Assembly (NCBI GenBank): GCA_913046815.1
Contig: CAJWTE010000002.1
Coordinates: 1 to 39,922, forward strand
Source of the DNA: an uncultured bacterium
Lineage (GTDB): Bacteria > Patescibacteriota > Minisyncoccia > Phycocordibacterales > UBA918
DNA length: 39,922 nucleotides
Direction: 5' to 3'
Positions 1 through 39,922 of this stretch are shown here, piece after piece (the stretch's first letter is position 1; each line of letters starts with the position of its first letter). Below the pieces are notes generated by a model that saw only the letters and a list, made by a program, of their open reading frames with translations, made no database searches and was not told where the DNA came from. The position numbers and the translations under genes were made by a program.

Positions 1-1055
1 AAGGTAGCTACTCCGTGCTCTTGTAATGCTCCCGCCAAAATCTCAGATGCTGATGCTGACCCGCCATCCACCAATATCACAATTTTTTCCGGTAATTGCC
101 CATAAAAACTACTCGCCTGACTTCGGTACAGTTTTTCTTCTCTTTCACCTCCATAACTTTCCCGTACCACCACCTTACCTGCTGGCAAGAAGTGACTAGC
201 AATTGCAACAGCACTATCTAAGTATCCACCGGGATTATTACGCAGATCCAATATCAAGTTATCTGCATGACTAGCCTTATATGCAGTGAGTGCTTCTTTG
301 AATTTTGCTTCAGATAAAGCATTAAAACTATAAAGCTCAATTGCAAAGATGTCTCCCTCCTGTCTATATGAAATGGTTGGGATATCGATAATGTCGCGCA
401 CTACAGGAATCTGCATAAATTCAGTAGCCCCCTCTCTAAAAATAGTAAATGTCACTGTAGTACCAACTTCACCCCTTATATGAATAACAGCCTCGTCTGT
501 GGACATCCCTTCAGTACTAGTTCCGTCAATAGCTGTGATAACATCTCCCGCTAACAAACCAGCTCTTTCAGCCGGTGTATTCGCTAGCGGTGCAATAATA
601 GTTATATAACCATTTCTTATACCGACTTCCATACCTACACCGCTAAAGTTACCGGAAATGTCTTCACCAAACACTTCTGCCTCTTGTGGTGGCAAAAAGA
701 CTGTATAAGGATCGCCATAACTGTCTACCATACCAGAAATAGCCCCTTGGACTTTTTCGTCAATACTGACAGTGGTAGTTGAATTAGATACAAACTTATT
801 TTCCATCAGGTTCCATACTCGCCAAAATTCCTGCAAGTCTGCATTTTCGTCTGCTCGTGTATCCCCAAAAAGTAACGCCCATAACCCAGCCTGCATTGGT
901 TCCTCCACCCTATTACCCTGTCCGATATGCAATCCAGACAAAAAAGCTGCCGTTGCCAATACAAGAGCCAATCCGATTCCAAGCAGTTTGGTAGATTTTT
1001 GTTCAACGATGGCTGTTTTTAAAGTTGCATCATCTTTCCTTACAACGTCATGCAT
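1..1055 (-). CDS. C-terminal processing (tail-specific) peptidase, family S41; 3' end runs off the left window edge
   Basis: Manual minus-strand translation; the frame is absent from the ORF track because no stop lies in the window. ATG at 1055 is preceded by an in-frame TAA. N-terminus MHDVVRKDDATLKTAIVEQKSTKLLGIGLALVLATAAFLSGL (membrane anchor), then DPYTVFLPPQEAEVFGEDISGNFSGVGMEV (PDZ-type region) and ILVDGGSASASEILAGALQEHGVAT (S41 catalytic-Ser motif) at the edge. Confidence 0.85.
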   Translation of the reverse strand, partial: MHDVVRKDDATLKTAIVEQKSTKLLGIGLALVLATAAFLSGLHIGQGNRVEEPMQAGLWALLFGDTRADENADLQEFWRVWNLMENKFVSNSTTTVSIDEKVQGAISGMVDSYGDPYTVFLPPQEAEVFGEDISGNFSGVGMEVGIRNGYITIIAPLANTPAERAGLLAGDVITAIDGTSTEGMSTDEAVIHIRGEVGTTVTFTIFREGATEFMQIPVVRDIIDIPTISYRQEGDIFAIELYSFNALSEAKFKEALTAYKASHADNLILDLRNNPGGYLDSAVAIASHFLPAGKVVVRESYGGEREEKLYRSQASSFYGQLPEKIVILVDGGSASASEILAGALQEHGVAT

Positions 1056-1138
1056 GTCAGCATTATCGCATGTGGTGCATATCCAGGCAAAAGATAACGT
1101 TTATATTCCACTGACTTTTGTTACAATTGTAATTAACT

Positions 1139-2590
1139 ATGTTTAATTTATTTGATAGCAGGAAAAGTGCGTCGGAGTCACCTCTCTTCCTACATGACTC
1201 CGCTACTGGTGAGAAGAGATTGTTTACTCCCTTAAAAAGCAAAGTGGTCAGTATGTACAGCTGTGGCCCAACCGTGTATAACCATATTCACATTGGCAAT
1301 TTGCGTGCCTACCTGCTTCCAGACATACTCAAGCGCACCCTCCTGTATCTTGGCTACGAAGTGAAGCATACTATTAACTTTACGGATTTTGGACATCTAA
1401 CTGATGACGCCGATACTGGTGAAGATAAAATCATGAAAGGTATGAAGCGAGAAGGATACGAAATCACTATTGATAATATGAAGAAGTTTGCTCTTCCTTA
1501 TATTGAATCTTTTAAAGCTGATAACGAGCAATTTGGAAATATACCTGCCACTGACTACACCAGGGCTACCGACTTCGTAACGGAGCAAGTTAAGCTTATA
1601 GAAACCTTGTCTGAAAAAGGTTACACCTACGAAACGACGGACGGCATATACTATGAAGTCGCAAAATTTAACAATTACGGACAATTAGGAAATATAAACC
1701 TTGGAGCACTAAGGGCAAGTGCCCGCATGGAGGAAAACTCAGAGAAGAGGCATCCGGCCGATTTTGCTCTCTGGAAAAAGTCTGACCTTGGCTTCAAGAG
1801 TAAATGGGGTACAGGGTTTCCTGGTTGGCATATTGAATGCACTGCCATGGCCTTCGCTACCCTAGGTAAGCAAATTGATATACATACTGGAGGCGAAGAT
1901 CTGATGTACACTCATCATAATGGTGAGATAGCCCAGGCAGAATCAGTAACTGGAAAGAAATTTAGTCAATTTTGGTTGCACAACGCCCATGTTACGGCCG
2001 GCGAAGAGAAGTTGGCAAAATCGGCTGGAAACGGTTTTACGTTACAAGATCTAACCGATAAAGGTTTCTCTACTTTTGACTATAGATACTGGCTTTTGCA
2101 GGGACATTACCGTACACGTATGGATTTTTCATTTAAGGCTTTAGAAGCAGCAAGACAGGCATTATCTAGATTGAGGAAATTGGTCTATATAGAGCTGGAT
2201 GACCAGCCAATAAGCGAACCAGATGCGGCCTACATTCGCGACTTCAGCAGTGCCTTACTTGATGACTTGGACACACCAAAAGTAATCGCTACACTGTGGC
2301 ATATAACCAAAGACAAAAACTTAAGCTCCTCAGCCAAGCTATCTACAATAAAAGTAATTGACTCAGTATTGAATATCGGTTTGTCTCTCGATGCGCAAGA
2401 AGGTAAAAGTAAACTTGGTTTTGTAGACCTCAGCTCCCTACCCCAGAACATAAAAGAAGTATTAGCTGAAAGAGAGACTGCTAGAAATGATGGTAATTGG
2501 GAGAAATCCGACCAGTTACGCGAAGATTTGGTGCAACTCGGTTACTCAATCAAAGACACTCCCGAAGGCACAGTTGTTACAAAAGTTTAA
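1139..2590 (+). CDS. cysS: cysteine--tRNA ligase
   Basis: 483-aa ORF with class I signatures: YSCGPTVYNHIHIGNLRAY (HIGH) and a KLAKSAGN (KMSKS-like) motif. Overall CysS-like layout. Confidence 0.95.
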   Translation: MFNLFDSRKSASESPLFLHDSATGEKRLFTPLKSKVVSMYSCGPTVYNHIHIGNLRAYLLPDILKRTLLYLGYEVKHTINFTDFGHLTDDADTGEDKIMKGMKREGYEITIDNMKKFALPYIESFKADNEQFGNIPATDYTRATDFVTEQVKLIETLSEKGYTYETTDGIYYEVAKFNNYGQLGNINLGALRASARMEENSEKRHPADFALWKKSDLGFKSKWGTGFPGWHIECTAMAFATLGKQIDIHTGGEDLMYTHHNGEIAQAESVTGKKFSQFWLHNAHVTAGEEKLAKSAGNGFTLQDLTDKGFSTFDYRYWLLQGHYRTRMDFSFKALEAARQALSRLRKLVYIELDDQPISEPDAAYIRDFSSALLDDLDTPKVIATLWHITKDKNLSSSAKLSTIKVIDSVLNIGLSLDAQEGKSKLGFVDLSSLPQNIKEVLAERETARNDGNWEKSDQLREDLVQLGYSIKDTPEGTVVTKV

Positions 2591-2689
2591 ATGAAAGTGA
2601 GTTTAAGTGGCTTATCCCCAACTTGTCCAGTGTTTCAACATTCCTGCACACAACCGTCAACCGCCCCCACATGCTAGAATTGTCACACG

Positions 2690-4075
2690 ATGAGCAATCC
2701 TCAAAATAATCGTAATCTGAGAACTATCCCTAGTAACTTGGAGGCCGAAAAAGCTTTACTCGGTGCAATAATTTTAAAGCCCGAGGCGATGCACGACATA
2801 TCTGTAACTGTCTTTCCGGAAAGCTTTTATGCAGATAAACATAGAGAAATATACCGAGCTATTTTAGAAATATTTACTAAAGGCGACCCGATAGACGTTT
2901 TGAGTGTTAGTGACAAGCTTAGAGCCAATGGACAGCTAGAGCGTGTTGGTGGCGCCACCTACCTTACAGAATTGACGGAAGGTGTACCTGCTGCTGGTAA
3001 TGCCTTGTACTATGCCGGACAGGTTCATGACAAGTCCGTATTGAGAGGTTTGATTCATGCTGGGGATGATATAGCGGAGCTTGGATATTCCAATCCGGAG
3101 GCAATAGACGAAACCCTCGATCAAGCTGAAAAGAAGATTTATAATGTTACTAATATTAGTACAACACAAAGTTTCCGCGCTATTGGCAATTCCTTATCTG
3201 AGGCATGGAGTCGCTTCGAACATCTCAGTGCCAACAAGGATGAGAGGCGGGGTGTGCCAACCGGTTTTACAGCACTAGACAATTTGCTTTCTGGTTTACA
3301 AAAATCAGATTTGGTTATATTAGCGGCTCGTCCATCAATGGGAAAGACCACTTTCGCCCTAGACTTAGCAAGAAACTCAGCCCTCAAGCATGGATCAACT
3401 GTTGGTATTTTTTCTCTTGAAATGAGTGATCAGCAGTTAGTAGACAGAATGCTGGCATCAGAGGCTGGGGTGGACTCATGGAAGCTACGTACTGGTCGAT
3501 TATCTACAGATCAGGAGTTCGAAGCTGTACAAGAAGCTATGGCCAGATTATCTGAAGCTCCCATTCATATTGACGACCAACCAGGTACCAATATTTTGAA
3601 AATGCGATCTTCTGCTCGACGACTTAAGAATGAGCATGGATTGGATCTGCTCATCGTCGACTACCTTCAACTCATGAGCCCTACTAATACAAAGGCAAGT
3701 GATTCTATGGTTCAACAAGTAACTGAGATTTCCCGTTCCCTAAAAATCTTGGCCCGTGAGTTAGATATACCGGTACTGGCATTGTCTCAGCTCTCGCGAG
3801 CGGTAGAGCAACGAGGTGGTAAGCCGAGACTCTCTGACCTGCGTGACTCCGGCTCCATTGAGCAAGACGCTGACGTGGTTATGTTTATTCATCGGGAAGA
3901 CAAAGTAAATAAAGACCAAGAACCTGAAAGACCAAATATCGCAGAGATTTTGGTAGAAAAGCATAGGAACGGGCCAGTCGGCTTGGCAGAACTATACTTT
4001 GATAGCAAACATGTCCGTTTTCTTAATCTCGACACACACCATTCAACAGCAGCGACAGATAATGACGATTTTTAG
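2690..4075 (+). CDS. dnaB: replicative DNA helicase DnaB
   Basis: 461 aa. N-terminal NLEAEKALLGAIIL motif, Walker A ARPSMGKTTFAL, and DYLQLM / SQLSRAVEQR motifs typical of DnaB. Confidence 0.95.
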   Translation: MSNPQNNRNLRTIPSNLEAEKALLGAIILKPEAMHDISVTVFPESFYADKHREIYRAILEIFTKGDPIDVLSVSDKLRANGQLERVGGATYLTELTEGVPAAGNALYYAGQVHDKSVLRGLIHAGDDIAELGYSNPEAIDETLDQAEKKIYNVTNISTTQSFRAIGNSLSEAWSRFEHLSANKDERRGVPTGFTALDNLLSGLQKSDLVILAARPSMGKTTFALDLARNSALKHGSTVGIFSLEMSDQQLVDRMLASEAGVDSWKLRTGRLSTDQEFEAVQEAMARLSEAPIHIDDQPGTNILKMRSSARRLKNEHGLDLLIVDYLQLMSPTNTKASDSMVQQVTEISRSLKILARELDIPVLALSQLSRAVEQRGGKPRLSDLRDSGSIEQDADVVMFIHREDKVNKDQEPERPNIAEILVEKHRNGPVGLAELYFDSKHVRFLNLDTHHSTAATDNDDF

Positions 4076-4077
4076 GT

Positions 4078-4689
4078 ATGACTAAGTTAGACAAACTAAT
4101 AAAGCACTTTGAATGTTTTCCAGGTATAGGCGGACGACAAGCACGTCGGTTTGCTTTTCATATTCTCACCTTACAACAAGCCGAGGCAAGTGAACTGGCA
4201 GATCTAATAACCAACCTACGGGGCGAGGTAGTTGAATGTATTGGTTGTAGGCGATTCTTTGCCAGGAATGGCTCGCAATCTACCCAATGTCGCATTTGTG
4301 ACGACTTCAATCGTGACCAGTCTAAATTACTAGTAGTTGAAAGAGACAGCGACATCGATGCTATTGAACGAGGAGGTAGTTATGACGGGCTTTATTTTGT
4401 ACTAGGGGGCACATTGCCTCTCCTCAACTCCAAGGAACAAGCCAAGTTGCGTGGTAATGGATTAAAAAGAAGAGTGGAGGAAAAGATGCTTAGCGGATTA
4501 AGTGAGGTAATACTTGGTTTTGCAGTAAATCCAGATGGTGAGAATACTGCACGTTATGTTGAGACTTTGTTGCAAGACTGGCCAAAAAAGCTAACGGTGA
4601 CTCATTTGGGGCGAGGCCTTTCTACTGGATCAGAGCTCGAATATGCTGATCCAGATACCATCAAGAATGCTTTGGAGAATAGAAGTTAG
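4078..4689 (+). CDS. recR: recombination protein RecR
   Basis: 203 aa. FPGIGGRQARRFAFHIL helix-hairpin-helix, a C4 zinc finger (CIGC...CRIC) and a Toprim segment LLVVERDSD. Starts 3 nt after dnaB. Confidence 0.95.
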   Translation: MTKLDKLIKHFECFPGIGGRQARRFAFHILTLQQAEASELADLITNLRGEVVECIGCRRFFARNGSQSTQCRICDDFNRDQSKLLVVERDSDIDAIERGGSYDGLYFVLGGTLPLLNSKEQAKLRGNGLKRRVEEKMLSGLSEVILGFAVNPDGENTARYVETLLQDWPKKLTVTHLGRGLSTGSELEYADPDTIKNALENRS

Positions 4690-4710
4690 TAGTATTTCAA
4701 GCAAGACAAA

Positions 4711-4740
4711 AAGAACCTCTGGGTCAACCCAGAGGTTCTT
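4711..4740. terminator. bidirectional intrinsic terminator between convergent recR and rplU
   Basis: Perfect 13-bp stem AAGAACCTCTGGG / CCCAGAGGTTCTT with loop TCAA, flanked by an A-run upstream and TTTATT downstream. Confidence 0.75.
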
Positions 4741-4773
4741 TATTGGATACTACTTTCTACTTTACCCGTTGGT

Positions 4774-5097
4774 TTAAATGCTGTCGATTCTCACTTGTGC
4801 GTGTTGCTGACGATGACCTACCTTTCGACTAAAGTTACTTTTGGACTTGAATCGCAAGATACTGAGCTTTCTTCCTTTCTTGTCACCCAAGTGGGTACCC
4901 TTCACTACTGCGCCAGTCACAGTTGGTGTGCCTACAGTGTCATTTTTCATCAGAACTTCAGTGAATTCGATCTTATCACCTTCTTTGTGATCGCTTAACA
5001 ATTCCACCTCAATAACATCATTGGGTGATACAATATACTGCTTACCCCCAGTAGCAATTACAGCGAAATCTTTATTCTGTTCCTTTTTCTCTGACAT
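4774..5097 (-). CDS. rplU: 50S ribosomal protein L21
   Basis: 107 aa. FAVIATGGKQYIVSPNDVIEVE and a C-terminal FKSKSNFSRKVGHRQ are typical of bL21. Confidence 0.93.
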   Translation of the reverse strand: MSEKKEQNKDFAVIATGGKQYIVSPNDVIEVELLSDHKEGDKIEFTEVLMKNDTVGTPTVTGAVVKGTHLGDKKGRKLSILRFKSKSNFSRKVGHRQQHAQVRIDSI

Positions 5098-5133
5098 AAG
5101 TTTGTTTAGTGGTCGCTATAGTACAAGAAAACC

Positions 5134-5162
5134 TTGCCTAAAGCAAGTCATTCTGCTATTTT
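5134..5162 (+). promoter_or_regulatory. possible sigma70-type promoter for the small basic ORF pair
   Basis: TTGCCT (5134-5139), 17-nt spacer, TATTTT (5157-5162). Lies about 28 nt upstream of the TTG start at 5190. Confidence 0.35.
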
Positions 5163-5189
5163 ACTGTTGGACTAAGCAAGGAGGCAAAA

Positions 5190-5297
5190 TTGTCTAACCA
5201 AAACAAATACAAGCGCCGTTCCATTCCGCCGAAAGGGAAAGCAAAAATCAAGAAAATGAAAAAACAGCGCCAGCGCCGCAAATTTGAAAAGACTTAG
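5190..5297 (+). CDS. unlisted small ORF, 35 aa, extremely basic (MSNQNKYKRRSIPPKGKAKIKKMKKQRQRRKFEKT)
   Basis: Canonical SD AAGGAGG (5178-5184) lies 5 nt before a TTG start. Below the ORF-track size cut-off. Followed immediately by a second SD-led sORF. Confidence 0.45.
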   Translation: MSNQNKYKRRSIPPKGKAKIKKMKKQRQRRKFEKT

Positions 5298-5308
5298 GAG
5301 GAACCGTG

Positions 5309-5443
5309 ATGGGGCATGGAAGTAACATGCGCGCCACTGGGCAAAAGAAGCGACGACAAAAAAGTTGGGTCCAGAACCCCAACAAACGCGGAGGCCGGCT
5401 TGGCAAAAAACCCCGCTTGAAAAACTGTAAAAGCAAGTCATAG
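5309..5443 (+). CDS. unlisted small ORF, 44 aa, extremely basic (MGHGSNMRATGQKKRRQKSWVQNPNKRGGRLGKKPRLKNCKSKS)
   Basis: SD AGGAGG (5296-5301, overlapping the upstream stop) lies 7 nt before the ATG. The minus-strand ORFs listed here (5172..5441, 5248..5463) have an implausible Cys/Phe-rich composition. Confidence 0.5.
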   Translation: MGHGSNMRATGQKKRRQKSWVQNPNKRGGRLGKKPRLKNCKSKS

Positions 5444-5560
5444 GCTTTTGATTCAGATTTCATAACCCCTGGAATATCCCGAACGGATGTCCGGGGTATT
5501 TCAATGCCAGAGTAATGAGAGACTTTGAAATAAAGACTATTACTTTGTGTTTTGAATAAA

Positions 5561-5696
5561 ATTCGTAGTCTGGCGAGGACAGTTCGAGATCAATATTGAA
5601 CAGAAAAGCGTAGTAGAACCCAAGCCCCGGTTCAATATCGGCTGAACAATATTCGCAGTGTTAGCGAGGACGTTGTGAGGTCGGTGTTGAACCGGG
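5561..5696. repeat. tandem imperfect ~41-nt repeat (period 90 nt) with mutually exclusive stem options
   Basis: ATTCGTAGTCTGGCGAGGACAGTTCGAGATCAATATTGAAC (5561-5601) versus ATTCGCAGTGTTAGCGAGGACGTTGTGAGGTCGGTGTTGAAC (5651-5692). CCCGGTTCAA (5626-5635) can pair with TTGAACCGGG (5687-5696). Its core GTTCAATAT (5630-5638) can instead pair with ATATTGAAC (5593-5601). Confidence 0.4.
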
Positions 5697-5729
5697 TCTT
5701 GGATGGAAGTGTCTTATTTTGATTTTGTA

Positions 5730-6803
5730 CTACTCTGGCTCGGCTGGTCTATCTAGCTGCATTACATCCACTCCCACCGTATCACCGGTGATACGAGTAA
5801 TATCTTTATCTATCTTGTTGAGCTCCTTATATCCAGCATTATAATGATTTACAGTAGTAGAGAGCGTATTGCCAAGCTTTTTGTAGTATTCTTCATAACG
5901 GTCAATGTGACCGGACAGCTTCTCTACATTTTTAATTATATCTTGAGCCTTCTCTTCGATTTCTAAAGCTTTCAATCCCTGCAACACTGTTTGCAAATAT
6001 GCTAAAAAGGATGTCGGTGAGACTATGATCACCTTATACTTACCGGCGGCTCGTTGAATCATATTTTCCTCCGCCGCACCAATTTTGTTTGACAGCAGAT
6101 CATAGTAGATACCTTCATGAGGAATAAACATAAAAGCAAAGTCTGTGGTTTTCTCTGTCGGTCGAATGTATTTGGCAGTCTCCGTAATGCGTAGCTTCAA
6201 ATCATTTATGAAAGCTTTTTCGTATTGCACTTTATCTCCGCCATCCGGCGCTTCTATATAGCGATTGTAGTTCTCGAGGGAAAACTTAGAATCAATCGGT
6301 ATCACCTTCCCTTTAACAAACACTGCCGCATCTACTATTTCTCCATCTGAGAATGCGTATTGCATTTGAAAACTCTCCGGAGGCAGTACATTATGCAGTA
6401 CTGTCTCTAAGTAGTATTCCCCCAATATTCCCCTCTGCTTCGGATTCTTAAGAATATTTTGTAGCTCTTTTAGTTGATCAGCCACCAGAAATACTTGTTT
6501 GCTACTTTCCTTCACTTCAGTAACATTTTTTATTACATCTTTAATCTGTAAATTCACATCACGACTGATCTCTTGCATCAGTTCTTTACTATCCAAAAAC
6601 TGCATCCTGCTACCTTCTTGACTTGCTTTGTTACTCTCATCCAACCTTTTATCCATGGTGCTGGAAAGCTGCTGTAGTTGTTGTTGAAGAAGCAACAAAC
6701 TACCCTCGTCACCACTACTTGCTTTACGCAAAAATGAATTATGAAAAAGCAAAGCTAGAATTGCCAGTAAAAGTGCTAATATCAAAATCTCTAGGACGCC
6801 CAT
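5730..6803 (-). CDS. rmuC: DNA recombination protein RmuC
   Basis: 357 aa. N-terminal membrane anchor, coiled-coil region, then LKNPKQRGILGEYYLETVL and FAFMFIPHEGIYYD motifs typical of the RmuC family. Confidence 0.9.
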   Translation of the reverse strand: MGVLEILILALLLAILALLFHNSFLRKASSGDEGSLLLLQQQLQQLSSTMDKRLDESNKASQEGSRMQFLDSKELMQEISRDVNLQIKDVIKNVTEVKESSKQVFLVADQLKELQNILKNPKQRGILGEYYLETVLHNVLPPESFQMQYAFSDGEIVDAAVFVKGKVIPIDSKFSLENYNRYIEAPDGGDKVQYEKAFINDLKLRITETAKYIRPTEKTTDFAFMFIPHEGIYYDLLSNKIGAAEENMIQRAAGKYKVIIVSPTSFLAYLQTVLQGLKALEIEEKAQDIIKNVEKLSGHIDRYEEYYKKLGNTLSTTVNHYNAGYKELNKIDKDITRITGDTVGVDVMQLDRPAEPE

Positions 6804-6825
6804 GTTGAGCTAATTTTACCACAGA

Positions 6826-9525
6826 CTAACTACTAATAGCGCTGTGAGCAAAAAAGTGCATTTTTGCTATTTCCACCACAATAAAACCAATAAAAGCGAA
6901 ACTAAATGTAAGTGCCACTATGAAAGCCGGTAGCGGCGTATAGGACAGTATTTCTCTTGTAAATGGAATAGCAATTGCCCCAAACAAGAACAAAAGGCTT
7001 AAGAGTAACGAGGTAAAGAAAAACCGATTCACAAAAAACGGCGTCTTCCAAATTGGAGTCGACAATGTGCGAAATGCAAAAGCGATAAACAAAGAATCTA
7101 TAGAGATAGACAAGAACATCGCACTACGTAACTCATCTATCGGTAGACCCAAACTTACAAGGTAAAAATAAAGACTGACCGTCAGTGAACCTAGCACAAC
7201 AGTTACCATTCCTAAAAAATAAATCATGGTTTTTGACAGCACTCCCTCATGATGAATATCTCTCGGAGGAAGTTTCATGGCCCCTTTCTCTCCCTTTTCA
7301 AAAGCAAATGCCATACCCATCAGACCTTCTTCAACGATATTTGCCCACAATATTTGCACTGGCAAAAGCGGTGTAGCCATCCCCGCTACCAGAGCAGAAA
7401 CAATAAGAGCTACCTCCGTCAGACTGGTAGCGAGTAAATAGCCAATGATCTTGCGTAGGTTGGTGATAATTCGCCTACCCTCTTCAATAGCAGAGTAGAT
7501 GGTGCTAAAACTATCCTCAATCAGTATTAAGTCTGAAGCTTCCTTAGCAACCTCAGTGCCAGAGCCAATAGCTACTCCTATATTAGCCTTCTTGAGAGCC
7601 GGAGCATCATTTATGCCGTCTCCGGTCATCGCTACTATCTCGCCTCTACGCTGCAGCAACTCTGCTAGACGCATTTTTTGTCTTGGTAGAACCCGAGCAA
7701 ACACATGTACGTCTACCAAGGCTCGCAGGATCTCGTCATCAGCCATTGTTTCCAAGTCGCTTCCCGTGAGAGCTGTTTCGTGTGGTCCTGCTATACCCAC
7801 TTCCTTTGCAATGAAGAGCGCTGTTTCACTATTGTCTCCAGTAACCAAAACAATTTTGGCGCCAGCCTCCAAAACACCTTTTATAGAGTGCTTAATATTT
7901 TGTCGAACGGGATCATGAAGTACCAAAACGCCAAGAAAAACAATATCATTCAAAAGACCTGCGGGTTTTTTTGTATCAATTTCTGCCTCTTCCACATCTT
8001 TGTATGCGACCGCTACCAACCTCTTGCCACGACTACTTTCTAAAGTGATTGCTTCTAGTAGAGTTTCTTTCTCGTCTTCAGACAGCTCTTTCCTTCCATT
8101 TGCTCCTACTATATGAGTGGCTTTCTCAAGCAAGAACTCCGGGGCTCCATTAATACAAAGTCGATATCCTCCTTCCCCTTCTGCCAAACCGGCCGCAAAC
8201 CGATTCTCAGAGTTAAATGGTAAATAGTCCACTCTATGCGCATGCCAAGAGTCATCGCTACCATACAGACCAATATCTACTGCCGCCTCCAAAATCGCTT
8301 TTTCTACACCATCTCCACGGGCAACCGCTTTTTCTCCGTCAGTGTCAAGGTAGGCATCAATTGCACAAAAGGCTGTGCTAAATATTTCCTTTATAGTCTC
8401 ATCTTTGTGCCATTTTGATTCAGAATTCTCAGTCACTCCCCCATGAATCACACCCGTGACTTCCATTTCACCAATAGTCAATGTGCCTGTCTTGTCGGTT
8501 AAAACATAGGTAGTTGAACCCAGTGTCTCAGCTGCTAATATATTTCTAACTAGGCCTTTCTTCTTTAGAATAGCTTCCATTCCCACTGCCAAAATAACCG
8601 ACACAATGGCTGGCAAACCTTCAGGGATAGAGGCTACAGCAATAGCTACAGACAACAGGGCCATGTCATGGAATGAATTACCTTGCCATAGACCAACCAA
8701 CAGCACTATGAAAATGAGAGCGAGAATGATATATATAATCATTCTGGATACTTTTTCCATTTCGTATTGCACTGGAGTCTTAGCATCTTGTATTTCATTC
8801 AGACTACTGGCCAGCAATCCAATTTCGGTTTCATCGCCAATAGCAACCACCACGCCAATACCATATCCTTCCGCCACAAAAGTACCCTTAAAGGCCATAT
8901 TGATACGCTCAGACATATGAATGCCAACTACCAAGGGGTCTGTATTTTTTTTCACCGGCAACCACTCCCCCGTTAAAGGAGATTCGTTAACCGACAAATC
9001 TTTGACTTGTAGTAGTCGCAAGTCAGCCGGCACCTGTACACCGCTTTGTAACTCTACAATATCCCCTGGCACTAAGTCTTCCGCACTTATCTCATGACGG
9101 CCTCCATCGCGAAAAACTGTGATCGTGTGTGTTTGCGACTTAGCAAGTTTGTTAAATGCTTTAGAAGCGCGACCTTCTTGAAAAATACTGATTATGACAG
9201 CCAACACAAGTACAAGACCTATTACAGAAGCATCTATATATTCCTCCAATACTGTAGTGACTGCTAAAGCAAACAGTAACACCAATGACAACGGGGACTT
9301 CGCTTGCACTAATAACTTACTCCACCAAGGGGTCTTGGGTGGTGGAGAAAAGCGATTAAACCCATGTTCCTGGTTCCGCCTTGCAACGTCAACCTTAGAC
9401 AGCCCTGCACCATCCACACCTAAAACAGCCAGGACTTCCTCGACGGTATGTGCATGCCAATCATATTGCTTAGCATTATCTTCTTCCTCTCTAGGAACTA
9501 TTGTTGTTGGTGTCTGTATGACCAT
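6826..9525 (-). CDS. cation-transporting P-type ATPase (type II, Ca2+/Mg2+-like)
   Basis: 899 aa. DKTGTLT phosphorylation site, TGDN, GDGINDAPALKKANIGVAIG hinge, N-terminal cation-ATPase-N-like segment and 10 predicted TM-like stretches. Confidence 0.93.
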   Translation of the reverse strand: MVIQTPTTIVPREEEDNAKQYDWHAHTVEEVLAVLGVDGAGLSKVDVARRNQEHGFNRFSPPPKTPWWSKLLVQAKSPLSLVLLFALAVTTVLEEYIDASVIGLVLVLAVIISIFQEGRASKAFNKLAKSQTHTITVFRDGGRHEISAEDLVPGDIVELQSGVQVPADLRLLQVKDLSVNESPLTGEWLPVKKNTDPLVVGIHMSERINMAFKGTFVAEGYGIGVVVAIGDETEIGLLASSLNEIQDAKTPVQYEMEKVSRMIIYIILALIFIVLLVGLWQGNSFHDMALLSVAIAVASIPEGLPAIVSVILAVGMEAILKKKGLVRNILAAETLGSTTYVLTDKTGTLTIGEMEVTGVIHGGVTENSESKWHKDETIKEIFSTAFCAIDAYLDTDGEKAVARGDGVEKAILEAAVDIGLYGSDDSWHAHRVDYLPFNSENRFAAGLAEGEGGYRLCINGAPEFLLEKATHIVGANGRKELSEDEKETLLEAITLESSRGKRLVAVAYKDVEEAEIDTKKPAGLLNDIVFLGVLVLHDPVRQNIKHSIKGVLEAGAKIVLVTGDNSETALFIAKEVGIAGPHETALTGSDLETMADDEILRALVDVHVFARVLPRQKMRLAELLQRRGEIVAMTGDGINDAPALKKANIGVAIGSGTEVAKEASDLILIEDSFSTIYSAIEEGRRIITNLRKIIGYLLATSLTEVALIVSALVAGMATPLLPVQILWANIVEEGLMGMAFAFEKGEKGAMKLPPRDIHHEGVLSKTMIYFLGMVTVVLGSLTVSLYFYLVSLGLPIDELRSAMFLSISIDSLFIAFAFRTLSTPIWKTPFFVNRFFFTSLLLSLLFLFGAIAIPFTREILSYTPLPAFIVALTFSFAFIGFIVVEIAKMHFFAHSAISS

Positions 9526-9591
9526 AAAGAACTAATAAATATCCCCAATTTAATGATATTATAGCAATAACATAAGATTAATTTTGGAGTT

Positions 9592-10047
9592 ATGAATAAA
9601 CATGAGGAAATCAAGGCTTCTTTGCCTGAAATAATGAAGTCCAAAGACGGAGTACGACTCAGAACAATTCGCAGTATGCTGACAGCCTTCACTAACGAAT
9701 TGGTGGCCAGTAATAGAACTCCGCAGGACTGGTTGACTGATGAGGAAGTTATGACTATGATCAAACGTCTGGCCAAACAAAGAAAAGACTCGATTGAACA
9801 GTTCGAAACTGCAAAGAGACAAGACTTGGCTGATCCGGAAAAAGAAGAGTTGGCTGTGTTGGAAACCTATTTGCCGCAAACGATGAGTCAGGATGACATC
9901 AGGACTATAGCAGAAAGTAAGAAGACAGAGCTCCAAGTGGAAGATAAAAGCAAAATGGGTGTACTCATTGGTGCCGTGATGAAAGAAACTGCTGGGACTG
10001 CCGACGGCGGTGATGTAAAAGCTGTAGTAGAGTCACTTTTTGAGTAA
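9592..10047 (+). CDS. yqeY: GatB/YqeY domain protein
   Basis: 151 aa. MKSKDGVRLRTIRSMLTAFTNE, EKEELAVLETYLP and GVLIGAVMKETAGTADG are typical of the YqeY family. Confidence 0.85.
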   Translation: MNKHEEIKASLPEIMKSKDGVRLRTIRSMLTAFTNELVASNRTPQDWLTDEEVMTMIKRLAKQRKDSIEQFETAKRQDLADPEKEELAVLETYLPQTMSQDDIRTIAESKKTELQVEDKSKMGVLIGAVMKETAGTADGGDVKAVVESLFE

Positions 10048-10050
10048 ATT

Positions 10051-10374
10051 ATGGGATTCGAAGGACCAAGTAAATCAGAGAGAGATAGGCTATATGATGC
10101 TCTATCAAAGTTAGAGTCGAATTTTAAACCCGCAGCTGAGCCGCTTTTTACGACTGAAATAGACGGGTCAAAGGTAGAACTAAGGAGTGCCGAGGATGCA
10201 GACAGATACAAAGTAAGTGTTGACTCATCCGAGTTTGATGTAAGGATTCTGAATGGACAAGTACAATCCATCCAAAACATGACCGCATTAACCGACATGG
10301 ACTCAGACGACTCTATTTTAAAAGCCAAAGTAACTGAAGCCATCAATCAATACCATAAATCACATTTACAGTAG
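10051..10374 (+). CDS. hypothetical protein (107 aa, acidic)
   Basis: ORF starts 3 nt after the yqeY stop. Composition resembles neighbouring native genes. No motif recognised. Confidence 0.6.
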   Translation: MGFEGPSKSERDRLYDALSKLESNFKPAAEPLFTTEIDGSKVELRSAEDADRYKVSVDSSEFDVRILNGQVQSIQNMTALTDMDSDDSILKAKVTEAINQYHKSHLQ

Positions 10375-10392
10375 GAATATTTGTGGTATAAA
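10365..10392 (+). promoter_or_regulatory. sigma70-type promoter with extended -10 for the small-protein operon
   Basis: TTTACA (10365-10370), 16-nt spacer ending in TGG, TATAAA (10387-10392). Sits across the stop codon of the preceding ORF. Confidence 0.55.
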
Positions 10393-10435
10393 TAAAGCAG
10401 AAAATATCACCTGCGCAAAGAAAGTGAGGTAGAAG

Positions 10436-10711
10436 ATGGGTACTCCCGAGTACTTTGGCCAGTTCAAACACTGGCACAAAGACAACGTCTGGAGGAGTTG
10501 GCATGTATATGCCGACGTCGACGAAAACCAGAACGTCGACCGCATTTACCTCCAGTACGGTCAAGGACCAGTGTTGGGGAACGGCTTGGAAACTTCGGAA
10601 TGCAAAAAACCGAACGAACAAGTAGCTCTCCAATGTGTGAGGGAGCGTATTGAGGAAGATTTCTGGAACAACCCTGAACTTGTGGAGGACGTAAATGCCA
10701 ATGACGGCTGA
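10436..10711 (+). CDS. hypothetical small protein (91 aa, Trp/acid-rich)
   Basis: SD GAGGT lies 5 nt before the ATG. First gene of a tightly packed four-ORF unit. Visibly more GC-rich than the flanks. Confidence 0.6.
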   Translation: MGTPEYFGQFKHWHKDNVWRSWHVYADVDENQNVDRIYLQYGQGPVLGNGLETSECKKPNEQVALQCVRERIEEDFWNNPELVEDVNANDG

Positions 10712-10958
10712 TGAGGTTGCGAGCTCCGTCGTTCGCAACACCAAGTTGCGAGGTGGACTGGTCTTTCAACTCCGAGATGAGATCTGGAAATGGCTTCTAC
10801 TAACTAGTTGGTTTGAAGCAAGATTTCCAGAGCAACACGACAAAATCAACTTTGTTGATGAGATCGAAGAATCAATTCGCAAGCCTTGGATTGAAAAAGC
10901 AAAGAAGACCCGTCGCCGAAATGCGTTGGCGGCAAGACAACTAACACTCAAGCTTTGA
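10695..10958 (+). CDS. hypothetical small protein (87 aa, basic C-terminus)
   Basis: SD GGAGGA lies 5 nt before the ATG. Overlaps the previous ORF by 17 nt, consistent with translational coupling. Confidence 0.55.
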   Translation: MPMTADEVASSVVRNTKLRGGLVFQLRDEIWKWLLLTSWFEARFPEQHDKINFVDEIEESIRKPWIEKAKKTRRRNALAARQLTLKL

Positions 10959-10968
10959 GGAGAGTAAA

Positions 10969-11217
10969 ATGAAACTCAACACGCAGAAAAGCGGTGTCTT
11001 CACCCTGGTGACCCTGGACACAGGGCCACTTACAGCAGGATGCTGGCTGAAAATCAGTGAGGGACTGACTGAGCTTGCCTACAAGCAGCTTCTGGGGTTC
11101 CAGAACTGGAATGATGGGATCAACAGGTTCCAATACCTGACCTACCAAACCAGCCCGGAGAAAATCCGGCAAGGTGTCAGCTTTGCAACCGGTGCCAAGG
11201 GACTGACTATCGTGTAA
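10969..11217 (+). CDS. hypothetical small protein (82 aa)
   Basis: SD GAGGAG lies 6 nt before the ATG. Same strand and operon. Confidence 0.6.
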   Translation: MKLNTQKSGVFTLVTLDTGPLTAGCWLKISEGLTELAYKQLLGFQNWNDGINRFQYLTYQTSPEKIRQGVSFATGAKGLTIV

Positions 11218-11220
11218 GAA

Positions 11221-11409
11221 ATGGCAGTTCATAGAAAATACAAGGGTTTTCCTGTACCGTTTCGGTTTCCTCCCGATGAGAATCGTCGAGGGTGCGATAT
11301 CGCTGGTAAGTTTTTCTGGATGATTGGCTTTAATACCTACATCGAGAAGACTCCGGAAGGATTCGTACTGGTACTGGACCATCCCGACACCGAGGCAGGT
11401 GGATATTGA
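11221..11409 (+). CDS. hypothetical small protein (62 aa)
   Basis: Starts 3 nt after the previous stop. Followed by a strong terminator. Confidence 0.5.
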   Translation: MAVHRKYKGFPVPFRFPPDENRRGCDIAGKFFWMIGFNTYIEKTPEGFVLVLDHPDTEAGGY

Positions 11410-11415
11410 CAAGAG

Positions 11416-11449
11416 CCTGAGGCGCGTGTGTGCCTCAGGACTTTTTTTG
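11416..11449 (+). terminator. rho-independent terminator of the small-protein operon
   Basis: CCTGAGGC (11416-11423) / GCCTCAGG (11432-11439) stem, followed by ACTTTTTTTG. Confidence 0.85.
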
Positions 11450-11468
11450 TTTATTAGAGAATGTGTAG

Positions 11469-11504
11469 AAATACCCATTTAAATGGTGATTTAAATGGGT
11501 ATTT
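11469..11504. repeat. perfect 15-bp inverted repeat (AT-rich hairpin) downstream of truB
   Basis: AAATACCCATTTAAA (11469-11483), 6-nt spacer, TTTAAATGGGTATTT (11490-11504). Possible truB terminator or protein-binding palindrome. Confidence 0.55.
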
Positions 11505-11541
11505 AATCTTGTGATTTAATTACACTAGTTGATACTCGACT

Positions 11542-12228
11542 CTACGACTTACCAAACTCGTTCAACTCCTTTGCATCCTTCAGTTCAAATTCTCCTATTT
11601 TTGTGCGTTTAAGAGAGAGGAGGCAGGCTGGTACACCAATTTTTCTGCCTATCTCCTCTGCCAATGAACGGACATAAGTACCGCTTCCAACCTTGAAGTG
11701 TACGTGTAGTATCAGCTTGTTTTTTCTCTGCATACAAAGCTTTATGTCTAGGAGATCTGCTTCATACACTTTCATCTTGCGCACGGGGACATCCTCTACT
11801 ACCTCTCCATTTTTTTCTGCTTTTCTAGCCCTTTTATACATAGGCACACCGTCTTTCTTGATAGCTGAATAAGCAGAAACTGGCAGTTCCAGCTCGCCTA
11901 CTAAACTTTTCAATATCGCCTCTATCTCTACCACATCCACTGAAGTAACATCACATTCTGTCAACAACTCTCCTTCTTGGTCACTGGTGGTACGAGACTC
12001 GCCAAGAATTATCTCGGCTTCATATTCCTTGTCTAATTTCAGAAATTGACTCAGGCTTTTGGTACCACTCTCAACCCCGATTATCATCAGTCCTGAAGCC
12101 AATGGGTCTAGAGTACCGGCATGGCCAAACTTTCTAATTCCAGTTTGGTTTCTCAATTGTCGAATCACGTCAAATGACGTGATTTCCACTGGCTTATTTA
12201 CTAAAATAATTTCTGGTAAAGTCTGCAT
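11542..12228 (-). CDS. truB: tRNA pseudouridine(55) synthase TruB
   Basis: 228 aa. GHAGTLDPLASGLMIIG catalytic-Asp motif and overall TruB layout. Confidence 0.93.
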   Translation of the reverse strand: MQTLPEIILVNKPVEITSFDVIRQLRNQTGIRKFGHAGTLDPLASGLMIIGVESGTKSLSQFLKLDKEYEAEIILGESRTTSDQEGELLTECDVTSVDVVEIEAILKSLVGELELPVSAYSAIKKDGVPMYKRARKAEKNGEVVEDVPVRKMKVYEADLLDIKLCMQRKNKLILHVHFKVGSGTYVRSLAEEIGRKIGVPACLLSLKRTKIGEFELKDAKELNEFGKS

Positions 12229-13182
12229 CTATAGAAAAATTGTAAGCTTCAACAGGAAGAATACAAAAAAGAGCAACATCATAATCCCTTCCCAACGCAT
12301 AATCTGCCGAGCTAATCCATTTACAAAAAAGATGGCTGACGCCGCGAACATAATACCTATACCCAGACCCATCACCACCTCATCAGCTACCAGTGGAGTA
12401 ATAAGAGCTGGTACACCTATCACCATCAAAATGTTAAAAGCATTGGAACCAAAAATATTGCCAATAGCCAAATCGGTCTCTCCTTTTTTTATTGCCTGCA
12501 TTGATACAGACAATTCAGGAAGTGAGGTACCAATAGCAATTGCAGCGATAGATACCAAACCAAGAGGAACTGATAAGGCGGTAGCAATATTGACCACCAT
12601 ATCAACTGTAAACTTGGCTCCTACCAAAACAGCAGCTATACCCACTACTAAAAACGCAATCGAGATATAGAAGCCATCTCTATCACCATTACGAGACTTC
12701 AGTAAACTTCTCTCCTCCTCACCTGCCTCAAAAAACAAGTACCACATATACGCAGCAAAGGTTCCTAATAGCAGAAAAGCTTCAATACGGTCAACTGTGC
12801 CATCCCAGACAACTGCTAAAAAATGGGCAGTAGCAATAAAGAAAATCGGTAACTCTGTCTTTATCAAGTCTCTCTTAATGACTACTTTTCCACCAATAGC
12901 TGCCAAAGCACCCACTACCAAGAGAATGTTTGTTATGTTGGAGCCTACCACGTTAGCAATTACAATCTCAGTATTTCCACTCAAAGCAGCAGCGATAGAT
13001 GATGCCAATTCAGGTAATGAAGTACCAAAACCAACAATCAAGACTCCAATAGCAAACCGACTCATTCCCAACCTAGCGCCAATTTGTTTGGCACCTAGCA
13101 CGAAAGTGTCAGCACCACGCACCAACATGAATAATGCTCCCACCAAAATCGCGCCCCAGATTAATAGTTGTGCGTAGTCCAT
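12229..13182 (-). CDS. Na+/Ca2+ exchanger family (CaCA, YrbG-like) membrane protein
   Basis: 317 aa. Two alpha-repeat signatures, GTSLPELASS and GTSLPELSVS. Polytopic and hydrophobic. Confidence 0.9.
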   Translation of the reverse strand: MDYAQLLIWGAILVGALFMLVRGADTFVLGAKQIGARLGMSRFAIGVLIVGFGTSLPELASSIAAALSGNTEIVIANVVGSNITNILLVVGALAAIGGKVVIKRDLIKTELPIFFIATAHFLAVVWDGTVDRIEAFLLLGTFAAYMWYLFFEAGEEERSLLKSRNGDRDGFYISIAFLVVGIAAVLVGAKFTVDMVVNIATALSVPLGLVSIAAIAIGTSLPELSVSMQAIKKGETDLAIGNIFGSNAFNILMVIGVPALITPLVADEVVMGLGIGIMFAASAIFFVNGLARQIMRWEGIMMLLFFVFFLLKLTIFL

Positions 13183-13186
13183 ATAT

Positions 13187-14386
13187 TTATAGAACCAATA
13201 ATTCAGGATTAAGAACTAGCAACGCTCCGAGTAGCACCATGAGTGCACCCCCGATGAGTAGTGACGCCTGAGAGTACTTGTGTCCATGGGCATGTAATTT
13301 GTCATAACCCCAAATAGCCAATCCAAACACGACCAAGTCATCCAACATATAGCCGAAAGTATAAATCAATATATAGAACTGACGCTCCAAAAAGGCCAGA
13401 TTGTTGATATCAAGAATCTTAGTATATGCCTGAGGAATACCAATAGAACAAGCGAACTCTATGATATTTACCGAAAAGGCAATCACCAAGAGAGCTCCAA
13501 TGGTAGTAAGAGTGAGTGGAGCGGAAACAATTTTCTGAAATTTGTTAATAGTCTTATTCTGGCTTTCGATATCAGAGATATCACACACCAACGCCACTCC
13601 CCTGTTCTTTCGCCAACGATACAAAAAGAACAAACCGCCACCCAAAGCCAATAATCCCACCAAGGGTGTGACTACTTGGTCGAGCGCAACAAAATCCCAG
13701 GTTTTATACCAAACATTTAGTATCAGATTGTACATTACTGCCTCGGCCACAATGAATATGCCAGCCAAGAAAACCATCTTGCTTCTGCTTCCAGCCTGTG
13801 ACAGTAACACCAAGAAAGTGATCAGTACCCACATGGCACAAGGATTAAAGCCGTCAATTGTACCTAAAAGTGCAGAAAGGCTAAATAGCGATAAAGCTTT
13901 CAAGTCCACCAACCCAATCAACGGTAAGTCAAAGACATACGCCATAGACGTTGCCGCCTCGCAGTCTTCATCGGTGCAAGCTTCCGCCTCGACCACATCT
14001 TGTGCCGGAGCATACTCAAGATGATCTTCAGGGGTCTTAATATCTCCCTCAAGCGCATCCGGTATAGCGTTTTTTATCATCTTGCCGGTAGTCTGTCCGC
14101 CATTAAAGCCGAGGAACGCTTTCTCACCGACAATTGTAAGTGGCGTGACTTTACTTAAATCATGCTTGTTGGCAATTGCTCTAAACAATTCATTAGCTTC
14201 CTTGTCACGTACTATATTTAAGTATTCATAAGAAATACCTTCATCATCCAACCATTCTTTTTCTGCCTGACAATAGCCACAGTCATCTCGGCCAAACATA
14301 TATACCACTGTCTCATCTTCAGCATTAACGCTGGAAAATGACATAGTGAAAAGCAAGATAGCAAAAAGTACAAATTTCAATTTCAT
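13187..14386 (-). CDS. secreted glutaredoxin/thioredoxin-fold domain fused to a polytopic membrane domain (CcdA/DsbD-like, putative)
   Basis: The ORF is open to 14440, but MKLKFVLFAILLFTMSFSSVNA (start 14386) is a signal peptide and avoids overlap with msrAB. CGYC redox motif in a Grx-like domain. The membrane part carries NPCAMWVL and EFACSIGIP Cys motifs. Confidence 0.7.
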   Translation of the reverse strand: MKLKFVLFAILLFTMSFSSVNAEDETVVYMFGRDDCGYCQAEKEWLDDEGISYEYLNIVRDKEANELFRAIANKHDLSKVTPLTIVGEKAFLGFNGGQTTGKMIKNAIPDALEGDIKTPEDHLEYAPAQDVVEAEACTDEDCEAATSMAYVFDLPLIGLVDLKALSLFSLSALLGTIDGFNPCAMWVLITFLVLLSQAGSRSKMVFLAGIFIVAEAVMYNLILNVWYKTWDFVALDQVVTPLVGLLALGGGLFFLYRWRKNRGVALVCDISDIESQNKTINKFQKIVSAPLTLTTIGALLVIAFSVNIIEFACSIGIPQAYTKILDINNLAFLERQFYILIYTFGYMLDDLVVFGLAIWGYDKLHAHGHKYSQASLLIGGALMVLLGALLVLNPELLVL

Positions 14387-14405
14387 ATCACGCAAGAATA
14401 ACATA

Positions 14406-15563
14406 TTAAAGATACTGCAAGTAGTCTCCATACCCTTCATTCTCCATTTCGCTTTCCGGTATAAAGCTCAGTGCTACTCCGTTCATACAGTAGCGAAGCC
14501 CTCCCGCTTCTGCTGGCCCGTCTGAGAACACATGTCCTAAATGATTGTCTGCTATAGTAGAACGAATTTCGACTCTTTTCATAAATAATTTATTGTCTTT
14601 CGTCTCTGTCACTGCCTTAGGTGTAATTGGTCTTGTAAATGAAGGCCAACCGGTACCTGAATCATATTTATCTCGAGATGAAAACAGTGGCTCACCAGAT
14701 AAAACATCTACATAGATGCCTCTGTCATATAGTGCGTCATAAGGATGGGTACCAGCTCTCTCTGTACCTTCTTCCTGAGTTACCTTATAAGCCAATTCAT
14801 CCAGCTCTTGTTGTAAAACTGACTGTGATGGTTTTTGGTAATCCATCCAAAAACCACTGGTTGTACGGCTCCCATCTCTCCAAGGTAAGGTTGTTGTATG
14901 ACCTTCTTCTCCCCAACTTTCCTCAATGAAGTCGTTCCTACCAGAAGCATTTCGATAGTACTTATACTTCAGTGCCGAGACCGAACCTTTGTAGTAGTCT
15001 TGATGATAATCCTCAGCCATATGAAAATCCGGACGCTCCTCTATATCGATAGCTAATGCTCTTTCATATGGACCATTTTTATTAACATCTTGAATTAGAT
15101 TATCGATTGTTTTCTTCTCATCTTCAGTTTCATAGTAAAAGGCTGAGGAATACTGGTCGCCTCGATCATAGAATGTACCGTCATCATCTGTTGGGTCAGT
15201 GGTTTTGAGAGTTACTATCAAAATTTCTTCAAAAGTCACTCGAGTTGGGTCGTAGGTTACCTCTACCACCTCCCTATGACCACCTTTGTAATAGTCCGAA
15301 TATGTTGGATTGGGAGTGGTTCCTCCAGCATAACCAGATACAACCTTTATCACACCAGGTACCTTTTCCAGATCAGATTCTACACACCAAAAACACCCTC
15401 CTGCCACTAACATAGTCTTGTATCTAGCAGTATCAACGTCCTCCTCTACAACTTCTGCCTCACTAAAAATTTGATTGGTCACACTTACATTCTGATGACG
15501 CCAATAAACCGCCGTTACTGCCAATAATACTACCAAACCTACTGCTACAAACAATTTCATCAT
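14406..15563 (-). CDS. msrAB: membrane-anchored bifunctional methionine sulfoxide reductase MsrA/MsrB
   Basis: 385 aa. N-terminal TM helix, MsrA motif GGCFWCVE, and MsrB motifs GWPSF and RYCMNGVAL. Confidence 0.92.
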
Positions 15564-15579
15564 TCATCTATTGTACCAG

Positions 15580-17265
15580 CTATTTATCTTGCAAACGATG
15601 CAACATACGGACTAGTCTAACAGTTTCATAGTCAATTTTTTCGTCACAATACTCGAATAGAGGCTTCAACTTTTCATCACCCAATTCTTCAATAGCTTCA
15701 AGGACTTTCGGCTCGTTTTCACTATGGTTTTTATTCTGTAAGTGAGTTAGGTCACCAATTCCTATCGCCCTTTCTTCTACCAACTTCTCTAAGTGACTCC
15801 AAGCTGTACTTTCTTTGATATTCCTTTCTTTAGCTATTTCACGTATGCTCTTTTTTTCCTTCAATAGCTCCTTCGTTTTTTCCAAAGTACTCTCTTTCTG
15901 CACTCTTTCATAACCCTTCGTCCTGACTTTTATTTCTCCTGTCGGCCACTCGCCGCCAGATGAGCGTAAAAAGTTACGTTGCATTGACTCCAATTCCTCA
16001 CTTTCCATTTGTGAAAAGGTTTCTTCTACCAAGTCACTATCGACTTGCATGCGTTCGTCTTTCGCCACCACTTCTGGATCAACTCGGAGTGCTGTAGGGC
16101 TCATTCCCAACATCTTCAAGCCAGCCAAAGTACGTACCCGCGACAATGCTACATAGCCCTGCCCGAAAGCAAAGGCCTTGGAGAGGTCAATCTCGGCTGC
16201 ATCCAAGGACATACCTTGGCTTTTATGGACTGTAATCGCCCACGCTAGGCGCAGCGGCAGCTGTTCTACACTGGCAAGTGTCTTCTTCTCTTCTATCACC
16301 TCCCAACTAGTTGGTTCTATTTTTATTTCCCTTCCCTCAGTAGTCTCAATGATTGGCAGTCCGTCTATAGCGTCAAAAGACACTACCCGTGCCAACGTAC
16401 CATTTACATAGCCGGCTTCGAAATTGTTCTTCGTACACATGACCATAGCTTCTTCTTTCAGTTCTAGACACTCAGGAGACAAGCAGTTCTTTACTAACCC
16501 TTGTTGCATCAACTTATTACCATGACCAACCATCTGGAACTTTCGAGTTGGTGCCGATAACTCACTCAACCTAGAAGAGTTCACAGTATCTACGTCCATG
16601 TTATGGGTATAAAGTCTTGTAGGTTCAATATCAGGATAAGCAATTTCTGTCTGCTCAGACAAGAGAGTAAAATGTTCATCGTCGACGTCATTCTTTCTTA
16701 TTGAGCGCAACAAACCCAAAAGCATCTCGTCTTCTTGCCGGAACTGGTCGCTCAAGTAGCACACCAAAAACCTAGCGTCAGCCCAGGCACGTGACTTAAA
16801 AGCGTACTGTACTGGTTCGTTATAGCGCGTAATTGGAGGCAATTGAAAGAAGTCCCCTACCAACACAACCTGTAGTCCTCCAAATGATTCGGGCTTATTC
16901 CTCACTTTGCGACAAACGGTATCAACCATATCCAGTACATTACCTCCCAACATAGAGACTTCATCAATTATCAACACATTGGCTTTATTTATTCGTTTGT
17001 TGGTCTTTTCATTGGCGACTATTTGTTCCACATCGTGCTCGGTCAAACTATCTCGTGGCCCTAGTCGACACCATGAATGAATGGTCATACCTCCTATATG
17101 CGTAGCTGCTACACCGGTAGAAGCCGTTACTGCCACATTTACTCCAGCTGTCTCAAGCCAAGCAATGTACTGATTAACTACGTGGGTTTTGCCTGTACCA
17201 GGCTCACCAGTGAGAAATACATTACCACCTGTTTTGAGTATATCGAGCGCAACTGACTGATTCAT
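15580..17265 (-). CDS. SF1 DNA helicase, PIF1/RecD-like, with C-terminal HTH-like domain
   Basis: 561 aa. Walker A GEPGTGKTH, Walker B IIDEVSML, VHKSQGMSLD motif, and a C-terminal KSIREIAKERNIKESTAWSHLEKL HTH-like segment. Confidence 0.85.
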   Translation of the reverse strand: MNQSVALDILKTGGNVFLTGEPGTGKTHVVNQYIAWLETAGVNVAVTASTGVAATHIGGMTIHSWCRLGPRDSLTEHDVEQIVANEKTNKRINKANVLIIDEVSMLGGNVLDMVDTVCRKVRNKPESFGGLQVVLVGDFFQLPPITRYNEPVQYAFKSRAWADARFLVCYLSDQFRQEDEMLLGLLRSIRKNDVDDEHFTLLSEQTEIAYPDIEPTRLYTHNMDVDTVNSSRLSELSAPTRKFQMVGHGNKLMQQGLVKNCLSPECLELKEEAMVMCTKNNFEAGYVNGTLARVVSFDAIDGLPIIETTEGREIKIEPTSWEVIEEKKTLASVEQLPLRLAWAITVHKSQGMSLDAAEIDLSKAFAFGQGYVALSRVRTLAGLKMLGMSPTALRVDPEVVAKDERMQVDSDLVEETFSQMESEELESMQRNFLRSSGGEWPTGEIKVRTKGYERVQKESTLEKTKELLKEKKSIREIAKERNIKESTAWSHLEKLVEERAIGIGDLTHLQNKNHSENEPKVLEAIEELGDEKLKPLFEYCDEKIDYETVRLVRMLHRLQDK

Positions 17266-17329
17266 ATGTTGGTAAGAGTAACATATCGGAAGGGCTGTGA
17301 GTTAAAATAAGGAAAAGTATAGTTCTTCT

Positions 17330-19177
17330 ATGGCTACCACAAAAAGAAAAACTAAAAAGGATATTAAAGATACCCAGAGAATTAAAGTTCAAATAAACTC
17401 CCCTCGGAAAAAGGCATTGCGAGTGGCTAAGAAGGCGACCCAAAAAGTCAAAACCGTCCCCAGAAAGGAAGTGCTCCCTATCCTAAAGAGAGACGCGCTT
17501 GGTCACCTACTAGTTGAAAACCTTCTTCGCGAAGCCGGCTTTCGAGGGGATATATCCACTGATAAAGATAAATTAGACGAATATAGCTACGATGAAAGTA
17601 TTTTTGCTGTTCGGCCACAGATCGTAATCGCACCTAAAGACGGTATGGACGTACAGTCCGCAGTAAAAGTTATCGCGAAAGAAACTACTCGCTTCCCCGC
17701 GCTTTCCCTCACACCCAGAGCTGCTGGTACTGGTCTATCGGGCGGATCTCTAACAGACTCAGTGGTGATTGATATAAGCAGGTATATGCACAAGATGGAT
17801 TTGGCTGAGGAGATGCGCGGACAAGTCACCATCACTGTGGAGCCAGGTGTAATGTGGCGAGACATGGAAACAGAACTAAAGAAGCATCGCGTCTATGTAC
17901 CTTCTTATACCGCTTCCAAGGATATCTGCTCTGTTGGCGGCTCTGTTGCCAACAATGCCGCCGGCCCCGATTCCCTTCGCTATGGTCATTGTGCCGACTG
18001 GGTTGAATCGCTGGAAGTAGTTTTGTACGATGGAGAAAAGTACACCATCCGGCCAATCGACTATAAGAATTTCAAAGTACTCAGTAAAAAGAAAAACGCC
18101 TATGGGCGCATACTGAGCGAGATTTTTGCTCTTATCGAAGCCAACGAGCCTGCCATACTAAAGGCTAAACCCAAAACCAAGAAGAATACCTCCGGCTATG
18201 CTCTATGGGACGCAATCGACGGAAGTGTAGCCGAATTCAAGGCTGGCAAGGCTAAACTTGACCTTACTCGCCTTATTTCTGGTAGCCAAGGCACTATCGG
18301 CATAGTTACGTCATTAACACTAAAGACAGCTCCGATTCCTACCCATAATCGATTGGTGGTTATTCCAATATTTGATCTTGCTACAGCTAGTGCCGCAGTC
18401 CTAGAGGCACTCAACCATAACCCTGTAAATATAGAAGTATTTGACGCCCTGTCCTTTAACTTAGCACTTAAGAATCCTCAATTTTTTAAGTCTCGGCTAT
18501 CCGGTATCGGGTACTACAGGACAATGCTAGCCATGTACTCCCTTTACCATGTGCGTTGGCTAGGAAAGACTCCTGAGTTCACTCTCTTAATGACTTTTGA
18601 AGATAAGTCCGATACAGTACTGAGTGATATTCTACGTCTACTAAGAAAAGTTGGCGCCAGTGGTGCCAGAGAGGTTACCAATGAAGACGAGAAGGAAATG
18701 CTTTGGCAAGTGCGCAGAGCCAGCTATACACTTTCCAAACTACAAGACCCGAATAAGCGACCAGCAGCCTTTTTGGAGGATATGACAGTACCTCCAGAGC
18801 ACCTGTCTGGCTTTTTGGCGGAGATAAAGCGTTTACTAAGAAAGTACAACCTAACCGCTGCTATACATGGCCATGGTGGTAATGGTCATTTTCACTTTTA
18901 TCCCCTACTCGATTTTGAAAAATCCGGCACAGCCGAGCTGATAGAGAAAATGTCTACTGAATTTTTCCACACTGCAGTGAAATACAAAGGCAATATCTGT
19001 GGCGAGCACAATGATGGCATCACTCGCACTCCCTACCTCAATCTCATGTTCACCAAGAAAATGTTGGATATTTTCAAGCAAGTCGAACATAGCTTTGATC
19101 CTGATGACATCTTCAATCCCGGCAAAAAAGTAAATCCTCGCTTCGATATCAAGTCAAATTTACGCAAAAAGAACTGA
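17330..19177 (+). CDS. FAD-binding oxidoreductase (PCMH-type, GlcD/D-lactate dehydrogenase-like)
   Basis: 615 aa. Basic N-terminal extension, FAD_binding_4-like PRAAGTGLSGGS, and a C-terminal HGHGGNGHFHF / GEHNDG motif typical of the family. Confidence 0.85.
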   Translation: MATTKRKTKKDIKDTQRIKVQINSPRKKALRVAKKATQKVKTVPRKEVLPILKRDALGHLLVENLLREAGFRGDISTDKDKLDEYSYDESIFAVRPQIVIAPKDGMDVQSAVKVIAKETTRFPALSLTPRAAGTGLSGGSLTDSVVIDISRYMHKMDLAEEMRGQVTITVEPGVMWRDMETELKKHRVYVPSYTASKDICSVGGSVANNAAGPDSLRYGHCADWVESLEVVLYDGEKYTIRPIDYKNFKVLSKKKNAYGRILSEIFALIEANEPAILKAKPKTKKNTSGYALWDAIDGSVAEFKAGKAKLDLTRLISGSQGTIGIVTSLTLKTAPIPTHNRLVVIPIFDLATASAAVLEALNHNPVNIEVFDALSFNLALKNPQFFKSRLSGIGYYRTMLAMYSLYHVRWLGKTPEFTLLMTFEDKSDTVLSDILRLLRKVGASGAREVTNEDEKEMLWQVRRASYTLSKLQDPNKRPAAFLEDMTVPPEHLSGFLAEIKRLLRKYNLTAAIHGHGGNGHFHFYPLLDFEKSGTAELIEKMSTEFFHTAVKYKGNICGEHNDGITRTPYLNLMFTKKMLDIFKQVEHSFDPDDIFNPGKKVNPRFDIKSNLRKKN

Positions 19178-19192
19178 CAAACTATATTTACA

Positions 19193-19510
19193 ATGATATC
19201 ATTCTTACAGAGTCACAGAGTCAACACTGAAAGGAATTTCATCATGCTCATGAAAAGCGACCGAGATGCGTTGTGTGAAGTGCTGACACACTTCGTCAAC
19301 CACCGACACGAAGACTGTTCTCGGGAGACAGTCGATTTTGATCAACGCTTTCGAGGACAGGAAGAAAATGTAGCCAACCACATATTGGAAAAGTGGTCGG
19401 ACCTGGTGCATCTGGGTCATGGGTTCTACGATCTCAAGACTGAGATATGGAGTGACGTCCATGTGTTCATCCGCAAAGACGACCAGAAGACATTTCTGGA
19501 AATATCGTAA
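19193..19510 (+). CDS. hypothetical small protein (probable start 19244, 88 aa)
   Basis: AAGGA lies 8 nt before the ATG at 19244. GC-richer than the flanks. No motif recognised. Confidence 0.5.
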   Translation: MISFLQSHRVNTERNFIMLMKSDRDALCEVLTHFVNHRHEDCSRETVDFDQRFRGQEENVANHILEKWSDLVHLGHGFYDLKTEIWSDVHVFIRKDDQKTFLEIS

Positions 19511-19592
19511 GACCGCCAAGCAAAAAGCTCGCTCGTGATATCGAGTATTCGCTTCATTTGTTTGTGCGGGCTTTTTGTATAAACACGCCGGA

Positions 19593-19620
19593 GTCTACCT
19601 ATCATCAATGATAGGTAGAC
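19593..19620. repeat. perfect 13-bp-arm palindrome
   Basis: GTCTACCTATCAT (19593-19605), CA, ATGATAGGTAGAC (19608-19620). Confidence 0.6.
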
Positions 19621-19852
19621 GAAATTTTGTACGAGACGGGCTCGGCTCTGTCATTTTGGAGTAATTCGCCCTAACCATTATCAATTGGCTCTAACGAGTA
19701 CGGATGAGTGAGGATGGCTGGGACACATTGTCAGCCACATAGATCGTGATCTAATAGCCAAACAACACAAGCAACTGTTGCTGGTCCTCTTATGGATGCC
19801 GTTTCTCTTTTATCAAATTCACAAAGGCCCCGCCGCAGCGGAGCCTATACCT

Positions 19853-20242
19853 TCAAATGTACATACTGTGTTCTAACTTATATCCAACTCCCCAAACCGA
19901 ACAAATTGGATCTGCTCCGATCTGAGGTTGCAGCGCGCGTCTGGTTTTTCTTACTAGGTCATGTGCCATTTTGTTTGCCACTGCTTGATCTGCGCATCTA
20001 TAATCCCGATTCTGCACATTCGCGCTGCATAAACTGTTGAAGGAAACGACATTGCCAGGATGTCTGGCAAGAAGACACATGACCCTGAAAGGGTGTTTGG
20101 AAAGGTGGATTAACTTCCCGTCTAACTTAGCAAGATAGACTAAATTGTTTCCATTATCAAACACAAAAACCATTCCGCACGTCTCAACCAATCGCTCTCC
20201 AGGAGAAAGAGAGTCGCCCGGATAAGTATCTCGATACATCAT
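19853..20242 (-). CDS. stand-alone OmpR/PhoB-type winged-helix DNA-binding protein (no receiver domain)
   Basis: 129 aa. LSKHPFRVMCLLARHPGNVVSFNSL ... VANKMAHDLVRKTRRAL ... VWGVGYKLE matches the trans_reg_C pattern. Very strong SD AGGAGGAGG lies 4 nt upstream. Confidence 0.75.
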   Translation of the reverse strand: MMYRDTYPGDSLSPGERLVETCGMVFVFDNGNNLVYLAKLDGKLIHLSKHPFRVMCLLARHPGNVVSFNSLCSANVQNRDYRCADQAVANKMAHDLVRKTRRALQPQIGADPICSVWGVGYKLEHSMYI

Positions 20243-20356
20243 TTTGCCTCCTCCTAATTGTACTCATTCGGAATTACTCTACAATCTTACTCAAACATGG
20301 TCAATATCTTTGTCTTTCTGGTATTATTTGCTAGTATTTGCGCACAATGAGTGTTG

Positions 20357-20427
20357 GCCCTATCGTCTAACGGCTAGGACACATGGTTCTCATCCATGAA
20401 ACCGGGGTTCGATTCCCCGTAGGGTCA
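20357..20427 (+). tRNA. tRNA-Glu (anticodon CUC)
   Basis: Manual cloverleaf. Acceptor GGCCCTA/TAGGGTC (one G-U pair), D arm GTCT..GGAC, anticodon stem CATGG/CCATG with loop TTCTCAT, T arm CGGGG-TTCGATT-CCCCG, discriminator A. The variable loop is short (AAC). No encoded CCA; CAA follows. Confidence 0.8.
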
Positions 20428-21944
20428 CAAAACGAGACTTCGTCTCGACTGAGCGAGCGCGTCGAAGACGCGCGAGATGAGGCAAGAGGAAAACGGGCTT
20501 TGCCCTGCAACACAAAACCAAAGGGTGACGAGACGGAGAAGCGCGCGGTTTTGTCACGAACCGAAGGGTTCGTTCCGACTTTTTTGACGAAAGCGGCGAT
20601 TTCGGAGAAATCATCGCTGGAGGATAAAAAGGTGGCTTGTTTCGTATCTAAAATCCACTCACGCAGGGGTTCGACCCAATTATTTCCTTGGTGGGCAAAA
20701 TCTTTCTTTTTCTCCTTTAAAGTCAGGGTGGCACGCATGATTTCGTCTTTCTTTTTAAGGTACAAGTCTTTCGGTATATCGCCATCCAAATAACTCTCCA
20801 CCAGTTTGTCCATGCGTGCTTCACTGGCTTTGATACTATCTGAAAGATTTTGTACACCACTTTGCGATGCGGTATTTTCTGCTTTCTCCCATTCCTCCAC
20901 TTTACCGAGCATGTATGCGGTATACGCATCGCAAAGCGAAATTGTTTGAAGCTGTGTCTTTAGTTGGTCGGCGAGAACGTCCTCGCGCACATATCCTTGG
21001 GAGCATGACCCTTTCTTTTTCGTACACCGATAGTACCTATATCTTCCCCCATGCCTTCCAGTTGCCCACTGAGCGGTAATCATAGAGTCACACTCTCCGC
21101 AACGAAAAAGATTGGTGAACGGAAAGTTATGACCAAGCCTTGTTTTTCTCGGCCGAGCGTTAGCCGACAAAACAACTTGTACGGCTTCAAACAATTTCGG
21201 GGAAAGTATTGGTGCAAAGCTTCCGTCAAACCATTCGTCTTTATGTTTGGTAAATCCGAGATAGGCTCGATTAGTTAGGATTCGTTTAACGGAAGCTTTG
21301 CCAAGTGGCGTACCTGCCTTTGTAGTGAGTCCAAGATCAAATAGAAAATGTGAAAGCGAGACAAGTCCATGCGTACCCTTTGCATACTCCTCATAAGCGC
21401 GCACAATAATCTGGCTATGCACTGGATGTGGCTCTATCACTTTCTTTGCCTTATTATTTACATAGCCAAAAGGAGCGCGCGTCAGCCACTCACCACGGCG
21501 TAGCTTTGCCCGCATACCTCGCTTCACATTTTGGGTTAAATTGTCCGAATAATACTTAGACTGACCAAAAGCCACTTGAAGCATGAACAACCCCTGCGGA
21601 GTGGGTTCAAACCAAAATGTCGGAAAGCGCAAAGACACTATTTTCTTTTGATCTACCGCGTAGATAACCTGCCCTCCATCTATACTATTACGTGCCAGTC
21701 TATCTGGATGCCACGCTAAAACACCAAACCCTTCCAAAGAGTTAATCTGCTCCATCATTTTATTAAAAACTGGTCTCCCGGGTGTCTTTGCGCTTTTTGA
21801 CTCTTGAAACTCCGTTAGGATTTCAAGATTTTCTTTACGCGCAAACTCTCGCATTTCAAAAAGCTGTGACTCAATAGACATGACTTGCTTATCGTCATCT
21901 TCGGTACTTTTGCGAGCGTATAGAAAATATTTTGGTTTGTTCAT
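20367..21944 (-). CDS. large serine recombinase (integrase type)
   Basis: 525 aa. Resolvase-type N-terminus YARKSTEDDDKQVMSIESQ, recombinase domain, zinc ribbon CGECDSMITAQ...YYRC, then a coiled-coil-like region. The last ~63 codons are encoded by antisense R1a and antisense tRNA-Glu, so the true C-terminus is uncertain. Confidence 0.9.
   Translation of the reverse strand: MNKPKYFLYARKSTEDDDKQVMSIESQLFEMREFARKENLEILTEFQESKSAKTPGRPVFNKMMEQINSLEGFGVLAWHPDRLARNSIDGGQVIYAVDQKKIVSLRFPTFWFEPTPQGLFMLQVAFGQSKYYSDNLTQNVKRGMRAKLRRGEWLTRAPFGYVNNKAKKVIEPHPVHSQIIVRAYEEYAKGTHGLVSLSHFLFDLGLTTKAGTPLGKASVKRILTNRAYLGFTKHKDEWFDGSFAPILSPKLFEAVQVVLSANARPRKTRLGHNFPFTNLFRCGECDSMITAQWATGRHGGRYRYYRCTKKKGSCSQGYVREDVLADQLKTQLQTISLCDAYTAYMLGKVEEWEKAENTASQSGVQNLSDSIKASEARMDKLVESYLDGDIPKDLYLKKKDEIMRATLTLKEKKKDFAHQGNNWVEPLREWILDTKQATFLSSSDDFSEIAAFVKKVGTNPSVRDKTARFSVSSPFGFVLQGKARFPLASSRASSTRSLSRDEVSFCDPTGNRTPVSWMRTMCPSR
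20412..20428. repeat. attL core (direct repeat copy 1, inside tRNA-Glu T arm/acceptor)
   Basis: ATTCCCCGTAGGGTCAC, identical to 27830-27846. Confidence 0.8.
20425..20553 (+). repeat. repeat R1a (129 bp, hairpin-rich), directly after tRNA-Glu
   Basis: Aligns without gaps to the reverse complement of 21985-22113, with 12 mismatches by manual alignment. Contains hairpins GAGAC-TTC-GTCTC, GCGCGTC-GAA-GACGCGC, GGGC-TTT-GCCC and CAAAACC...GGTTTTG. Confidence 0.9.
20553..20586 (+). terminator. intrinsic terminator-like hairpin plus T6 following R1a (antisense to the recombinase ORF)
   Basis: GTC-ACGAACC-GAAG-GGTTCGT-TCC-GAC, followed by TTTTTT (20580-20585). Confidence 0.5.
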
Positions 21945-21984
21945 AATTTTGGAAAAATTATATTTTTAGACATGAAACAAGAGG

Positions 21985-22183
21985 CAAAACCGCGCACTTT
22001 TCCGTCCCGTCACCCTTTGGTTTTGTGTTGCAGAGCAAAGCCCGTTTTCCTCTTGCTTCATCTCGCGCGCCTTCGGCGCGCTCGTTATCTAGAGACGAAG
22101 TCTCGTTTTGTGAAGAAATACTAACCCGCGCTCGAACTTACTTTGAACAGAACTAGCAACGCGCGGAGCGCGTGGTAGCTTTG
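21985..22183 (-). repeat. repeat R1b (21985-22113) plus X module (to 22183), forming the upstream/leader region of the recombinase gene
   Basis: R1b is the inverted copy of R1a. 22092-22183 is the inverted copy of 27395-27486, with 6 mismatches in 92 bp by manual alignment. Confidence 0.9.
22118..22147 (-). promoter_or_regulatory. promoter-like element inside X, pointing into R1b and the recombinase gene
   Basis: On the minus strand: TTCAAA (22147-22142), 18-nt spacer, TAGTAT (22123-22118). The same arrangement is conserved in the X copy at 27431-27460. Confidence 0.4.
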
Positions 22184-22263
22184 TACTTGAACGTACGCAT
22201 TCGCGTGCGTGGTGACGCTAAACAAGCGCCTCGGGGCGCGTTCGTCACCTCGCGCAGCAACCT

Positions 22264-22349
22264 CCAAAAATTTCCTTACCATTTCTAAAAAGCGGAAGGG
22301 GGTGCAGGGGGAAGCCGCCAAAAAGTTGAAAGGAAATTTTGGGGTTGCT
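22264..22349. repeat. repeat R2a (86 bp), perfect inverted copy of 24757-24842
   Basis: The manual reverse complement of 22264-22349 equals 24757-24842 at all 86 positions. Contains GGAAGGGGGTGCAGGGGGAAG. Confidence 0.95.
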
Positions 22350-22396
22350 AGTTTGCTTTACCTGTTCATTCTTCTTTCTCTAACGGCTGCCCTAGT

Positions 22397-22464
22397 GTAA
22401 CCAACCCGAATAACTCGAATCGCTAAGACAGCCATTAGAAAAAGCTATTCGGAAAGTTGGTTAC
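22397..22464. other. long two-tier hairpin (9-bp and 7-bp stems)
   Basis: GTAACCAAC-CCGAATA ... TATTCGG-AAA-GTTGGTTAC. Non-coding stretch between R2a and the terminators of the 306-aa ORF. Confidence 0.55.
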
Positions 22465-22484
22465 AAGTTCAGTATAGCATAATG

Positions 22485-22538
22485 AAAAACCGCTACGTGA
22501 TTTAGCGTAGCGGAAGGGTGGCGGCGTATCCGCCACCC
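22485..22538 (-). terminator. tandem terminator hairpins of the 306-aa ORF
   Basis: Read on the minus strand: GGGTGGCGG-ATACG-CCGCCACCC, then CCGCTACG-loop-CGTAGCGG followed by TTTTT. Confidence 0.75.
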
Positions 22539-22550
22539 TAGCAATTTCAA

Positions 22551-23471
22551 TCAGGAATCACGATGAGCCGCCGGACACGCGGCCTTGCATTCATCCTCGT
22601 TCCTGTAACAGTCCCAGAGTTGTCTCGGATGTTCATCCTCGAAGTGTGCAAAACTGTTTTCAATCTTGAGCACCTTTCTTGATATCGGGAAATATTGGTT
22701 GTTGAAGTCCCGATCATAAGAGTGAGAATGGTACACAACCCAGACCTTTTCGCCAGGCTTCACCCAGGAGATTGTCCTAAGTCTTTGTCCGAGAGCACTG
22801 TATTCTGTCTCTGCTCGCCCGAGCTTGCCCATGAGATCTTCGACCATCGTTTCGGCTGCAGCATAGAGTCGCTCAACAATTCCACGAAGCAGATACGAAC
22901 CGTTTTCCTTGTCCTGAAAACACCACTCGACGACCTTGAAGAGACTGACCTCAGAAACCTTGAGGTGTTCTTTAGTATCGTCGCTCCGTCTGTAAACCGT
23001 GTTGGTGAGTGACCCTGGAATAGCCGGATGTTTCCGTTTCTCCAGAAGCCATACGGTGTTCAGAATACAGAAGCGACCACCTCTATCAAGCAGAAGATGT
23101 TCACACGGTATCTCCTCCGGATAGCTGGCGTGGCCTTGAGCCATACTCTTGAAGCTTGACGGAAAGCTGTGACGCACTCCGCAGACGAGGAAGTCATGTC
23201 CCCAGCTAAACTCGCGCGATGCGCCAACATCGCCGAACCAGATTCTTGACGGAGGGCTTGAGTTGTATAGGCTCACGCCGTCATCCTCGGGAATGTCGAT
23301 TACTGGTACAAGTGTCGCCGGTTTGAATCCGTGAAGAAATTTTGGATTCACGATCTTCAGAGTTGATTTTATGATCTCCATCCAATCCCCAAAGGGAATT
23401 GCCTTGGGGTCAAGTACCTCACGACCTTCGAAAAAAGCAATTGTGTGTTCAGCATCCCTGACCGTAGCCAT
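22551..23471 (-). CDS. hypothetical protein, 306 aa, no recognisable family
   Basis: Long GC-rich ORF with SD AGAGAGG 8 nt upstream and its own terminators. No motif I can name. Confidence 0.7.
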   Translation of the reverse strand: MATVRDAEHTIAFFEGREVLDPKAIPFGDWMEIIKSTLKIVNPKFLHGFKPATLVPVIDIPEDDGVSLYNSSPPSRIWFGDVGASREFSWGHDFLVCGVRHSFPSSFKSMAQGHASYPEEIPCEHLLLDRGGRFCILNTVWLLEKRKHPAIPGSLTNTVYRRSDDTKEHLKVSEVSLFKVVEWCFQDKENGSYLLRGIVERLYAAAETMVEDLMGKLGRAETEYSALGQRLRTISWVKPGEKVWVVYHSHSYDRDFNNQYFPISRKVLKIENSFAHFEDEHPRQLWDCYRNEDECKAACPAAHRDS

Positions 23472-23649
23472 GTCGGATTCCTCTCTCTTTCAAATAGCAC
23501 TCCTGACCGTAGTCATGTCGAGCGCTGGTTGCTGTTATGGAACTCCTGTTCCGTTGCTACAGTGCTTTAAAATAGTGGTTTTGTCAACTAATCAACAGGC
23601 AGCTGTAAAAAGTTATAATTTGAACACAAATTTTGTTATACTAAGAATA

Positions 23650-24117
23650 ATGACCAAGAAAGCGACATACAGCGCTGATAATGTCGCCAAGTATCTTATT
23701 TACCTTGCCTCTCAAGAACTTGTCGGTGATAATCAAGAACGTGAAGGGATAACAAACCTTAAGTTACAAAAGGTGCTGTATTTTGTGCAAGCTTATTATC
23801 TTGCAAAATTGGGACATCCGTTGTTTTCAGACAAAATTGAAGCTTGGGAGTATGGACCTGTGATTCCAACTGTGTACAGAAAGTACAGAGCCAACGTTAG
23901 CAACCCAATAATTTTGGATGAAGATAAATCCACTCTTTCTGAGGAGGATAAAAAGAATGTACAAAAAATTTGGGAAACTTTTGGTGGTTACTCAGCTAGT
24001 CGTTTGGTAGATATTACTCATGCACATTCACCTTGGAAAGATGCCAGTCAAACTGCCAGTAAAGTTATTACAGCGAAGTCGCTAAGAGAATATTACACTC
24101 CTTTGCTAAACAAATAG
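23650..24117 (+). CDS. Panacea-domain (DUF4065, SocA/GepA-like) antitoxin-type protein
   Basis: 155 aa from the ATG at 23650; the ORF-track start at 23371 is an extension through the divergent promoter region. ITNLKLQKVLYFVQAYYLAKLGHPLFSDKIEAWEYGPVIPTVY and GGYSASRLVDITHAHSPW match the DUF4065 pattern. Confidence 0.8.
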   Translation: MTKKATYSADNVAKYLIYLASQELVGDNQEREGITNLKLQKVLYFVQAYYLAKLGHPLFSDKIEAWEYGPVIPTVYRKYRANVSNPIILDEDKSTLSEEDKKNVQKIWETFGGYSASRLVDITHAHSPWKDASQTASKVITAKSLREYYTPLLNK

Positions 24118-24130
24118 GCAAGGTTAATCC

Positions 24131-24532
24131 TTGTTTATGGACGGTCTAGATATTCCGACAAAATTTGATCTTGGGTACGCTGAGTCAAATGTGTGCTTTT
24201 CGATTACTGATTGTTCATTGAAGAAGTACTCGTTCTGGTGTTTGAACAAACAACAAGCAGAAACTTTGCTAAAACGATTGAAGCATATTGAAAAACTCAC
24301 ATGGAGCCAGTTCATAAATCTATCTAGACAAGACGGAGTCACGCCTGAAAAGAATGATACACCCAACTTTATAATGATCCATGAAGAAAATACCTCGCCC
24401 GACAAAATGGTTGAACAATATTATTTTCATTTCCGCATTGAGAAGAGAGGATTATTTCGTGTCTTCGGGTATCAGAAGAAACAATTCTTTTGTATAACTC
24501 ATATTGATCCGAATGGAAAAATAAACCACTAA
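24131..24532 (+). CDS. hypothetical protein, 133 aa; candidate toxin partner of the Panacea protein
   Basis: Starts 13 nt after the Panacea gene (TTG at 24131 or ATG at 24137). C-terminal RGLFRVFGYQKKQFFCITHIDPNGKINH is loosely reminiscent of RelE/ParE-superfamily C-termini, but no firm family assignment is possible. Confidence 0.6.
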   Translation: MFMDGLDIPTKFDLGYAESNVCFSITDCSLKKYSFWCLNKQQAETLLKRLKHIEKLTWSQFINLSRQDGVTPEKNDTPNFIMIHEENTSPDKMVEQYYFHFRIEKRGLFRVFGYQKKQFFCITHIDPNGKINH

Positions 24533-24559
24533 AATTAACAAAGTTACTAAGCTCACCTA

Positions 24560-24704
24560 ACAGCACCGCAGCAGCTCGCGCGAACGAATGTGAGCGAGCT
24601 ATGCGAAGGTGCTGTAGGCGTGAGCATGTATAGCGTACCACCTGCTCTGTATACGCGACAGCGCCTCGGGTGCCACCAGTCTGGAGAAAGTGATGAACAA
24701 AGCC
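24560..24704 (+). repeat. repeat Y, copy B (about 145 bp), direct copy of 27249-27401
   Basis: About 80 percent identity by eye with one ~9-nt indel. Nested stems are conserved in both copies: CAGCACC/GGTGCTG and AGCTCGC/GCGAGCT. Followed by hairpin AGCCCCT-loop-AGGGGCT (24701-24723). Confidence 0.8.
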
Positions 24705-24756
24705 CCTACTTCTTAAAGGGGCTTTGTGAAGAACTTTTGGAAGACTGGGAGGCAAA

Positions 24757-24842
24757 AGCAACCCCAAAATTTCCTTTCAACTTTTTGGCGGCTTCCCCCT
24801 GCACCCCCTTCCGCTTTTTAGAAATGGTAAGGAAATTTTTGG
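24757..24842. repeat. repeat R2b (86 bp), perfect inverted copy of 22264-22349
   Basis: See R2a. Confidence 0.95.
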
Positions 24843-24845
24843 GTA

Positions 24846-24927
24846 TTGCGAGTTTGCCGACCCCACTTATTATAATATATCACACTATATCAATGTAACA
24901 CATGAATGGTTAGAATGTTGATATAGT
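24846..24927 (+). promoter_or_regulatory. putative promoter and operator of the XRE gene
   Basis: TTGCGA (24846-24851) with TATTAT at 16 nt or TATAAT (24871-24876) at 19 nt. 10-bp inverted repeat ACTATATCAA (24884-24893) / TTGATATAGT (24918-24927) ends at the ATG. Confidence 0.4.
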
Positions 24928-25137
24928 ATGAATAGCAAGGCAGTTAAACAGTTCGCTTCGAACATGAAGCAAGTGCGTGAAGCGAAGAAAATGTCGCAAG
25001 GTGACATTTTCAGAGTGACAGGTATCGAAAGAGCGTATATCAGTAACCTCGAAGCTGGCAAACAAAATCCAACGTTAGAAACGATCGAAAAGATAGCACA
25101 AGCGTTGGGTGTTGAAGTTAGTGAATTAACAAAGTAA
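24928..25137 (+). CDS. XRE-family (Cro/CI-type) HTH transcriptional regulator
   Basis: 69 aa. MSQGDIFRVTGIERAYISNLEAGKQNPTLETIEKIAQALGV is a textbook HTH_3 pattern. Confidence 0.88.
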   Translation: MNSKAVKQFASNMKQVREAKKMSQGDIFRVTGIERAYISNLEAGKQNPTLETIEKIAQALGVEVSELTK

Positions 25138-25139
25138 GT

Positions 25140-26216
25140 ATGCCAAAAGGATTTGAATCAGCGTCAGCACACCCATCGCCACAAAAAATTGAAGGCGAGG
25201 ACGTGAGCAAAGTGACTGCCTCTGAAGAACGACCAACGTTTGATGAATTCGAAGGTGGCGAATTGGATGAGCGAGGCGAATTCAAAGAGCCTACCCCGGA
25301 GGAGCAAGAAAAGTTTCGTGACAGAGTTGCTCGTATGTCAGAGGTTCTTGAGGACGCGGACTTTACCTGGTATCTCGATGGAGCAACGAACATATCTTTG
25401 TATGGCGACCAAATGATACGAAACCATAAGGATTTAGACATGAGTGTGTTTCAAGAAGATCTTGGTAAATTAGAGGACCTGCTCAACAATCAAGGATTCG
25501 GAATTTTTGTTAACTACAAGGAAGATAGGAAAGAACTGATGCGAAAAGTGACTGCACAAGAATTAGGTTTACTTGAAAATCCAGACGTGTCGATTTGTAA
25601 AGTTGGACCAGACGGAACCCTTAGTTCAAAAAATTCGCACGAGGCTTTTGATTTTGTCGACTTACATATACGGGACATAGATGAATTTGGTGATGTTGTC
25701 GTTGGTTACAGTGGTATTTCTATACCTAAAGAATATTTTGAGCCGATAAGGAAAGAACTTCCAAACGGAAAAATAATCAGCCTTTCCCACCCTGCCGTTG
25801 TTGCCTACCACAAACTACACTCAACACGTGCATATGACGTAAAAGATTTGCAAATACTTTCACCCCTGCTCACACAAGAAGATATTGCAATGTTGCGGTC
25901 AAGCGTCGAGAAAGAAGCTGGGGTGTTAGATAAAAGGACACGTGAGGTATTAAAGGAAGTTTGGGGTGAATTGTCGCCTGTTCTAGAGACAGCACCTGAC
26001 CCAGATACAATTGCAGAGAAACTGCGGTCGCATCCTGAGATTGGAAAAAGAAATACTGACGAATCTGTTGCTAATTACATTTCATCAATTTCACAATATT
26101 TGTCCGAAAACCCTAGTGTAACTGCTGATGATTTCATCAGTCAGTCAATATCAATATTAAACATTAAAAAGCGAGCGGAAGAGCAGATAAAATTGATTGA
26201 TCAACTGGAGCAGTGA
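25140..26216 (+). CDS. nucleotidyltransferase-fold protein (Lnu/ANT(2'')-like core) with acidic N-terminal and helical C-terminal extensions
   Basis: 358 aa; starts 2 nt after the XRE stop. FTWYLDGATNISLYGDQMIRNHKDLDMSVF (G-x-D-x-D NTase motif), VDLHIRDIDEFGDVV and LSHPAVVAYHKLHSTRAYDVKDLQIL parallel the lincosamide nucleotidyltransferase LnuA layout as I recall it. Confidence 0.65.
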   Translation: MPKGFESASAHPSPQKIEGEDVSKVTASEERPTFDEFEGGELDERGEFKEPTPEEQEKFRDRVARMSEVLEDADFTWYLDGATNISLYGDQMIRNHKDLDMSVFQEDLGKLEDLLNNQGFGIFVNYKEDRKELMRKVTAQELGLLENPDVSICKVGPDGTLSSKNSHEAFDFVDLHIRDIDEFGDVVVGYSGISIPKEYFEPIRKELPNGKIISLSHPAVVAYHKLHSTRAYDVKDLQILSPLLTQEDIAMLRSSVEKEAGVLDKRTREVLKEVWGELSPVLETAPDPDTIAEKLRSHPEIGKRNTDESVANYISSISQYLSENPSVTADDFISQSISILNIKKRAEEQIKLIDQLEQ

Positions 26217-26235
26217 AGCCTTAAAATTTTTGAGT

Positions 26236-26264
26236 TTGACAACTAAGTATATCTATGCTATTCT
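26236..26264 (+). promoter_or_regulatory. sigma70-type promoter for the GC-rich patch sORF
   Basis: TTGACA (26236-26241), 17-nt spacer, TATTCT (26259-26264). Confidence 0.5.
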
Positions 26265-26307
26265 TTGTTTAGCTTAAACGCAGGTTTTTCCTGCACGTTC
26301 CGCCTAT

Positions 26308-27183
26308 TTAGGCACAACTCGATGGAGGAATCCAATATGCATGGTTATGTGAGACCGATGGGTAGGGCTGCATGGCGCGACCCGGTTCAGACGAGGAGTC
26401 TGTATCTCCTCGGCCCCGAGAGCTTTGACACCGTCCAGGTGCACGAGCTCGACGAGGACGGCAAGTCCGTCCGTGAATACCAGCACATCCGCCATGATCG
26501 TGTCGGAGACTGCTGGGCGGCTGAAGCCTGGCGACATCATCTTGGTAGATGAGCTTGCCGGCGACTGCTTCTACAACTTGTGTTGCTCGGAACAAATTTG
26601 CAGCTAACTCCTCGCTATTCATGTGATCTAGAATCTGTTGAGATTTCTTCAAGCTTTTTCTGCGGTGAATATCTTGACTCGTAAGTCCGCCATACAGGCC
26701 CTTATACCCAGCATTTTGGAAAATGGCGTAATTTTGCACGCCAGCACTCTTAGCGGTTTTTGTAAGGTTAGTATTATGCTTCTTCATTTCTTCCCTTAAA
26801 AATACACGCTTATTATCCTCAACTAAATTTTCAGTTTTTTCTTGCCTTCGTGTCTGTATCGCAAAGTATGTCTGTCCCTTTGCTACCACAACTTTTGTTG
26901 GGTCTGAATTTTGAACAATAAGATAACAGGCATATCTTGATAGATAGACAGTTTCAACAGACCTTTCTGCACCGGAACCCGTTTTAACCATTTCGGTGGC
27001 ATCAACGAAATGGTTGTGGATAACTTCTCCGCTGTTTTCACATGCTGTTTTAGCCTTATTTATAGCGGTTAAAAAGTTACGGTAATCTGTATACTCTAGA
27101 GCTTTTGCAAGGTCACGAGATGACCAAAATTCTGAATCATTTTCGTCAAAGCGTCTAATTGTTTCAAACTGATTTTCCTTCAT
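26308..27183 (-). CDS. dinD: DNA damage-inducible protein D (DinD) family; C-terminal ~89 codons non-homologous, likely 3' replacement
   Basis: From MKENQFETIRRF (start 27183 or 27192) to ELAANLFRATQ, the sequence tracks E. coli DinD as I recall it (SRYACYL.VQN.DP, GQTYFAIQTRRQE, FQN.GY.GLYGG, ILDHM.S.ELAANLFRATQ). Downstream of about 26578 the reading becomes an Arg/Pro/Gly-rich tail through the GC-rich patch. Confidence 0.8.
   Translation of the reverse strand: MKENQFETIRRFDENDSEFWSSRDLAKALEYTDYRNFLTAINKAKTACENSGEVIHNHFVDATEMVKTGSGAERSVETVYLSRYACYLIVQNSDPTKVVVAKGQTYFAIQTRRQEKTENLVEDNKRVFLREEMKKHNTNLTKTAKSAGVQNYAIFQNAGYKGLYGGLTSQDIHRRKSLKKSQQILDHMNSEELAANLFRATQVVEAVAGKLIYQDDVARLQPPSSLRHDHGGCAGIHGRTCRPRRARAPGRCQSSRGRGDTDSSSEPGRAMQPYPSVSHNHAYWIPPSSCA
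26337..26552 (+). CDS. hypothetical small protein, 71 aa, in a GC-rich patch
   Basis: SD GGAGG (26324-26328) lies 8 nt before the ATG at 26337, with a promoter upstream. Antisense to the non-homologous tail of the DinD-like ORF, so only one of the two readings can be genuine. Confidence 0.45.
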   Translation: MHGYVRPMGRAAWRDPVQTRSLYLLGPESFDTVQVHELDEDGKSVREYQHIRHDRVGDCWAAEAWRHHLGR

Positions 27184-27248
27184 TTTGACCATTATACTAC
27201 AAAATAAGAACACTGACTTCCTGCTCAAAAACACACCGTTGCGAACCC

Positions 27249-27512
27249 ACAGCACCGTAGCAGCTCGCGCGAACGGGCGTTAGCTCGTGAGCGAGCTGTG
27301 CGGAGGTGCTGGAGGTGAGAGCGTGTTTAGCATTACCACGCGGTTGGTCTACACGTAGCGCCTCGGGCGCCAACAGACTGGAGAAAAGTCTGAACAAAGC
27401 CACCACGCGCTCGGCGCGTTGCTAGTTCTGTTCAAAATAAGTTCGAGTAAGGGTTAGTATTTCTTCACAAAACGAGACTTCGTCTCTATTGAGCGGGCGC
27501 GCCGAGCGCGCT
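27249..27512 (+). repeat. composite repeat Y-X-R1c (copy C)
   Basis: Y 27249-27401 is a direct copy of 24560-24704. X 27395-27486 is an inverted copy of 22092-22183. From 27465 a partial R1 copy follows (hairpin GAGAC-TTC-GTCTC, then GCGCGC-CGA-GCGCGC). The promoter-like TTCAAA-18-TAGTAT lies at 27431-27460. Confidence 0.85.
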
Positions 27513-27563
27513 GCAATCATTGTCTTTTCTCAAAGTGGGTTCGAGCGAGGGTAAGTATTTCTT

Positions 27564-27611
27564 CACGAGTACAGAAAACAGCACCTGTCAAAGGTGCGTT
27601 TTCTGTTCGTG
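27564..27611 (+). other. long hairpin preceded by a second X-like box
   Basis: CACGA-GT-ACAGAAAAC-A-GCACC-TGTCAAA-GGTGC-GTTTTCTGT-TCGTG. Preceded by GGGTTCGAGCGAGGGTAAGTATTTCTTCAC (27537-27566), a degenerate copy of the X 3' end. Confidence 0.55.
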
Positions 27612-27780
27612 GCTCTACGAGTAACAGTGCTAGCACCATAGAGAGTACTTCGATATTCATGGATGCTTCGCTTCTTAAAAATATGGTCGCTCACTGTTAC
27701 GTGAAAAACGAACCGGCGTAGCTATGTATTTTATTCTTTTCCTAGAACAAAGTACGGACGAGGTGTGTTCCGCGGCACTT

Positions 27781-27811
27781 CATATTTTATAAGCTGCGCT
27801 TATAAAATATG
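27781..27811 (-). terminator. AT-rich 14-bp-stem hairpin abutting the ddl stop codon (island-derived)
   Basis: CATATTTTATAAGC-TGC-GCTTATAAAATATG. Lies on the island side of attR, immediately after the ddl stop (27812-27814). Confidence 0.45.
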
Positions 27812-28927
27812 TTAGTGACCGTCAGGATCATTCCCCGTAGGGTCACCAGCCCAAAAAAGATGGGTTCGTAGCGACTGCTCACTCTCGAACCTTTCTATCG
27901 CCAGTTTTATAAGCCGATCAATTAACTCAGTGTAGGGGATGCCACTATGTTCCCACAACTGTGGATACATGCTTACTTTTGTAAAGCCGGGAATAGTATT
28001 GATTTCTATCACCTTTAACTCTCCATCTGGCTGAAGGAAAAAGTCCACCCGACCTAGGCCAGAGCACTCCAGAAGTTTAAAAACCCTCACAGCTAATCCT
28101 TGCACTTCCTCCACCTTTTCCGCGTCCAATTCGGCTGGGATTTTTAGAGCTGCTCCATTTTCATCTATATACTTGGCTTCATAAGAGTAAAAGTCATGAG
28201 CCGGCACAATTTCTCCAGGAATGGACGCTACTGGATCCCTGTTTCCCAGCACAGCACACTCTATCTCTCTGCCTTCCACTGCTTCTTCCACGATGATTTT
28301 CGTATCATAGGAAAAAGCCTCTTTCACAACTTCATACAATTCACTCTCATTACTGGCTTTATTGACACCTACAGAAGAGCCCATGTTTACAGGCTTCACA
28401 AATACAGGCCAACCTAACTTAGCTTCGACTTCCAAGCCATCAACATCGTCGACACTTCGGTAAACTAGAAAGTCAGCCGTGGGTATACCCGCGTCTCGTA
28501 AAAGACGCTTCATAACGTCCTTATCCATTCCAACAGCGGAACCAAGCACCCCGGCACCCACGTAAGGTACACATGCTAATTCTAACAAACCTTGTACTGT
28601 TCCGTCTTCACCCATAGGTCCGTGCAGTATAGGAAATACAACATCTACAGCTCCAGGATTGTTTGAGAGCTGTCCGTGACATGATGGTACTAATGAGATC
28701 TCCTCATTGACTTGGTTTAAAGCAATCAACTTTGGGTCGTTACTATTCAGTAGAAGCTCACTTTCATTACCCATAAGCCACTTCCCTTTCTTAGTGATAC
28801 CAATAGGTATTACTTCATACTTCTGTTTATCGATGGCGTCGATAACATTTTGTGCGGATTGTAAGGACACCTCATGCTCAGCAGATAATCCACCAAACAA
28901 GATGCCAACTCTAATTTTCTTATCCAT
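27812..28927 (-). CDS. ddl: D-alanine--D-alanine ligase
   Basis: MDKKIRVGILFGGLSAEHEVSLQSA, GEDGTVQGLLE and an ATP-grasp layout. Start 28927 is preferred over the ORF-track 28963, which lies inside a palindrome. The C-terminal tail ...WAGDPTGNDPDGH reads through attR. Confidence 0.93.
   Translation of the reverse strand: MDKKIRVGILFGGLSAEHEVSLQSAQNVIDAIDKQKYEVIPIGITKKGKWLMGNESELLLNSNDPKLIALNQVNEEISLVPSCHGQLSNNPGAVDVVFPILHGPMGEDGTVQGLLELACVPYVGAGVLGSAVGMDKDVMKRLLRDAGIPTADFLVYRSVDDVDGLEVEAKLGWPVFVKPVNMGSSVGVNKASNESELYEVVKEAFSYDTKIIVEEAVEGREIECAVLGNRDPVASIPGEIVPAHDFYSYEAKYIDENGAALKIPAELDAEKVEEVQGLAVRVFKLLECSGLGRVDFFLQPDGELKVIEINTIPGFTKVSMYPQLWEHSGIPYTELIDRLIKLAIERFESEQSLRTHLFWAGDPTGNDPDGH
27830..27846. 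repeat. attR core (direct repeat copy 2)
   Basis: ATTCCCCGTAGGGTCAC. Here GGGTCA is followed by CCA, as expected for an original tRNA 3' end with encoded CCA. Confidence 0.8.
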
Positions 28928-28945
28928 CGTATAAGAATACCAGAT

Positions 28946-28983
28946 AAATATACACGCATGCATTAATGCATGCGTGTATATTT
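28946..28983. terminator. perfect 38-bp palindrome (19-bp arms) between the FN3-like gene and ddl
   Basis: AAATATACACGCATGCATT | AATGCATGCGTGTATATTT. Likely a terminator/attenuator between the two minus-strand genes. Confidence 0.65.
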
Positions 28984-28996
28984 TACTTTTTTAACA

Positions 28997-29929
28997 CTAA
29001 TCGGTCTCAAAATCTTCAGTACCACCACATATCAGTGTATCGTCACCGTCATCGTCTTCATACTCAACACAAATAGAGTAATAGTGGTCGGTGTTGTCGT
29101 CTAAGCTATAGACCGTTCTTTCATATGTCTCCCTACCATCTAAGTTCGTATCCACACTCACCTTTTGTAGATCATCTCCATCTTCGTCTACGTCATAGTA
29201 AGAATCATAATCTCTATCTACATCGTCTATCTGATCCTCATCTTCACCGTAAACAAAGAATACGCGACCATTATCAAAATCATTCATGTCTACTCTGCCA
29301 CTTAGCTCTGCACTGGTTTCTCGTACATTGCTAGCGTTGTAAGTAATGACATCTGGCTCATCATCATAACGACTCCGACTACCGTCTATAGTTTCAAAAG
29401 ACAAAGTCCTACCATAGACTCTCTTTCTGTCTGGGCTTTCTGCTACTGCACGATAATAGTAACGCTGGTCGTCACTTAGATTAGTTAATTCAGCTTCAAA
29501 AACATAGTCGTCGTAGCGATCAATACGGTAATCTCTGGTAGTGTAGCCGAAGCTTGAAGACCGGCCATACTCAAACCACACATCGGCATAACTCACGTTG
29601 TTTAAGTCTATATCTCCAGAAACTAAAGCTCGTGAGTCTGTCACCCACCTTGGGTTAAGAGTAACCAGATCAATCGCACCACTGGTAGAGACACCGAGTA
29701 CACGGCCGTCTCCATAGTAGGTAGTAGGTGTATATGAGTAATAACTGTAACTACTGTCTAAACGTAACAGTTCAGTCAGTAGGACTTGAATTTGATCTAA
29801 AAGAGCTTGTCTAGTGTTGTAGTAGCTACCAGTATAAGTTTGGGCTGATGCAGCCGGAGAAGTAAATATAAATACCATGACTACCACTACAATCACAGAC
29901 ATAGCTAAGAATAGTTGCTTGTATTTCAT
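28997..29929 (-). CDS. secreted Asp/Tyr-rich protein with two FN3-like repeats
   Basis: 310 aa with signal/anchor MKYKQLFLAMSVIVVVVMVFIFTSPAASA. Two copies of the pattern A.L.G.V......V.FEYG......Y........F...L..L......YYYR..A......G....FET. Confidence 0.6.
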   Translation of the reverse strand: MKYKQLFLAMSVIVVVVMVFIFTSPAASAQTYTGSYYNTRQALLDQIQVLLTELLRLDSSYSYYSYTPTTYYGDGRVLGVSTSGAIDLVTLNPRWVTDSRALVSGDIDLNNVSYADVWFEYGRSSSFGYTTRDYRIDRYDDYVFEAELTNLSDDQRYYYRAVAESPDRKRVYGRTLSFETIDGSRSRYDDEPDVITYNASNVRETSAELSGRVDMNDFDNGRVFFVYGEDEDQIDDVDRDYDSYYDVDEDGDDLQKVSVDTNLDGRETYERTVYSLDDNTDHYYSICVEYEDDDGDDTLICGGTEDFETD

Positions 29930-30014
29930 ATTTGACTATATGAACATAAATAAAGTTAACGAACAACATAAGCATCAAATTAAGACACACTGAGTCAGAG
30001 TCGTAAATATAACC

Positions 30015-31304
30015 CTATTTCGCTTTCCATTCTGTACTTTGTCGAGTAAGAAGTTCGGCAGCTTTATCCGGTTCAATCATTATTTCTTCTACTAGTTTTT
30101 CCGCCCGAATACTTTGTGAGGCTTTCACAAGTATAATGTCACCCTCTTGCAACTTACTTTGGAGCTCGTTATAAGCCTTTTCTACTTTATCATACTGCCA
30201 AATGTGCTTTTCACTCATTCCATTCTCAAGAGCCCCTTCGGCAATTTTTCTGGCCCTAACACCTATTGTGACTAAGGCATCACAATACTTACCTACCAAA
30301 GCCCCTATTTTTTCATGCTCCTCGGTAGAATATTGACCAAGCTCCAACATATCACCCAACACAGCGACCTTTCTACCCTCTGTTTCTATTTCATTCAATG
30401 CCAGTAAGGCTCTTTCTAAAGCGATGGGAGAGGAATTATATGTATCGTCAACAATCAAAGTGTCTTTGAGACCTTTGACTAGCTTCATTCGTCCAGCTGG
30501 AGTCTGGTGCTCTTTGAGTGCTTCGGCAGATTGATGTAGTGACATGGAGAACAGAGATCCTACTGCCATGGCAGCGGCGTAACTATAGGCATGCTGTACT
30601 CCTAAAGAACCGGTGACATTGACACTCTCCTCCTCTCCTTCATGCGAAATCAGAAAGCTAAATCCTACAGGTCTATCATCCACATAGGCTATATCATCGC
30701 CAGTAATGGAAAAGTCAGATTGGGAGTAGCGACTATATCCTATATTCTTTTGCCTCACGGCGGCAACGACCTGATTGATCTTTTCATCGTCGTGGTTGTA
30801 TACAAGCACCCCTTCTTCATTCAATGAATTGACCAAAACCAACTTCTCTTCTATAACAGCTTCCGGTGAATCAAAGAACTCGACATGCACTGGTACTTCA
30901 GGAAGTCTTGTAAGCACTACAATATCTGGTTTTATCCAGCTACAGTGCCTCTGCATGTCTCCTGGCTGATCGACACCCATTTCCAAAACCAACACCTCCG
31001 GATACTTACCTGGAAATAACACCCACATAGCACCTTCGATAATATTTTTCATCCACTTCACTGGACTACTCCAAGCATTAGAAACACCCAAAACTGTTAG
31101 AGGTACACCAATGTCAGAATTGAAGCTCTTTTCACTTTTCCTAACATTGGTTTTTGCCTTGAGTACCGAATAGATTGCATCCTTAGTAGCTGTCTTACCG
31201 ACACTTCCGGTCACTGCTATAATTTGTGGCTTTGTTCTTTTGAGCAACAATTTTGCTTCCAAAGTAATAATGTAGACAATAATTTTTTTAGCAATTTCTT
31301 TCAT
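30015..31304 (-). CDS. murF: UDP-N-acetylmuramoyl-tripeptide--D-alanyl-D-alanine ligase
   Basis: 429 aa. VTGSVGKTATKD P-loop and a Mur ligase middle/C-terminal layout. Position between ftsI and ddl. Confidence 0.88.
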   Translation of the reverse strand: MKEIAKKIIVYIITLEAKLLLKRTKPQIIAVTGSVGKTATKDAIYSVLKAKTNVRKSEKSFNSDIGVPLTVLGVSNAWSSPVKWMKNIIEGAMWVLFPGKYPEVLVLEMGVDQPGDMQRHCSWIKPDIVVLTRLPEVPVHVEFFDSPEAVIEEKLVLVNSLNEEGVLVYNHDDEKINQVVAAVRQKNIGYSRYSQSDFSITGDDIAYVDDRPVGFSFLISHEGEEESVNVTGSLGVQHAYSYAAAMAVGSLFSMSLHQSAEALKEHQTPAGRMKLVKGLKDTLIVDDTYNSSPIALERALLALNEIETEGRKVAVLGDMLELGQYSTEEHEKIGALVGKYCDALVTIGVRARKIAEGALENGMSEKHIWQYDKVEKAYNELQSKLQEGDIILVKASQSIRAEKLVEEIMIEPDKAAELLTRQSTEWKAK

Positions 31305-31306
31305 AT

Positions 31307-33022
31307 TTATCGGTCAGGTGGTATTTGATAATAATTAATCAAGAAGTTCGTAAGGTCCATAAATGGCTCAGTTAATGTTTCAGACGCATACCTAATCTCC
31401 TTAGGTTCTACAGTATACAGGAAAATTAAAAACTCCGGATCATACGAAGGAAAATATCCAAAGAAAGAGTGTAGGTATCTATCATCATAGTATCCTCCAT
31501 TTTCTTCATCTGCTATCTGAGCAGTGCCTGTTTTAGCAGCGACGCTGTAGCGTTCTTGCTTATGTATACCGTCCCTCAAAGCATCATCTACGACTACCGT
31601 CAGCATGCGTGATATCTCTTCGCTAGTTTCTTCTGCAAAAATGGTTTCTGGTGCACCTTGCTCGATTTGTGTCCGAGTACCGTCTTGATATTCTATCCTC
31701 TCTACCAAGTGCGGGGTAATTAGTTTGCCTCCATTTGCCAAGGATGATAAAGCTCTAACAGCAGCCACTGGTGTTAGAGCTATACCCTGACCAAAAGAGG
31801 CCGTAACGTACTCCACATCTCGTGGTGAGTGTAAGTTGGAAACCAAACCAGTGGCTTCGTTGGGTAGATCTATATTGGTAAGAGTTCCCAAACCAAGCGC
31901 TAGAAAGTAATCTCTAAACTTTGTCTTACCCATTTGTTGCACCACAAAGGCCACACCTGTATTCAATGATTGATTTAACACTTCCTGCATGTCAACAGTA
32001 CCTCTCCCCCGTCCGTCATAGTTACTTATGGTGTAATCATCCAATTTGATTTGGCCTGCATCGTAATAAGTTGTGTAAGATGACACTGCCCGATCATCAA
32101 TGCCCGAGGCCATTGTAAGTGGCTTAATGATAGACCCAAACTCATAAACATTCTCCACCAACGGATTTCTAAAATCCTCAATTGGTACTCCATTTCTGTT
32201 ATTAAGATCAAATGTTGGAACGGCATCTAAGGCATAGATAGCACCTGTTTTAGGATTAATAATGATCCCACCGGTCACTTTGCTATTCCATGTTGTGTGT
32301 GTTTCCTGGAGAGTCTGCTGCAAAACACGCGACACTGTAGGCTCCAAGGTGGTCACAATGTCACCAGCCTTATCCTCTTGATGCTGAAACACCAGGTTCT
32401 CAATGTTACTAAATATCTCCGCAAACAAATTGACTTCAATTGTATTCTCACCTTGATTTAGGGTTGATTCATAGAATCTTTCCAATCCATATCTACCAGT
32501 CGGCTTGTCACTTTTCTGTGTTAGGCCTGTAAAACCAATTGTCCTGGCGGCCATTGTTTCACCGGGGTAATACCGCCACTGATTTTTATACAAAGAGACA
32601 CCAGTTAAGTTTAGTTTGGATACTTCTATAGCGTCATCATTGTCCAACTTATCTTCAATCTCCACATAAGTACGACTCTCCAATGTCGCTCTATCAATAA
32701 ATAATTCTTTTCCAATACTTAAGTAAGGTTGTAGTGAGTTGTATAAGGTAGCCGCATCTACCACCAGTGTTGGGTTCACAGCCAGTACATAACCTGCACG
32801 TATAGTGGCAGCCGACACTTTCTCGCCATCTAATGTAACAAAAAAAATATTACCTCGTTCGTAGAGATCATTAACTGTATGTACATACTGTTTGTTGGCA
32901 GCTTCTACATACTGTTCATGGTGTACGATTTGTATAAAGTACAAACGTACTAACAAAATCAACGCCAAGCCCAGGACCAGACCAGTTATGAGACGTATCC
33001 GAAGTATCGCGGTCTTTCTCAT
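31307..33022 (-). CDS. ftsI: class B penicillin-binding protein (FtsI-type transpeptidase)
   Basis: 571 aa. N-terminal TM, SxxK (GSIIKP), SxN (ISNYD), KTGTA. dcw position after ftsL. Confidence 0.88.
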   Translation of the reverse strand: MRKTAILRIRLITGLVLGLALILLVRLYFIQIVHHEQYVEAANKQYVHTVNDLYERGNIFFVTLDGEKVSAATIRAGYVLAVNPTLVVDAATLYNSLQPYLSIGKELFIDRATLESRTYVEIEDKLDNDDAIEVSKLNLTGVSLYKNQWRYYPGETMAARTIGFTGLTQKSDKPTGRYGLERFYESTLNQGENTIEVNLFAEIFSNIENLVFQHQEDKAGDIVTTLEPTVSRVLQQTLQETHTTWNSKVTGGIIINPKTGAIYALDAVPTFDLNNRNGVPIEDFRNPLVENVYEFGSIIKPLTMASGIDDRAVSSYTTYYDAGQIKLDDYTISNYDGRGRGTVDMQEVLNQSLNTGVAFVVQQMGKTKFRDYFLALGLGTLTNIDLPNEATGLVSNLHSPRDVEYVTASFGQGIALTPVAAVRALSSLANGGKLITPHLVERIEYQDGTRTQIEQGAPETIFAEETSEEISRMLTVVVDDALRDGIHKQERYSVAAKTGTAQIADEENGGYYDDRYLHSFFGYFPSYDPEFLIFLYTVEPKEIRYASETLTEPFMDLTNFLINYYQIPPDR

Positions 33023-33028
33023 CTTTCA

Positions 33029-33343
33029 TTAGTTTCCGGTCGACAATACTAGAGTACTAACAGAACGATCAGCAAAAAGCTTCTTATTGTCGTTAGGGAT
33101 AAAACCTTTTTCTATTGCCAGCTCAGTATTTATGGAATTCTGAGCCAAGATATAGTCTGTTTCCAATTCCGCTATTTTTGATTCCAATTCAATTATTGAC
33201 TTGGCTACTTCTTTTCTCACCACTGTATGTAAAATTGTGCTGCTTACAAAGTACATATACATCAAAGCCAGAAATACTAATACTCCAAACATCATCATGA
33301 GTATTTTACTGTCTCTTTGTACTATGTCAGTAGTGACGTTCAT
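33029..33343 (-). CDS. ftsL: FtsL-like cell division protein
   Basis: 104 aa. Single TM followed by a coiled-coil segment. Located between rsmH and ftsI and overlaps the rsmH stop by 4 nt. Confidence 0.6.
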   Translation of the reverse strand: MNVTTDIVQRDSKILMMMFGVLVFLALMYMYFVSSTILHTVVRKEVAKSIIELESKIAELETDYILAQNSINTELAIEKGFIPNDNKKLFADRSVSTLVLSTGN

Positions 33344-34215
33344 ATTTTTTCTAAAATTCTTAGTTTTGCGCTCCGTGAACGCGGATTGATAATTACTTCT
33401 TCTGGTGTAGGAGTGATTGGTTTTTTGTTAATCAGACGAGCAAGCTTTTGATTTTTTAAATCTCTAAAGGTGTTTTTTACTAGGCGATCTTCTAAGCTGT
33501 GAAAGCTTATAATGACCATGCGTCCGCCAGTAGCGAGAGATAGAAAACCATCTTTCAACAAAGTTTCAAGAGAGCCCAATTCATCGTTCACAGCGATTCT
33601 TATAGCTTGGAATGTTTTAGTAGCAGGATGAATTCTGCTTCTGCGATAAAACCTGCCCACAGCTCCATCCACAATGTTGGCAAGCTGCGCCGAAGTCTCG
33701 ATGGATTCTTGTTGTCTGCTCTGTACAATTGCTTGTGCAATTTTTCGAGCAGCTCTTTCCTCACCATAGTGATAAATAATGTCGGCTAGGTTTTCTTCGT
33801 CCCAAGCATTTACAACATCATGAGCAGTAAAAACATGTTGGTCTGGATTGCCAAACGTCATCAGCAACGGTTCTTCAACCTTAAACGAAAAACCCTTCCC
33901 ACCCTCTTCAAACTGCTCACTGCGCCAACCAAGGTCAGCGATGATTGCGTCAGGCTTCATATTGGATGCCTCAACTAACGTTGCAATGTTTCTAAAGTTG
34001 TCGACTTTTACAGTAAGTCTCTGGTCCATTAGACCGGACTTCTCGAAAGCCTCGGGGTCTAAGTCTATTGCCAACAGTTTTCCTTTTGGCTCTAAACAGT
34101 GAAGAATAGCTTTTGAATGACCGCCTCCACCAAACGTACAATCCACTACTTGACTGTCTCTTTTTAAATTAAGTCCTGTTACTGCTTCTTCTTTTAGAAC
34201 TGTTATGTGTTGCAT
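33340..34215 (-). CDS. rsmH: 16S rRNA (cytosine1402-N4)-methyltransferase RsmH (MraW)
   Basis: 291 aa. HITVLKEE, DCTFGGGGHS and SFHSLEDR motifs. Confidence 0.95.
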   Translation of the reverse strand: MQHITVLKEEAVTGLNLKRDSQVVDCTFGGGGHSKAILHCLEPKGKLLAIDLDPEAFEKSGLMDQRLTVKVDNFRNIATLVEASNMKPDAIIADLGWRSEQFEEGGKGFSFKVEEPLLMTFGNPDQHVFTAHDVVNAWDEENLADIIYHYGEERAARKIAQAIVQSRQQESIETSAQLANIVDGAVGRFYRRSRIHPATKTFQAIRIAVNDELGSLETLLKDGFLSLATGGRMVIISFHSLEDRLVKNTFRDLKNQKLARLINKKPITPTPEEVIINPRSRSAKLRILEKI

Positions 34216-34242
34216 ATTGCGGCTTGACCCGCTGAGCGGGTT

Positions 34243-34695
34243 TTATAGGACGCCTATGTCACCGAGTTTTTCTGCCAAGTCATCGGCTTTGCTCTCTATT
34301 TGCTTTTTGTAAGCGTTCCACCTTTTTTCATCCCAAACTTCTACTCGGTCATAAATACCTGCAAGGACTACTTTGGCATCTAGCCTGGCAAAGTCCTTTA
34401 AAAAATCTGGAATCAAAATACGTCCAATTTTATCAACCTCCACTTCAACCGCTCCCGAAAGGAAGAATCGATTGAAACTTCGCGTATCCGCTTGCCCGAG
34501 TGGCAACTTCGCTACCTTATCGGTAATCTGTCGCCACTCAGCGAGAGGATAAACGAAGAGACAGTTATCAAGTCCTCGGGTCAACACCAACTTTTTACCA
34601 AGCTCTTTGCGCCACTTACTGGGCAAAGATAGCCTCTTCTTGGTATCTAGTGTATGAGTGTATTCTCCGATTAACATACTTGATAGCTTGAGCAT
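34243..34695 (-). CDS. mraZ: transcriptional regulator MraZ
   Basis: 150 aa. Two SpoVT/AbrB-like halves with LDTKKRLSLPSKWR and DKIGRILIPDFL. Confidence 0.95.
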   Translation of the reverse strand: MLKLSSMLIGEYTHTLDTKKRLSLPSKWRKELGKKLVLTRGLDNCLFVYPLAEWRQITDKVAKLPLGQADTRSFNRFFLSGAVEVEVDKIGRILIPDFLKDFARLDAKVVLAGIYDRVEVWDEKRWNAYKKQIESKADDLAEKLGDIGVL

Positions 34696-34775
34696 TCCCT
34701 GATAGTGGTCGTGAACTTCATGCTCACTATCAGAGAAAACTCGAACGATATACTATATTCATAGTATACCACTAT

Positions 34776-34823
34776 CTCCCACCACGTTTACATTATATAC
34801 CACCTTCTCCCACCGACAACCAC
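34776..34823 (-). promoter_or_regulatory. putative MraZ operator (phased GTGG repeats) overlapping a -10 box
   Basis: The minus strand reads GTGGTTGTCG GTGGGAGAAG GTGGTATATAATGTAAAC GTGGTGGGAG. Three GTGG[T/G] boxes sit at exact 10-nt phasing, with a fourth 18 nt on. TATAAT is embedded. Lies about 100 nt upstream of mraZ. Confidence 0.6.
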
Positions 34824-34827
34824 TTAT

Positions 34828-34863
34828 GCACACAAAAATCACCTAGCGGTGATTTTTGTGTGC
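34828..34863. terminator. perfect 16-bp-stem hairpin between lysS and the mraZ promoter
   Basis: GCACACAAAAATCACC-TAGC-GGTGATTTTTGTGTGC. Confidence 0.6.
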
Positions 34864-35050
34864 TGATTAAACAGCGACGAAACGCTCACTAAAAGAGAAA
34901 AGCTGATGATTGTCAGTGGAAGTTAGTGGTGGCGATGGAATAACATGGCGCAGTGAAACGAGGAAGTTATGACATTGCCATCACTAACTCTCTCCGCAAA
35001 ATGCAATCAGTAATTTGTATAACACTATCACTATTGACCTCTATCAGTCA

Positions 35051-36505
35051 TTAGTCCTTGGGACGCATCAAAGGAAACATCTGCGTTTCTCTTAACGGTT
35101 TGTCAATCAAGAAAGAAAACAGTCTCTCACCAAAACCAAAACCACAAGTTGGCGGCATACCGTACTCCAACATCTCAATAAATTCCCAATCAGGCATCAT
35201 TGCCTCTTCATCTCCCCCGTCCAAAAGTTTTTGCTGCTCTTTAAAACGCTTAGCTTGATCTACCGGGTCGTTTAGCTCGCTGTACCCTCTACCCACTTCA
35301 CTACCAGCAATAATTGGTTGGAACATTTCCACTACTGGCTTACCTTCCTTTTGCTTGGCCAACGGTGCAACTAGAAGTGGGTGATTTACCAAAAATGCCG
35401 GCCCAGAGATCTGCTTGCGGCAGTATTTCCAGAGAGTGTCCGTCAAACGTTCTTTATTCTCTCCGTCATACTTTATACCAAGCTCTTCTGCTGTCGCTGC
35501 CATCTCCACTTCAGTGGCTTTGGTAACATCTATCCCGGTTTGCTTTTTAATTTCCTCTACATAGTCAATTTCTTTCCATTCATCAGCCAAGTCAAAAGTG
35601 TGGCCTCTAGTAGTAAACTTTGTAGTACCAAAGACTTCTTTTGCCAGAGTTCGATAGAGTCTTTGGGTCAAATCCATGCCGTCTTTATAGTCTGCGTATG
35701 ACCAATAAAACTCCAGGTTAGTAAACTCTTGCAAATGCTCAGGACTAGTACCTTCGTTACGATAAACTCTTCCCATTTCAAAAGTCTTTGGTATACCAGC
35801 TGCCATCAAACGCTTCTGCCACAATTCACCCATTGAAATACGTAGATACAAATCAATATCAAAGTCATTGTGATGAGTCACAAAAGGTCTGGCCTCAGCT
35901 CCTCCAGTAGTGACTTCCAGTGTTGGTGTCTCAACCTCCATAAAACCTTCCGCCACCATAAATTGTCTAGTGACAGACCAGAACTTTTCTTTCAGACGAA
36001 ACATTTCCACCAGCTCTGGGTTGAGTAATATGTCAAGGTAGCGCTTACGGTATCTTTCATCATCATCCTTAATGCCAAAATGCTCAACCGGAATATTTAC
36101 AATTGCTTTTGTTAAAACCCGCCAATCAGAGACGGCTACCGCTTCTGCACCACGTTTAGTTAGAAATGGGGTACCTTTTACTTCAATAAAATCACCCGGG
36201 TCAATCGCATCATTAAGTAAATCAAACAGTTTCAATCCTACAGCGTCGCGAGAAAAGAAAAACTGCAGCCGGCCGGTACCGTCATAAACATCTGCAAAAG
36301 CTGAGCCGCCGTGTCTACGTAGAGCCATTACTCTACCAGCTACTACAACTTCAGATTCTGAATCAGATAAGTTATCAAAATCATCCAGCACTGACTTATT
36401 GGTATGAGTACGCAAAGATTTGGTGGCGTAGGGATTCATACCAGCCCCTTTCAAAATATCCCTTTTCTTAAGCCTTTCAGCTTTTATTTCCTCCAATGAT
36501 GACAT
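35051..36505 (-). CDS. lysS: lysine--tRNA ligase (class II)
   Basis: 484 aa. N-terminal OB anticodon-binding domain, FMEVETPTLE motif 2 region and a class II core. Confidence 0.95.
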   Translation of the reverse strand: MSSLEEIKAERLKKRDILKGAGMNPYATKSLRTHTNKSVLDDFDNLSDSESEVVVAGRVMALRRHGGSAFADVYDGTGRLQFFFSRDAVGLKLFDLLNDAIDPGDFIEVKGTPFLTKRGAEAVAVSDWRVLTKAIVNIPVEHFGIKDDDERYRKRYLDILLNPELVEMFRLKEKFWSVTRQFMVAEGFMEVETPTLEVTTGGAEARPFVTHHNDFDIDLYLRISMGELWQKRLMAAGIPKTFEMGRVYRNEGTSPEHLQEFTNLEFYWSYADYKDGMDLTQRLYRTLAKEVFGTTKFTTRGHTFDLADEWKEIDYVEEIKKQTGIDVTKATEVEMAATAEELGIKYDGENKERLTDTLWKYCRKQISGPAFLVNHPLLVAPLAKQKEGKPVVEMFQPIIAGSEVGRGYSELNDPVDQAKRFKEQQKLLDGGDEEAMMPDWEFIEMLEYGMPPTCGFGFGERLFSFLIDKPLRETQMFPLMRPKD

Positions 36506-36526
36506 TGCCTTCTATCCTATCGTACA

Positions 36527-36566
36527 GACATAAGCCGCGCAACACTCGTGTTGCGCGGCTTATGTC
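36527..36566 (-). terminator. perfect 18-bp-stem hairpin after greA
   Basis: GACATAAGCCGCGCAACA-CTCG-TGTTGCGCGGCTTATGTC, 10 nt downstream of the greA stop. Confidence 0.7.
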
Positions 36567-36575
36567 AATATTTAC

Positions 36576-37046
36576 TTATTCCACTTTAAGCAACTTGTAT
36601 TTTTGTTTTCCGTTTACTGTTTCAAACACAATTTCATCTCCTTTACTCTTACCCATCAAAGCCTCACCGAGAGGTGAAAGATATGATAGTTTGTGTTCAT
36701 GAATATTAGCCTCTTCAGAGCCAACAATGGTGTAACATACGTCGTTCTTCTCTTTGTCTTTTCTTAGACAAACTTCTGATCCAAGTGCTACTACACCGCC
36801 TTTTTTATCATGAGCTACAATCTTTGCTTCTTTCATCACTTGTTCCAAGTGAGAAATTCTCTCCTCAATAGCAGATTGCATATCACGAGCTTCTTGGTAC
36901 TCAGCATTCTCAGATAAGTCTCCGAGACTACGGGCGTATTCCAAAGACTCTGCCACCTCCTTACGACGGACAGTCTTTAGGTGTTCTAATTCCTTTTTCA
37001 ATTCTTCAAATTTCTCTGAAGTTAGATAAGCTTGTGTGTCATTCAT
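36576..37046 (-). CDS. greA: transcription elongation factor GreA
   Basis: 156 aa. LEYARSLGDLSENAEYQEARD coiled-coil finger and a C-terminal FKBP-like domain. Confidence 0.95.
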   Translation of the reverse strand: MNDTQAYLTSEKFEELKKELEHLKTVRRKEVAESLEYARSLGDLSENAEYQEARDMQSAIEERISHLEQVMKEAKIVAHDKKGGVVALGSEVCLRKDKEKNDVCYTIVGSEEANIHEHKLSYLSPLGEALMGKSKGDEIVFETVNGKQKYKLLKVE

Positions 37047-37119
37047 ACTCTAAATTGCATCATTGGTGAATATAGTGCAACCAATTATACGCACAAATGC
37101 CCGCGGGTCAACGAATGGT

Positions 37120-38790
37120 CTAATTGTGGATAAGATCAGGTCGATTTTCACTCATCCACTCAAAGACATCGCCCATGATTCTGGTAGCACCCAAACTATT
37201 ACTTCGAGGTGCCTTATCCATGAGTAGAATGAATGCATATTTAGGTTCTTCGTAGGGCCAAAAGCCAGCCGCCCAAGAGTTTACAAAAGCGTTGTCCGCC
37301 CCCAACTCTGCCGTTCCAGACTTTGCGGCGATAGCAACATCGCTCCTCTCCAAAGCTCTTGCTGTACCTCCGTCATAATTGACAGTCTTTCTCATTCCTT
37401 CATGGATGATTTGTAAGTAGTCCGGATCTAAAACAATATCGGTATAATCACCTTGCTGGCCAAGCATAAAATGTGGAGTAAATAGCTTTCCTCCATTAGC
37501 AATTGCTCCGTATGCCCGCAACATCTGAATAGGGGTGGCCAAAAAACCATACTGACCGATGGAAGTGAAATATGTGTCACCCAACCTCCAGTCATCTTCA
37601 AAGACAGCCTCTTTCCACTCTGGGTTAGGCACAACTCCAGACTGTTCATTAGCTAGTATAATTCCGGTTTCACTTCCCAATCCAAACTCAGTAAAATACT
37701 TATGTAATCGAGTGATGCCTAAACCTTCTTGATCTTCAAAGCCACCACCGATGATATAGAAGTACACATTAGAAGAAAAAGCTATAGCCTCTCGCATAGT
37801 CATTGCTCCATGTTTCTTCCAATCATTAAAGACAGAGGGGTTACTGGCATTGTATGGATTAGGAATAGAAATACTGCCATTACTGACAATGACTTTATCG
37901 GGCGAAATTATCTCTTCTGCCAATGCAGCGTAGGCGACGATTGGTTTCACAATCGAGCCCGGAGTATATGCACCAGCCACTACCTTGTTTAAAAATGGAA
38001 ACCGATCATCACTGTTGTACGAAGCAATCAAATCGATGTCGTCCCCGTCAGCCATCACCTCCGGATCGTATGAAGGAAAACTTGTCATAGCAACAATTTC
38101 GCCAGTACGGACATCCATAACAGCACCAGCGCCACTCCTAAACCCAGCCTGTGCCGTCGAAGTTGCGATTATTTGATACATGGCCTCAGACAAACCCGCA
38201 TCTACTGACAACCACAATTCCTTACCTTCTACCGCTGGCTCAACAGTACCAGAGGATATAACCTCACCCAGCGCACTTCTTTCTATCAATTGACGACCGT
38301 TTTCACCGGACAATGAGTCGTCGAACGAACTCTCGACGCCGTTCCGACCCACGTACTCAGTACGAAAGTAAAAACCGCTACTATCTCGCATAGGATAGCT
38401 TACATAACCTAGCAACTGCCCTAGTCCCAGGCGATCTGTATAAGCTCTTACTGGAAAAGTGTAAGAATCTGTATAGTCTTGCTCGTTCCAAGCCAACACT
38501 TCACCATTTCTGTCGTATACCACCCCTCTCTCCGCTACAATCAATGCCTCATCTAGACTATTGTTTTCACTCAGTGCGAAATTGTGAGCACCATTTATAA
38601 TTTGTAGATCAGCCACGCGCCACACAAACCACAAAGTAATCAAAAGAAACAGACCCCCGATTAAGTAAATATTTCGTCGCAGCAATGGTAATTCTATTCG
38701 TCCCTCCATCCGACCCTGGTTAAAGGAAGGTATATTGGTTGAGTCCATTAATATTTGATCAAAATCTACATCCTTTCTTTTTTTAAACAT
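37120..38790 (-). CDS. mrdA: penicillin-binding protein 2 (elongation transpeptidase)
   Basis: 556 aa. SxxK (GSIVKP), SSN, KSGTA. Follows mreC-mreD. Confidence 0.88.
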   Translation of the reverse strand: MFKKRKDVDFDQILMDSTNIPSFNQGRMEGRIELPLLRRNIYLIGGLFLLITLWFVWRVADLQIINGAHNFALSENNSLDEALIVAERGVVYDRNGEVLAWNEQDYTDSYTFPVRAYTDRLGLGQLLGYVSYPMRDSSGFYFRTEYVGRNGVESSFDDSLSGENGRQLIERSALGEVISSGTVEPAVEGKELWLSVDAGLSEAMYQIIATSTAQAGFRSGAGAVMDVRTGEIVAMTSFPSYDPEVMADGDDIDLIASYNSDDRFPFLNKVVAGAYTPGSIVKPIVAYAALAEEIISPDKVIVSNGSISIPNPYNASNPSVFNDWKKHGAMTMREAIAFSSNVYFYIIGGGFEDQEGLGITRLHKYFTEFGLGSETGIILANEQSGVVPNPEWKEAVFEDDWRLGDTYFTSIGQYGFLATPIQMLRAYGAIANGGKLFTPHFMLGQQGDYTDIVLDPDYLQIIHEGMRKTVNYDGGTARALERSDVAIAAKSGTAELGADNAFVNSWAAGFWPYEEPKYAFILLMDKAPRSNSLGATRIMGDVFEWMSENRPDLIHN

Positions 38791-39013
38791 AGAGATGAGG
38801 TCTTACCAGTTCAGACAATAGCATAATACCGAATGCATACAGTGTGTATTGTCCAATCACAATTGAAGAGAAGTACAGATCAATACACAACGCCAAGCAC
38901 AAAACTGGCAATACAGACCAGCGAAGTGAATATAAAAGTGCTAATACAACCCAAATAATGAAAGATGAATAAAACGCAACGATTGTCAGAAATATCAAGG
39001 CTAGATATTTCAT
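38783..39013 (-). CDS. mreD: small polytopic membrane protein, MreD-like by position
   Basis: 76 aa and entirely hydrophobic. Overlaps the mreC stop (4 nt) and the mrdA start (8 nt). Shorter than canonical MreD. Confidence 0.45.
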   Translation of the reverse strand: MKYLALIFLTIVAFYSSFIIWVVLALLYSLRWSVLPVLCLALCIDLYFSSIVIGQYTLYAFGIMLLSELVRPHLYV

Positions 39014-39922
39014 AATTGCGACTCGCTACTAGCAGCAGTGGATGTGGCAGACGGTATTTCAATCAACATCCCCTCCGGCACAGCAGTAGTTGTAATATCA
39101 GTCTTCACCCGACTGACTATGTCTTCTACAGTTGCAAAATCTACAGGCTCAATAGAGCTTCTACCAATGGTTACCAGATACAAGCTATTCAAGTTCACCG
39201 GTAAAGAAACATAGCCAAACTGCTCTGGAGCCGAAGGATCTTTTTCAATATGAGTGATTTGGCCAAATACACCACTGTGGATGGTTGGTAAAATCACCAT
39301 ATCACCGACATTAAGTGCTATATCCTGTGGTACACCGATTTGTAAAATACCTCCACCGACACCAACTGCAGTAGTGTAAATATTGGGCCCCACTACATAA
39401 ACCGTCGATTCTAGTTTGGGGGTAGACACTAAAGTCACAACGGATGAATTTTTAAATACCCTACTCACAAATCCAACAACTACATCGTCAGCCAAATAAA
39501 CCGGTGCGTTTTCCTCCACTCCGGAAGATCTGCCTTTGTCCAACACCAAACTGTCATAAGGAACTTGGTTCGGTCTTAACAAAACACTGGCCAAGACCCT
39601 GTCACCACTACCTTCACCTACCATTCCTCTCAATGACCCATTTTCAAAGCGAAGCCTCTCGATAGTTAAGTGCCCGACTTTATCTTCAAGCATTTGGTTT
39701 TCCAATTCCTCAATTCTTCTCGCTGCCGCTGTGTGCGTCTTGAAGTAATGAGGTATTAACGCAGTTGATTCATTCCACCAGTAGCCCACCTTAACCATCG
39801 GCCACAAGATGACACTGGTAATACCTCTACCAACAGTGGGTGCAACAAGTGAAAAAAGCACCAACAAAACACCGGCTGCCATAACAACCTTAAATCTTTT
39901 CTTAGTTGAGTTGGGGCGATAA
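39010..39922 (-). CDS. mreC: rod shape-determining protein MreC (frame stays open to the right window edge)
   Basis: The ORF track gives 39010..39882. The same frame upstream reads ...YRPNSTKKRFKVVMAAGVLLVLF with no stop before 39922, so the true start may lie outside the window. Coiled-coil RRIEELENQMLEDK and beta-barrel domains typical of MreC. Confidence 0.88.
   Translation of the reverse strand, partial: YRPNSTKKRFKVVMAAGVLLVLFSLVAPTVGRGITSVILWPMVKVGYWWNESTALIPHYFKTHTAAARRIEELENQMLEDKVGHLTIERLRFENGSLRGMVGEGSGDRVLASVLLRPNQVPYDSLVLDKGRSSGVEENAPVYLADDVVVGFVSRVFKNSSVVTLVSTPKLESTVYVVGPNIYTTAVGVGGGILQIGVPQDIALNVGDMVILPTIHSGVFGQITHIEKDPSAPEQFGYVSLPVNLNSLYLVTIGRSSIEPVDFATVEDIVSRVKTDITTTAVPEGMLIEIPSATSTAASSESQL

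Follow-up and report, generated by a model that had tools for sequence, protein, structure and literature searches.

Large serine integrases of phages (phiC31, Bxb1, A118/LI, SPbeta SprA) act on sites of about 50 bp through a short crossover core and are encoded beside attP. Repeats spanning a tRNA gene from its T-loop to its 3' end are typical of tyrosine integrases. Small cargo islands beside tRNA genes of streamlined marine bacteria are known as tycheposons; in Prochlorococcus, tyrosine recombinases were found in 97% and a large serine recombinase (LSR) in 27 of 937 (bioRxiv 10.1101/2020.12.28.424599). Here we analysed the window, a stretch of 39,922 nucleotides from a marine CPR (Patescibacteria) bacterium, in which a 7.4-kb segment adjoins tRNA-Glu(CTC). 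This segment resembles the phage systems in the resolvase, recombinase and zinc ribbon domains of its LSR, in its short core and site size and in a recombinase gene placed beside an attP-like site; it resembles tycheposons in its position, small cargo and type of host. Within the searchable papers, we found no description of this LSR island family. The stretch from 20429 to about 27566 is probably an ageing integrated island from an LSR cargo-island family found across Patescibacteria, followed by about 280 bp of older scars up to 27846.

The insertion beside tRNA-Glu

The segment lies between housekeeping genes, in line with the original prediction. Pfam domains identify an FAD-linked oxidase and a Trans_reg_C protein on the left, and ddl with the dcw cell-division cluster (MraZ, RsmH, PBP, Mur ligase) on the right. 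Its borders comprise:

20356–20428 (+): tRNA-Glu(CTC), host target gene (ARAGORN; Rfam RF00005, 20356–20427, 60 bits)
20412–20428 (+): left copy of the 17-nt direct repeat ATTCCCCGTAGGGTCAC, covering tRNA T-arm and acceptor 3' end (exact match)
20367–21944 (−): LSR gene, 525 aa (Pfam PF00239, PF07508, PF13408; PHROG 95, integrase)
27830–27846 (+): right copy of the repeat; CA follows, completing CCA, and then the ddl ORF's 3' end (exact match)
27812–28963 (−): ddl (D-Ala-D-Ala ligase), host gene (Pfam); the ORF reads through the right repeat copy

tRNA-Glu(CTC) is the sole ARAGORN prediction and is intact through C74, after which CAA takes the place of CCA past the junction. The 17-mer occurs exactly twice in the window, with no further copy at up to two mismatches and none expected by chance (100 shuffles). 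Its right copy stands in the context ...GGGTCA-CCA-G and its left copy in ...GGGTCA-CAAAACG. The intact tRNA, the exact repeat and the CCA on the right only, all claimed before, are present. Homologues of ddl have 360–367 aa (96% query coverage), and the last ~15–25 residues of the window ddl are not conserved. Since the same structure was found in five independent assemblies of the host species at 99.8–100% identity, it is not an assembly artefact.

The 525-aa LSR had been described as abutting the tRNA-proximal end; its ORF even ends inside the tRNA gene, with the stop codon 62 nt within tRNA-Glu. It combines Resolvase, Recombinase and Zn_ribbon_recom domains (Pfam) and is the sole recombinase in the 7.4-kb segment. 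More than 6,800 homologues were found, the top 120 of which are 66–84% identical and belong to Patescibacteria. A distant match leads to SprA/YokA (PDB 9dxh), and no relatives were found in IMG/VR. The best NCBIfam match was CcrB, but an assignment to Ccr was rejected because the score of 96 bits compares with a cut-off of 900. No recombination directionality factor was recognised for the element.

A sister species has tRNA-Glu(CTC) at the same syntenic place and carries neither LSR nor cargo. The order there is ddl, about 0.8 kb (a MazE-like ORF and ~550 bp of relics), tRNA-Glu, Trans_reg_C and an 88-aa gene. With ddl and tRNA-Glu only this far apart, the 7.4-kb segment has indeed been inserted beside tRNA-Glu, as had been claimed. 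The site in the sister species is scarred, and the clean empty form that had been predicted (tRNA-CCA-ddl) was not found. One of its relics reads GGGATCAT-CCCCCGTAGGGTCAC-AAAACGAGACTTCG..., a fusion of the right copy's left flank, a sequence resembling the 17-mer and arm A; the GGATCAT variant left of the right copy also occurs in a sister-species relic. At least four copies or fragments of the same 13–17-mer are present there in both orientations, several with the same left boundary. Inserted or scarred DNA in the window extends outwards as far as the right 17-mer copy. No excised circle, pristine empty site or split reads were obtained, and a metagenome scan gave 0 matches.

Nested repeats and cargo

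The interior of the segment holds the following features. Nested inverted repeats, an internal attP-like site and an invertible segment had been missed by the original prediction.

20425–20428 (+): J1, core TCAC (tRNA nt 71–74), proposed attL crossover block; start of inverted repeat I1 and direct repeat D4
20425–20553 (+): arm A1, 129 nt; inverted repeat with 21985–22113 (91%)
21985–22113 (−): arm A2, inverted copy of A1, 40 bp upstream of the LSR start codon
22110–22143 (−): J2, internal attP-like site, b half-site AAGTAAGTTCGAGCGCGGGTTAGTATTTCT plus core TCAC, running into A2 (pattern search)
22114–22356 (−): near B arm, ~243 nt, non-coding, hairpin-rich; homologous to other B arms, that of L001 among them (B-arm alignment)
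22264–22349 (+): left arm of a perfect 86-nt inverted repeat (distal part of B)
22357–24751: invertible cargo segment, 2.4 kb; opposite orientation known at 100% identity
22551–23471 (−): unknown protein, 306 aa, in the 2.4-kb segment
23515–24117 (+): SocA/Panacea-domain protein, in the 2.4-kb segment
24137–24532 (+): MAG6450-family protein, in the 2.4-kb segment
24757–24842 (−): right arm of the 86-nt inverted repeat
24928–27255: second cargo module (Pfam, PADLOC, NCBIfam, gene calls)
24928–25137 (+): XRE-type HTH, second module
25140–26216 (+): nucleotidyltransferase, second module
26308–27213/27255 (−): DinD/Bro-N protein, second module (PADLOC candidate PDC-S13, 1e-88)
27394–27511 (+): J3, far-arm remnant; 71 nt of B ending in a b half-site, core TCAC (27465–27468), 43 nt of A-type arm (a3)
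27530–27566 (+): second b half-site plus core TCAC (27563–27566), canonical attR-type site, then host-like trailer
27567–27829 (+): scar zone or native trailer module; bidirectional terminator at its start, inverted degenerate tRNA-3'-like piece inside

It is at 20425 that J1 starts to match J2 and the far sites. Arm A1 contains the tRNA trailer supplied by the element, a terminator-like hairpin of the LSR strand (20433–20447) and, on the opposite strand, the last ~43 LSR codons; ORFs within the B arms translate to junk. The pattern of b plus TCAC was found at three sites in the window (0 expected), including two direct sites at 27441–68 and 27539–66, likewise with 0 expected by chance. J3 forms an inverted repeat with 22065–22184 (89%) and a direct repeat of 20425–20473 (88%). 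Judged by this pattern, the canonical right ends of the window element are 27465–68 and 27563–66. A bidirectional terminator-like hairpin (27581–27597) lies just after the second b-core site, and 27563–27630 aligns at 80% to positions 3280–3344 of the sister species (L094, blast). The right 17-mer copy is 260–360 bp beyond the canonical right ends, in a relic zone common to the sister species. Because the repeat arms are only 89–91% identical and the far B arm is broken in two, the window copy may no longer move.

The cargo, by its domains (SocA/Panacea, XRE with nucleotidyltransferase, DinD/Bro-N), is defence- or addiction-like, which agrees with what had been proposed; the DinD/Bro-N protein scores 301 bits against NCBIfam DinD (cut-off 242). 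The short ORFs at 22121–22321 and 27197–27406 gave no matches in PHROG or PADLOC. Both orientations of the 2.4-kb segment are present in ocean samples: it is flipped in PAMK01000004.1 (L089) at 100% identity, and has the window orientation in L092 and a TARA scaffold. Since this one inversion uses the 86-nt repeat within the B arms and not the cores, it could be the product of homologous recombination.

The family in Patescibacteria and how its members may integrate

The window segment belongs to a large Patescibacteria family of small LSR islands that target tRNA and tmRNA ends. LSR relatives are encoded at more than 528 loci of GTDB genomes, in Patescibacteria. Among the best 80 of these loci, 73 have a convergent tRNA or tmRNA gene at the LSR 3' end (71 tRNA overlaps, 2 tmRNA), so that the position against a tRNA gene, claimed for this one LSR, is a family-wide rule. 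About 7 of the 80 have no adjoining tRNA or tmRNA; at L032, L048 and L058 the arm in this place is b-like or of another non-tRNA kind.

The block shared between junctions in 45 relatives is only 4–5 nt long and co-varies with tRNA type, which contradicts the proposed use of a long identity block. Identity of the tRNA junction with the internal site begins exactly 4 nt inside the tRNA, and the core corresponds to tRNA nt 71–74 (TCAC for Glu, CCGC for Ser, GCAC for Arg, Leu and Gly; TCAC, CCGC, GCAC, CCAC and GGAC over the 45 loci). Each core position is palindromic (CG or GC) in at least one tRNA class, so the crossover dinucleotide cannot be fixed. The b half-site is kept across all tRNA types at these loci; the block common to them, consisting of b (30 nt), core and AnAnnGAAACTTC, spans ~47 bp, the size of an LSR attP. 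Three junctions characterize an element: attL (tRNA-core-A), attR (b-core-host trailer) and an attP-like b-core-A, which is an internal inverted copy directly upstream of the LSR gene. This layout results in inverted repeats of ~130 nt round the LSR gene and ~240 nt round the variable cargo. The window carries all three junction types and both repeat sets in decayed form (~90% arm identity).

An equivalent of the A1/A2 repeat was detected in 50 of 54 relatives, and inverted repeats round the cargo in 16 of the 30 with enough sequence; the LSR module was flipped at none of 50 loci. Far junctions read b-core-y, and y starts with CA in four loci. In L053 this CA is followed by a terminator 30 nt from truB, and at other loci y adjoins a GMP synthase gene or SpoU with tRNA-Val. 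A long tRNA repeat at the right end is absent in relatives, except for two loci with direct repeats of at least 17 nt (L041 and L056; 19- and 24-nt tRNA-end repeats), where it lies outside the canonical right end. LSRs that are 93–97% identical and have near-identical A arms occupy tRNA-Ser(GCT, CGA, TGA) as well as one tRNA-Arg(ACG) whose final bases, TCTCCGC, are the same. The nearest-neighbour LSR sits at the same tRNA type in 57 of 72 cases (permutation expectation 24). Related elements are 89–95% alike in LSR, A arms and B arms and have unrelated cargo, the direction of which varies among loci.

We infer that the LSR recombines a ~47-bp element site (b half-site, 4-nt core, a half-site) with a tRNA or tmRNA 3' end, the host site extending from the T-loop to C74 and on into the native trailer. 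Strand exchange would occur within a 4–5-nt block that combines C74 and the discriminator with the two acceptor bases before them (TCAC in tRNA-Glu). The products would be attL, with the whole tRNA followed by arm A as new trailer and the LSR's own 3' end, and attR, with b-core-old trailer. Specificity would derive from generic tRNA features plus the core, so that the same element type could enter any tRNA with the same end bases. The conserved b half-site carries a T-loop-like GTTCG 6 bp further from the core, which compares with an offset of ~5 bp for LSR zinc-ribbon motifs. Each element retains a full inverted attP-like copy between LSR gene and cargo; long inverted repeats therefore bracket the two separately, and the cargo is a module that can be swapped and, in some cases at least, inverted. 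The internal site may have a function, and the LSR may take part in inversion.

An unlikely alternative is a single 7.4-kb element whose LSR works through the 17-bp identity block, with the 17-mers as attL and attR cores and excision restoring tRNA-CCA-ddl. An exact repeat with no copies expected by chance, the CCA kept at the right copy, a sister relic resembling the predicted circle junction and the tRNA-end repeats in L041 and L056 argue for it. However, the latter also lie past the canonical right end, the junctions of 45 relatives share only 4–5 nt, two canonical b-TCAC right ends lie inside the 17-mer boundary, and the 260 bp inside the right copy open with a host-like bidirectional terminator, their first ~65 nt aligning to the sister species. 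Of the integrative element originally proposed, the insertion, LSR, tRNA site and cargo stand; the 17-bp block as att and the right end at 27830–27846 are not supported. Somewhat less probable still, the repeat could be the scar of a lost tyrosine-integrase element or an old partial tRNA-Glu duplication, with the LSR element arriving independently. Its extent from T-loop to 3' end and the copies or fragments in both orientations in the sister species fit such a history, but the ORFs of at least 100 aa between the 17-mers match no tyrosine integrase family (Pfam), and the sister 17-mer relic is directly joined to an LSR-element A arm.

We give an equally low probability to an LSR that is mainly a resident DNA invertase, flipping cargo for phase variation of defence genes in a unit that is not, or no longer, mobile. 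Cargo-flanking inverted repeats next to the recombinase gene (16 of 30 relatives), the 2.4-kb segment found both ways round in nature and the variable cargo direction are consistent with this, but the island is present or absent between sister species, near-identical elements occupy different tRNAs and genomes, and host genes follow immediately past the far junction. Moreover, the inversion seen does not involve core sites, and the LSR module never appeared flipped (0/50). That the tRNA gene belongs to the element and is not its target, as the overlapping LSR ORF at 71 of the 80 best loci might suggest, is largely refuted and hardly credible: the sister species keeps tRNA-Glu(CTC) at this syntenic position although it has no LSR, the displaced CCA and terminator of the host tRNA are found at far junctions, and one element type occurs beside four different tRNA species.

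Comparison with described systems

The window element differs from phage large serine integrases, SprA/YokA included, in several respects. The family targets tRNA and tmRNA genes at their very 3' end and has neither phage genes nor IMG/VR relatives, a full inverted attP-like copy lies inside the integrated element, and the LSR ORF crosses the attachment site, with no directionality factor recognised. Many tycheposons carry replication modules (bioRxiv 10.1101/2020.12.28.424599), whereas the LSR is the only conserved gene here; host phylum and repeat architecture differ as well.

As in the Gin/Cin/Hin segments (Mu G; P1 C, whose inverted repeats measure 0.6 kb) and in shufflons, a serine recombinase gene of the window neighbours a segment with inverted repeats on either side, the presumed crossover sites mark the outer limits of these repeats and one segment is known in two orientations. 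In contrast to those systems, the window encodes a 525-aa LSR and not a ~190-aa invertase, is also inserted at a tRNA gene, and has non-coding repeats and an inversion away from the core sites. By analogy only, SSV-type archaeal integrases likewise have attP within the integrase ORF, alter a gene end on integration and target tRNA genes. The yeast 2-micron plasmid, again as an analogy, has two unique regions split by two inverted repeats that each hold a recombinase site, a likeness limited to the hypothetical excised circle of the window element. Both use tyrosine recombinases, unlike the window LSR. SCC elements (SCCmec, Ccr, rlmH 3' end) differ in their rlmH target, whereas the window has a tRNA target, a single recombinase gene and nested long inverted repeats. 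Like the window segment, they are LSR-driven cargo islands positioned at a conserved housekeeping gene's 3' end, where several elements and scars accrete with repeated att sites.

A recombinase family at tRNA 3' ends

The tRNA-Glu(CTC) gene at 20356-20428 (+) is the sole tRNA that ARAGORN finds in the window; Rfam agrees, and its search of 20000-28200 returned tRNA only. As originally predicted, this gene forms the island edge, housekeeping genes lie on both island flanks, and the 17-mer ATTCCCCGTAGGGTCAC occurs exactly at 20412-20428 and again at 27830-27846, followed by AAAACG at the left copy and by CA (...GGGTCA-CCA) at the right. No more copies were found in the window at up to two mismatches (0 expected by chance). 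The large serine recombinase (LSR) ORF predicted at the tRNA end was also recovered (20367-21944 (-), 525 aa); its stop codon lies within the tRNA gene, and its last ~20 codons are the antisense of that gene. The window is a TARA Oceans scaffold, and the same DNA is present in four other assemblies at 99.8-100% identity.

The catalytic domain of the LSR is of the resolvase type with a serine nucleophile (PF00239, E 3.6e-22, residues 7-153), and the motif YARKS(13)TEDD can be read in the translation. It is followed by a Recombinase domain (PF07508, residues 175-261) and a zinc ribbon (PF13408, residues 275-332). An LSR zinc ribbon would also contain an inserted coiled-coil motif; the closest solved structure, SPbeta SprA/YokA (9dxh), is distant and aligns to residue 403 with low accuracy. 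PHROG 125 (DNA invertase) covers the N-terminal part only. The best NCBIfam match was CcrB, at 95.9 bits versus a cut-off of 900. We rejected membership of the SCC/Ccr group, since no CcrA, CcrB or CcrC match exceeded its family cut-off and the target is a tRNA gene, not rlmH. Among island ORFs of at least 100 aa, the range covered by the Pfam search, none matched a tyrosine integrase family. The short ORFs 22121-22321 and 27197-27406 gave no PHROG or PADLOC match.

In a protein search, the homologues numbered more than 6800. Identity is 66-84% for the best 120, whose length is often exactly 525 aa and whose named sources are nearly all metagenome-assembled genomes of Patescibacteria/Paceibacteria. 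Scanning one genome per GTDB species yielded at least 528 family loci. In 71 of the best 80 loci, the LSR 3' end overlaps a convergent tRNA gene: Glu-CTC in 22, Glu-TTC in 14, Ser in 21 and Arg in 6 (7 if L016 is counted, a locus first called Val and reassigned to Arg-TCT), with Leu, Ala, Val, Lys and Gly making up the rest. The Glu share is inflated because tRNA-Glu itself encodes one of the six peptides used in the search; non-Glu loci obey the same rule. In two further loci the overlapped gene is that of tmRNA (ssrA; L067 11526-11920, L080 11526-11917). LSR relatives were absent from IMG/VR, where the scan gave just one 32%-identity fragment, and we conclude that the family is not carried by phages.

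Several findings are evidence for mobility and bear on target choice. LSRs 93-97% identical, with near-identical flanking repeat arms of the type described below as A, occupy tRNA-Ser(GCT), Ser(CGA), Ser(TGA) and tRNA-Arg(ACG), and the 3' end of that tRNA-Arg(ACG) reads TCTCCGC, as in tRNA-Ser. Nearest-neighbour LSRs share a tRNA class in 57 of 72 cases versus 24 expected by permutation. Several genomes carry two elements at different tRNAs, for example Glu-CTC and Arg-CCT in CP060229.1.

Family cargo is varied: it includes reverse transcriptases, AbiEii/OLD-like ATPases, methyltransferases, a DpnII restriction-modification system, an aromatic amino-acid lyase, GTP cyclohydrolase II, a PLD-like protein and surface beta-helix proteins. 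It held no phage or conjugation genes, and the cargo of 16 loci showed no second conserved gene, such as a recombination directionality factor might be. One tRNA-Glu locus with a 78% identical LSR (L098, 4514-9500) carries a DpnII-type restriction-modification system and an XRE regulator; the tRNA-Glu gene of that genome is on the opposite side of the dcw cluster, and its relative orientation is reversed.

Repeat arms, junctions and att-like sites

We compared the window and 35 relatives having at least 3 kb upstream of the LSR with themselves, and took the junctions of about 50 relatives whose upstream sequence is shorter. An inverted repeat of ~130 nt, IR-A, surrounds the LSR gene in 50 of 54 eligible loci, its arms mostly 97-100% identical inside one genome. 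The tRNA-side arm begins 4 nt within the tRNA 3' end and holds the last ~43 LSR codons; its partner precedes the LSR start codon by 30-170 bp. A second inverted repeat of 150-310 nt, IR-B, was recovered in 16 of the 30 loci whose sequence reaches far enough. Its near arm adjoins the upstream A arm and its far arm lies 1-9 kb off, past the cargo. About 40 of 71 contigs end 60-550 bp upstream of the LSR start, because assemblers cannot cross the 240-nt B repeat. Between related elements the LSR, A arms and B arms are 89-95% alike and the cargo is unrelated, homology running out at, or close to, the inner B-arm ends. Arms are usually 100% identical within one element and divergent between elements, for which concerted evolution, recent formation or frequent exchange are possible explanations.

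Two functions considered for the arms were set aside. ORFs in the B arms translate into low-complexity junk, and we therefore took these arms as non-coding. For a structured RNA in arm A, RNAalifold on the first 89 nt gave just one GC hairpin with modest covariation, and we make no claim of an RNA there. The hairpin at the outermost position makes more sense as an LSR-strand terminator. In the window, the outer end of every A-type arm consists of a hairpin and a T-run in LSR-strand terminator orientation (20433-20447 (-), 22092-22104 (+), 27474-27486 (-)). The hairpin next to the tRNA sits just before the shared junction block, ahead of the in-frame stop codon (20367-69); an LSR transcript ending there would have no stop codon.

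Each element has three junctions. J1, at the tRNA gene, joins tRNA, core and A; J2, just upstream of the LSR gene, joins a half-site b, core and A in inverted orientation; J3, on the far side of the cargo, joins b, core and the host trailer y. In 45 relatives and the window, the three have a 4-5-nt block in common that tracks the tRNA type. This core spans the final two bases of the acceptor stem, the discriminator base and C74, and reads TCAC for Glu, CCGC for Ser, GCAC for Arg/Leu/Gly, CCAC for Ala and GGAC for Lys. The half-site b AAnTGGGTTCGCGCAAAGGTTAnTATTTCA and the start of A AnAnnGAAACTTC are kept across all tRNA classes, and b, core and the start of A make up a block of ~47 bp, which is the size of a serine-integrase attP. 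GTTCG in b stands 6 bp further from the core than the tRNA T-loop GTTCG in J1, a spacing reminiscent of the offset between attP and attB that LSRs are described to have in their zinc-ribbon motifs. In four loci y starts with CA, restoring CCA, and in one of them (L053) a terminator then follows. Host genes past y include truB 30 nt off (L053), a GMP synthase gene (L050) and SpoU with tRNA-Val (L073).

Given the common core, the conserved b and A and the host genes past y, J1 and J3 resemble the attL and attR that a short-core serine integration would leave, and J2 looks like a full copy of the attP that recombination between J1 and J3 would regenerate. In the dyad of the attP-like site, symmetry about C|A is limited to a TTTC/GAAA pair, and no crossover dinucleotide in the site fits all tRNA classes.

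The window element and its sister locus

In the window, these features are arranged as follows.

Features of the window element
20425-28: J1 core; A1 arm 20425-20553
20367-21944 (-): LSR gene
21985-22113: A2 arm, 91% identical to A1
22110-22143 (-): J2
22114-22356: near B arm, homologous to the B arm of a related locus (L001)
24752-24842: far B arm, distal 86-93 nt
27394-27468: far B arm, proximal 71 nt and core, then 43 nt of A-type arm
27530-27566: second b|TCAC
27581-97: bidirectional terminator-like hairpin after the second b|TCAC, as a native tRNA trailer would have

The far B arm is split in two pieces, and the right 17-mer copy lies another 260 bp beyond the second b|TCAC. We read the region, in order, as the tRNA gene, the current element (20429-27468), a ~100-nt remnant of an earlier element, a native trailer and scar module, an orphan tRNA-3' fragment with CCA, and ddl. 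Arm identities of ~90% and the broken far arm suggest that this copy is old and may no longer move; its LSR ORF is intact. A ~150-nt direct repeat of 78% identity precedes each far-arm fragment (24560-24704 and 27249-27401), suggesting that the cargo consists of two modules, each formerly closed by a B arm.

Since the closest Ddl is just 72% identical to that of the window, no conspecific empty site was at hand. The sister species with this Ddl, found in the same samples, has a syntenic locus (ddl, a MazE-like ORF, ~550 bp, tRNA-Glu(CTC), Trans_reg_C, an 88-aa gene), from which both LSR and cargo are absent. It carries relics (L094, 3040-3540): what is left of an A arm (~95 nt), fused to GGGATCATCCCCCGTAGGGTCAC, a tRNA-like 23-mer; and, in either orientation, four or more whole or partial copies of the tRNA 3' 13-17-mer, each beside hairpin modules. 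A stretch of the ~550 bp also aligns with window 27563-27630 at 80%. The 7.4 kb are thus inserted DNA, as had been proposed, and the ddl/tRNA-Glu locus is a long-standing recombination hotspot. The clean empty site expected, tRNA-CCA-ddl, did not appear, the sister species having relics in its place. A 30-mer from the ddl-side flank had 0 matches in a metagenome scan, the collection evidently lacking the species (a JGI contig is known to contain the flank).

The original prediction further held that the element integrates through the 17-bp identity block. The island does have an exact tRNA 3'-end direct repeat of more than 15 bp at both ends, as tyrosine-integrase islands at tRNA genes do, and the chief point for this model is a GGATCAT variant left of the 17-mer that is common to both species and joined to the A arm in the sister; an older variant element possibly carried the 17-mer in its attP. 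The attP seen so far is the internal attP-like copy only. Among the relatives searched, a long identity block did not prove to be an LSR trait: direct repeats of the tRNA end, 12 nt or longer, occur within 10 kb in few loci only. It was this rarity that led us to the short-core model.

Two side observations concern the flanks. The ddl ORF (within 27812-27860) and the LSR ORF (within 20367-20430) cross the 17-mer copies in one frame, both predicting the peptide DPTGN past the core; the final ~15-25 residues of the annotated Ddl, unconserved among homologues, are probably read-through. A 40-nt near-perfect palindrome (36527-36566) in the host region between greA and an aspartyl/asparaginyl-tRNA synthetase-like gene surfaced as a self-inverted match in the alignment of related contigs.

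Cargo inversion and relation to known systems

The segment 22357-24751 is inverted in PAMK01000004.1 (L089, 15088-17541) at 100% identity to the window, and is oriented as in the window in a further contig (L092) and the TARA scaffold. This 2.4-kb segment carries a gene for an unknown 306-aa protein, a SocA/Panacea-domain gene and a MAG6450-family gene. The exchange point falls inside a perfect 86-nt repeat, the distal part of the B arms, which proves that repeat-flanked cargo flips in nature; it does not prove the LSR to be the agent. A segment between inverted repeats that is found in both orientations recalls the Hin/Gin/Cin systems; a small invertase of that kind (~190 aa, C-terminal HTH) was rejected, as the protein is a 525-aa LSR. 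The LSR module was flipped relative to the tRNA in none of 50 loci. No other cargo orientation occurred among 12 contigs with the same LSR (P0010), all being same-oriented or broken at the repeats. More complex arrangements were also observed. Some loci (L032, 7567-16310; L064) are chains of at least three repeat-flanked modules with the LSR module central, b-like arms on both sides and no tRNA within reach; L064 has several nested or duplicated copies.

Three roles are candidates for J2. By analogy with the 2-micron plasmid, it could be a second docking site in a symmetric excised circle; it could also be the partner site in cargo inversion or exchange, or a decoy or regulatory site. We consider it possible, if rather unlikely, that B, core, A, LSR, A, core and B form a symmetric platform with two inverted copies of its own site, on which one LSR both docks at tRNA 3' ends and inverts or exchanges B-flanked cargo. 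Target choice could in that case be reprogrammed by a 4-nt core change.

The genomes of Patescibacteria are tiny; the group is almost without cultured members, and very few mobile elements or genetic tools have been described for it. One recombinase family with sequence-readable att sites in hundreds of genomes explains the location and movement of much of their accessory DNA, namely defence systems, restriction-modification and odd metabolic genes. The LSRs are candidate integration tools for this group, and also provide a natural experiment in serine-integrase specificity, in which the half-sites are constant and the 4-nt core tracks the tRNA end.

Full-text literature searches turned up no account of LSR-tRNA elements from the candidate phyla radiation (CPR). 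LSRs occur in 27 of 937 tycheposons (bioRxiv 10.1101/2020.12.28.424599), and the word tRNA is absent from the main text of the large Durrant et al. 2022 survey of LSRs. The window island and its relatives class as LSR integrative islands, a known type. What sets them apart is the ever-present internal inverted attP-like copy, which may reveal a new mechanism of control or cargo exchange; to our knowledge, it is without counterpart in textbook serine integrase systems. Should the platform reading prove true, the family would be a CPR-specific serine-recombinase counterpart of the integron or shufflon, or a flip system like that of the 2-micron plasmid.

Follow-up and report, generated by a model that had tools for sequence, protein, structure and literature searches.

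The inverted repeats R1a and R1b, which bracket a serine-recombinase gene in the DNA studied here, are probably the two arms of an invertible cassette holding the integrase gene of a 7.4-kb island at a tRNA-Glu gene. The whole stretch analyzed, 39,922 nucleotides, is referred to as the window. The repeat is conserved among relatives, its arms evolve in concert, the reading frame crossing one arm is constrained to stay open, and both orientations of the segment occur in near-identical genomes; the transcription pattern described below, and an integrase supply (and hence excision and integration) that would be regulated by flipping, are inferred. The elements concerned are as follows.

20356-20428, plus strand: tRNA-Glu(CTC) gene (ARAGORN; Rfam RF00005, 60.4 bits)
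20367-21944, minus strand: large serine recombinase (integrase), 525 aa, with the Pfam domains Resolvase, Recombinase and Zn_ribbon_recom
20412-20428, plus strand: left 17-bp direct repeat ATTCCCCGTAGGGTCAC (attL core), an exact 17-mer that recurs at 27830-27846
20425-20553, plus strand: R1a, the tRNA-side ("tail") arm, whose minus strand codes for recombinase residues ~464-507
20553-20586, plus strand: terminator-like hairpin CGAACC-GAAG-GGTTCG with T6, just inside the putative invertible segment
21945-21984, minus strand: unique leader (containing CCTCTTGTTTCATGTCTAAAA) between R1b and the ATG, conserved in relatives
21985-22113, minus strand: R1b, the arm on the promoter side ("upstream"), predicted to form the 5' leader of the recombinase mRNA
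22114-22147, minus strand: promoter-like box TTCAAA-N18-TAGTAT (TTCAAA 22142-22147, TAGTAT 22118-22123) with the conserved spacer GTTCGAGCGCGG
27432-27511, plus strand: R1c, a second copy of the box and the first 47 nt of R1, pointing outward, toward the right end of the island
27830-27846, plus strand: right 17-bp direct repeat, a displaced tRNA 3' fragment followed by CCA; right end of the island

The arms, 129 nt each, are 91% complementary, and re-alignment reproduces the gap-free match with 12 mismatches given by the first-pass annotation; the only comparable repeats elsewhere in the window are others within the same island. R1a starts 4 nt inside the tRNA as called by ARAGORN, in keeping with an earlier placement within the last nucleotides of the tRNA, and the end of R1b lies 40 nt from the ATG. 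The recombinase frame runs antisense across R1a into the tRNA, with 62 codons counted beyond the inner end of the arm (~63 had been claimed). The anatomy initially described, with one R1 copy 3' of the box and the other directly after the tRNA and followed on the plus strand by a hairpin plus T6, is likewise present in the window. Bracketing of this kind, as expected of an invertible segment, extends to 130 related loci, in which an arm occupies the R1b-equivalent position (about -25 to -170 from the ATG). Outward-facing boxes analogous to that of R1c lie close to the far end in L040 and L054.

Inversion itself is seen in a pair of relatives, L167 and L170, which share a host flank of 5972 bp (dcw genes, Mur ligase, tRNA-Glu) at 99.95% identity and a box-side flank at 100%, and in which the recombinase segment between the arms (about 131 bp, 3 differences) is inverted; this pair thus presents both orientations with otherwise identical flanks. 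Markers within the arms place the exchange inside them. The contig names (k141_...) suggest 141-mer assembly, in which case a chimeric path through ~131-bp arms would be unlikely, and both orientation states recur in sibling samples of two sample series/projects. Other flipped loci have the tRNA upstream of the leader (L006, L093, L150) or the box at the tail (L101, L103, L113). Because flipped loci keep both tRNA and box intact, exchange must fall within the arms; this rules out inversion through integrase action on the T-loop-like GGTTCG that lies in the box.

Among the top 120 homologue clusters, 68 proteins have a tRNA-antisense C terminus and 12 a box-antisense one, and both types are present in 5 of 10 clusters at 90% identity; the flipped state is the minority, at about 5-15%. 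An inversion switch had been one of several options raised from the window alone, and its central element, a gene of variable orientation between the arms, is found in relatives (L167/L170; about 15% flipped C termini). For the element in the window, comparison with other assemblies yielded no orientation variant: L161 is the same where compared, and L162, whose contig breaks inside the repeat, differs at 2 positions. The arms of the window, at 91% identity, are drifted and less recombinogenic.

The recombinase is encoded in at least 588 Patescibacteria species genomes, and of about 150 loci that could be tested, 130 have the bracketing repeat at fixed positions, with a median length of 134 bp and a median identity between arms of 97.8%. 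The arrangement persists from 100% down to 42% protein identity and beside at least 12 kinds of tRNA; a BLAST-based linkage test covering 1.34 Mb of flanking DNA turned up no more than 2 further arm-like copies. By this test R1 is linked to the recombinase in related genomes and is not dispersed, so the tests that the first-pass annotation had set against its own reading do not overturn it.

Within a locus the arms are 95-98.5% identical, compared with 58-87% between the tail arms of nearest-neighbor loci, and on these values the arms evolve in concert. In more than half of the loci they are at least 98% identical. Differences are concentrated in the inner third (330 of 463), the outer two-thirds being best homogenized, and the upstream arm bears the last 3-8 nt of the particular tRNA that is the target at each locus. 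Recombinases that are 94-95% identical adjoin different tRNA-Ser genes.

The N-terminal catalytic domain of the protein (PF00239), with its serine nucleophile, covers residues 7-153 (E = 3.6e-22), with PF07508 at residues 175-261 and PF13408 at 275-332; the motif YARKS(13)TEDD is unchanged across 27 homologues, and those from Patescibacteria include proteins at 66-84% identity. The nearest solved structure is that of the SPbeta integrase (9dxh; E = 6e-11, aligned span residues 8-403). With its 525 residues, integrase-type domains and repeats of ~130 bp, the system does not belong with the small invertases of the Hin/Gin type. Across 77 related loci, the arm-coded codons 466-504 contain a stop in 1 locus in the recombinase frame, versus 27 and 32 loci in the other frames; judged by these counts, the ORF across the arm is under selection to stay open.

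The recombinase gene lies at the left, tRNA-adjoining end of the 7.4-kb island, and in the window is enclosed by an intact tRNA and a displaced 3' fragment (17/17 nt), the layout of a tRNA-integrated genomic island. By our own estimate, such an exact 17-mer is expected by chance in 40 kb at about 5e-6. L040, L053 and L054 have the same layout, with repeats of 15-19 bp spaced 4.8-7.7 kb apart. The island targets the tRNA-Glu gene of the host, near which a promoter-like TGGTCA-18-TATTAT lies at 20298-20327; the final 17 nt of this gene probably come from the island. The 17-bp end repeat and a dyad, GTGACC..GGTCAC at 27817-27846, suggest that the protein would act by attP x attB recombination at short sites (~40-50 bp, with a central dinucleotide). 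No relatives were found among IMG/VR viral contigs, so a phage origin lacks support there. The first-pass annotation was silent on the tRNA-integrated island, on selection for the open frame and on the concerted evolution of the arms.

Both promoter and terminator are predicted from consensus only. The box upstream of R1b, earlier described as conserved and promoter-like, ends (at its -10 element) 4 nt from the arm in the window and does recur: its core, GGTTCG(C/A)GCAAAGG, is present in 64 of 90 relatives, with a TAnnAT-like hexamer after the core in 46 of these, ending 4 nt short of the repeat boundary in 28 of the 46. In most loci, whichever way the gene is oriented, the upstream arm is followed by a CTTGTTTCGTATCTAAAA-like sequence. 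The hairpin at 20553-20586 looks like an intrinsic terminator for tRNA-sense transcription; a simple terminator scan left it unlisted. After the tRNA-side arm, a canonical hairpin with a T-run occurs in 47 of 106 relatives, and a hairpin lacking the T-run in 13 more. The minus strand of this hairpin codes for the conserved FVKKVGTNPSVRD (conserved peptide VGTNPxVR), no covariation was found in it, and its conservation may be due to coding.

The design is symmetric: beside the tRNA the arm starts at the 3' end of that gene, and beside the box it starts 4 nt past the conserved -10 element. As part of an invertible cassette, the arm would serve as 5' leader at one end of the gene and, in antisense, encode its last ~40 codons at the other; since it would thus supply both leader and coding tail, recombination between the arms would leave the gene undamaged and intact either way. 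In the common orientation, that of the window, the box of the island would read through R1b into the integrase, and a tRNA-Glu transcript would enter R1a and meet the hairpin and T6, convergent with the integrase. In the flipped orientation the tRNA gene would be linked to the integrase by way of that same leader, it would now be the box promoter that is capped by R1 and the terminator-like hairpin, and the last 10-20 residues of the protein would be altered. Repeated exchange would keep the arms near-identical, and because the arms are homogenized, host homologous recombination is more likely to be responsible for the flip than site-specific action by the recombinase itself.

It may be, though we hold this stronger proposal only tentatively, that the flip is a programmed, two-state one, which hands the integrase from the island promoter to the tRNA promoter while the other promoter makes a short antisense R1 RNA. 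If so, orientation would decide whether the island stays or is excised and spreads, i.e. mobility would be under bistable control, and a single repeat would serve as leader, coding tail and recombination substrate in tRNA-targeting serine integrases. The flipped minority could, however, be a tolerated accident and not a switch.

Inversion alone leaves the covarying hairpins in the arms unexplained. The GC hairpin is GCGCGTC-GAA-GACGCGC in one of the two copies in the window and GCGCGCC-GAA-GGCGCGC in the other, a double change that preserves pairing; in the partial third copy (27465-27511) it reads GCGCGC-CGA-GCGCGC, and a second stem (GGGCTTTGCCC versus GGGCTTTGCTC) preserves a G.T pair; the compensatory pair, the third variant and the pair-keeping C-to-T change that had been pointed out are all there. 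Of the four hairpins claimed with them, the GC hairpin, GAGAC-TTC-GTCTC and GGGC-TTT-GCCC are sound, and the remainder is unconvincing in the window. Folding, suggested as a check, gives a similarly divided answer: single copies fold only modestly beyond shuffles (z = -1.1 and -2.0), but covariation is clear on a gap-free 24-locus alignment with a hand-set structure. In that alignment both-sided changes affect 7 of the 8 pairs of the GC hairpin (hairpin B; 92% of cells paired), and for the whole R1 structure 82% of cells are paired, versus 29-40% with partners slid, the covariation score lying above all 500 shuffles. In an alignment-free census, 79 of 104 arms contained a perfect hairpin of 7 bp or more (3.9 expected), with 49 distinct stem sequences at a constant position. 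By these tests the R1 hairpins are conserved by covariation. RNAalifold, run on 35 loci aligned with plain MAFFT, found no more than the T-arm of the tRNA and the terminator-like hairpin, since subtypes were misaligned in the middle part of R1.

In an alternative that we consider unlikely, RNA-level control is primary and inversion a side effect of the repeat. R1 RNA would then arise in two forms, one leading the integrase mRNA and one trailing the tRNA as far as the hairpin-T6; the trailer would be antisense to the 3' coding end of the mRNA, where the leader would pair too, forming a ~130-bp duplex, so that the tRNA promoter would damp or gate the integrase after integration of the island, e.g. 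by RNase III cleavage or leader-trailer competition. The outer boundary of the repeat fits such a scheme, since from the tRNA 3' end on one side and 4 nt past the -10 element on the other R1 would begin near +1 in either setting. Consistent with it also are the hairpin and T-run after the tRNA-side arm in the window and many relatives, the covarying pairs and constantly placed stems, a mean folding z of -1.8 over 73 loci, and the better homogenization of the outer two-thirds of each arm, which would fit a need for pairing between leader and tail.

A strand signature, however, is absent. G.U pairs show no excess over A.C (1 versus 1 in hairpin B, 5 versus 7 in hairpin C), and z-scores are equal on both strands, so the lower MFE of the tRNA-sense strand in 66 of 73 loci is a composition effect. 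The well-supported stems are nearly pure Watson-Crick palindromes, and their loops are mostly C-GAA-G or C-GCA-G triloops, which lie on opposite strands in hairpins B and C. Such triloops are typical of stable DNA mini-hairpins, not of RNA tetraloops, and DNA-level template switching can also keep palindromes perfect. The near-identity of the arms in over half of the loci exceeds what a duplex would need and points to DNA-level exchange, and Rfam, at gathering and permissive thresholds, matched the tRNA only. The pair-preserving covariation behind the original proposal of selection on a folded RNA or cruciform DNA stands; the hairpins may act as RNA or as DNA.

An improbable further reading is that the repeat is functionless: the att-proximal end of the integrase gene would have been duplicated in inverted orientation long ago, gene conversion would keep the copies alike, and the occasional inversions would be neutral. 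Concerted evolution requires recombination only, the flipped state is the minority, and quasi-palindrome correction can create "compensatory" changes without selection. Such a repeat, however, would have to have kept the same place over the full range of protein identity and many tRNA targets, along with a conserved outer boundary, box, leader and open frame, and genomes as small as these should have shed a 130-bp repeat that did nothing.

It is very improbable that R1 RNA is a cofactor or guide of the recombinase, by analogy with IS110 bridge RNA or TnpB omega RNA. R1 is a structured, recombinase-linked non-coding sequence at the element end, its upstream arm carries the end of the targeted tRNA, and near-identical proteins are found at different tRNAs; on the other hand, conversion from the tRNA-side arm explains the tRNA-matching nucleotides, no target-complementary loop was seen in R1, the stems lack strand bias, and the protein has the full large serine recombinase DNA-recognition set. 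To our knowledge, characterized large serine recombinases need no RNA.

We reject, as scarcely credible, the reading in which the arms, as terminal inverted repeats, bound a minimal serine-recombinase transposon of ~1.7 kb that lands beside tRNAs, the rest of the island being unrelated. In its favor, a recombinase bracketed by inverted repeats looks like an insertion sequence, near-identical recombinases adjoin different tRNA-Ser genes, the tRNA-fragment direct repeat was found in 4 loci only and L163 has mostly housekeeping-type genes 0.6-6 kb upstream. Against it, the displaced tRNA fragment lies 4.8-7.7 kb away in those 4 loci (7.4 kb between island ends in the window), the box, further conserved upstream modules and an XRE gene travel along outside the repeat, the ORF exits the arm into the tRNA, and target-site duplication around the arms is absent.

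These findings have implications beyond this locus. The conserved clade of tRNA-targeting serine integrases, with its many kinds of tRNA, bears on target choice by these enzymes, and large serine recombinases serve as genome-engineering tools. The gene design is unusual, one ~130-bp repeat being 5' leader and, in antisense, 3' coding sequence, and it provides a testable model for mobility control of small defense/toxin-antitoxin islands in the mostly unculturable Patescibacteria. Many public-assembly contigs terminate at or within R1-type arms, and gene callers give the integrases artificial-looking C termini, so annotation pipelines mis-describe the locus.

Among known systems, phiC31, Bxb1, SPbeta SprA and the large serine recombinases (LSRs) of Prochlorococcus tycheposons share the domain architecture of the protein and have an integrase gene adjoining the attachment site; some LSR-type tycheposons also use tRNA sites. 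According to the Islander paper, tRNA genes are not known to serve as targets of serine integrases; the clade to which that of the window belongs targets them as a whole. The literature searched contained no description of an LSR gene within long inverted repeats or read through attL into a tRNA, nor of an integrase gene working in either orientation. Islander-type islands resemble that of the window in the regenerated tRNA and displaced 3' fragment (17 bp here), the tRNA-proximal integrase and a cargo of defense and toxin-antitoxin genes. They differ in using tyrosine integrases; here a serine integrase is flanked by repeats and its ORF crosses the junction.

The Hin H segment of Salmonella (also Gin/Cin/Pin) likewise has a serine-recombinase gene inside inverted repeats in two orientations, which set the promoter-gene junctions that exist. 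Hin, however, is a ~190-aa invertase that uses 26-bp hix sites and a Fis-bound enhancer, and its internal promoter controls an outside gene. By contrast, in the window a 525-aa integrase-type recombinase is bracketed by concerted repeats of ~130 bp that overlap its own leader and coding end, the predicted promoters, namely the box and the tRNA gene, lie outside the segment, and control would fall on the recombinase gene itself. Long repeats, far exceeding the size of a recombinase site, that bracket a unique segment, have two isomers and are kept identical are also known from the yeast 2-micron FLP system and plastid inverted repeats, the 2-micron plasmid having its recombinase gene inside the unique segment. 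FLP differs in being a tyrosine recombinase that acts at an FRT site in 599-bp repeats, flipping serving copy-number amplification; the system in the window has no defined site, belongs to a chromosomal island and has a repeat that is part of the gene.

In the integration-dependent immunity of cluster G mycobacteriophages, as here, an ORF crosses the attachment junction, so that the C-terminal residues depend on the DNA beyond (tRNA, box or other island DNA). There, the repressor gene is affected and a degradation tag is lost, whereas in the window no tag was identified and inversion, as well as integration, changes the C terminus. With IS10 RNA-OUT/RNA-IN the likeness is that a short convergent RNA would fully complement the recombinase mRNA; the putative RNA of the window would, however, pair with the 3' coding end and not the translation start, and a host tRNA gene would drive it.

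The observation made in the first-pass annotation, that the recombinase gene of the window is bracketed by a hairpin-rich inverted repeat (R1), is confirmed. The features concerned are as follows.

20356-20428: tRNA-Glu(CTC)
20367..21944, minus strand: recombinase ORF, 525 aa, with Resolvase, Recombinase and Zn_ribbon_recom domains
20425-20553: R1a, the tRNA-side (tail) arm, 129 nt, 91% complementary to R1b, gap-free
21985-22113: R1b, the promoter-side (upstream) arm, 129 nt, 91% complementary to R1a, gap-free

The ORF runs antisense across R1a and ends within tRNA-Glu; the nearest solved structure to its product is that of the SPbeta large serine integrase. Also present in the sequence, as had been described, are a compensatory difference between the arms in the GC hairpin, a stem change that preserves a G.T pair, a third, partial copy of R1 (27465-27511), the promoter-like box TTCAAA-N18-TAGTAT and the hairpin plus T6 following R1a.

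Relatives of the recombinase number in the thousands, the best 120 clusters being 66-84% identical and the named ones Patescibacteria; the gene is present in 588 or more GTDB species genomes, while IMG/VR yielded no relative. In ~70 of the first 80 loci examined the 3' end of the ORF reaches into a tRNA gene convergent with it (Glu, Arg, Ser, Leu, Lys, Val, Gly or Ala), with a constant tRNA-to-ATG distance of ~1516-1525 nt; among remoter relatives tRNAs for Pro, Trp, Asn, Asp, Cys and Phe occur as well. The gene is bracketed by an inverted repeat at the same positions in 130 loci (median length 134 bp, median identity 97.8%), an arrangement that persists at 42-57% protein identity. The flanking DNA, 1.34 Mb in all, contains only two extra arm-like copies. 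R1 is therefore not a generic dispersed repeat, which is what the first-pass annotation had said would count against its reading. Recombinases that are 94-95% identical at the nucleotide level (loci L020, L023, L028 and L036) lie at different tRNA-Ser isoacceptors (GGA, GCT, CGA) with a common acceptor 3' end, CTCTCCGC; the anticodon-specific part of the tRNA thus does not set target choice. At another locus (L130; 2773-2856 and 4527-4613) tRNA-Leu is present, inverted, on both sides of the recombinase, the repeat (203 bp) reaching into the tRNAs. The repeat breaks short-read assemblies of genomes carrying it: many public contigs terminate in the upstream arm or at its edge (L002, L012, L015, L017, L021, L037, L063, L071 and L162) and many recombinase contigs are merely 1.6-2.0 kb, i.e. 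arm to arm.

The gene is found in both orientations, which supports the recombinase-gene inversion switch that had been listed as one option. L006, L093 and L150 each have a same-strand tRNA gene upstream, after which come R1, the leader and the ATG; in L101, L103 and L113 it is the box that comes after the tail arm. At the protein level, 68 of the top 120 clusters end in tRNA antisense (..CDPTGNRT..) and 12 in box antisense (..C(E/G)E(I/L)LxFARTxFE..); both types of C terminus, with identical arm-coded tails, occur together in five of ten 90%-identity clusters. The decisive case is provided by L167 and L170, loci from two samples with neighbouring accession numbers, which share a host flank of 5972 bp (MraZ, MraW, PBP, Mur ligase, tRNA-Glu) at 99.95% identity and a box-side flank at 100% identity, and which carry the arm-enclosed recombinase segment in opposite orientations. 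Their arms (~131 bp) carry three differences, and the arm markers at positions 42 and 93 remain linked to the flanks, which places the exchange within the inner part of the arms. That this inversion is an assembly chimera is unlikely, since the contig names point to assembly at k = 141; both orientations recur in two sample series. No flipped copy of the window's own element was found on comparison with L161, which equals the window wherever compared, and L162, which differs at two positions and whose contig breaks inside the repeat.

Within the inverted segment, 18 of the 26 differences between L167 and L170 fall in L167 6042-6207 (nt 41-206 of the recombinase gene), compared with only three in 6 kb of host flank; they form a mosaic patch, suggestive of exchange with a paralogous copy. 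A third type of C terminus (..CDPTG followed by WLSEL..) is seen in L168 (7550-7610) and in proteins P0205, P0191 and P0182, where the ORF continues out of the tail arm, over a 12-15-nt remnant of the tRNA 3' end and into other island genes (ResIII helicase, N6 methylase, HTH_17); the structure is a tandem island array or else an attP-like junction.

The arms are constrained in several ways. Conservation in the protein alignment extends to ..FVKKVGTNPxVRDKSARF; a variable part follows, and after it ..EVSFCDPTGNRT, a stretch that is the antisense of the R1 start and the tRNA. Over the arm-coded codons 466-504 the recombinase frame contains a stop in one of 77 loci, versus 27 and 32 of 77 for the other frames; translation through the arm is thus under selection. 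Of 104 arms, 79 have a perfect hairpin of 7 bp or more, compared with 3.9 expected from shuffles, with 49 stem sequences at one constant position and a loop that is mostly GAA or GCA. In a gap-free alignment of 24 loci, both sides of the same GC hairpin change in seven of eight pairs, and over the whole structure 82% of cells pair versus 29-40% with slid partners. Arms within one locus are 95-98.5% identical, compared with 58-87% for the tail arms of nearest-neighbour loci; those of the window share just 91% identity. Most arm-arm differences (330/463) lie in the inner third, where the tail arm codes for the conserved DKSARF.. and the other arm nears the start codon.

Outside the upstream arm, the box is conserved in 64 of 90 loci as TTC(A/G)AA, a spacer with GGTTCG(C/A)GCAAAGG, and TAnnAT. 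Its -10 element most often ends 4 nt short of the repeat boundary, such that a transcript from the box would begin approximately with the initial bases of R1. The first 3-8 nt of the upstream arm are those of the 3' end of that tRNA which lies beside the other arm (for example TCAC, GCAC or CCGC), a match that we attribute to conversion from the tRNA-side arm. Immediately within the tail arm, the window and 47 of 106 loci have a hairpin and T-run oriented against tRNA-sense transcription, a sequence that doubles as VGTNPxVR coding; a conserved, CTTGTTTCGTATCTAAAA-like leader links the upstream arm to the ATG.

An invertible integrase cassette is the simplest model that uses all of the evidence, and we consider it somewhat probable. 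The repeat would serve both as leader and as antisense of the C-terminal coding tail, so that the gene would be complete in either orientation. The model would explain the frame kept open through the arm, the start of the arm exactly at the tRNA end or transcription start, the terminator-like element at the 3' end of the gene inside the segment, and the homogenised arms. As oriented in the window, the integrase would be transcribed from the box, and transcription from the tRNA would stop after R1a; once flipped, the integrase would come under the tRNA gene, with the box now capped. We infer this transcription pattern, as well as any effect on excision. With regard to the catalyst, the homogenised arms favour host homologous recombination, one mapped exchange being insufficient to decide.

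An RNA-level reading, with R1 as leader, tRNA trailer and antisense, is compatible with the cassette model and may be why the arms keep conserved hairpins. The earlier inference of selection on a folded RNA is unproven: a strand signature is absent, the good stems being purely Watson-Crick with G.U no more frequent than A.C, and the mean folding z (-1.8) being equal on both strands. Folded singly, the two window arms give z = -1.1 and -2.0 versus shuffles, a modest gain in stability. The stems and z values are compatible with hairpins in RNA or in DNA, and on either strand.

The 17 nt at the tRNA-Glu 3' end (ATTCCCCGTAGGGTCAC, 20412-20428) are repeated at 27830-27846, next to CCA and within the ddl 3' end; the recombinase is therefore located at the tRNA-proximal end of a 7.4-kb integrated island, here on a Tara Oceans scaffold, that contains a SocA/Panacea antitoxin-like gene, a nucleotidyltransferase and a Bro-N protein. 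Its predicted attP is GTGACCGTCAGGATCA joined to TTCCCCGTAGGGTCAC, then R1. The 3' end of the ddl ORF (27812..28963, minus strand) lies inside the displaced tRNA fragment and island end (27812-27850), so its final ~12 codons depend on the insertion. A second inverted-repeat pair (22257-22349 and 24757-24849; 93 nt, 97% complementary) encloses a 2.4-kb segment of three genes (a 306-aa ORF, the SocA/Panacea gene and a ~131-aa ORF), immediately outside which is an XRE-type HTH gene (24928-25137). In the relatives L164 and L166 a small XRE regulator, encoded on the opposite strand, is the immediate upstream neighbour of the recombinase, and the 2.4-kb segment thus has the look of an insertion or of another flippable cassette. 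Both of these related islands carry defence-like cargo, L164 (4514-9500) a DpnII-type restriction-modification system and L166 (5147-9567) a reverse transcriptase and DNA methylase. Extra promoter-like boxes face outward near the attR end in the window (27432-27468, the first, with 47 nt of R1 after it, and 27530-27566), L040 (~6986) and L054 (~4582); in the excised circle these would read through attP into the tail arm. Further intergenic modules, with many GC hairpins, e.g. ACCACGCGCTCCGCGCGT, are repeated within the island (24560-24709 and 27249-27406; 22147-22184 and 27394-27431), the latter module being kept upstream of the box in many other loci.

Overall, the inversion option of the first-pass annotation is supported and its folded-RNA inference is unproven. 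In the literature searched, no prior description was found of a large serine recombinase gene in such a repeat arrangement. According to the Islander paper, tRNA genes are not known as targets of serine integrases. A minority of tycheposons are an exception. The present finding combines known kinds of element, i.e. invertible segments and serine-integrase islands, in a form that is widespread and conserved.

Follow-up and report, generated by a model that had tools for sequence, protein, structure and literature searches.

The window, that is, the whole 39,922-nt stretch of DNA analysed here, contains a tRNA-Glu(CTC) gene at 20356–20428 (plus strand; ARAGORN and Rfam) and a 525-codon ORF encoding a large serine recombinase (LSR) at 20367–21944 (minus strand). 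The LSR carries the Pfam domains Resolvase, Recombinase, and Zn_ribbon_recom and distantly matches SPbeta integrase structures (E 6e-11). In alignments with homologues, conservation extends to around codon 470, after which the ORF continues through a repeat (R1a, see below) into the tRNA gene. Two cargo modules follow, each encoding three proteins on mixed strands. Module 1 (22551–24532; gene calls and Pfam) comprises a 306-aa protein with no family match (22551–23471, minus strand), a SocA/Panacea-domain protein (23515–24117, plus strand; Pfam), and a 131-aa protein (24137–24532, plus strand); PADLOC gave no match on this module. Module 2 (24928–27213; Pfam and PADLOC) comprises an Xre/C-protein-like HTH protein (24928–25137, plus strand; PADLOC control protein, E 5e-16), a nucleotidyltransferase (25140–26216, plus strand), and a Bro-N protein (26308–27213, minus strand) matching the candidate defence family PDC-S13 (PADLOC, E 1.5e-88).

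A sequence-only reading of this DNA had described three related non-coding blocks (A, B, and C) beside these modules. BLAST of the window against itself recovered all three where they had been placed, with repeats far beyond chance (E 1e-24 to 1e-37). X together with the first 47 nt of R1 forms an inverted pair (27394–27511 vs 22184–22067; 118 nt, 89%, E 7.5e-32); the inversion was thus correctly described, although the figure of 6 mismatches in 92 bp for X was slightly optimistic. Y is, as had been seen, a direct repeat in B and C (27249–27406 vs 24560–24709; 159 columns, E 1.5e-24), and its identity, put at about 80 percent, was 75.5% including gaps and 82–86% in sub-blocks without gaps. The nested stems CAGCACC/GGTGCTG and AGCTCGC/GCGAGCT are present, and the patchy similarity of block A to 22263 corresponds to a shorter Y variant (Y', 22185–22256). 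Two repeats had been missed. One is a third, full copy of R1 (20425–20553), which begins within the last 4 nt of tRNA-Glu(CTC) and is inverted relative to 21985–22113 (129 nt, 90.7%, E 1.9e-37), so that the recombinase gene is bracketed by inverted repeats. The other is Z, an inverted pair of 100 nt (22257–22356 vs 24752–24849; 95%, E 3.9e-30), which with Y of block B brackets module 1. A partial fourth X was found at 27530–27566, where a profile match spans 27506–27568; the rest of the window contained no further copies of X, Y, Z, or R1.

It is likely that 20429–27468 is an integrated LSR mobile element at the 3' end of tRNA-Glu(CTC) and that the blocks are attachment-site arms. The 4-nt core TCAC forms the last 4 nt of the tRNA gene (20425–20428) and recurs at 22110–22113, 27465–27468, and 27563–27566. 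Site S1 (tRNA 3' end·TCAC·R1a) would be attL, joining the B arm, that is, the T arm and acceptor strand in the 3' part of the tRNA, to the P' arm R1a (20425–20553, plus strand). The recombinase ORF overlaps R1a with its 3' end, and the first hairpin of R1a (20447–20433) is terminator-like on the recombinase strand. Site S2 (X·TCAC·R1b) would be a complete attP-like copy, inverted, inside the element between recombinase and cargo; its core reads GTGA on the plus strand. The P' arm of S2, R1b (21985–22113, minus strand), is on the same strand as the recombinase gene and precedes the start codon of that gene by 40 nt; its role was assigned from the self-BLAST and from junction tables of 17 related loci. 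The P arm of S2 is block A without R1 (22114–22356, minus strand; profile match 22281–22107, E 9.5e-41), consisting of X (22114–22184, with the GTTCGAGC motif and a 23-nt conserved box at 22160–22182), Y', and, at the inner end, Za (22257–22356); Z is similar to the arms of many related loci. Site S3 (Xc·TCAC·trailer) would be attR, joining P arm and B' arm. Its P arm, block C without R1 (27249–27468, plus strand; profile match 27288–27471, E 2.3e-22), consists of Y_long (27249–27395) and the 23-nt box (27396–27418), with an AAAGCC microhomology at their fusion point, followed by X to the end of the core at 27468. The inverted orientation of S2 places R1 on both sides of the recombinase gene as an inverted repeat (IR-1, with R1a as distal and R1b as proximal arm) and, likewise, the P arm (X, Y, Z) on both sides of the cargo (IR-2, with blocks A and C as proximal and distal arms). 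R1b is also complementary to R1a, which sits at the 3' end of the recombinase mRNA.

What had been taken as a unit, Y-X-R1, is therefore better divided into P arm (Y, X), 4-nt core, and P' arm (R1) of a serine-integrase site, and the blocks are probably arms of three copies of one such site rather than cassette borders. The view that they are recombinase-associated and mark boundaries of mobile DNA held, and arm ends coincided with element boundaries in locus comparisons. The segment formerly called R1c (27469–27511, plus strand; approximately 43 nt, 90% like the start of R1a) most plausibly represents either the trailer native to tRNA-Glu (B' arm) or the beginning of R1 from an older element. 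The repeat match begins 4 nt earlier, at the core (27465), 27465–27505 matches 20425–20465 directly in the self-BLAST, and a locus without recombinase (L062) has a similar 37-nt trailer after tRNA-Glu(CTC). X_d (27506–27568, plus strand) corresponds to the last 60 nt (3' end) of a further P arm, closes with TCAC, and was left by an older integration; beyond it come unrelated flank and a bidirectional terminator (27581–27597).

In 17 loci tabulated, the junctions were tRNA·core·r, b·core·r, and b·core·flank, and the core was the last nucleotides of the tRNA. The end of the P arm would imitate the target tRNA in its T arm and acceptor strand. The distance from the junction to GTTCG is greater in the element arm than in the tRNA, by 5 bp in 19 loci and 6 bp in 8 loci, counts for which four mis-picked motifs were corrected by eye. 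In studied serine integrases, the zinc-ribbon domain tells attP from attB by such an offset, the ZD motif occupying positions 16–24 in attP and 11–19 in attB (Rutherford et al. 2013, PMC3783163). Judged from the sequences, the 5–6-bp offset is this published attP-versus-attB geometry. The LSR would cut within TCAC, and excision would yield a circle with two inverted attP copies. An excised circle, empty site, or junction read was sought for this island and none was found; all contigs with the neighbouring genes carry it.

To place the island among its relatives, we used 80 metagenome loci, fetched by LSR homology alone, and Patescibacteria genomes. IR-1 was present around the LSR in 60 of 68 evaluable loci (median 114 nt, 99% identity), and a convergent tRNA gene lay just after the LSR in 46 of 59. 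The target tRNA (Glu, Arg, Ser, Pro, Leu, Asn, Trp, Phe, Ala, Val, Gly, Gln, or Asp) varied by LSR lineage. A second repeat pair brackets 0.6–6 kb of unrelated, defence-rich cargo; in L023, L038, and L021, for example, a 95–131-nt pair surrounds the LSR and/or a 226–257-nt, 100%-identical pair surrounds the cargo. The full Z-Y-X block was found in only a few of the 80 loci, most of which retain the X end alone. In two MAGs (L057 and L065), 6.5 kb is common at 99.94%, and the outer end of the distal arm is precisely where homology stops. Another locus (L106), circular at first look, was not cleanly circular on examination. These results indicate that the element belongs to a large island family of Patescibacteria (candidate phyla radiation) with defence genes as cargo, of which no description was found in the literature. 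Close relatives were rare in a viral collection (5 of 55 matches at at least 33% identity), and no conserved directionality factor was found. The window arms are unusually diverged (X 89%, Y 75%, vs 94–100% in most relatives), and given this divergence the window copy may be decaying.

IR-1 and IR-2 could instead be the terminal inverted repeats of two independent units, R1-LSR-R1' being a minimal insertion sequence that goes in between a tRNA gene and an already present block, and block-cargo-block a separate foldback element. One locus has R1-LSR-R1' alone between two convergent tRNA-Leu genes (L102, tRNA-Leu·r-LSR-r'·tRNA-Leu), and two others (L036 and L029) are block-cargo-block with no LSR detected within the locus. 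However, target-site duplications are absent, S1 and S2 carry the core in inverted rather than direct orientation, and the same core occurs in both supposed units. These abut in 21 of 49 loci, mostly with a 2–13-nt overlap. The arms abutting a convergent tRNA fit attR sites flanked by a neighbouring tRNA, and L102 is also consistent with a double event in which two inverted attP copies recombined with two convergent tRNAs. We thus consider two separate units very unlikely.

On the single-element reading, the cargo is free to vary, is mostly defence-related, and would pass from one element to another through recombination in the conserved arms. A Nomurabacteria chromosome (L023) has a syntenic FAD-oxidase/tRNA-Glu locus whose recombinase and arms are 81–88% identical to those of the window; tRNA, LSR, and arms are common to both, and its cargo, a beta-helix/PKD protein, is unlike that of the window. 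Conversely, module 1 recurs at 99.4% identity between the same arms but with another chromosomal flank (L004). Across loci, the cargo includes type II and III restriction-modification, OLD-family ATPase-nuclease, AbiU2, Shedu SduA, and RhuM, and 57 of 79 cargo proteins were singletons. The search for X, Y, Z, and R1 flanking different cargo, which the sequence-only reading had proposed, was therefore positive.

That reading had loosely likened the blocks to integron attC sites. In an integron-like array, each module would end in its own attC analogue and the serine recombinase would insert and excise cassettes singly. Blocks do lie at the ends of both window modules and are hairpin-rich, cargo varies among related loci, and module 1 occurs in a second context. 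However, relatives have exactly two nested inverted pairs whether they carry one or five cargo genes, and neighbouring cargo genes have no site between them. The repeats of each pair are inverted rather than direct, the enzyme is an LSR and not, like IntI, a tyrosine recombinase, and inversion of a contiguous arm accounts for block B (see below). We regard such an array as highly improbable. Since cargo turns over between homologous arms, the idea of cassette exchange was partly right; it was the integron-like array that failed. Its alternative suggestion, tandem accretion followed by rearrangement, came closer, in view of the older arm remnant at 27506–27568 and the tandem accretion seen directly in L090.

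Block B (24560–24849, plus strand) consists of Y_long (24560–24709), a hairpin (24699–24725), and Zb (24752–24849). Since Y_long-hairpin-Z-Y'-X is one contiguous arm in three other genomes (L058, L046, and L029), Y and Z appear from this arrangement to be inner extensions of the P arm. Block B would have belonged to the proximal arm as its inner half until an inversion, running from the Z of that arm to a second Z copy in opposite orientation, split the extended arm and displaced block B from Za-Y'-X.

The window arrangement must thus stem from an inversion through Z, which raises the question of whether the recombinase flips LSR and cargo segments as a phase-variation switch, as in a shufflon or Gin/Hin-like system. 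The geometry is that of such systems, beside a serine recombinase. In contig L006, 22264–24717 is inverted with 100% identity on both sides, four assemblies break within Z, and L075 has a flipped recombinase segment (tRNA-Ser·core·r, then a co-directional LSR). On the other hand, free switching should give a mixture of orientations, whereas in 21 of 22 loci the cargo is directed away from the LSR, and nearly every LSR gene runs convergently to its tRNA. The inversion alters no obvious promoter–gene connection, and ordinary homologous recombination could produce it between the Z copies. The join in L006 lies within a 93-nt repeat, and its source MAG was presumably built by contig merging, so a mis-join is possible. 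A dedicated switch is accordingly quite unlikely. Two identical attP copies likewise predict both LSR/cargo orientations; as nearly only one was seen, either selection favours one form or integration does not use S2.

The P arm (80–330 nt, hairpin-rich, with the 23-nt box conserved across classes) is far longer than any known LSR site needs, so that part of it must do something else. The Z-Y-X block could be primarily a structured RNA (a recombinase leader, cargo 3' UTR, or tRNA-like RNA), with recombination only at its very end. The 23-nt box occurs in 57 genome stretches, almost all labelled candidate phyla radiation (including Paceibacteria, Saccharibacteria, Kaiserbacteria, and Nomurabacteria), and the LSRs adjoining 11 of them range down to 34% identity with the window LSR; its conservation is partly ascertainment, because the box was the search pattern. 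Hairpins of variable sequence are inserted at one fixed position, Y stems show compensatory changes between strains, and Y folds much better than shuffled sequences (z = -7.2 for 24555–24760; z = -7.4 for another strain's variant). The block has the same orientation as the recombinase gene and, at the distal end, as the cargo. However, Rfam had no matching family even at E up to 5, double changes affect just 4 of 35 predicted Y pairs, mostly from one sequence, and sense and antisense folding energies are alike (30/51, p = 0.085). A primarily RNA function is rather doubtful, though it could be compatible with the attachment-site explanation.

The island shares with serine-integrase systems (Listeria A118/LI integrase, phiC31, and SPbeta) the Resolvase, Recombinase, and zinc-ribbon enzyme class, hybrid ends with only a short core in common, a recombinase gene beside one end, and a distal recognition motif that in the element site is set outward by approximately 5 bp relative to the host site (PMC3783163). 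Unlike their 40–50-bp sites, however, the island arms are 60–330 nt and hairpin-rich, a complete inverted attP copy is kept inside the element, and the element lacks phage, conjugation, and replication genes. The island family also differs in targeting the 3' ends of many different tRNA genes, which are the usual targets of tyrosine integrases.

Tycheposons of marine Prochlorococcus are similarly small, cargo-bearing integrative elements beside tRNA genes in streamlined marine genomes, with defence and niche cargo and accretion beside the tRNA, but in a different host phylum. According to Hackl et al. (bioRxiv 10.1101/2020.12.28.424599), tycheposons mostly have tyrosine recombinases, 27 of 937 have large serine recombinases, and many have replication modules; a term search of the text turned up neither a nested inverted-repeat architecture nor an internal attP copy.

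With integron attC sites the island shares structured, imperfectly palindromic sites beside variable cargo and turnover at a recombinase-linked locus. Integrons, however, use the tyrosine recombinase IntI on one attC per cassette, in direct order and recombined as folded single strands, whereas the island has two nested inverted pairs per element regardless of gene number and a serine recombinase. CTXphi also carries its attachment site twice, inverted, inside a mobile element; its two dif-like copies are approximately 90 nt apart and function only as folded single-stranded DNA with the tyrosine recombinases XerCD, whereas the island copies are at least 1.5 kb apart and the enzyme makes double-strand breaks.

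The res site of Tn3/gamma-delta, like S2, lies between a recombinase gene and divergently transcribed neighbours. It has three subsites, serves a small resolvase in resolving cointegrates, and is also the operator between the divergent tnpA and tnpR. S2 would by analogy serve as operator or leader of the LSR gene, and its position suggests that recombinase binding could be autoregulatory; it differs in being associated with an LSR and in being a second, internal copy of the integration site. Finally, two inverted recombinase sites split a circle into two segments in the yeast 2-micron plasmid and in phiC31 cassette exchange. The 2-micron system uses a tyrosine recombinase for copy-number amplification, whereas no replication function was seen in the island. 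Cassette exchange is a laboratory design, unlike the island, but double recombination with two inverted partner sites swaps a segment there, and L102 resembles such a product.

Self-comparison of the window recovered every repeat that the sequence-only reading had listed. X together with the start of R1 gave an inverted match of 118 nt (27394-27511 versus 22184-22067; 89% identity; E = 7.5e-32), and Y gave a direct match (27249-27406 versus 24560-24709; 75.5% over 159 columns; E = 1.5e-24). A third full copy of R1, absent from that reading, was found at 20425-20553, inverted relative to the copy at 21985-22113 (129 nt, 90.7%, E = 1.9e-37) and starting within the final 4 nt of tRNA-Glu(CTC) (20356-20428). 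In addition, a 100-nt inverted pair, Z, surrounds cargo module 1 (22257-22356 versus 24752-24849; 95%), and a partial copy of X lies at 27530-27566. No further copies of X, Y, Z, or R1 were detected in the rest of the window, which is a scaffold of a TARA Oceans marine metagenome.

The island gene order starts with the tRNA-Glu gene on the plus strand, followed by the large serine recombinase (LSR) ORF of 525 codons (20367-21944, minus strand), a 306-aa protein (minus), a SocA/Panacea-domain protein (plus), a 131-aa protein (plus), an Xre-type HTH protein and a nucleotidyltransferase (both plus), a Bro-N protein (minus), and the chromosomal ddl gene (minus); domains were assigned with Pfam. 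PADLOC assigned the HTH protein as a control protein and the Bro-N protein to the candidate defence family PDC-S13 (E = 1.5e-88). In module 1 (22551-24532), the 306-aa gene is divergent from the neighbouring Panacea-domain (SocA-like antitoxin) gene, after which comes the 131-aa gene. The 306-aa and 131-aa proteins had no match in Pfam or PADLOC, and the three genes may make up a trio with a toxin-antitoxin or defence role, the toxin being of an undescribed kind. The flanks of the island contain perfect or near-perfect intergenic palindromes of 32-40 nt (4710-4741, 11469-11504, 28946-28983, 34828-34863, and 36527-36566), including a perfect 38-nt palindrome between ddl and the next gene (28946-28983); these are probably bidirectional terminators.

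Three sites in the window share the core TCAC, namely tRNA·TCAC·R1a (S1), inverted X·TCAC·R1b (S2), and X·TCAC·flank (S3), and thus the island has the hybrid ends of LSR elements. S1 reads ...GGGGTTCGATTCCCCGTAGGGTCAC followed by AAAACGAGAC..., S2 (minus strand) reads ...AAGTTCGAGCGCGGGTTAGTATTTCTTCAC followed by AAAACGAGAC..., and S3 reads ...AAGTTCGAGTAAGGGTTAGTATTTCTTCAC followed by AAAACGAGAC...; an extra site copy ending at 27566 reads ...GGGTTCGAGCGAGGGTAAGTATTTCTTCAC followed by GAGTACAG.... With b denoting the P arm (X, Y, and Z) and r the P' arm (R1), the 17 tabulated loci contained the junction types tRNA 3' end·core·r, b·core·r (internal and inverted), and b·core·flank, with the core consisting of the final 2-13 nt of the tRNA. 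S1 would correspond to attL and S3 to attR, and S2 would be a complete attP-like copy held inverted between the LSR and the cargo. In this model, b·core·r is a single long inverted repeat, and integration would split one of its two copies; this would explain why the LSR pair invariably abuts the cargo pair and has the core in common with it. Excision would give the attB junction ...CCCCGTAGGGTCAC followed by AAAACGAGACTTCGTCTCTATTGAGCGGG (20428 to 27469) and the circle junction ...GGTTAGTATTTCTTCAC followed by AAAACGAGACTTCGTCTCGACTGAGCGAGC (27468 to 20429). An insertion sequence or transposon with terminal inverted repeats was rejected: there was no direct target-site duplication, and TCAC (20425-20428) and GTGA (22110-22113) belong to the inverted repeat. 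L106 was considered as a circular form, as its ends seemed to wrap, and was discarded on finding that its ORF is not continuous across the ends.

The end of the b arm is similar to the T arm and acceptor strand of the tRNA. GTTCG lies farther from the junction in the b arm than in the tRNA by 5 bp in 19 loci, 6 bp in eight loci including the window, and 7 bp in one locus; four values of -2 in this tally arose from a second TTCG being picked up. For A118-family integrases, attP half-sites have the zinc-ribbon motif at positions 16-24 and attB half-sites have it at 11-19, a 5-bp shift (Rutherford et al. 2013, PMC3783163). By analogy, this rule predicts the GTTCG offset if b is the P arm and the tRNA is the B arm, and GTTCG may be the contact of the zinc-ribbon domain (ZD). 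Integrase specificity seems to be divided, with one part in a T-loop motif universal to tRNAs and the other in a short core specific to the tRNA, a split that is attractive for engineering.

The R1-like sequence of 47 nt following Xc, the X copy of block C, is probably the native tRNA trailer (B'), because it resembles the 37-nt trailer of tRNA-Glu(CTC) in L062, a locus without an LSR. L062 itself, with tRNA-Glu and this R1-like trailer, is a possible empty site; in the neighbour look-up, every contig with the exact proteins of both flanking genes was occupied by the island. The partial X at 27506-27568 is probably the remnant of an older integration.

The 525-aa LSR ORF contains the Pfam domains Resolvase, Recombinase, and Zn_ribbon_recom (PF00239, E = 3.6e-22; PF07508; PF13408), that is, the N-terminal resolvase catalytic, recombinase, and zinc-ribbon domains of the enzymes of LSR integrative elements, and its residues 8-403 aligned to SPbeta integrase chains (E = 6e-11). 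The ORF overruns the end of family homology, near codon 470, by approximately 60 codons, crossing R1a and entering the tRNA-Glu gene for 60 nt, and the arrangement is the same in L023. The first hairpin of R1a is terminator-like on the LSR strand; this hairpin (20447-20433), followed by TTTTGTGA, precedes the LSR stop codon, and therefore the true C-terminus of the LSR or the end of its mRNA is ambiguous. R1b, located on the LSR strand 40 nt ahead of the LSR start codon, is probably part of the 5' UTR; R1a, at the 3' end of the mRNA, is the complement of R1b.

A 23-nt box at the Y/X boundary, AAAGCYACCACGCGCTCSGCGCG, was found in 57 stretches of the species-representative genome collection, nearly all of them from Patescibacteria of many classes and frequently at contig ends. 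In nine loci, the box formed inverted pairs 1.6-6 kb apart, with the same geometry as blocks A and C in the window. A profile built from the box-bearing copies indicated that Z, Y', and X constitute one block of approximately 180-250 nt, and in 11 loci this block immediately preceded, in the same orientation, an LSR gene whose product was 34-82% identical to that of the window. L023, a complete Nomurabacteria chromosome syntenic with the window (FAD oxidase and tRNA-Glu), has inverted pairs of 131 nt (98%) around the LSR and 226 nt (100%) around the cargo; the pairs of L038 are 95 nt and 250 nt, and that of L021 is 257 nt.

To remove ascertainment by the block, loci were also fetched by LSR homology only. 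The metagenome scan yielded at least 600 stretches, of which 593 among the matches listed encode a relative, and 80 loci were kept. Among the matches listed, 46 of 59 evaluable loci had a convergent tRNA gene at most 300 nt from the 3' end of the LSR gene, the target tRNA tracked the LSR lineage (thirteen isoacceptor types), and 60 of 68 loci had an inverted pair around the LSR (median length 114 nt, with 99% identity). A second pair abutting the first was present, again among the matches listed, in 21 of the 49 loci with at least 600 nt of upstream sequence (median 112 nt, 98.7% identity, spans of 0.6-6.1 kb), its arms mostly overlapping by 2-13 nt. In L067 (7543-9517 and 10214-12960), neighbouring tRNA-Arg and tRNA-Ser genes each have an LSR element, and the two LSRs belong to different lineages (69% and 41% identical to the LSR of the window), and a tandem pair of LSR elements occurs at tRNA-Pro in L090 (217-5408); these tRNA clusters are accretion hot spots. 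In L029 (586-3756), five adjacent paralogous genes with a common conserved 63-nt zinc-ribbon N-terminus (70-78% identity) adjoin a block-cargo-block unit with arms of 631 nt that show 100% identity. Contigs with the Patescibacteria-type block and LSR labelled as Gammaproteobacteria or Rickettsiales MAGs (L026, L030, L051, L057, and L065) are probably mis-binned or mislabelled.

The sequence-only reading had each cargo module end in a structured block that includes Y. In other genomes (L058, L046, and L029), Y_long-hairpin-Z-Y'-X occurs in a constant order on one strand. In the window this arm is split: Za-Y'-X adjoins the LSR, and Y_long-hairpin-Zb lies across module 1 in the opposite orientation. 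Flipping the Z-to-Z segment reproduces the arrangement of L006 (GCA_002708195.1) exactly, in which 22264-24717 is inverted and the join falls inside Z with 100% identity on either side. The contiguous arm is thereby regained, so an inversion through Z took place in the lineage of the window, irrespective of any continued coexistence of both forms. Block C has an internal deletion of the distal arm, with Y_long and the 23-nt box joined at the common AAAGCC. On the contiguous order elsewhere, the Z inversion, and the block C fusion, Y therefore belongs to the arm, and a role as a separate cassette terminator does not hold. A model of blocks B and C by accretion of three elements was dropped because Y_long-hairpin-Z-Y'-X is contiguous in other genomes; one Z inversion and one old remnant supersede it. 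Among further assemblies of the population of the window, which include L006 and L004, L007 has the outer stem of Y, CAGCACC/GGTGCTG, changed to CAGCACACAC/GTGTGTGCTG. Z is the breakpoint of four assemblies and R1b that of one, with contig ends at 22318, 22342, 24783, 24787, and 22092 (JGI 3300020447, GCA_002708195.1, ERZ27286447, and ERZ908593); such breaks would be expected if the repeats or an inversion polymorphism confused the assembly graph.

Two observations bear on a site-specific inversion switch (Hin/Gin or shufflon type): module 1 is inverted in one contig (L006), and several assemblies break in Z. Across the family, 21 of 22 loci had cargo whose transcription leads away from the LSR, and LSR and tRNA were almost always convergent; therefore, the repeats are probably not a freely flipping switch. 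In L075, tRNA-Ser·core·r is followed by a co-directional LSR, and in L102 (7773-9613), the LSR and R1-type arms, with neither block arms nor cargo, lie between convergent tRNA-Leu genes (TAA and CAA). L102 looks like a double-recombination product or a minimal element. These two loci rule out that the LSR never flips and show that the internal site copy can replace the end copy; they fit double recombination between two inverted attP copies and two convergent tRNAs. Blocks abutting a convergent tRNA (L012, L031, L032, L040, and L061) are best read as attR sites flanked by a neighbouring tRNA.

The arms are far longer than LSR sites require. Their palindromic hairpin was invariant across the copies found, these copies having been ascertained with a pattern containing the hairpin, and variable hairpins are inserted at one fixed position of the arm; the arms also contain strongly stable folds. 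Covariation in Y was weak (4 of 35 pairs), RNAalifold on the raw 41-sequence MAFFT alignment returned the invariant hairpin only, and the folding energies of the sense and antisense strands of the block were not significantly different. Rfam 15 covariance models detected only tRNA in the window and 18 related loci, and nothing else at E ≤5 in 20300-27700. A known RNA was rejected, as Rfam searches at gathering and permissive thresholds and the ARAGORN tmRNA search yielded tRNAs only. A housekeeping RNA gene serving as the integration target was likewise rejected: the block adjoins many different tRNAs, occurs in inverted pairs, and co-occurs with the LSR.

The internal inverted attP is a concrete puzzle concerning enzyme control or element movement. 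We prefer the reading that S2 doubles as an operator or leader for the LSR and the divergent cargo, by analogy with res in Tn3. In our estimate, it is improbable that the family works by means of the full inverted attP copy (as opposed to carrying it as a by-product), either through cassette exchange with two convergent tRNAs or through a folded strand forming a duplex attP. If cassette exchange were true, simultaneous recombination with two convergent tRNA genes would deliver the LSR or the cargo segment, for which L102 is suggestive. If the folded-strand version were true, a single strand entering naturally competent hosts would fold, a serine-recombinase counterpart of the folded sites of CTXphi and integrons. 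Under either version, the hairpin-rich long arms would be a functional nucleic-acid structure.

The ORFs between the arms were unrelated in 25 loci, and 57 of 79 proteins were singletons; no conserved small gene accompanies the LSR, and no candidate for a directionality factor was identified. Many cargo genes encode defence functions, including type III Res/Mod, type II TdeIII and ThaI with methylases, OLD-family ATPase-nuclease, AbiU2, Shedu SduA, and RhuM. Further cargo is metabolic or surface-related (GT2, radical SAM, HisG, GH130, beta-helix/PKD, and cytochrome cd1), and no replication, conjugation, or virion genes were seen in the annotated cargo. The cargo turnover sought on the basis of the sequence-only reading was observed. 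L023 and the window have the tRNA, LSR, and arms in common (81-88%) and differ in their cargo. L004 contains module 1 with Za and Y' at 99.4%, and diverges within X at the conserved box; beyond it, the X end and the chromosomal surroundings differ (ClpB and other tRNAs), and there is no recombinase. The elements of L057 and L065, which come from different MAGs, have 6501 nt in common at 99.94% identity, and the homology stops precisely where the distal arm has its outer end. Homology ending at the att sites in L057/L065 and the different flanks of module 1 and its arm in L004 are those of an LSR element. Within 17498-22345 of the window, the tRNA-LSR-arm segment was 81% identical to L023 (CP060229) versus 68-71% for the adjacent FAD-oxidase gene; this higher similarity hints at horizontal spread of, or strong constraint on, the element. 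A phage origin was rejected: the Y and X-R1 patterns were unmatched in viral contigs, only five of which had a relative of at least 33% identity.

The candidate phyla radiation is huge and mostly uncultured, with very few described mobile elements. If our reading is true, it gains a defined and abundant element family (593 confirmed among the matches listed) whose ends can be predicted, whose tRNA targeting follows a clear logic, and whose cargo is mainly anti-phage, and recombinase biology gains numerous natural serine integrases for which the genome sequence directly gives attP and attB. A full-text literature search, of incomplete coverage, yielded no account of the family, of tRNA targeting through a P arm that mimics the T loop, or of an inverted attP copy inside an element. 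The likeness to integron attC arrays proposed in the sequence-only reading does not hold, as the sole recombinase is a serine enzyme rather than an IntI-type tyrosine recombinase, and each element has two nested inverted pairs regardless of the number of cargo genes, in place of one directly oriented attC for every cassette. Tycheposons resemble the island in their ecology and in being tRNA-adjacent cargo elements with a site-specific integrase. They mostly use a tyrosine recombinase and often carry a replication module (primase/helicase) (10.1101/2020.12.28.424599); in contrast, the enzyme of the island is an LSR, and no annotated cargo contains replication genes. The enzyme and site logic of the island are those of serine integrases.

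What the first reader, a model, noticed from the sequence alone, without database searches (positions are those of the whole stretch)
22264..24842. Perfect 86-bp inverted repeats enclosing a 2.4-kb three-gene segment: candidate invertible cassette or nested TIR element
Seen in sequence:
- 22264-22349 is the exact reverse complement of 24757-24842 (86/86 by manual check). The other repeat families in the island are only 80-93 percent identical.
- The enclosed 2407 bp holds the 306-aa orphan (minus strand) and the Panacea gene plus the 133-aa ORF (plus strand). These diverge from a central promoter region.
- I see no target-site duplication next to the repeats.
- Just outside R2b lies the promoter/operator of the XRE gene. 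Just outside R2a lies the upstream region of the recombinase.

Inference: perfect identity implies very recent duplication or ongoing homogenisation by recombination, for example recombinase-mediated or RecA-mediated inversion. Flipping would change which 3' ends, terminators and structured elements face the XRE promoter and the recombinase upstream region. It would also place the Y(B) repeat in inverted orientation relative to Y(C).
Basis: partly seen in the sequence, partly recalled or inferred. Interest (0 to 1): 0.8.

Follow-up and report, generated by a model that had tools for sequence, protein, structure and literature searches.

The report
Flippable gene cassette in recombinase island
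The perfect 86-bp inverted repeats are real and bracket a three-gene cassette that public ocean assemblies show in both orientations, and the repeats are the inner part of a conserved, so far undescribed end-module of serine-recombinase islands that sit at tRNA genes in many Patescibacteria.

Summary
In detail: 22264-22349 is the exact reverse complement of 24757-24842 (86/86). Near-identical Tara Oceans assemblies carry the 2.4-kb segment in the window orientation (scaffold_70, L043) and in the flipped orientation. L042 and L044 show the two reciprocal junctions of the flipped state.

The same cassette, with no differences from 86-mer to 86-mer, also lies in another genomic context (L002).

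The 86-mer is not a free-standing MITE. It is the hairpin-forming inner end of a conserved non-coding module of about 240 nt. This module lies next to the attP-type site of a large family of large serine recombinases (LSRs) that integrate at tRNA 3' ends in Patescibacteria. In at least 13 related islands, two inverted copies of the module flank variable cargo. The two copies are often 100% identical within an island (up to 631 bp) but differ by 10-25% between islands. One lineage shows a gene-conversion patch.

In the window the second copy is cut down to 86 bp and lacks the LSR core. I therefore attribute the flipping to homologous recombination between the arms (about 55%). Site-specific recombination at the hairpin is the main rival (about 25%). 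No regulatory effect of the flip could be shown.

The parts
20356..20428 (+). tRNA-Glu(CTC). Its last bases, TCAC (20425-20428), are the core of the island's left junction (attL-type: tRNA | X).
   Evidence: ARAGORN and Rfam; junction alignment.
20367..21944 (-). Large serine recombinase (525 aa; Resolvase + Recombinase + Zn-ribbon domains). Its last ~20 codons are the antisense of the tRNA, so the ORF runs across the attachment junction.
   Evidence: More than 6790 homologues, mostly from Patescibacteria where a source names them; tails after ...EVSxC differ with the target tRNA. Nearest solved structure is SPbeta SprA/YokA, E 6e-11.
20425..20553 (-). X: the last ~43 codons of the recombinase gene. 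One arm of a 129-nt, 91% inverted repeat that flanks the recombinase gene.
21985..22113 (+). X': an orphan inverted copy of the recombinase 3' end, ending in the core GTGA (22110-22113). X'|Zout is the attP-type, unrecombined junction.
   Evidence: The same arrangement occurs in L005, L033, L034 and L032.
22114..22263 (+). Zout (22114-22156, reads ...EEILTRARTYFEQN* in the recombinase frame) plus Z (22157-22263). This is the conserved outer part of the module, with small GC hairpins.
   Evidence: Alignments. Structure counts. L020 shows a real recombinase ORF ending in Zout.
22264..22349 (+). Left 86-bp arm: the hairpin-forming inner end of the complete, recombinase-proximal module.
22350..22550 (.). 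B element: conserved inner flank with a long hairpin (GTAACCAAC...GTTGGTTAC) and the terminator of the 306-aa gene.
   Evidence: It is 85% conserved in L053, next to a homologue that is only 50% identical.
22551..23471 (-). 306-aa protein of unknown function. Only two remote homologues were found among 5.8 billion sequences.
23472..23649 (.). Central divergent promoter region of the cassette, with a promoter-like site at 23592-23619. A 25-nt direct repeat (23451-23475 / 23496-23520) spans its left edge.
23650..24117 (+). PanA-type antitoxin (SocA/Panacea domain). The ORF is open from 23371; gene callers chose 23515 or 23650 as the start.
24131..24532 (+). 131/133-aa MAG6450-family protein. It is the presumed toxin partner of PanA.
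24540..24756 (.).
24757..24842 (-). Right 86-bp arm: a truncated module copy lacking Z, Zout and the recombinase core. Its outer edge abuts the -35 box of the XRE promoter.
24843..27255 (.). Second cassette: XRE promoter/operator (24846-24931), XRE (24928-25137), nucleotidyltransferase (25140-26216) and DinD/Bro-N protein (26308-27213, minus strand).
   Evidence: An XRE...DinD frame also occurs in L011.
27249..27566 (-). Distal, decayed module. It holds a second A/Y copy (27249-27406), part of Z' plus Zout' plus the core TCAC (27394-27468), a 43-nt X fragment (27469-27511) and a second Zout' plus core (27530-27566). The last of these is the attR-type junction with chromosomal DNA. The 86-mer was lost here by a deletion at the shared octamer ACAAAGCC.
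27830..27846 (+). 17-bp exact repeat of the tRNA-Glu 3' end (ATTCCCCGTAGGGTCAC), overlapping the last codons of ddl. It is probably a relic of an older integration.

Best explanation
Window 20425-27566 is an integrated island of a family of large-serine-recombinase (LSR) elements that insert at the 3' end of tRNA genes in Patescibacteria.

Beside its attP-type site, the family carries a conserved non-coding module of about 240 nt: Zout + Z + an ~86-nt hairpin. Two inverted copies of this module bracket the cargo. One inner flank carries a promoter (-35 box GT(A/G)TTGCGA) or the B hairpin. The other carries the A element with a terminator.

In the window the recombinase-proximal copy is complete (22110-22349). 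A second copy survives only as the 86-mer plus the A element (24540-24842), at the place where two cassettes abut. This explains why the perfect repeat is exactly 86 bp.

The 2.4-kb segment between the arms is a self-contained cassette: an orphan 306-aa protein plus a PanA antitoxin and a MAG6450-family putative toxin. It was acquired recently as a block and it flips in natural populations.

My committed mechanism is RecA-type homologous recombination between the two identical arms, with gene conversion keeping them identical. This resembles the flip-flop isomerisation of other long inverted repeats. The adjacent LSR is not required. The same conserved arms serve as portable homology for swapping cassettes between islands.

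Shown: the repeat, the module family, the junction cores, both orientations, the identical cassette in a second context, arm homogenisation and a conversion patch.

Inferred: the enzyme responsible, the attP assignment, cassette exchange by homologous recombination, and the lack of a dedicated switch function.
For: 1. The repeat is exact.

2. The 23-nt or 21-nt centre of the 86-mer was found in 8 loci of 7 genome assemblies of 185,579 species (all titled Candidatus Paceibacterota, Kaiserbacteria, Nomurabacteria or Saccharibacteria, except one titled only 'bacterium'). It was also found in 20 metagenome contigs and in no viral contig. In every real copy except window 24757-24842, the 86-mer is fused to Z/Zout.

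3. Inverted module pairs flank different cargo in the window, L004, L005, L006, L007, L010, L011, L015, L019/23/25, L022, L031, L033 and L034/35.

4. All three junction types share the core GTGA: X'|Zout, X|tRNA and chromosome|Zout. The LSR ORFs end ...EVSxC and then continue either as antisense tRNA or as Zout.

5. Both orientations exist at 99.98-100% identity. The window orientation is in scaffold_70 and L043. The flipped orientation is in L042 and L044, which give the two reciprocal junctions.

6. The cassette shows no differences from ~22238 to 24783 in L002, whose flanks are unrelated. By contrast, 25 differences fall in 22150-22263.

7. Arms within an island are 100% identical over 226-631 bp in L005, L006, L007, L033 and L034 (L004 96/96 to its contig end; L015 232/233), while arms of different islands differ by 10-25%.

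8. In L025 the distal arm carries a central tract of five proximal-arm alleles that L019, L023 and L016 lack. This is a gene-conversion patch and not exchange at one fixed point.

9. The right arm has no LSR core, and the left core lies 151 nt outside the 86-mer.

10. Homologous cargo (XRE...DinD-A) lies in opposite orientation relative to the LSR in L011 compared with the window, L005, L033 and L034.
Against: Orientation evidence comes from assemblies, not reads. L044 extends only 21 nt past the repeat, and L042 is a contig from a metagenome-assembled genome (MAG).

Homologous recombination does not explain why the hairpin is conserved. Its stem covaries (6 of 13 pairs with double changes) and its interior is nearly constant.

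It also does not explain why cassette limits fall so close to the outer edge of the 86-mer.

In the window itself the other inverted repeats (X/X' 91%, Zout-Z 89%) are not homogenised.

No recA gene lies in the window, so its presence in this genome is assumed from general knowledge.

The constancy of the hairpin interior is partly an artefact of searching with it. L053 has a 1-nt deletion there, and L031 and L034 have a different hairpin.
Confidence: 0.55

Rival explanations
1. Site-specific inversion and cassette exchange at the hairpin. In this reading the 86-mer is a dedicated recombination site, analogous in shape to an integron attC site. The island's LSR or an unlinked enzyme recognises it, flips cassettes and moves them between islands.
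For: The hairpin stem covaries while its interior is almost constant across islands whose other parts differ by 10-25%. The 86-mer alone is enough for flipping in the window lineage. The 100%-identity block shared with L002 starts at about the outer edge of the 86-mer. In the window, two cassettes are separated by a single 86-mer. G-U pairs favour one strand, as expected for a folded single strand.
Against: The 86-mer has no similarity to the LSR junction core or arms (GTGA). Its symmetric parts lie 29-43 nt from its centre, too far for one LSR dimer site (established knowledge of ~40-50-bp att sites). No tyrosine or HUH recombinase is encoded in the island. Neighbouring 86-mers are inverted, not direct as in integron arrays. 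Whole-arm homogenisation and the conversion patch in Z, outside the hairpin, point to general homologous recombination. Distant relatives keep the architecture with a different hairpin sequence.
Confidence: 0.25
2. There is no active inversion. The two orientations are fixed differences between strains or assembly chimeras at the repeat, and the inverted repeat is only a scar of tandem or inverted integrations of related elements.
For: All the evidence is at contig level. Several assemblies break inside the repeat (L002, L045, L051, L052, L055). The window island is clearly composite and decayed.
Against: Two independent assemblies give the two reciprocal junctions expected of a true inversion, at 100% identity. 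A 99.98%-identical 8.2-kb flank means the flip is very recent. The same inverted architecture recurs in 13 or more islands with homogenised arms, and cargo occurs in both polarities.
Confidence: 0.1
3. The module is mainly a structured RNA, either a leader of the cargo operon or the 3' UTR of the recombinase gene. The inverted duplication and the flipping would then be incidental.
For: 97.9% of cells pair in the proposed structure, against 92.5% in shuffles and 37-57% when partners are slid. One-sided changes are G-U compatible on the strand that reads from the recombinase side into the cargo. In L005, L032, L033 and L034 the module lies just upstream of the first cargo gene (XRE), which reads the same way.
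Against: No Rfam family matches, even at E<=5. Folding energy of the 86-mer, computed with DNA parameters only, is not better than shuffles (z -0.5 and -1.0). Most covariation traces to two or three events in one helix. XRE has its own promoter downstream of the hairpin. No expression data exist.
Confidence: 0.1

Closest known systems
Flip-flop isomerisation between long identical inverted repeats (plastid genome inverted repeats; yeast 2-micron plasmid with FLP)
   Same: Two long inverted repeats are kept identical, apparently by recombination or gene conversion. Both orientations of the enclosed unique segment co-exist. In the inferred circular form, the two repeats (X + Zout + Z + hairpin, about 360 bp) would split the element into a recombinase arc and a cargo arc, as in the 2-micron plasmid.
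   Different: This element is integrated at a tRNA gene and has no replication genes. The recombinase is an LSR whose core lies inside the repeat, but the window's right arm lacks that core. No amplification role is evident.
Invertible segments and invertons (Hin/Gin/Cin/Pin serine invertases, Fim switch, shufflons)
   Same: A DNA segment bounded by inverted repeats lies next to a serine-family recombinase gene, and both orientations are present in the population.
   Different: The arms are 86-631 bp rather than about 10-30 bp. The recombinase is a large integrase-type enzyme with its own att sites elsewhere. No promoter or coding sequence is visibly switched. Homologous recombination is the likelier mechanism.
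Serine-integrase genomic islands at RNA genes or fixed sites (Dehalococcoides ssrA islands, PMC3146451; SCCmec/Ccr; LSR-type tycheposons, bioRxiv 10.1101/2020.12.28.424599)
   Same: These are small integrase-plus-cargo islands at a tRNA or tmRNA 3' end, with rapidly changing defence or accessory cargo and tandem accretion.
   Different: Here the LSR ORF crosses the att site. The island keeps an internal inverted attP-type copy. The cargo is bracketed by long inverted structured modules. I have not read of these three features for the named elements (own knowledge). Searches of the paper library with Patescibacteria, Candidate Phyla Radiation and recombinase terms listed no description of such an element.
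Integron cassettes with attC sites
   Same: Gene cassettes are delimited by imperfect-palindrome hairpins of about 60-140 nt, with conserved structure and a strand bias. Cargo is variable and often defence or TA genes. Cassettes occur in series.
   Different: There is no IntI tyrosine recombinase and no attI site. Neighbouring hairpins are inverted, not direct. No R'/R'' core motifs were identified.
PanAT toxin-antitoxin pairs (Panacea/DUF4065 antitoxins)
   Same: A SocA/Panacea-domain protein is followed by a small unrelated protein in one operon.
   Different: Toxicity and neutralisation were not tested. The partner belongs to the uncharacterised MAG6450 family.

Membership tests
Invertible DNA segment (phase-variation type switch) | Segment bounded by inverted repeats | tested here: met
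   86/86 exact inverted repeat enclosing 2407 bp.
Invertible DNA segment (phase-variation type switch) | Both orientations occur in otherwise identical genomes | tested here: met
   The window orientation is in scaffold_70 and L043. The flipped orientation is in L042 and L044, with reciprocal junctions at 99.98-100% identity. This is contig-level evidence only.
Invertible DNA segment (phase-variation type switch) | Dedicated site-specific recombinase acting on short sites within the repeats | tested here: inconclusive
   An LSR is adjacent. However, its core GTGA lies 151 nt outside the left arm (22110-22113 versus arm start 22264) and is absent from the right arm. No other recombinase is present in the island. 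Activity cannot be tested with these tools.
Invertible DNA segment (phase-variation type switch) | Flip switches a promoter or coding sequence | tested here: not met
   The cassette has its own central divergent promoters, and both its ends are 3' ends with terminators. The arm sequence joined to each end is identical in both states. Only the read-through and antisense context changes.
Transposon or MITE with terminal inverted repeats | Terminal inverted repeats | tested here: met
Transposon or MITE with terminal inverted repeats | Target-site duplication | tested here: not met
   The flanks AACCT| and |GTATT are unrelated.
Transposon or MITE with terminal inverted repeats | Many dispersed copies at unrelated sites | tested here: not met
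   There are two copies in the window. Only 8 loci were found among 185,579 species genomes, and every copy with enough flanking sequence on its contig is joined to the Z module of the LSR islands (L007, L009 and L010 were not examined beyond the module). The complete 995-kb genome CP060229 has one locus.
Transposon or MITE with terminal inverted repeats | Same unit found at a different locus | tested here: met
   L002 carries the unit with 0 differences from ~22238 to 24783 in a different context. That context is again a Z-bearing module.
Large-serine-recombinase integrative island | LSR domain set (Resolvase, Recombinase, Zn ribbon) | tested here: met
   Pfam E-values 3.6e-22, 5.9e-10 and 1.4e-11. 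Nearest solved structure is SprA.
Large-serine-recombinase integrative island | Recombinant junctions sharing a short core with an unrecombined site | tested here: met
   GTGA is common to X'|Zout, X|tRNA and chromosome|Zout in the window, L005, L033 and L034.
Large-serine-recombinase integrative island | Excision to a circle, or an empty attB in relatives | not tested
   LSRs with the Zout tail occur only on contigs of 7.1 kb or less. This fits circles or minority isomers but proves neither.
Integron cassette array | IntI tyrosine recombinase and attI site | tested here: not met
   No tyrosine recombinase is present in the island.
Integron cassette array | Hairpin sites in direct orientation between cassettes | tested here: not met
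   Neighbouring 86-mers are inverted.
Known RNA family (Rfam 15) | Covariance-model match | tested here: not met
   Only the tRNA matched, at both the gathering threshold and E<=5.
PanAT toxin-antitoxin | Panacea-domain antitoxin adjacent to a toxin gene | tested here: inconclusive
   The Panacea domain scores E 1.2e-24. The partner is a MAG6450-family protein, E 3.9e-11. Toxicity cannot be tested here.

The most novel reading that the evidence does not exclude
The Z + hairpin module may be a new kind of structured recombination or docking site. Patescibacteria would then run an integron-like cassette platform built around a large serine recombinase or an unknown hairpin-specific enzyme. Cassettes bounded by the hairpins would be flipped and exchanged between tRNA-linked islands by a dedicated mechanism and not by general homologous recombination.
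Probability: 0.2. Interest if true: 0.9.

Novelty: new variant of a known kind. Interest (0 to 1): 0.66.

Why it matters
Patescibacteria (the Candidate Phyla Radiation, CPR) have tiny genomes, and their mobile elements are barely described.

This locus uncovers a very large family of tRNA-targeting serine-recombinase islands (>6790 homologues at E<1e-30) that carry restriction-modification, toxin-antitoxin and other accessory cassettes. The cassettes sit between long, homogenised, structured inverted modules. The data give concrete evidence that such a cassette both flips and moves between genomes in the ocean.

If the arms act as portable homology or as true recombination sites, this would be a general route for turnover of defence genes in organisms thought to depend on natural DNA uptake.

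The clear att junctions (core GTGA, with the recombinase ORF crossing the site) also make this family attractive for the discovery of LSR att sites.

Tried and rejected
**Known RNA family.** Rfam gave only the tRNA, at the gathering threshold and at E<=5.

**Phage or plasmid origin of the module.** There was no blastn hit in 50,697 phage or 72,556 plasmid records, and no hit among IMG/VR viral contigs.

**Dispersed MITE.** Rejected: copies occur only within the island module.

**Protein-coding module.** Rejected for Z and the 86-mer. Alignments show 1-3-nt indels and paired substitutions. Only Zout shows codon-like third-position variation, and it is the end of the recombinase reading frame.

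**Guide-RNA idea.** I asked whether the module pairs with the att sites, by analogy with IS110 bridge RNA. No shared or complementary word of 8 nt or more exists between the module and the tRNA, att flanks or attP region in the window, and only chance-level 7-8-mers in L011.

**Strong thermodynamic hairpin.** The DNA-fold z-scores of -0.5 and -1.0 are not significant. Support for the stem comes from covariation only.

**The LSR as the invertase at its own core.** Rejected for the window, because the right arm lacks the core.

**The 17-bp tRNA repeat at 27830 as the island's right end.** Set aside. The junction with the family core lies at 27566/27567, so the 263 bp between them look like an older remnant.

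**Function of the 306-aa protein.** No family hit and only two remote homologues. I did not pursue it with structure prediction.

**More orientation evidence from other look-ups.** Searches returned only contigs that stop inside the repeats.


Full report
**Observation.** The repeat is real. A script check shows that 22264-22349 equals the reverse complement of 24757-24842 at 86 of 86 positions. Identity is lost sharply on both sides. The repeat finder reports 93 nt at 97%. The 23-nt centre occurs twice in the window even with three mismatches allowed, and never in shuffles. Each 86-mer is itself an imperfect hairpin (pairs I6 and I11). The other repeats of the region are 76-91% identical. There is no target-site duplication.

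**Setting.** The repeat lies in an island that starts at the 3' end of tRNA-Glu (20356-20428). The island holds a 525-aa large serine recombinase (LSR) on the minus strand. The LSR reading frame runs on into the antisense of the tRNA.

**The 86-mer is part of a larger conserved module.** An exact search with the centre of the 86-mer found 8 loci from 7 of the 185,579 species genome assemblies. All are titled Candidatus Paceibacterota, Kaiserbacteria, Nomurabacteria or Saccharibacteria, except L006, titled only 'bacterium'. The search also found 20 metagenome contigs and no viral contig. Alignment of all copies shows that the 86-mer is always joined on one side to a conserved stretch of about 150 nt, here called Zout + Z. 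The only exception is window 24757-24842. The window therefore has one complete module (22110-22349) and one truncated copy, and 86 bp is simply their overlap.

**What Zout and the junctions are.** Translating the outer part shows that Zout is the end of a recombinase reading frame (...EVSFC|EEILTLARTYFEQN*). In L020 a real LSR ORF ends this way and is followed by Z, the hairpin and the A element. The LSR family is very large, with more than 6790 homologues at E<1e-30. The members all end ...EVSxC and then diverge. Most continue as the antisense of a tRNA 3' end. A minority, all on contigs of 7.1 kb or less, continue as Zout. Aligning junctions from the window, L005, L033 and L034 shows one shared core, GTGA, at three junction types: X'|Zout, X|tRNA and chromosome|Zout.

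I read these three junctions as the attP-type site and the two recombinant junctions of an LSR integration. The TCGAAC motif lies at 13-18 nt from the core in the tRNA half and at 19-24 nt in the Zout half. This fits the known outward shift of the zinc-ribbon-domain motif in attP half-sites. That link is an inference from established LSR structural work and was not tested here.

**Canonical architecture.** L033, whose LSR is 83% identical to the window's, shows the arrangement most clearly:

chromosome | Zout-Z-hairpin-A - cargo - hairpin'-Z'-Zout' | X' - LSR - X | tRNA.

Inverted module pairs flank unrelated cargo in at least 13 islands. The cargo includes restriction-modification systems, toxin-antitoxin genes, kinases and an ABC transporter. 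The LSR gene itself is flanked by an inverted copy of its own last ~43 codons (X/X').

**Inner flanks.** The inner flanks are of two conserved kinds, one per arm. The A element has a terminator-like hairpin. The B side begins with GT(A/G)TTGCGA, which is the -35 box of the promoter of the first cargo gene, usually an XRE regulator. In the window's first cassette the B side carries a long hairpin instead. That hairpin is 85% conserved in L053, next to a protein that is only 50% identical.

**The window as a composite.** The window holds two cassettes sharing one 86-mer. The XRE promoter's -35 box sits directly against the outer edge of the right arm. The distal module (27249-27566) lost its hairpin by a deletion at the shared octamer ACAAAGCC, and it carries an extra attP-type fragment.

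**Evidence for inversion.** Looking up the cassette's proteins in public assemblies gave contigs of the same lineage in both orientations.
- Window orientation: scaffold_70 (seen in three samples) and L043.
- Flipped orientation, right junction: L042 (GCA_002708195.1, PAMK01000004.1). It matches window 32969->24752 at 99.98% and then, through the 86-mer, 22264->24717 at 100%.
- Flipped orientation, left junction: L044 (JGI 3300020447). It runs 23389->24842 and then 21 nt into the reverse complement of 22263->22243.

These are the two reciprocal junctions expected of a true inversion. Other assemblies break inside the repeats (L002, L045, L051, L052, L055). That is what a repeat or a mixed population would cause.

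On a longer time scale, homologous cargo (XRE ... DinD-A) has its promoter end at the distal arm in L011. In the window, L005, L033 and L034 the promoter end lies toward the recombinase.

**Evidence for mobility.** L002 carries the cassette with no difference from about 22238 to 24783. There are 25 differences in the 114 nt just outside (22150-22263), and the genes beyond are unrelated (ClpB, IF-2). The block between the 86-mers has therefore moved very recently between two module-bearing loci.

**Mechanism.** Within an island the two arms are usually identical: L005 226/226, L006 631/631, L007 242/242, L033 233/233 and L034 254/254. X/X' is 131/131 in L033 and L034. Arms of different islands differ by 10-25%. 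This is concerted evolution.

In the related islands L016, L019, L023 and L025, the distal arm of L025 carries a central tract of five proximal-arm alleles. The others lack this tract, so it is a gene-conversion patch and not exchange at one point.

The window's right arm lacks the LSR core, and the left core is 151 nt outside the 86-mer.

Together these points favour general homologous recombination between the arms, with the flip as a by-product. The 86-bp arms are well above the commonly cited minimum length of roughly 25-30 bp for RecA-type recombination (own knowledge). The presence of recA in this genome is assumed and was not shown.

**What homologous recombination does not explain.** It does not account for the conservation of the hairpin. 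Its outer stem covaries: AAAATTTCC/GGAAATTTT changes to CACCCATCC/GGATGGGTG, with 6 of 13 pairs showing double changes. Overall 97.9% of cells pair, against 92.5% in shuffles and 37-57% when partners are slid. G-U pairs favour the strand that reads from the recombinase side into the cargo.

The hairpin therefore has some function of its own. It could be a recombination site, an RNA element, a terminator or insulator, or a protein-binding site. I could not tell which.

Two cautions apply. The constancy of the hairpin interior is partly due to searching with it: L053 has a 1-nt deletion there, and L031 and L034 have a different hairpin. Folding energy alone is not significant.

**Regulatory effect.** I found no sign that flipping switches anything. 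The cassette has its own central divergent promoters, and both its ends are 3' ends with terminators. The arm sequence joined to each end is the same in both states. Only the read-through and antisense context changes.

**Novelty.** Five full-text searches combining Patescibacteria or Candidate Phyla Radiation with recombinase terms such as serine recombinase, tRNA, genomic or defence island, inversion and inverted repeats found no description of these elements. The module matches no Rfam family and no phage or plasmid record.

The closest known things are listed separately:
- flip-flop inverted repeats;
- invertase switches;
- serine-integrase islands at RNA genes;
- integron attC cassettes.

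I rate this as a new variant of a known kind. It is an LSR integrative island, but with an att-spanning recombinase gene, an internal inverted attP-type copy, and long structured inverted modules around an invertible, exchangeable cargo.

**Confidence.**
- Repeat and module family: about 0.95.
- Inversion in nature: about 0.85.
- Homologous recombination as the mechanism: about 0.55.

Noticed in passing
window 27830-27846 (compare 20411-20427): A 17-bp exact copy of the tRNA-Glu 3' end overlaps the last codons of ddl. It lies 263 bp beyond the island's family-type right junction (27566/27567). It is probably a relic of an earlier integration at the same tRNA.
   Followed up: partly
window 20367-20428; proteins P0001-P0120: The recombinase ORF crosses the attachment junction, so its C-terminal tail depends on what it is joined to. 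Across the family, the tails after ...EVSxC read as the antisense of different tRNA 3' ends (DPTGNRTP, GEGGIRTLE, APSRNRTHI and others) or as Zout (EILTFARTYFE).
   Followed up: partly
L014 276-422 and L022 ~1860-2231: A tRNA 3' end is followed by a short near-perfect palindrome made of the two X-ends, and then directly by Zout-Z-hairpin. This looks like a recombinase-less derivative of the island.
   Followed up: no
window 23451-23475 and 23496-23520: A 25-nt direct repeat (88%) lies 45 nt apart, and each copy contains a possible start codon of the 306-aa gene. Contigs from three assemblies start at 23389 or 23411/23412, just beside a small palindrome (CCCCAAAGGGAATTGCCTTGGGG).
   Followed up: no
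L053 2581-2934: The B hairpin element is 85% identical to the window's, although the adjacent homologue of the 306-aa protein is only 50% identical. There it is paired with an AAA_15/AAA_21 ATPase instead of PanAT. B therefore appears to belong to the backbone, not to the cargo.
   Followed up: partly
L006 3529-4159 / 7370-8000, and 4416-4502: The inverted repeat here is at least 631 bp and perfect, running far beyond the module. ARAGORN also calls a tRNA-Gly just inside the A element. This may be a larger inverted duplication or an assembly effect.
   Followed up: no
L005 7761-7997: A different ORF (at least 79 aa, ...DDRMSAIC|EEILTLARTYFEQN*) reads into the distal Zout at the same junction point. 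It may be a second recombinase-like gene that uses the same core. The locus ends before its start.
   Followed up: no
L011 188-3305 compared with window 24928-27213: The cargo frame XRE ... DinD/Bro-N-A is shared (the XRE sequences align closely by eye; identity not computed) while the genes between differ. The window has a nucleotidyltransferase there, and L011 has a kinase-like protein, a 197-aa protein and a 184-aa acetyltransferase-like protein. This suggests a second, inner level of cassette turnover.
   Followed up: no
window 27394-27406 / 24695-24705: The distal module lost its hairpin and the inner part of Z by a deletion between two copies of ACAAAGCC. One copy lies in the A element and the other in the reverse complement of Z.
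   Followed up: partly
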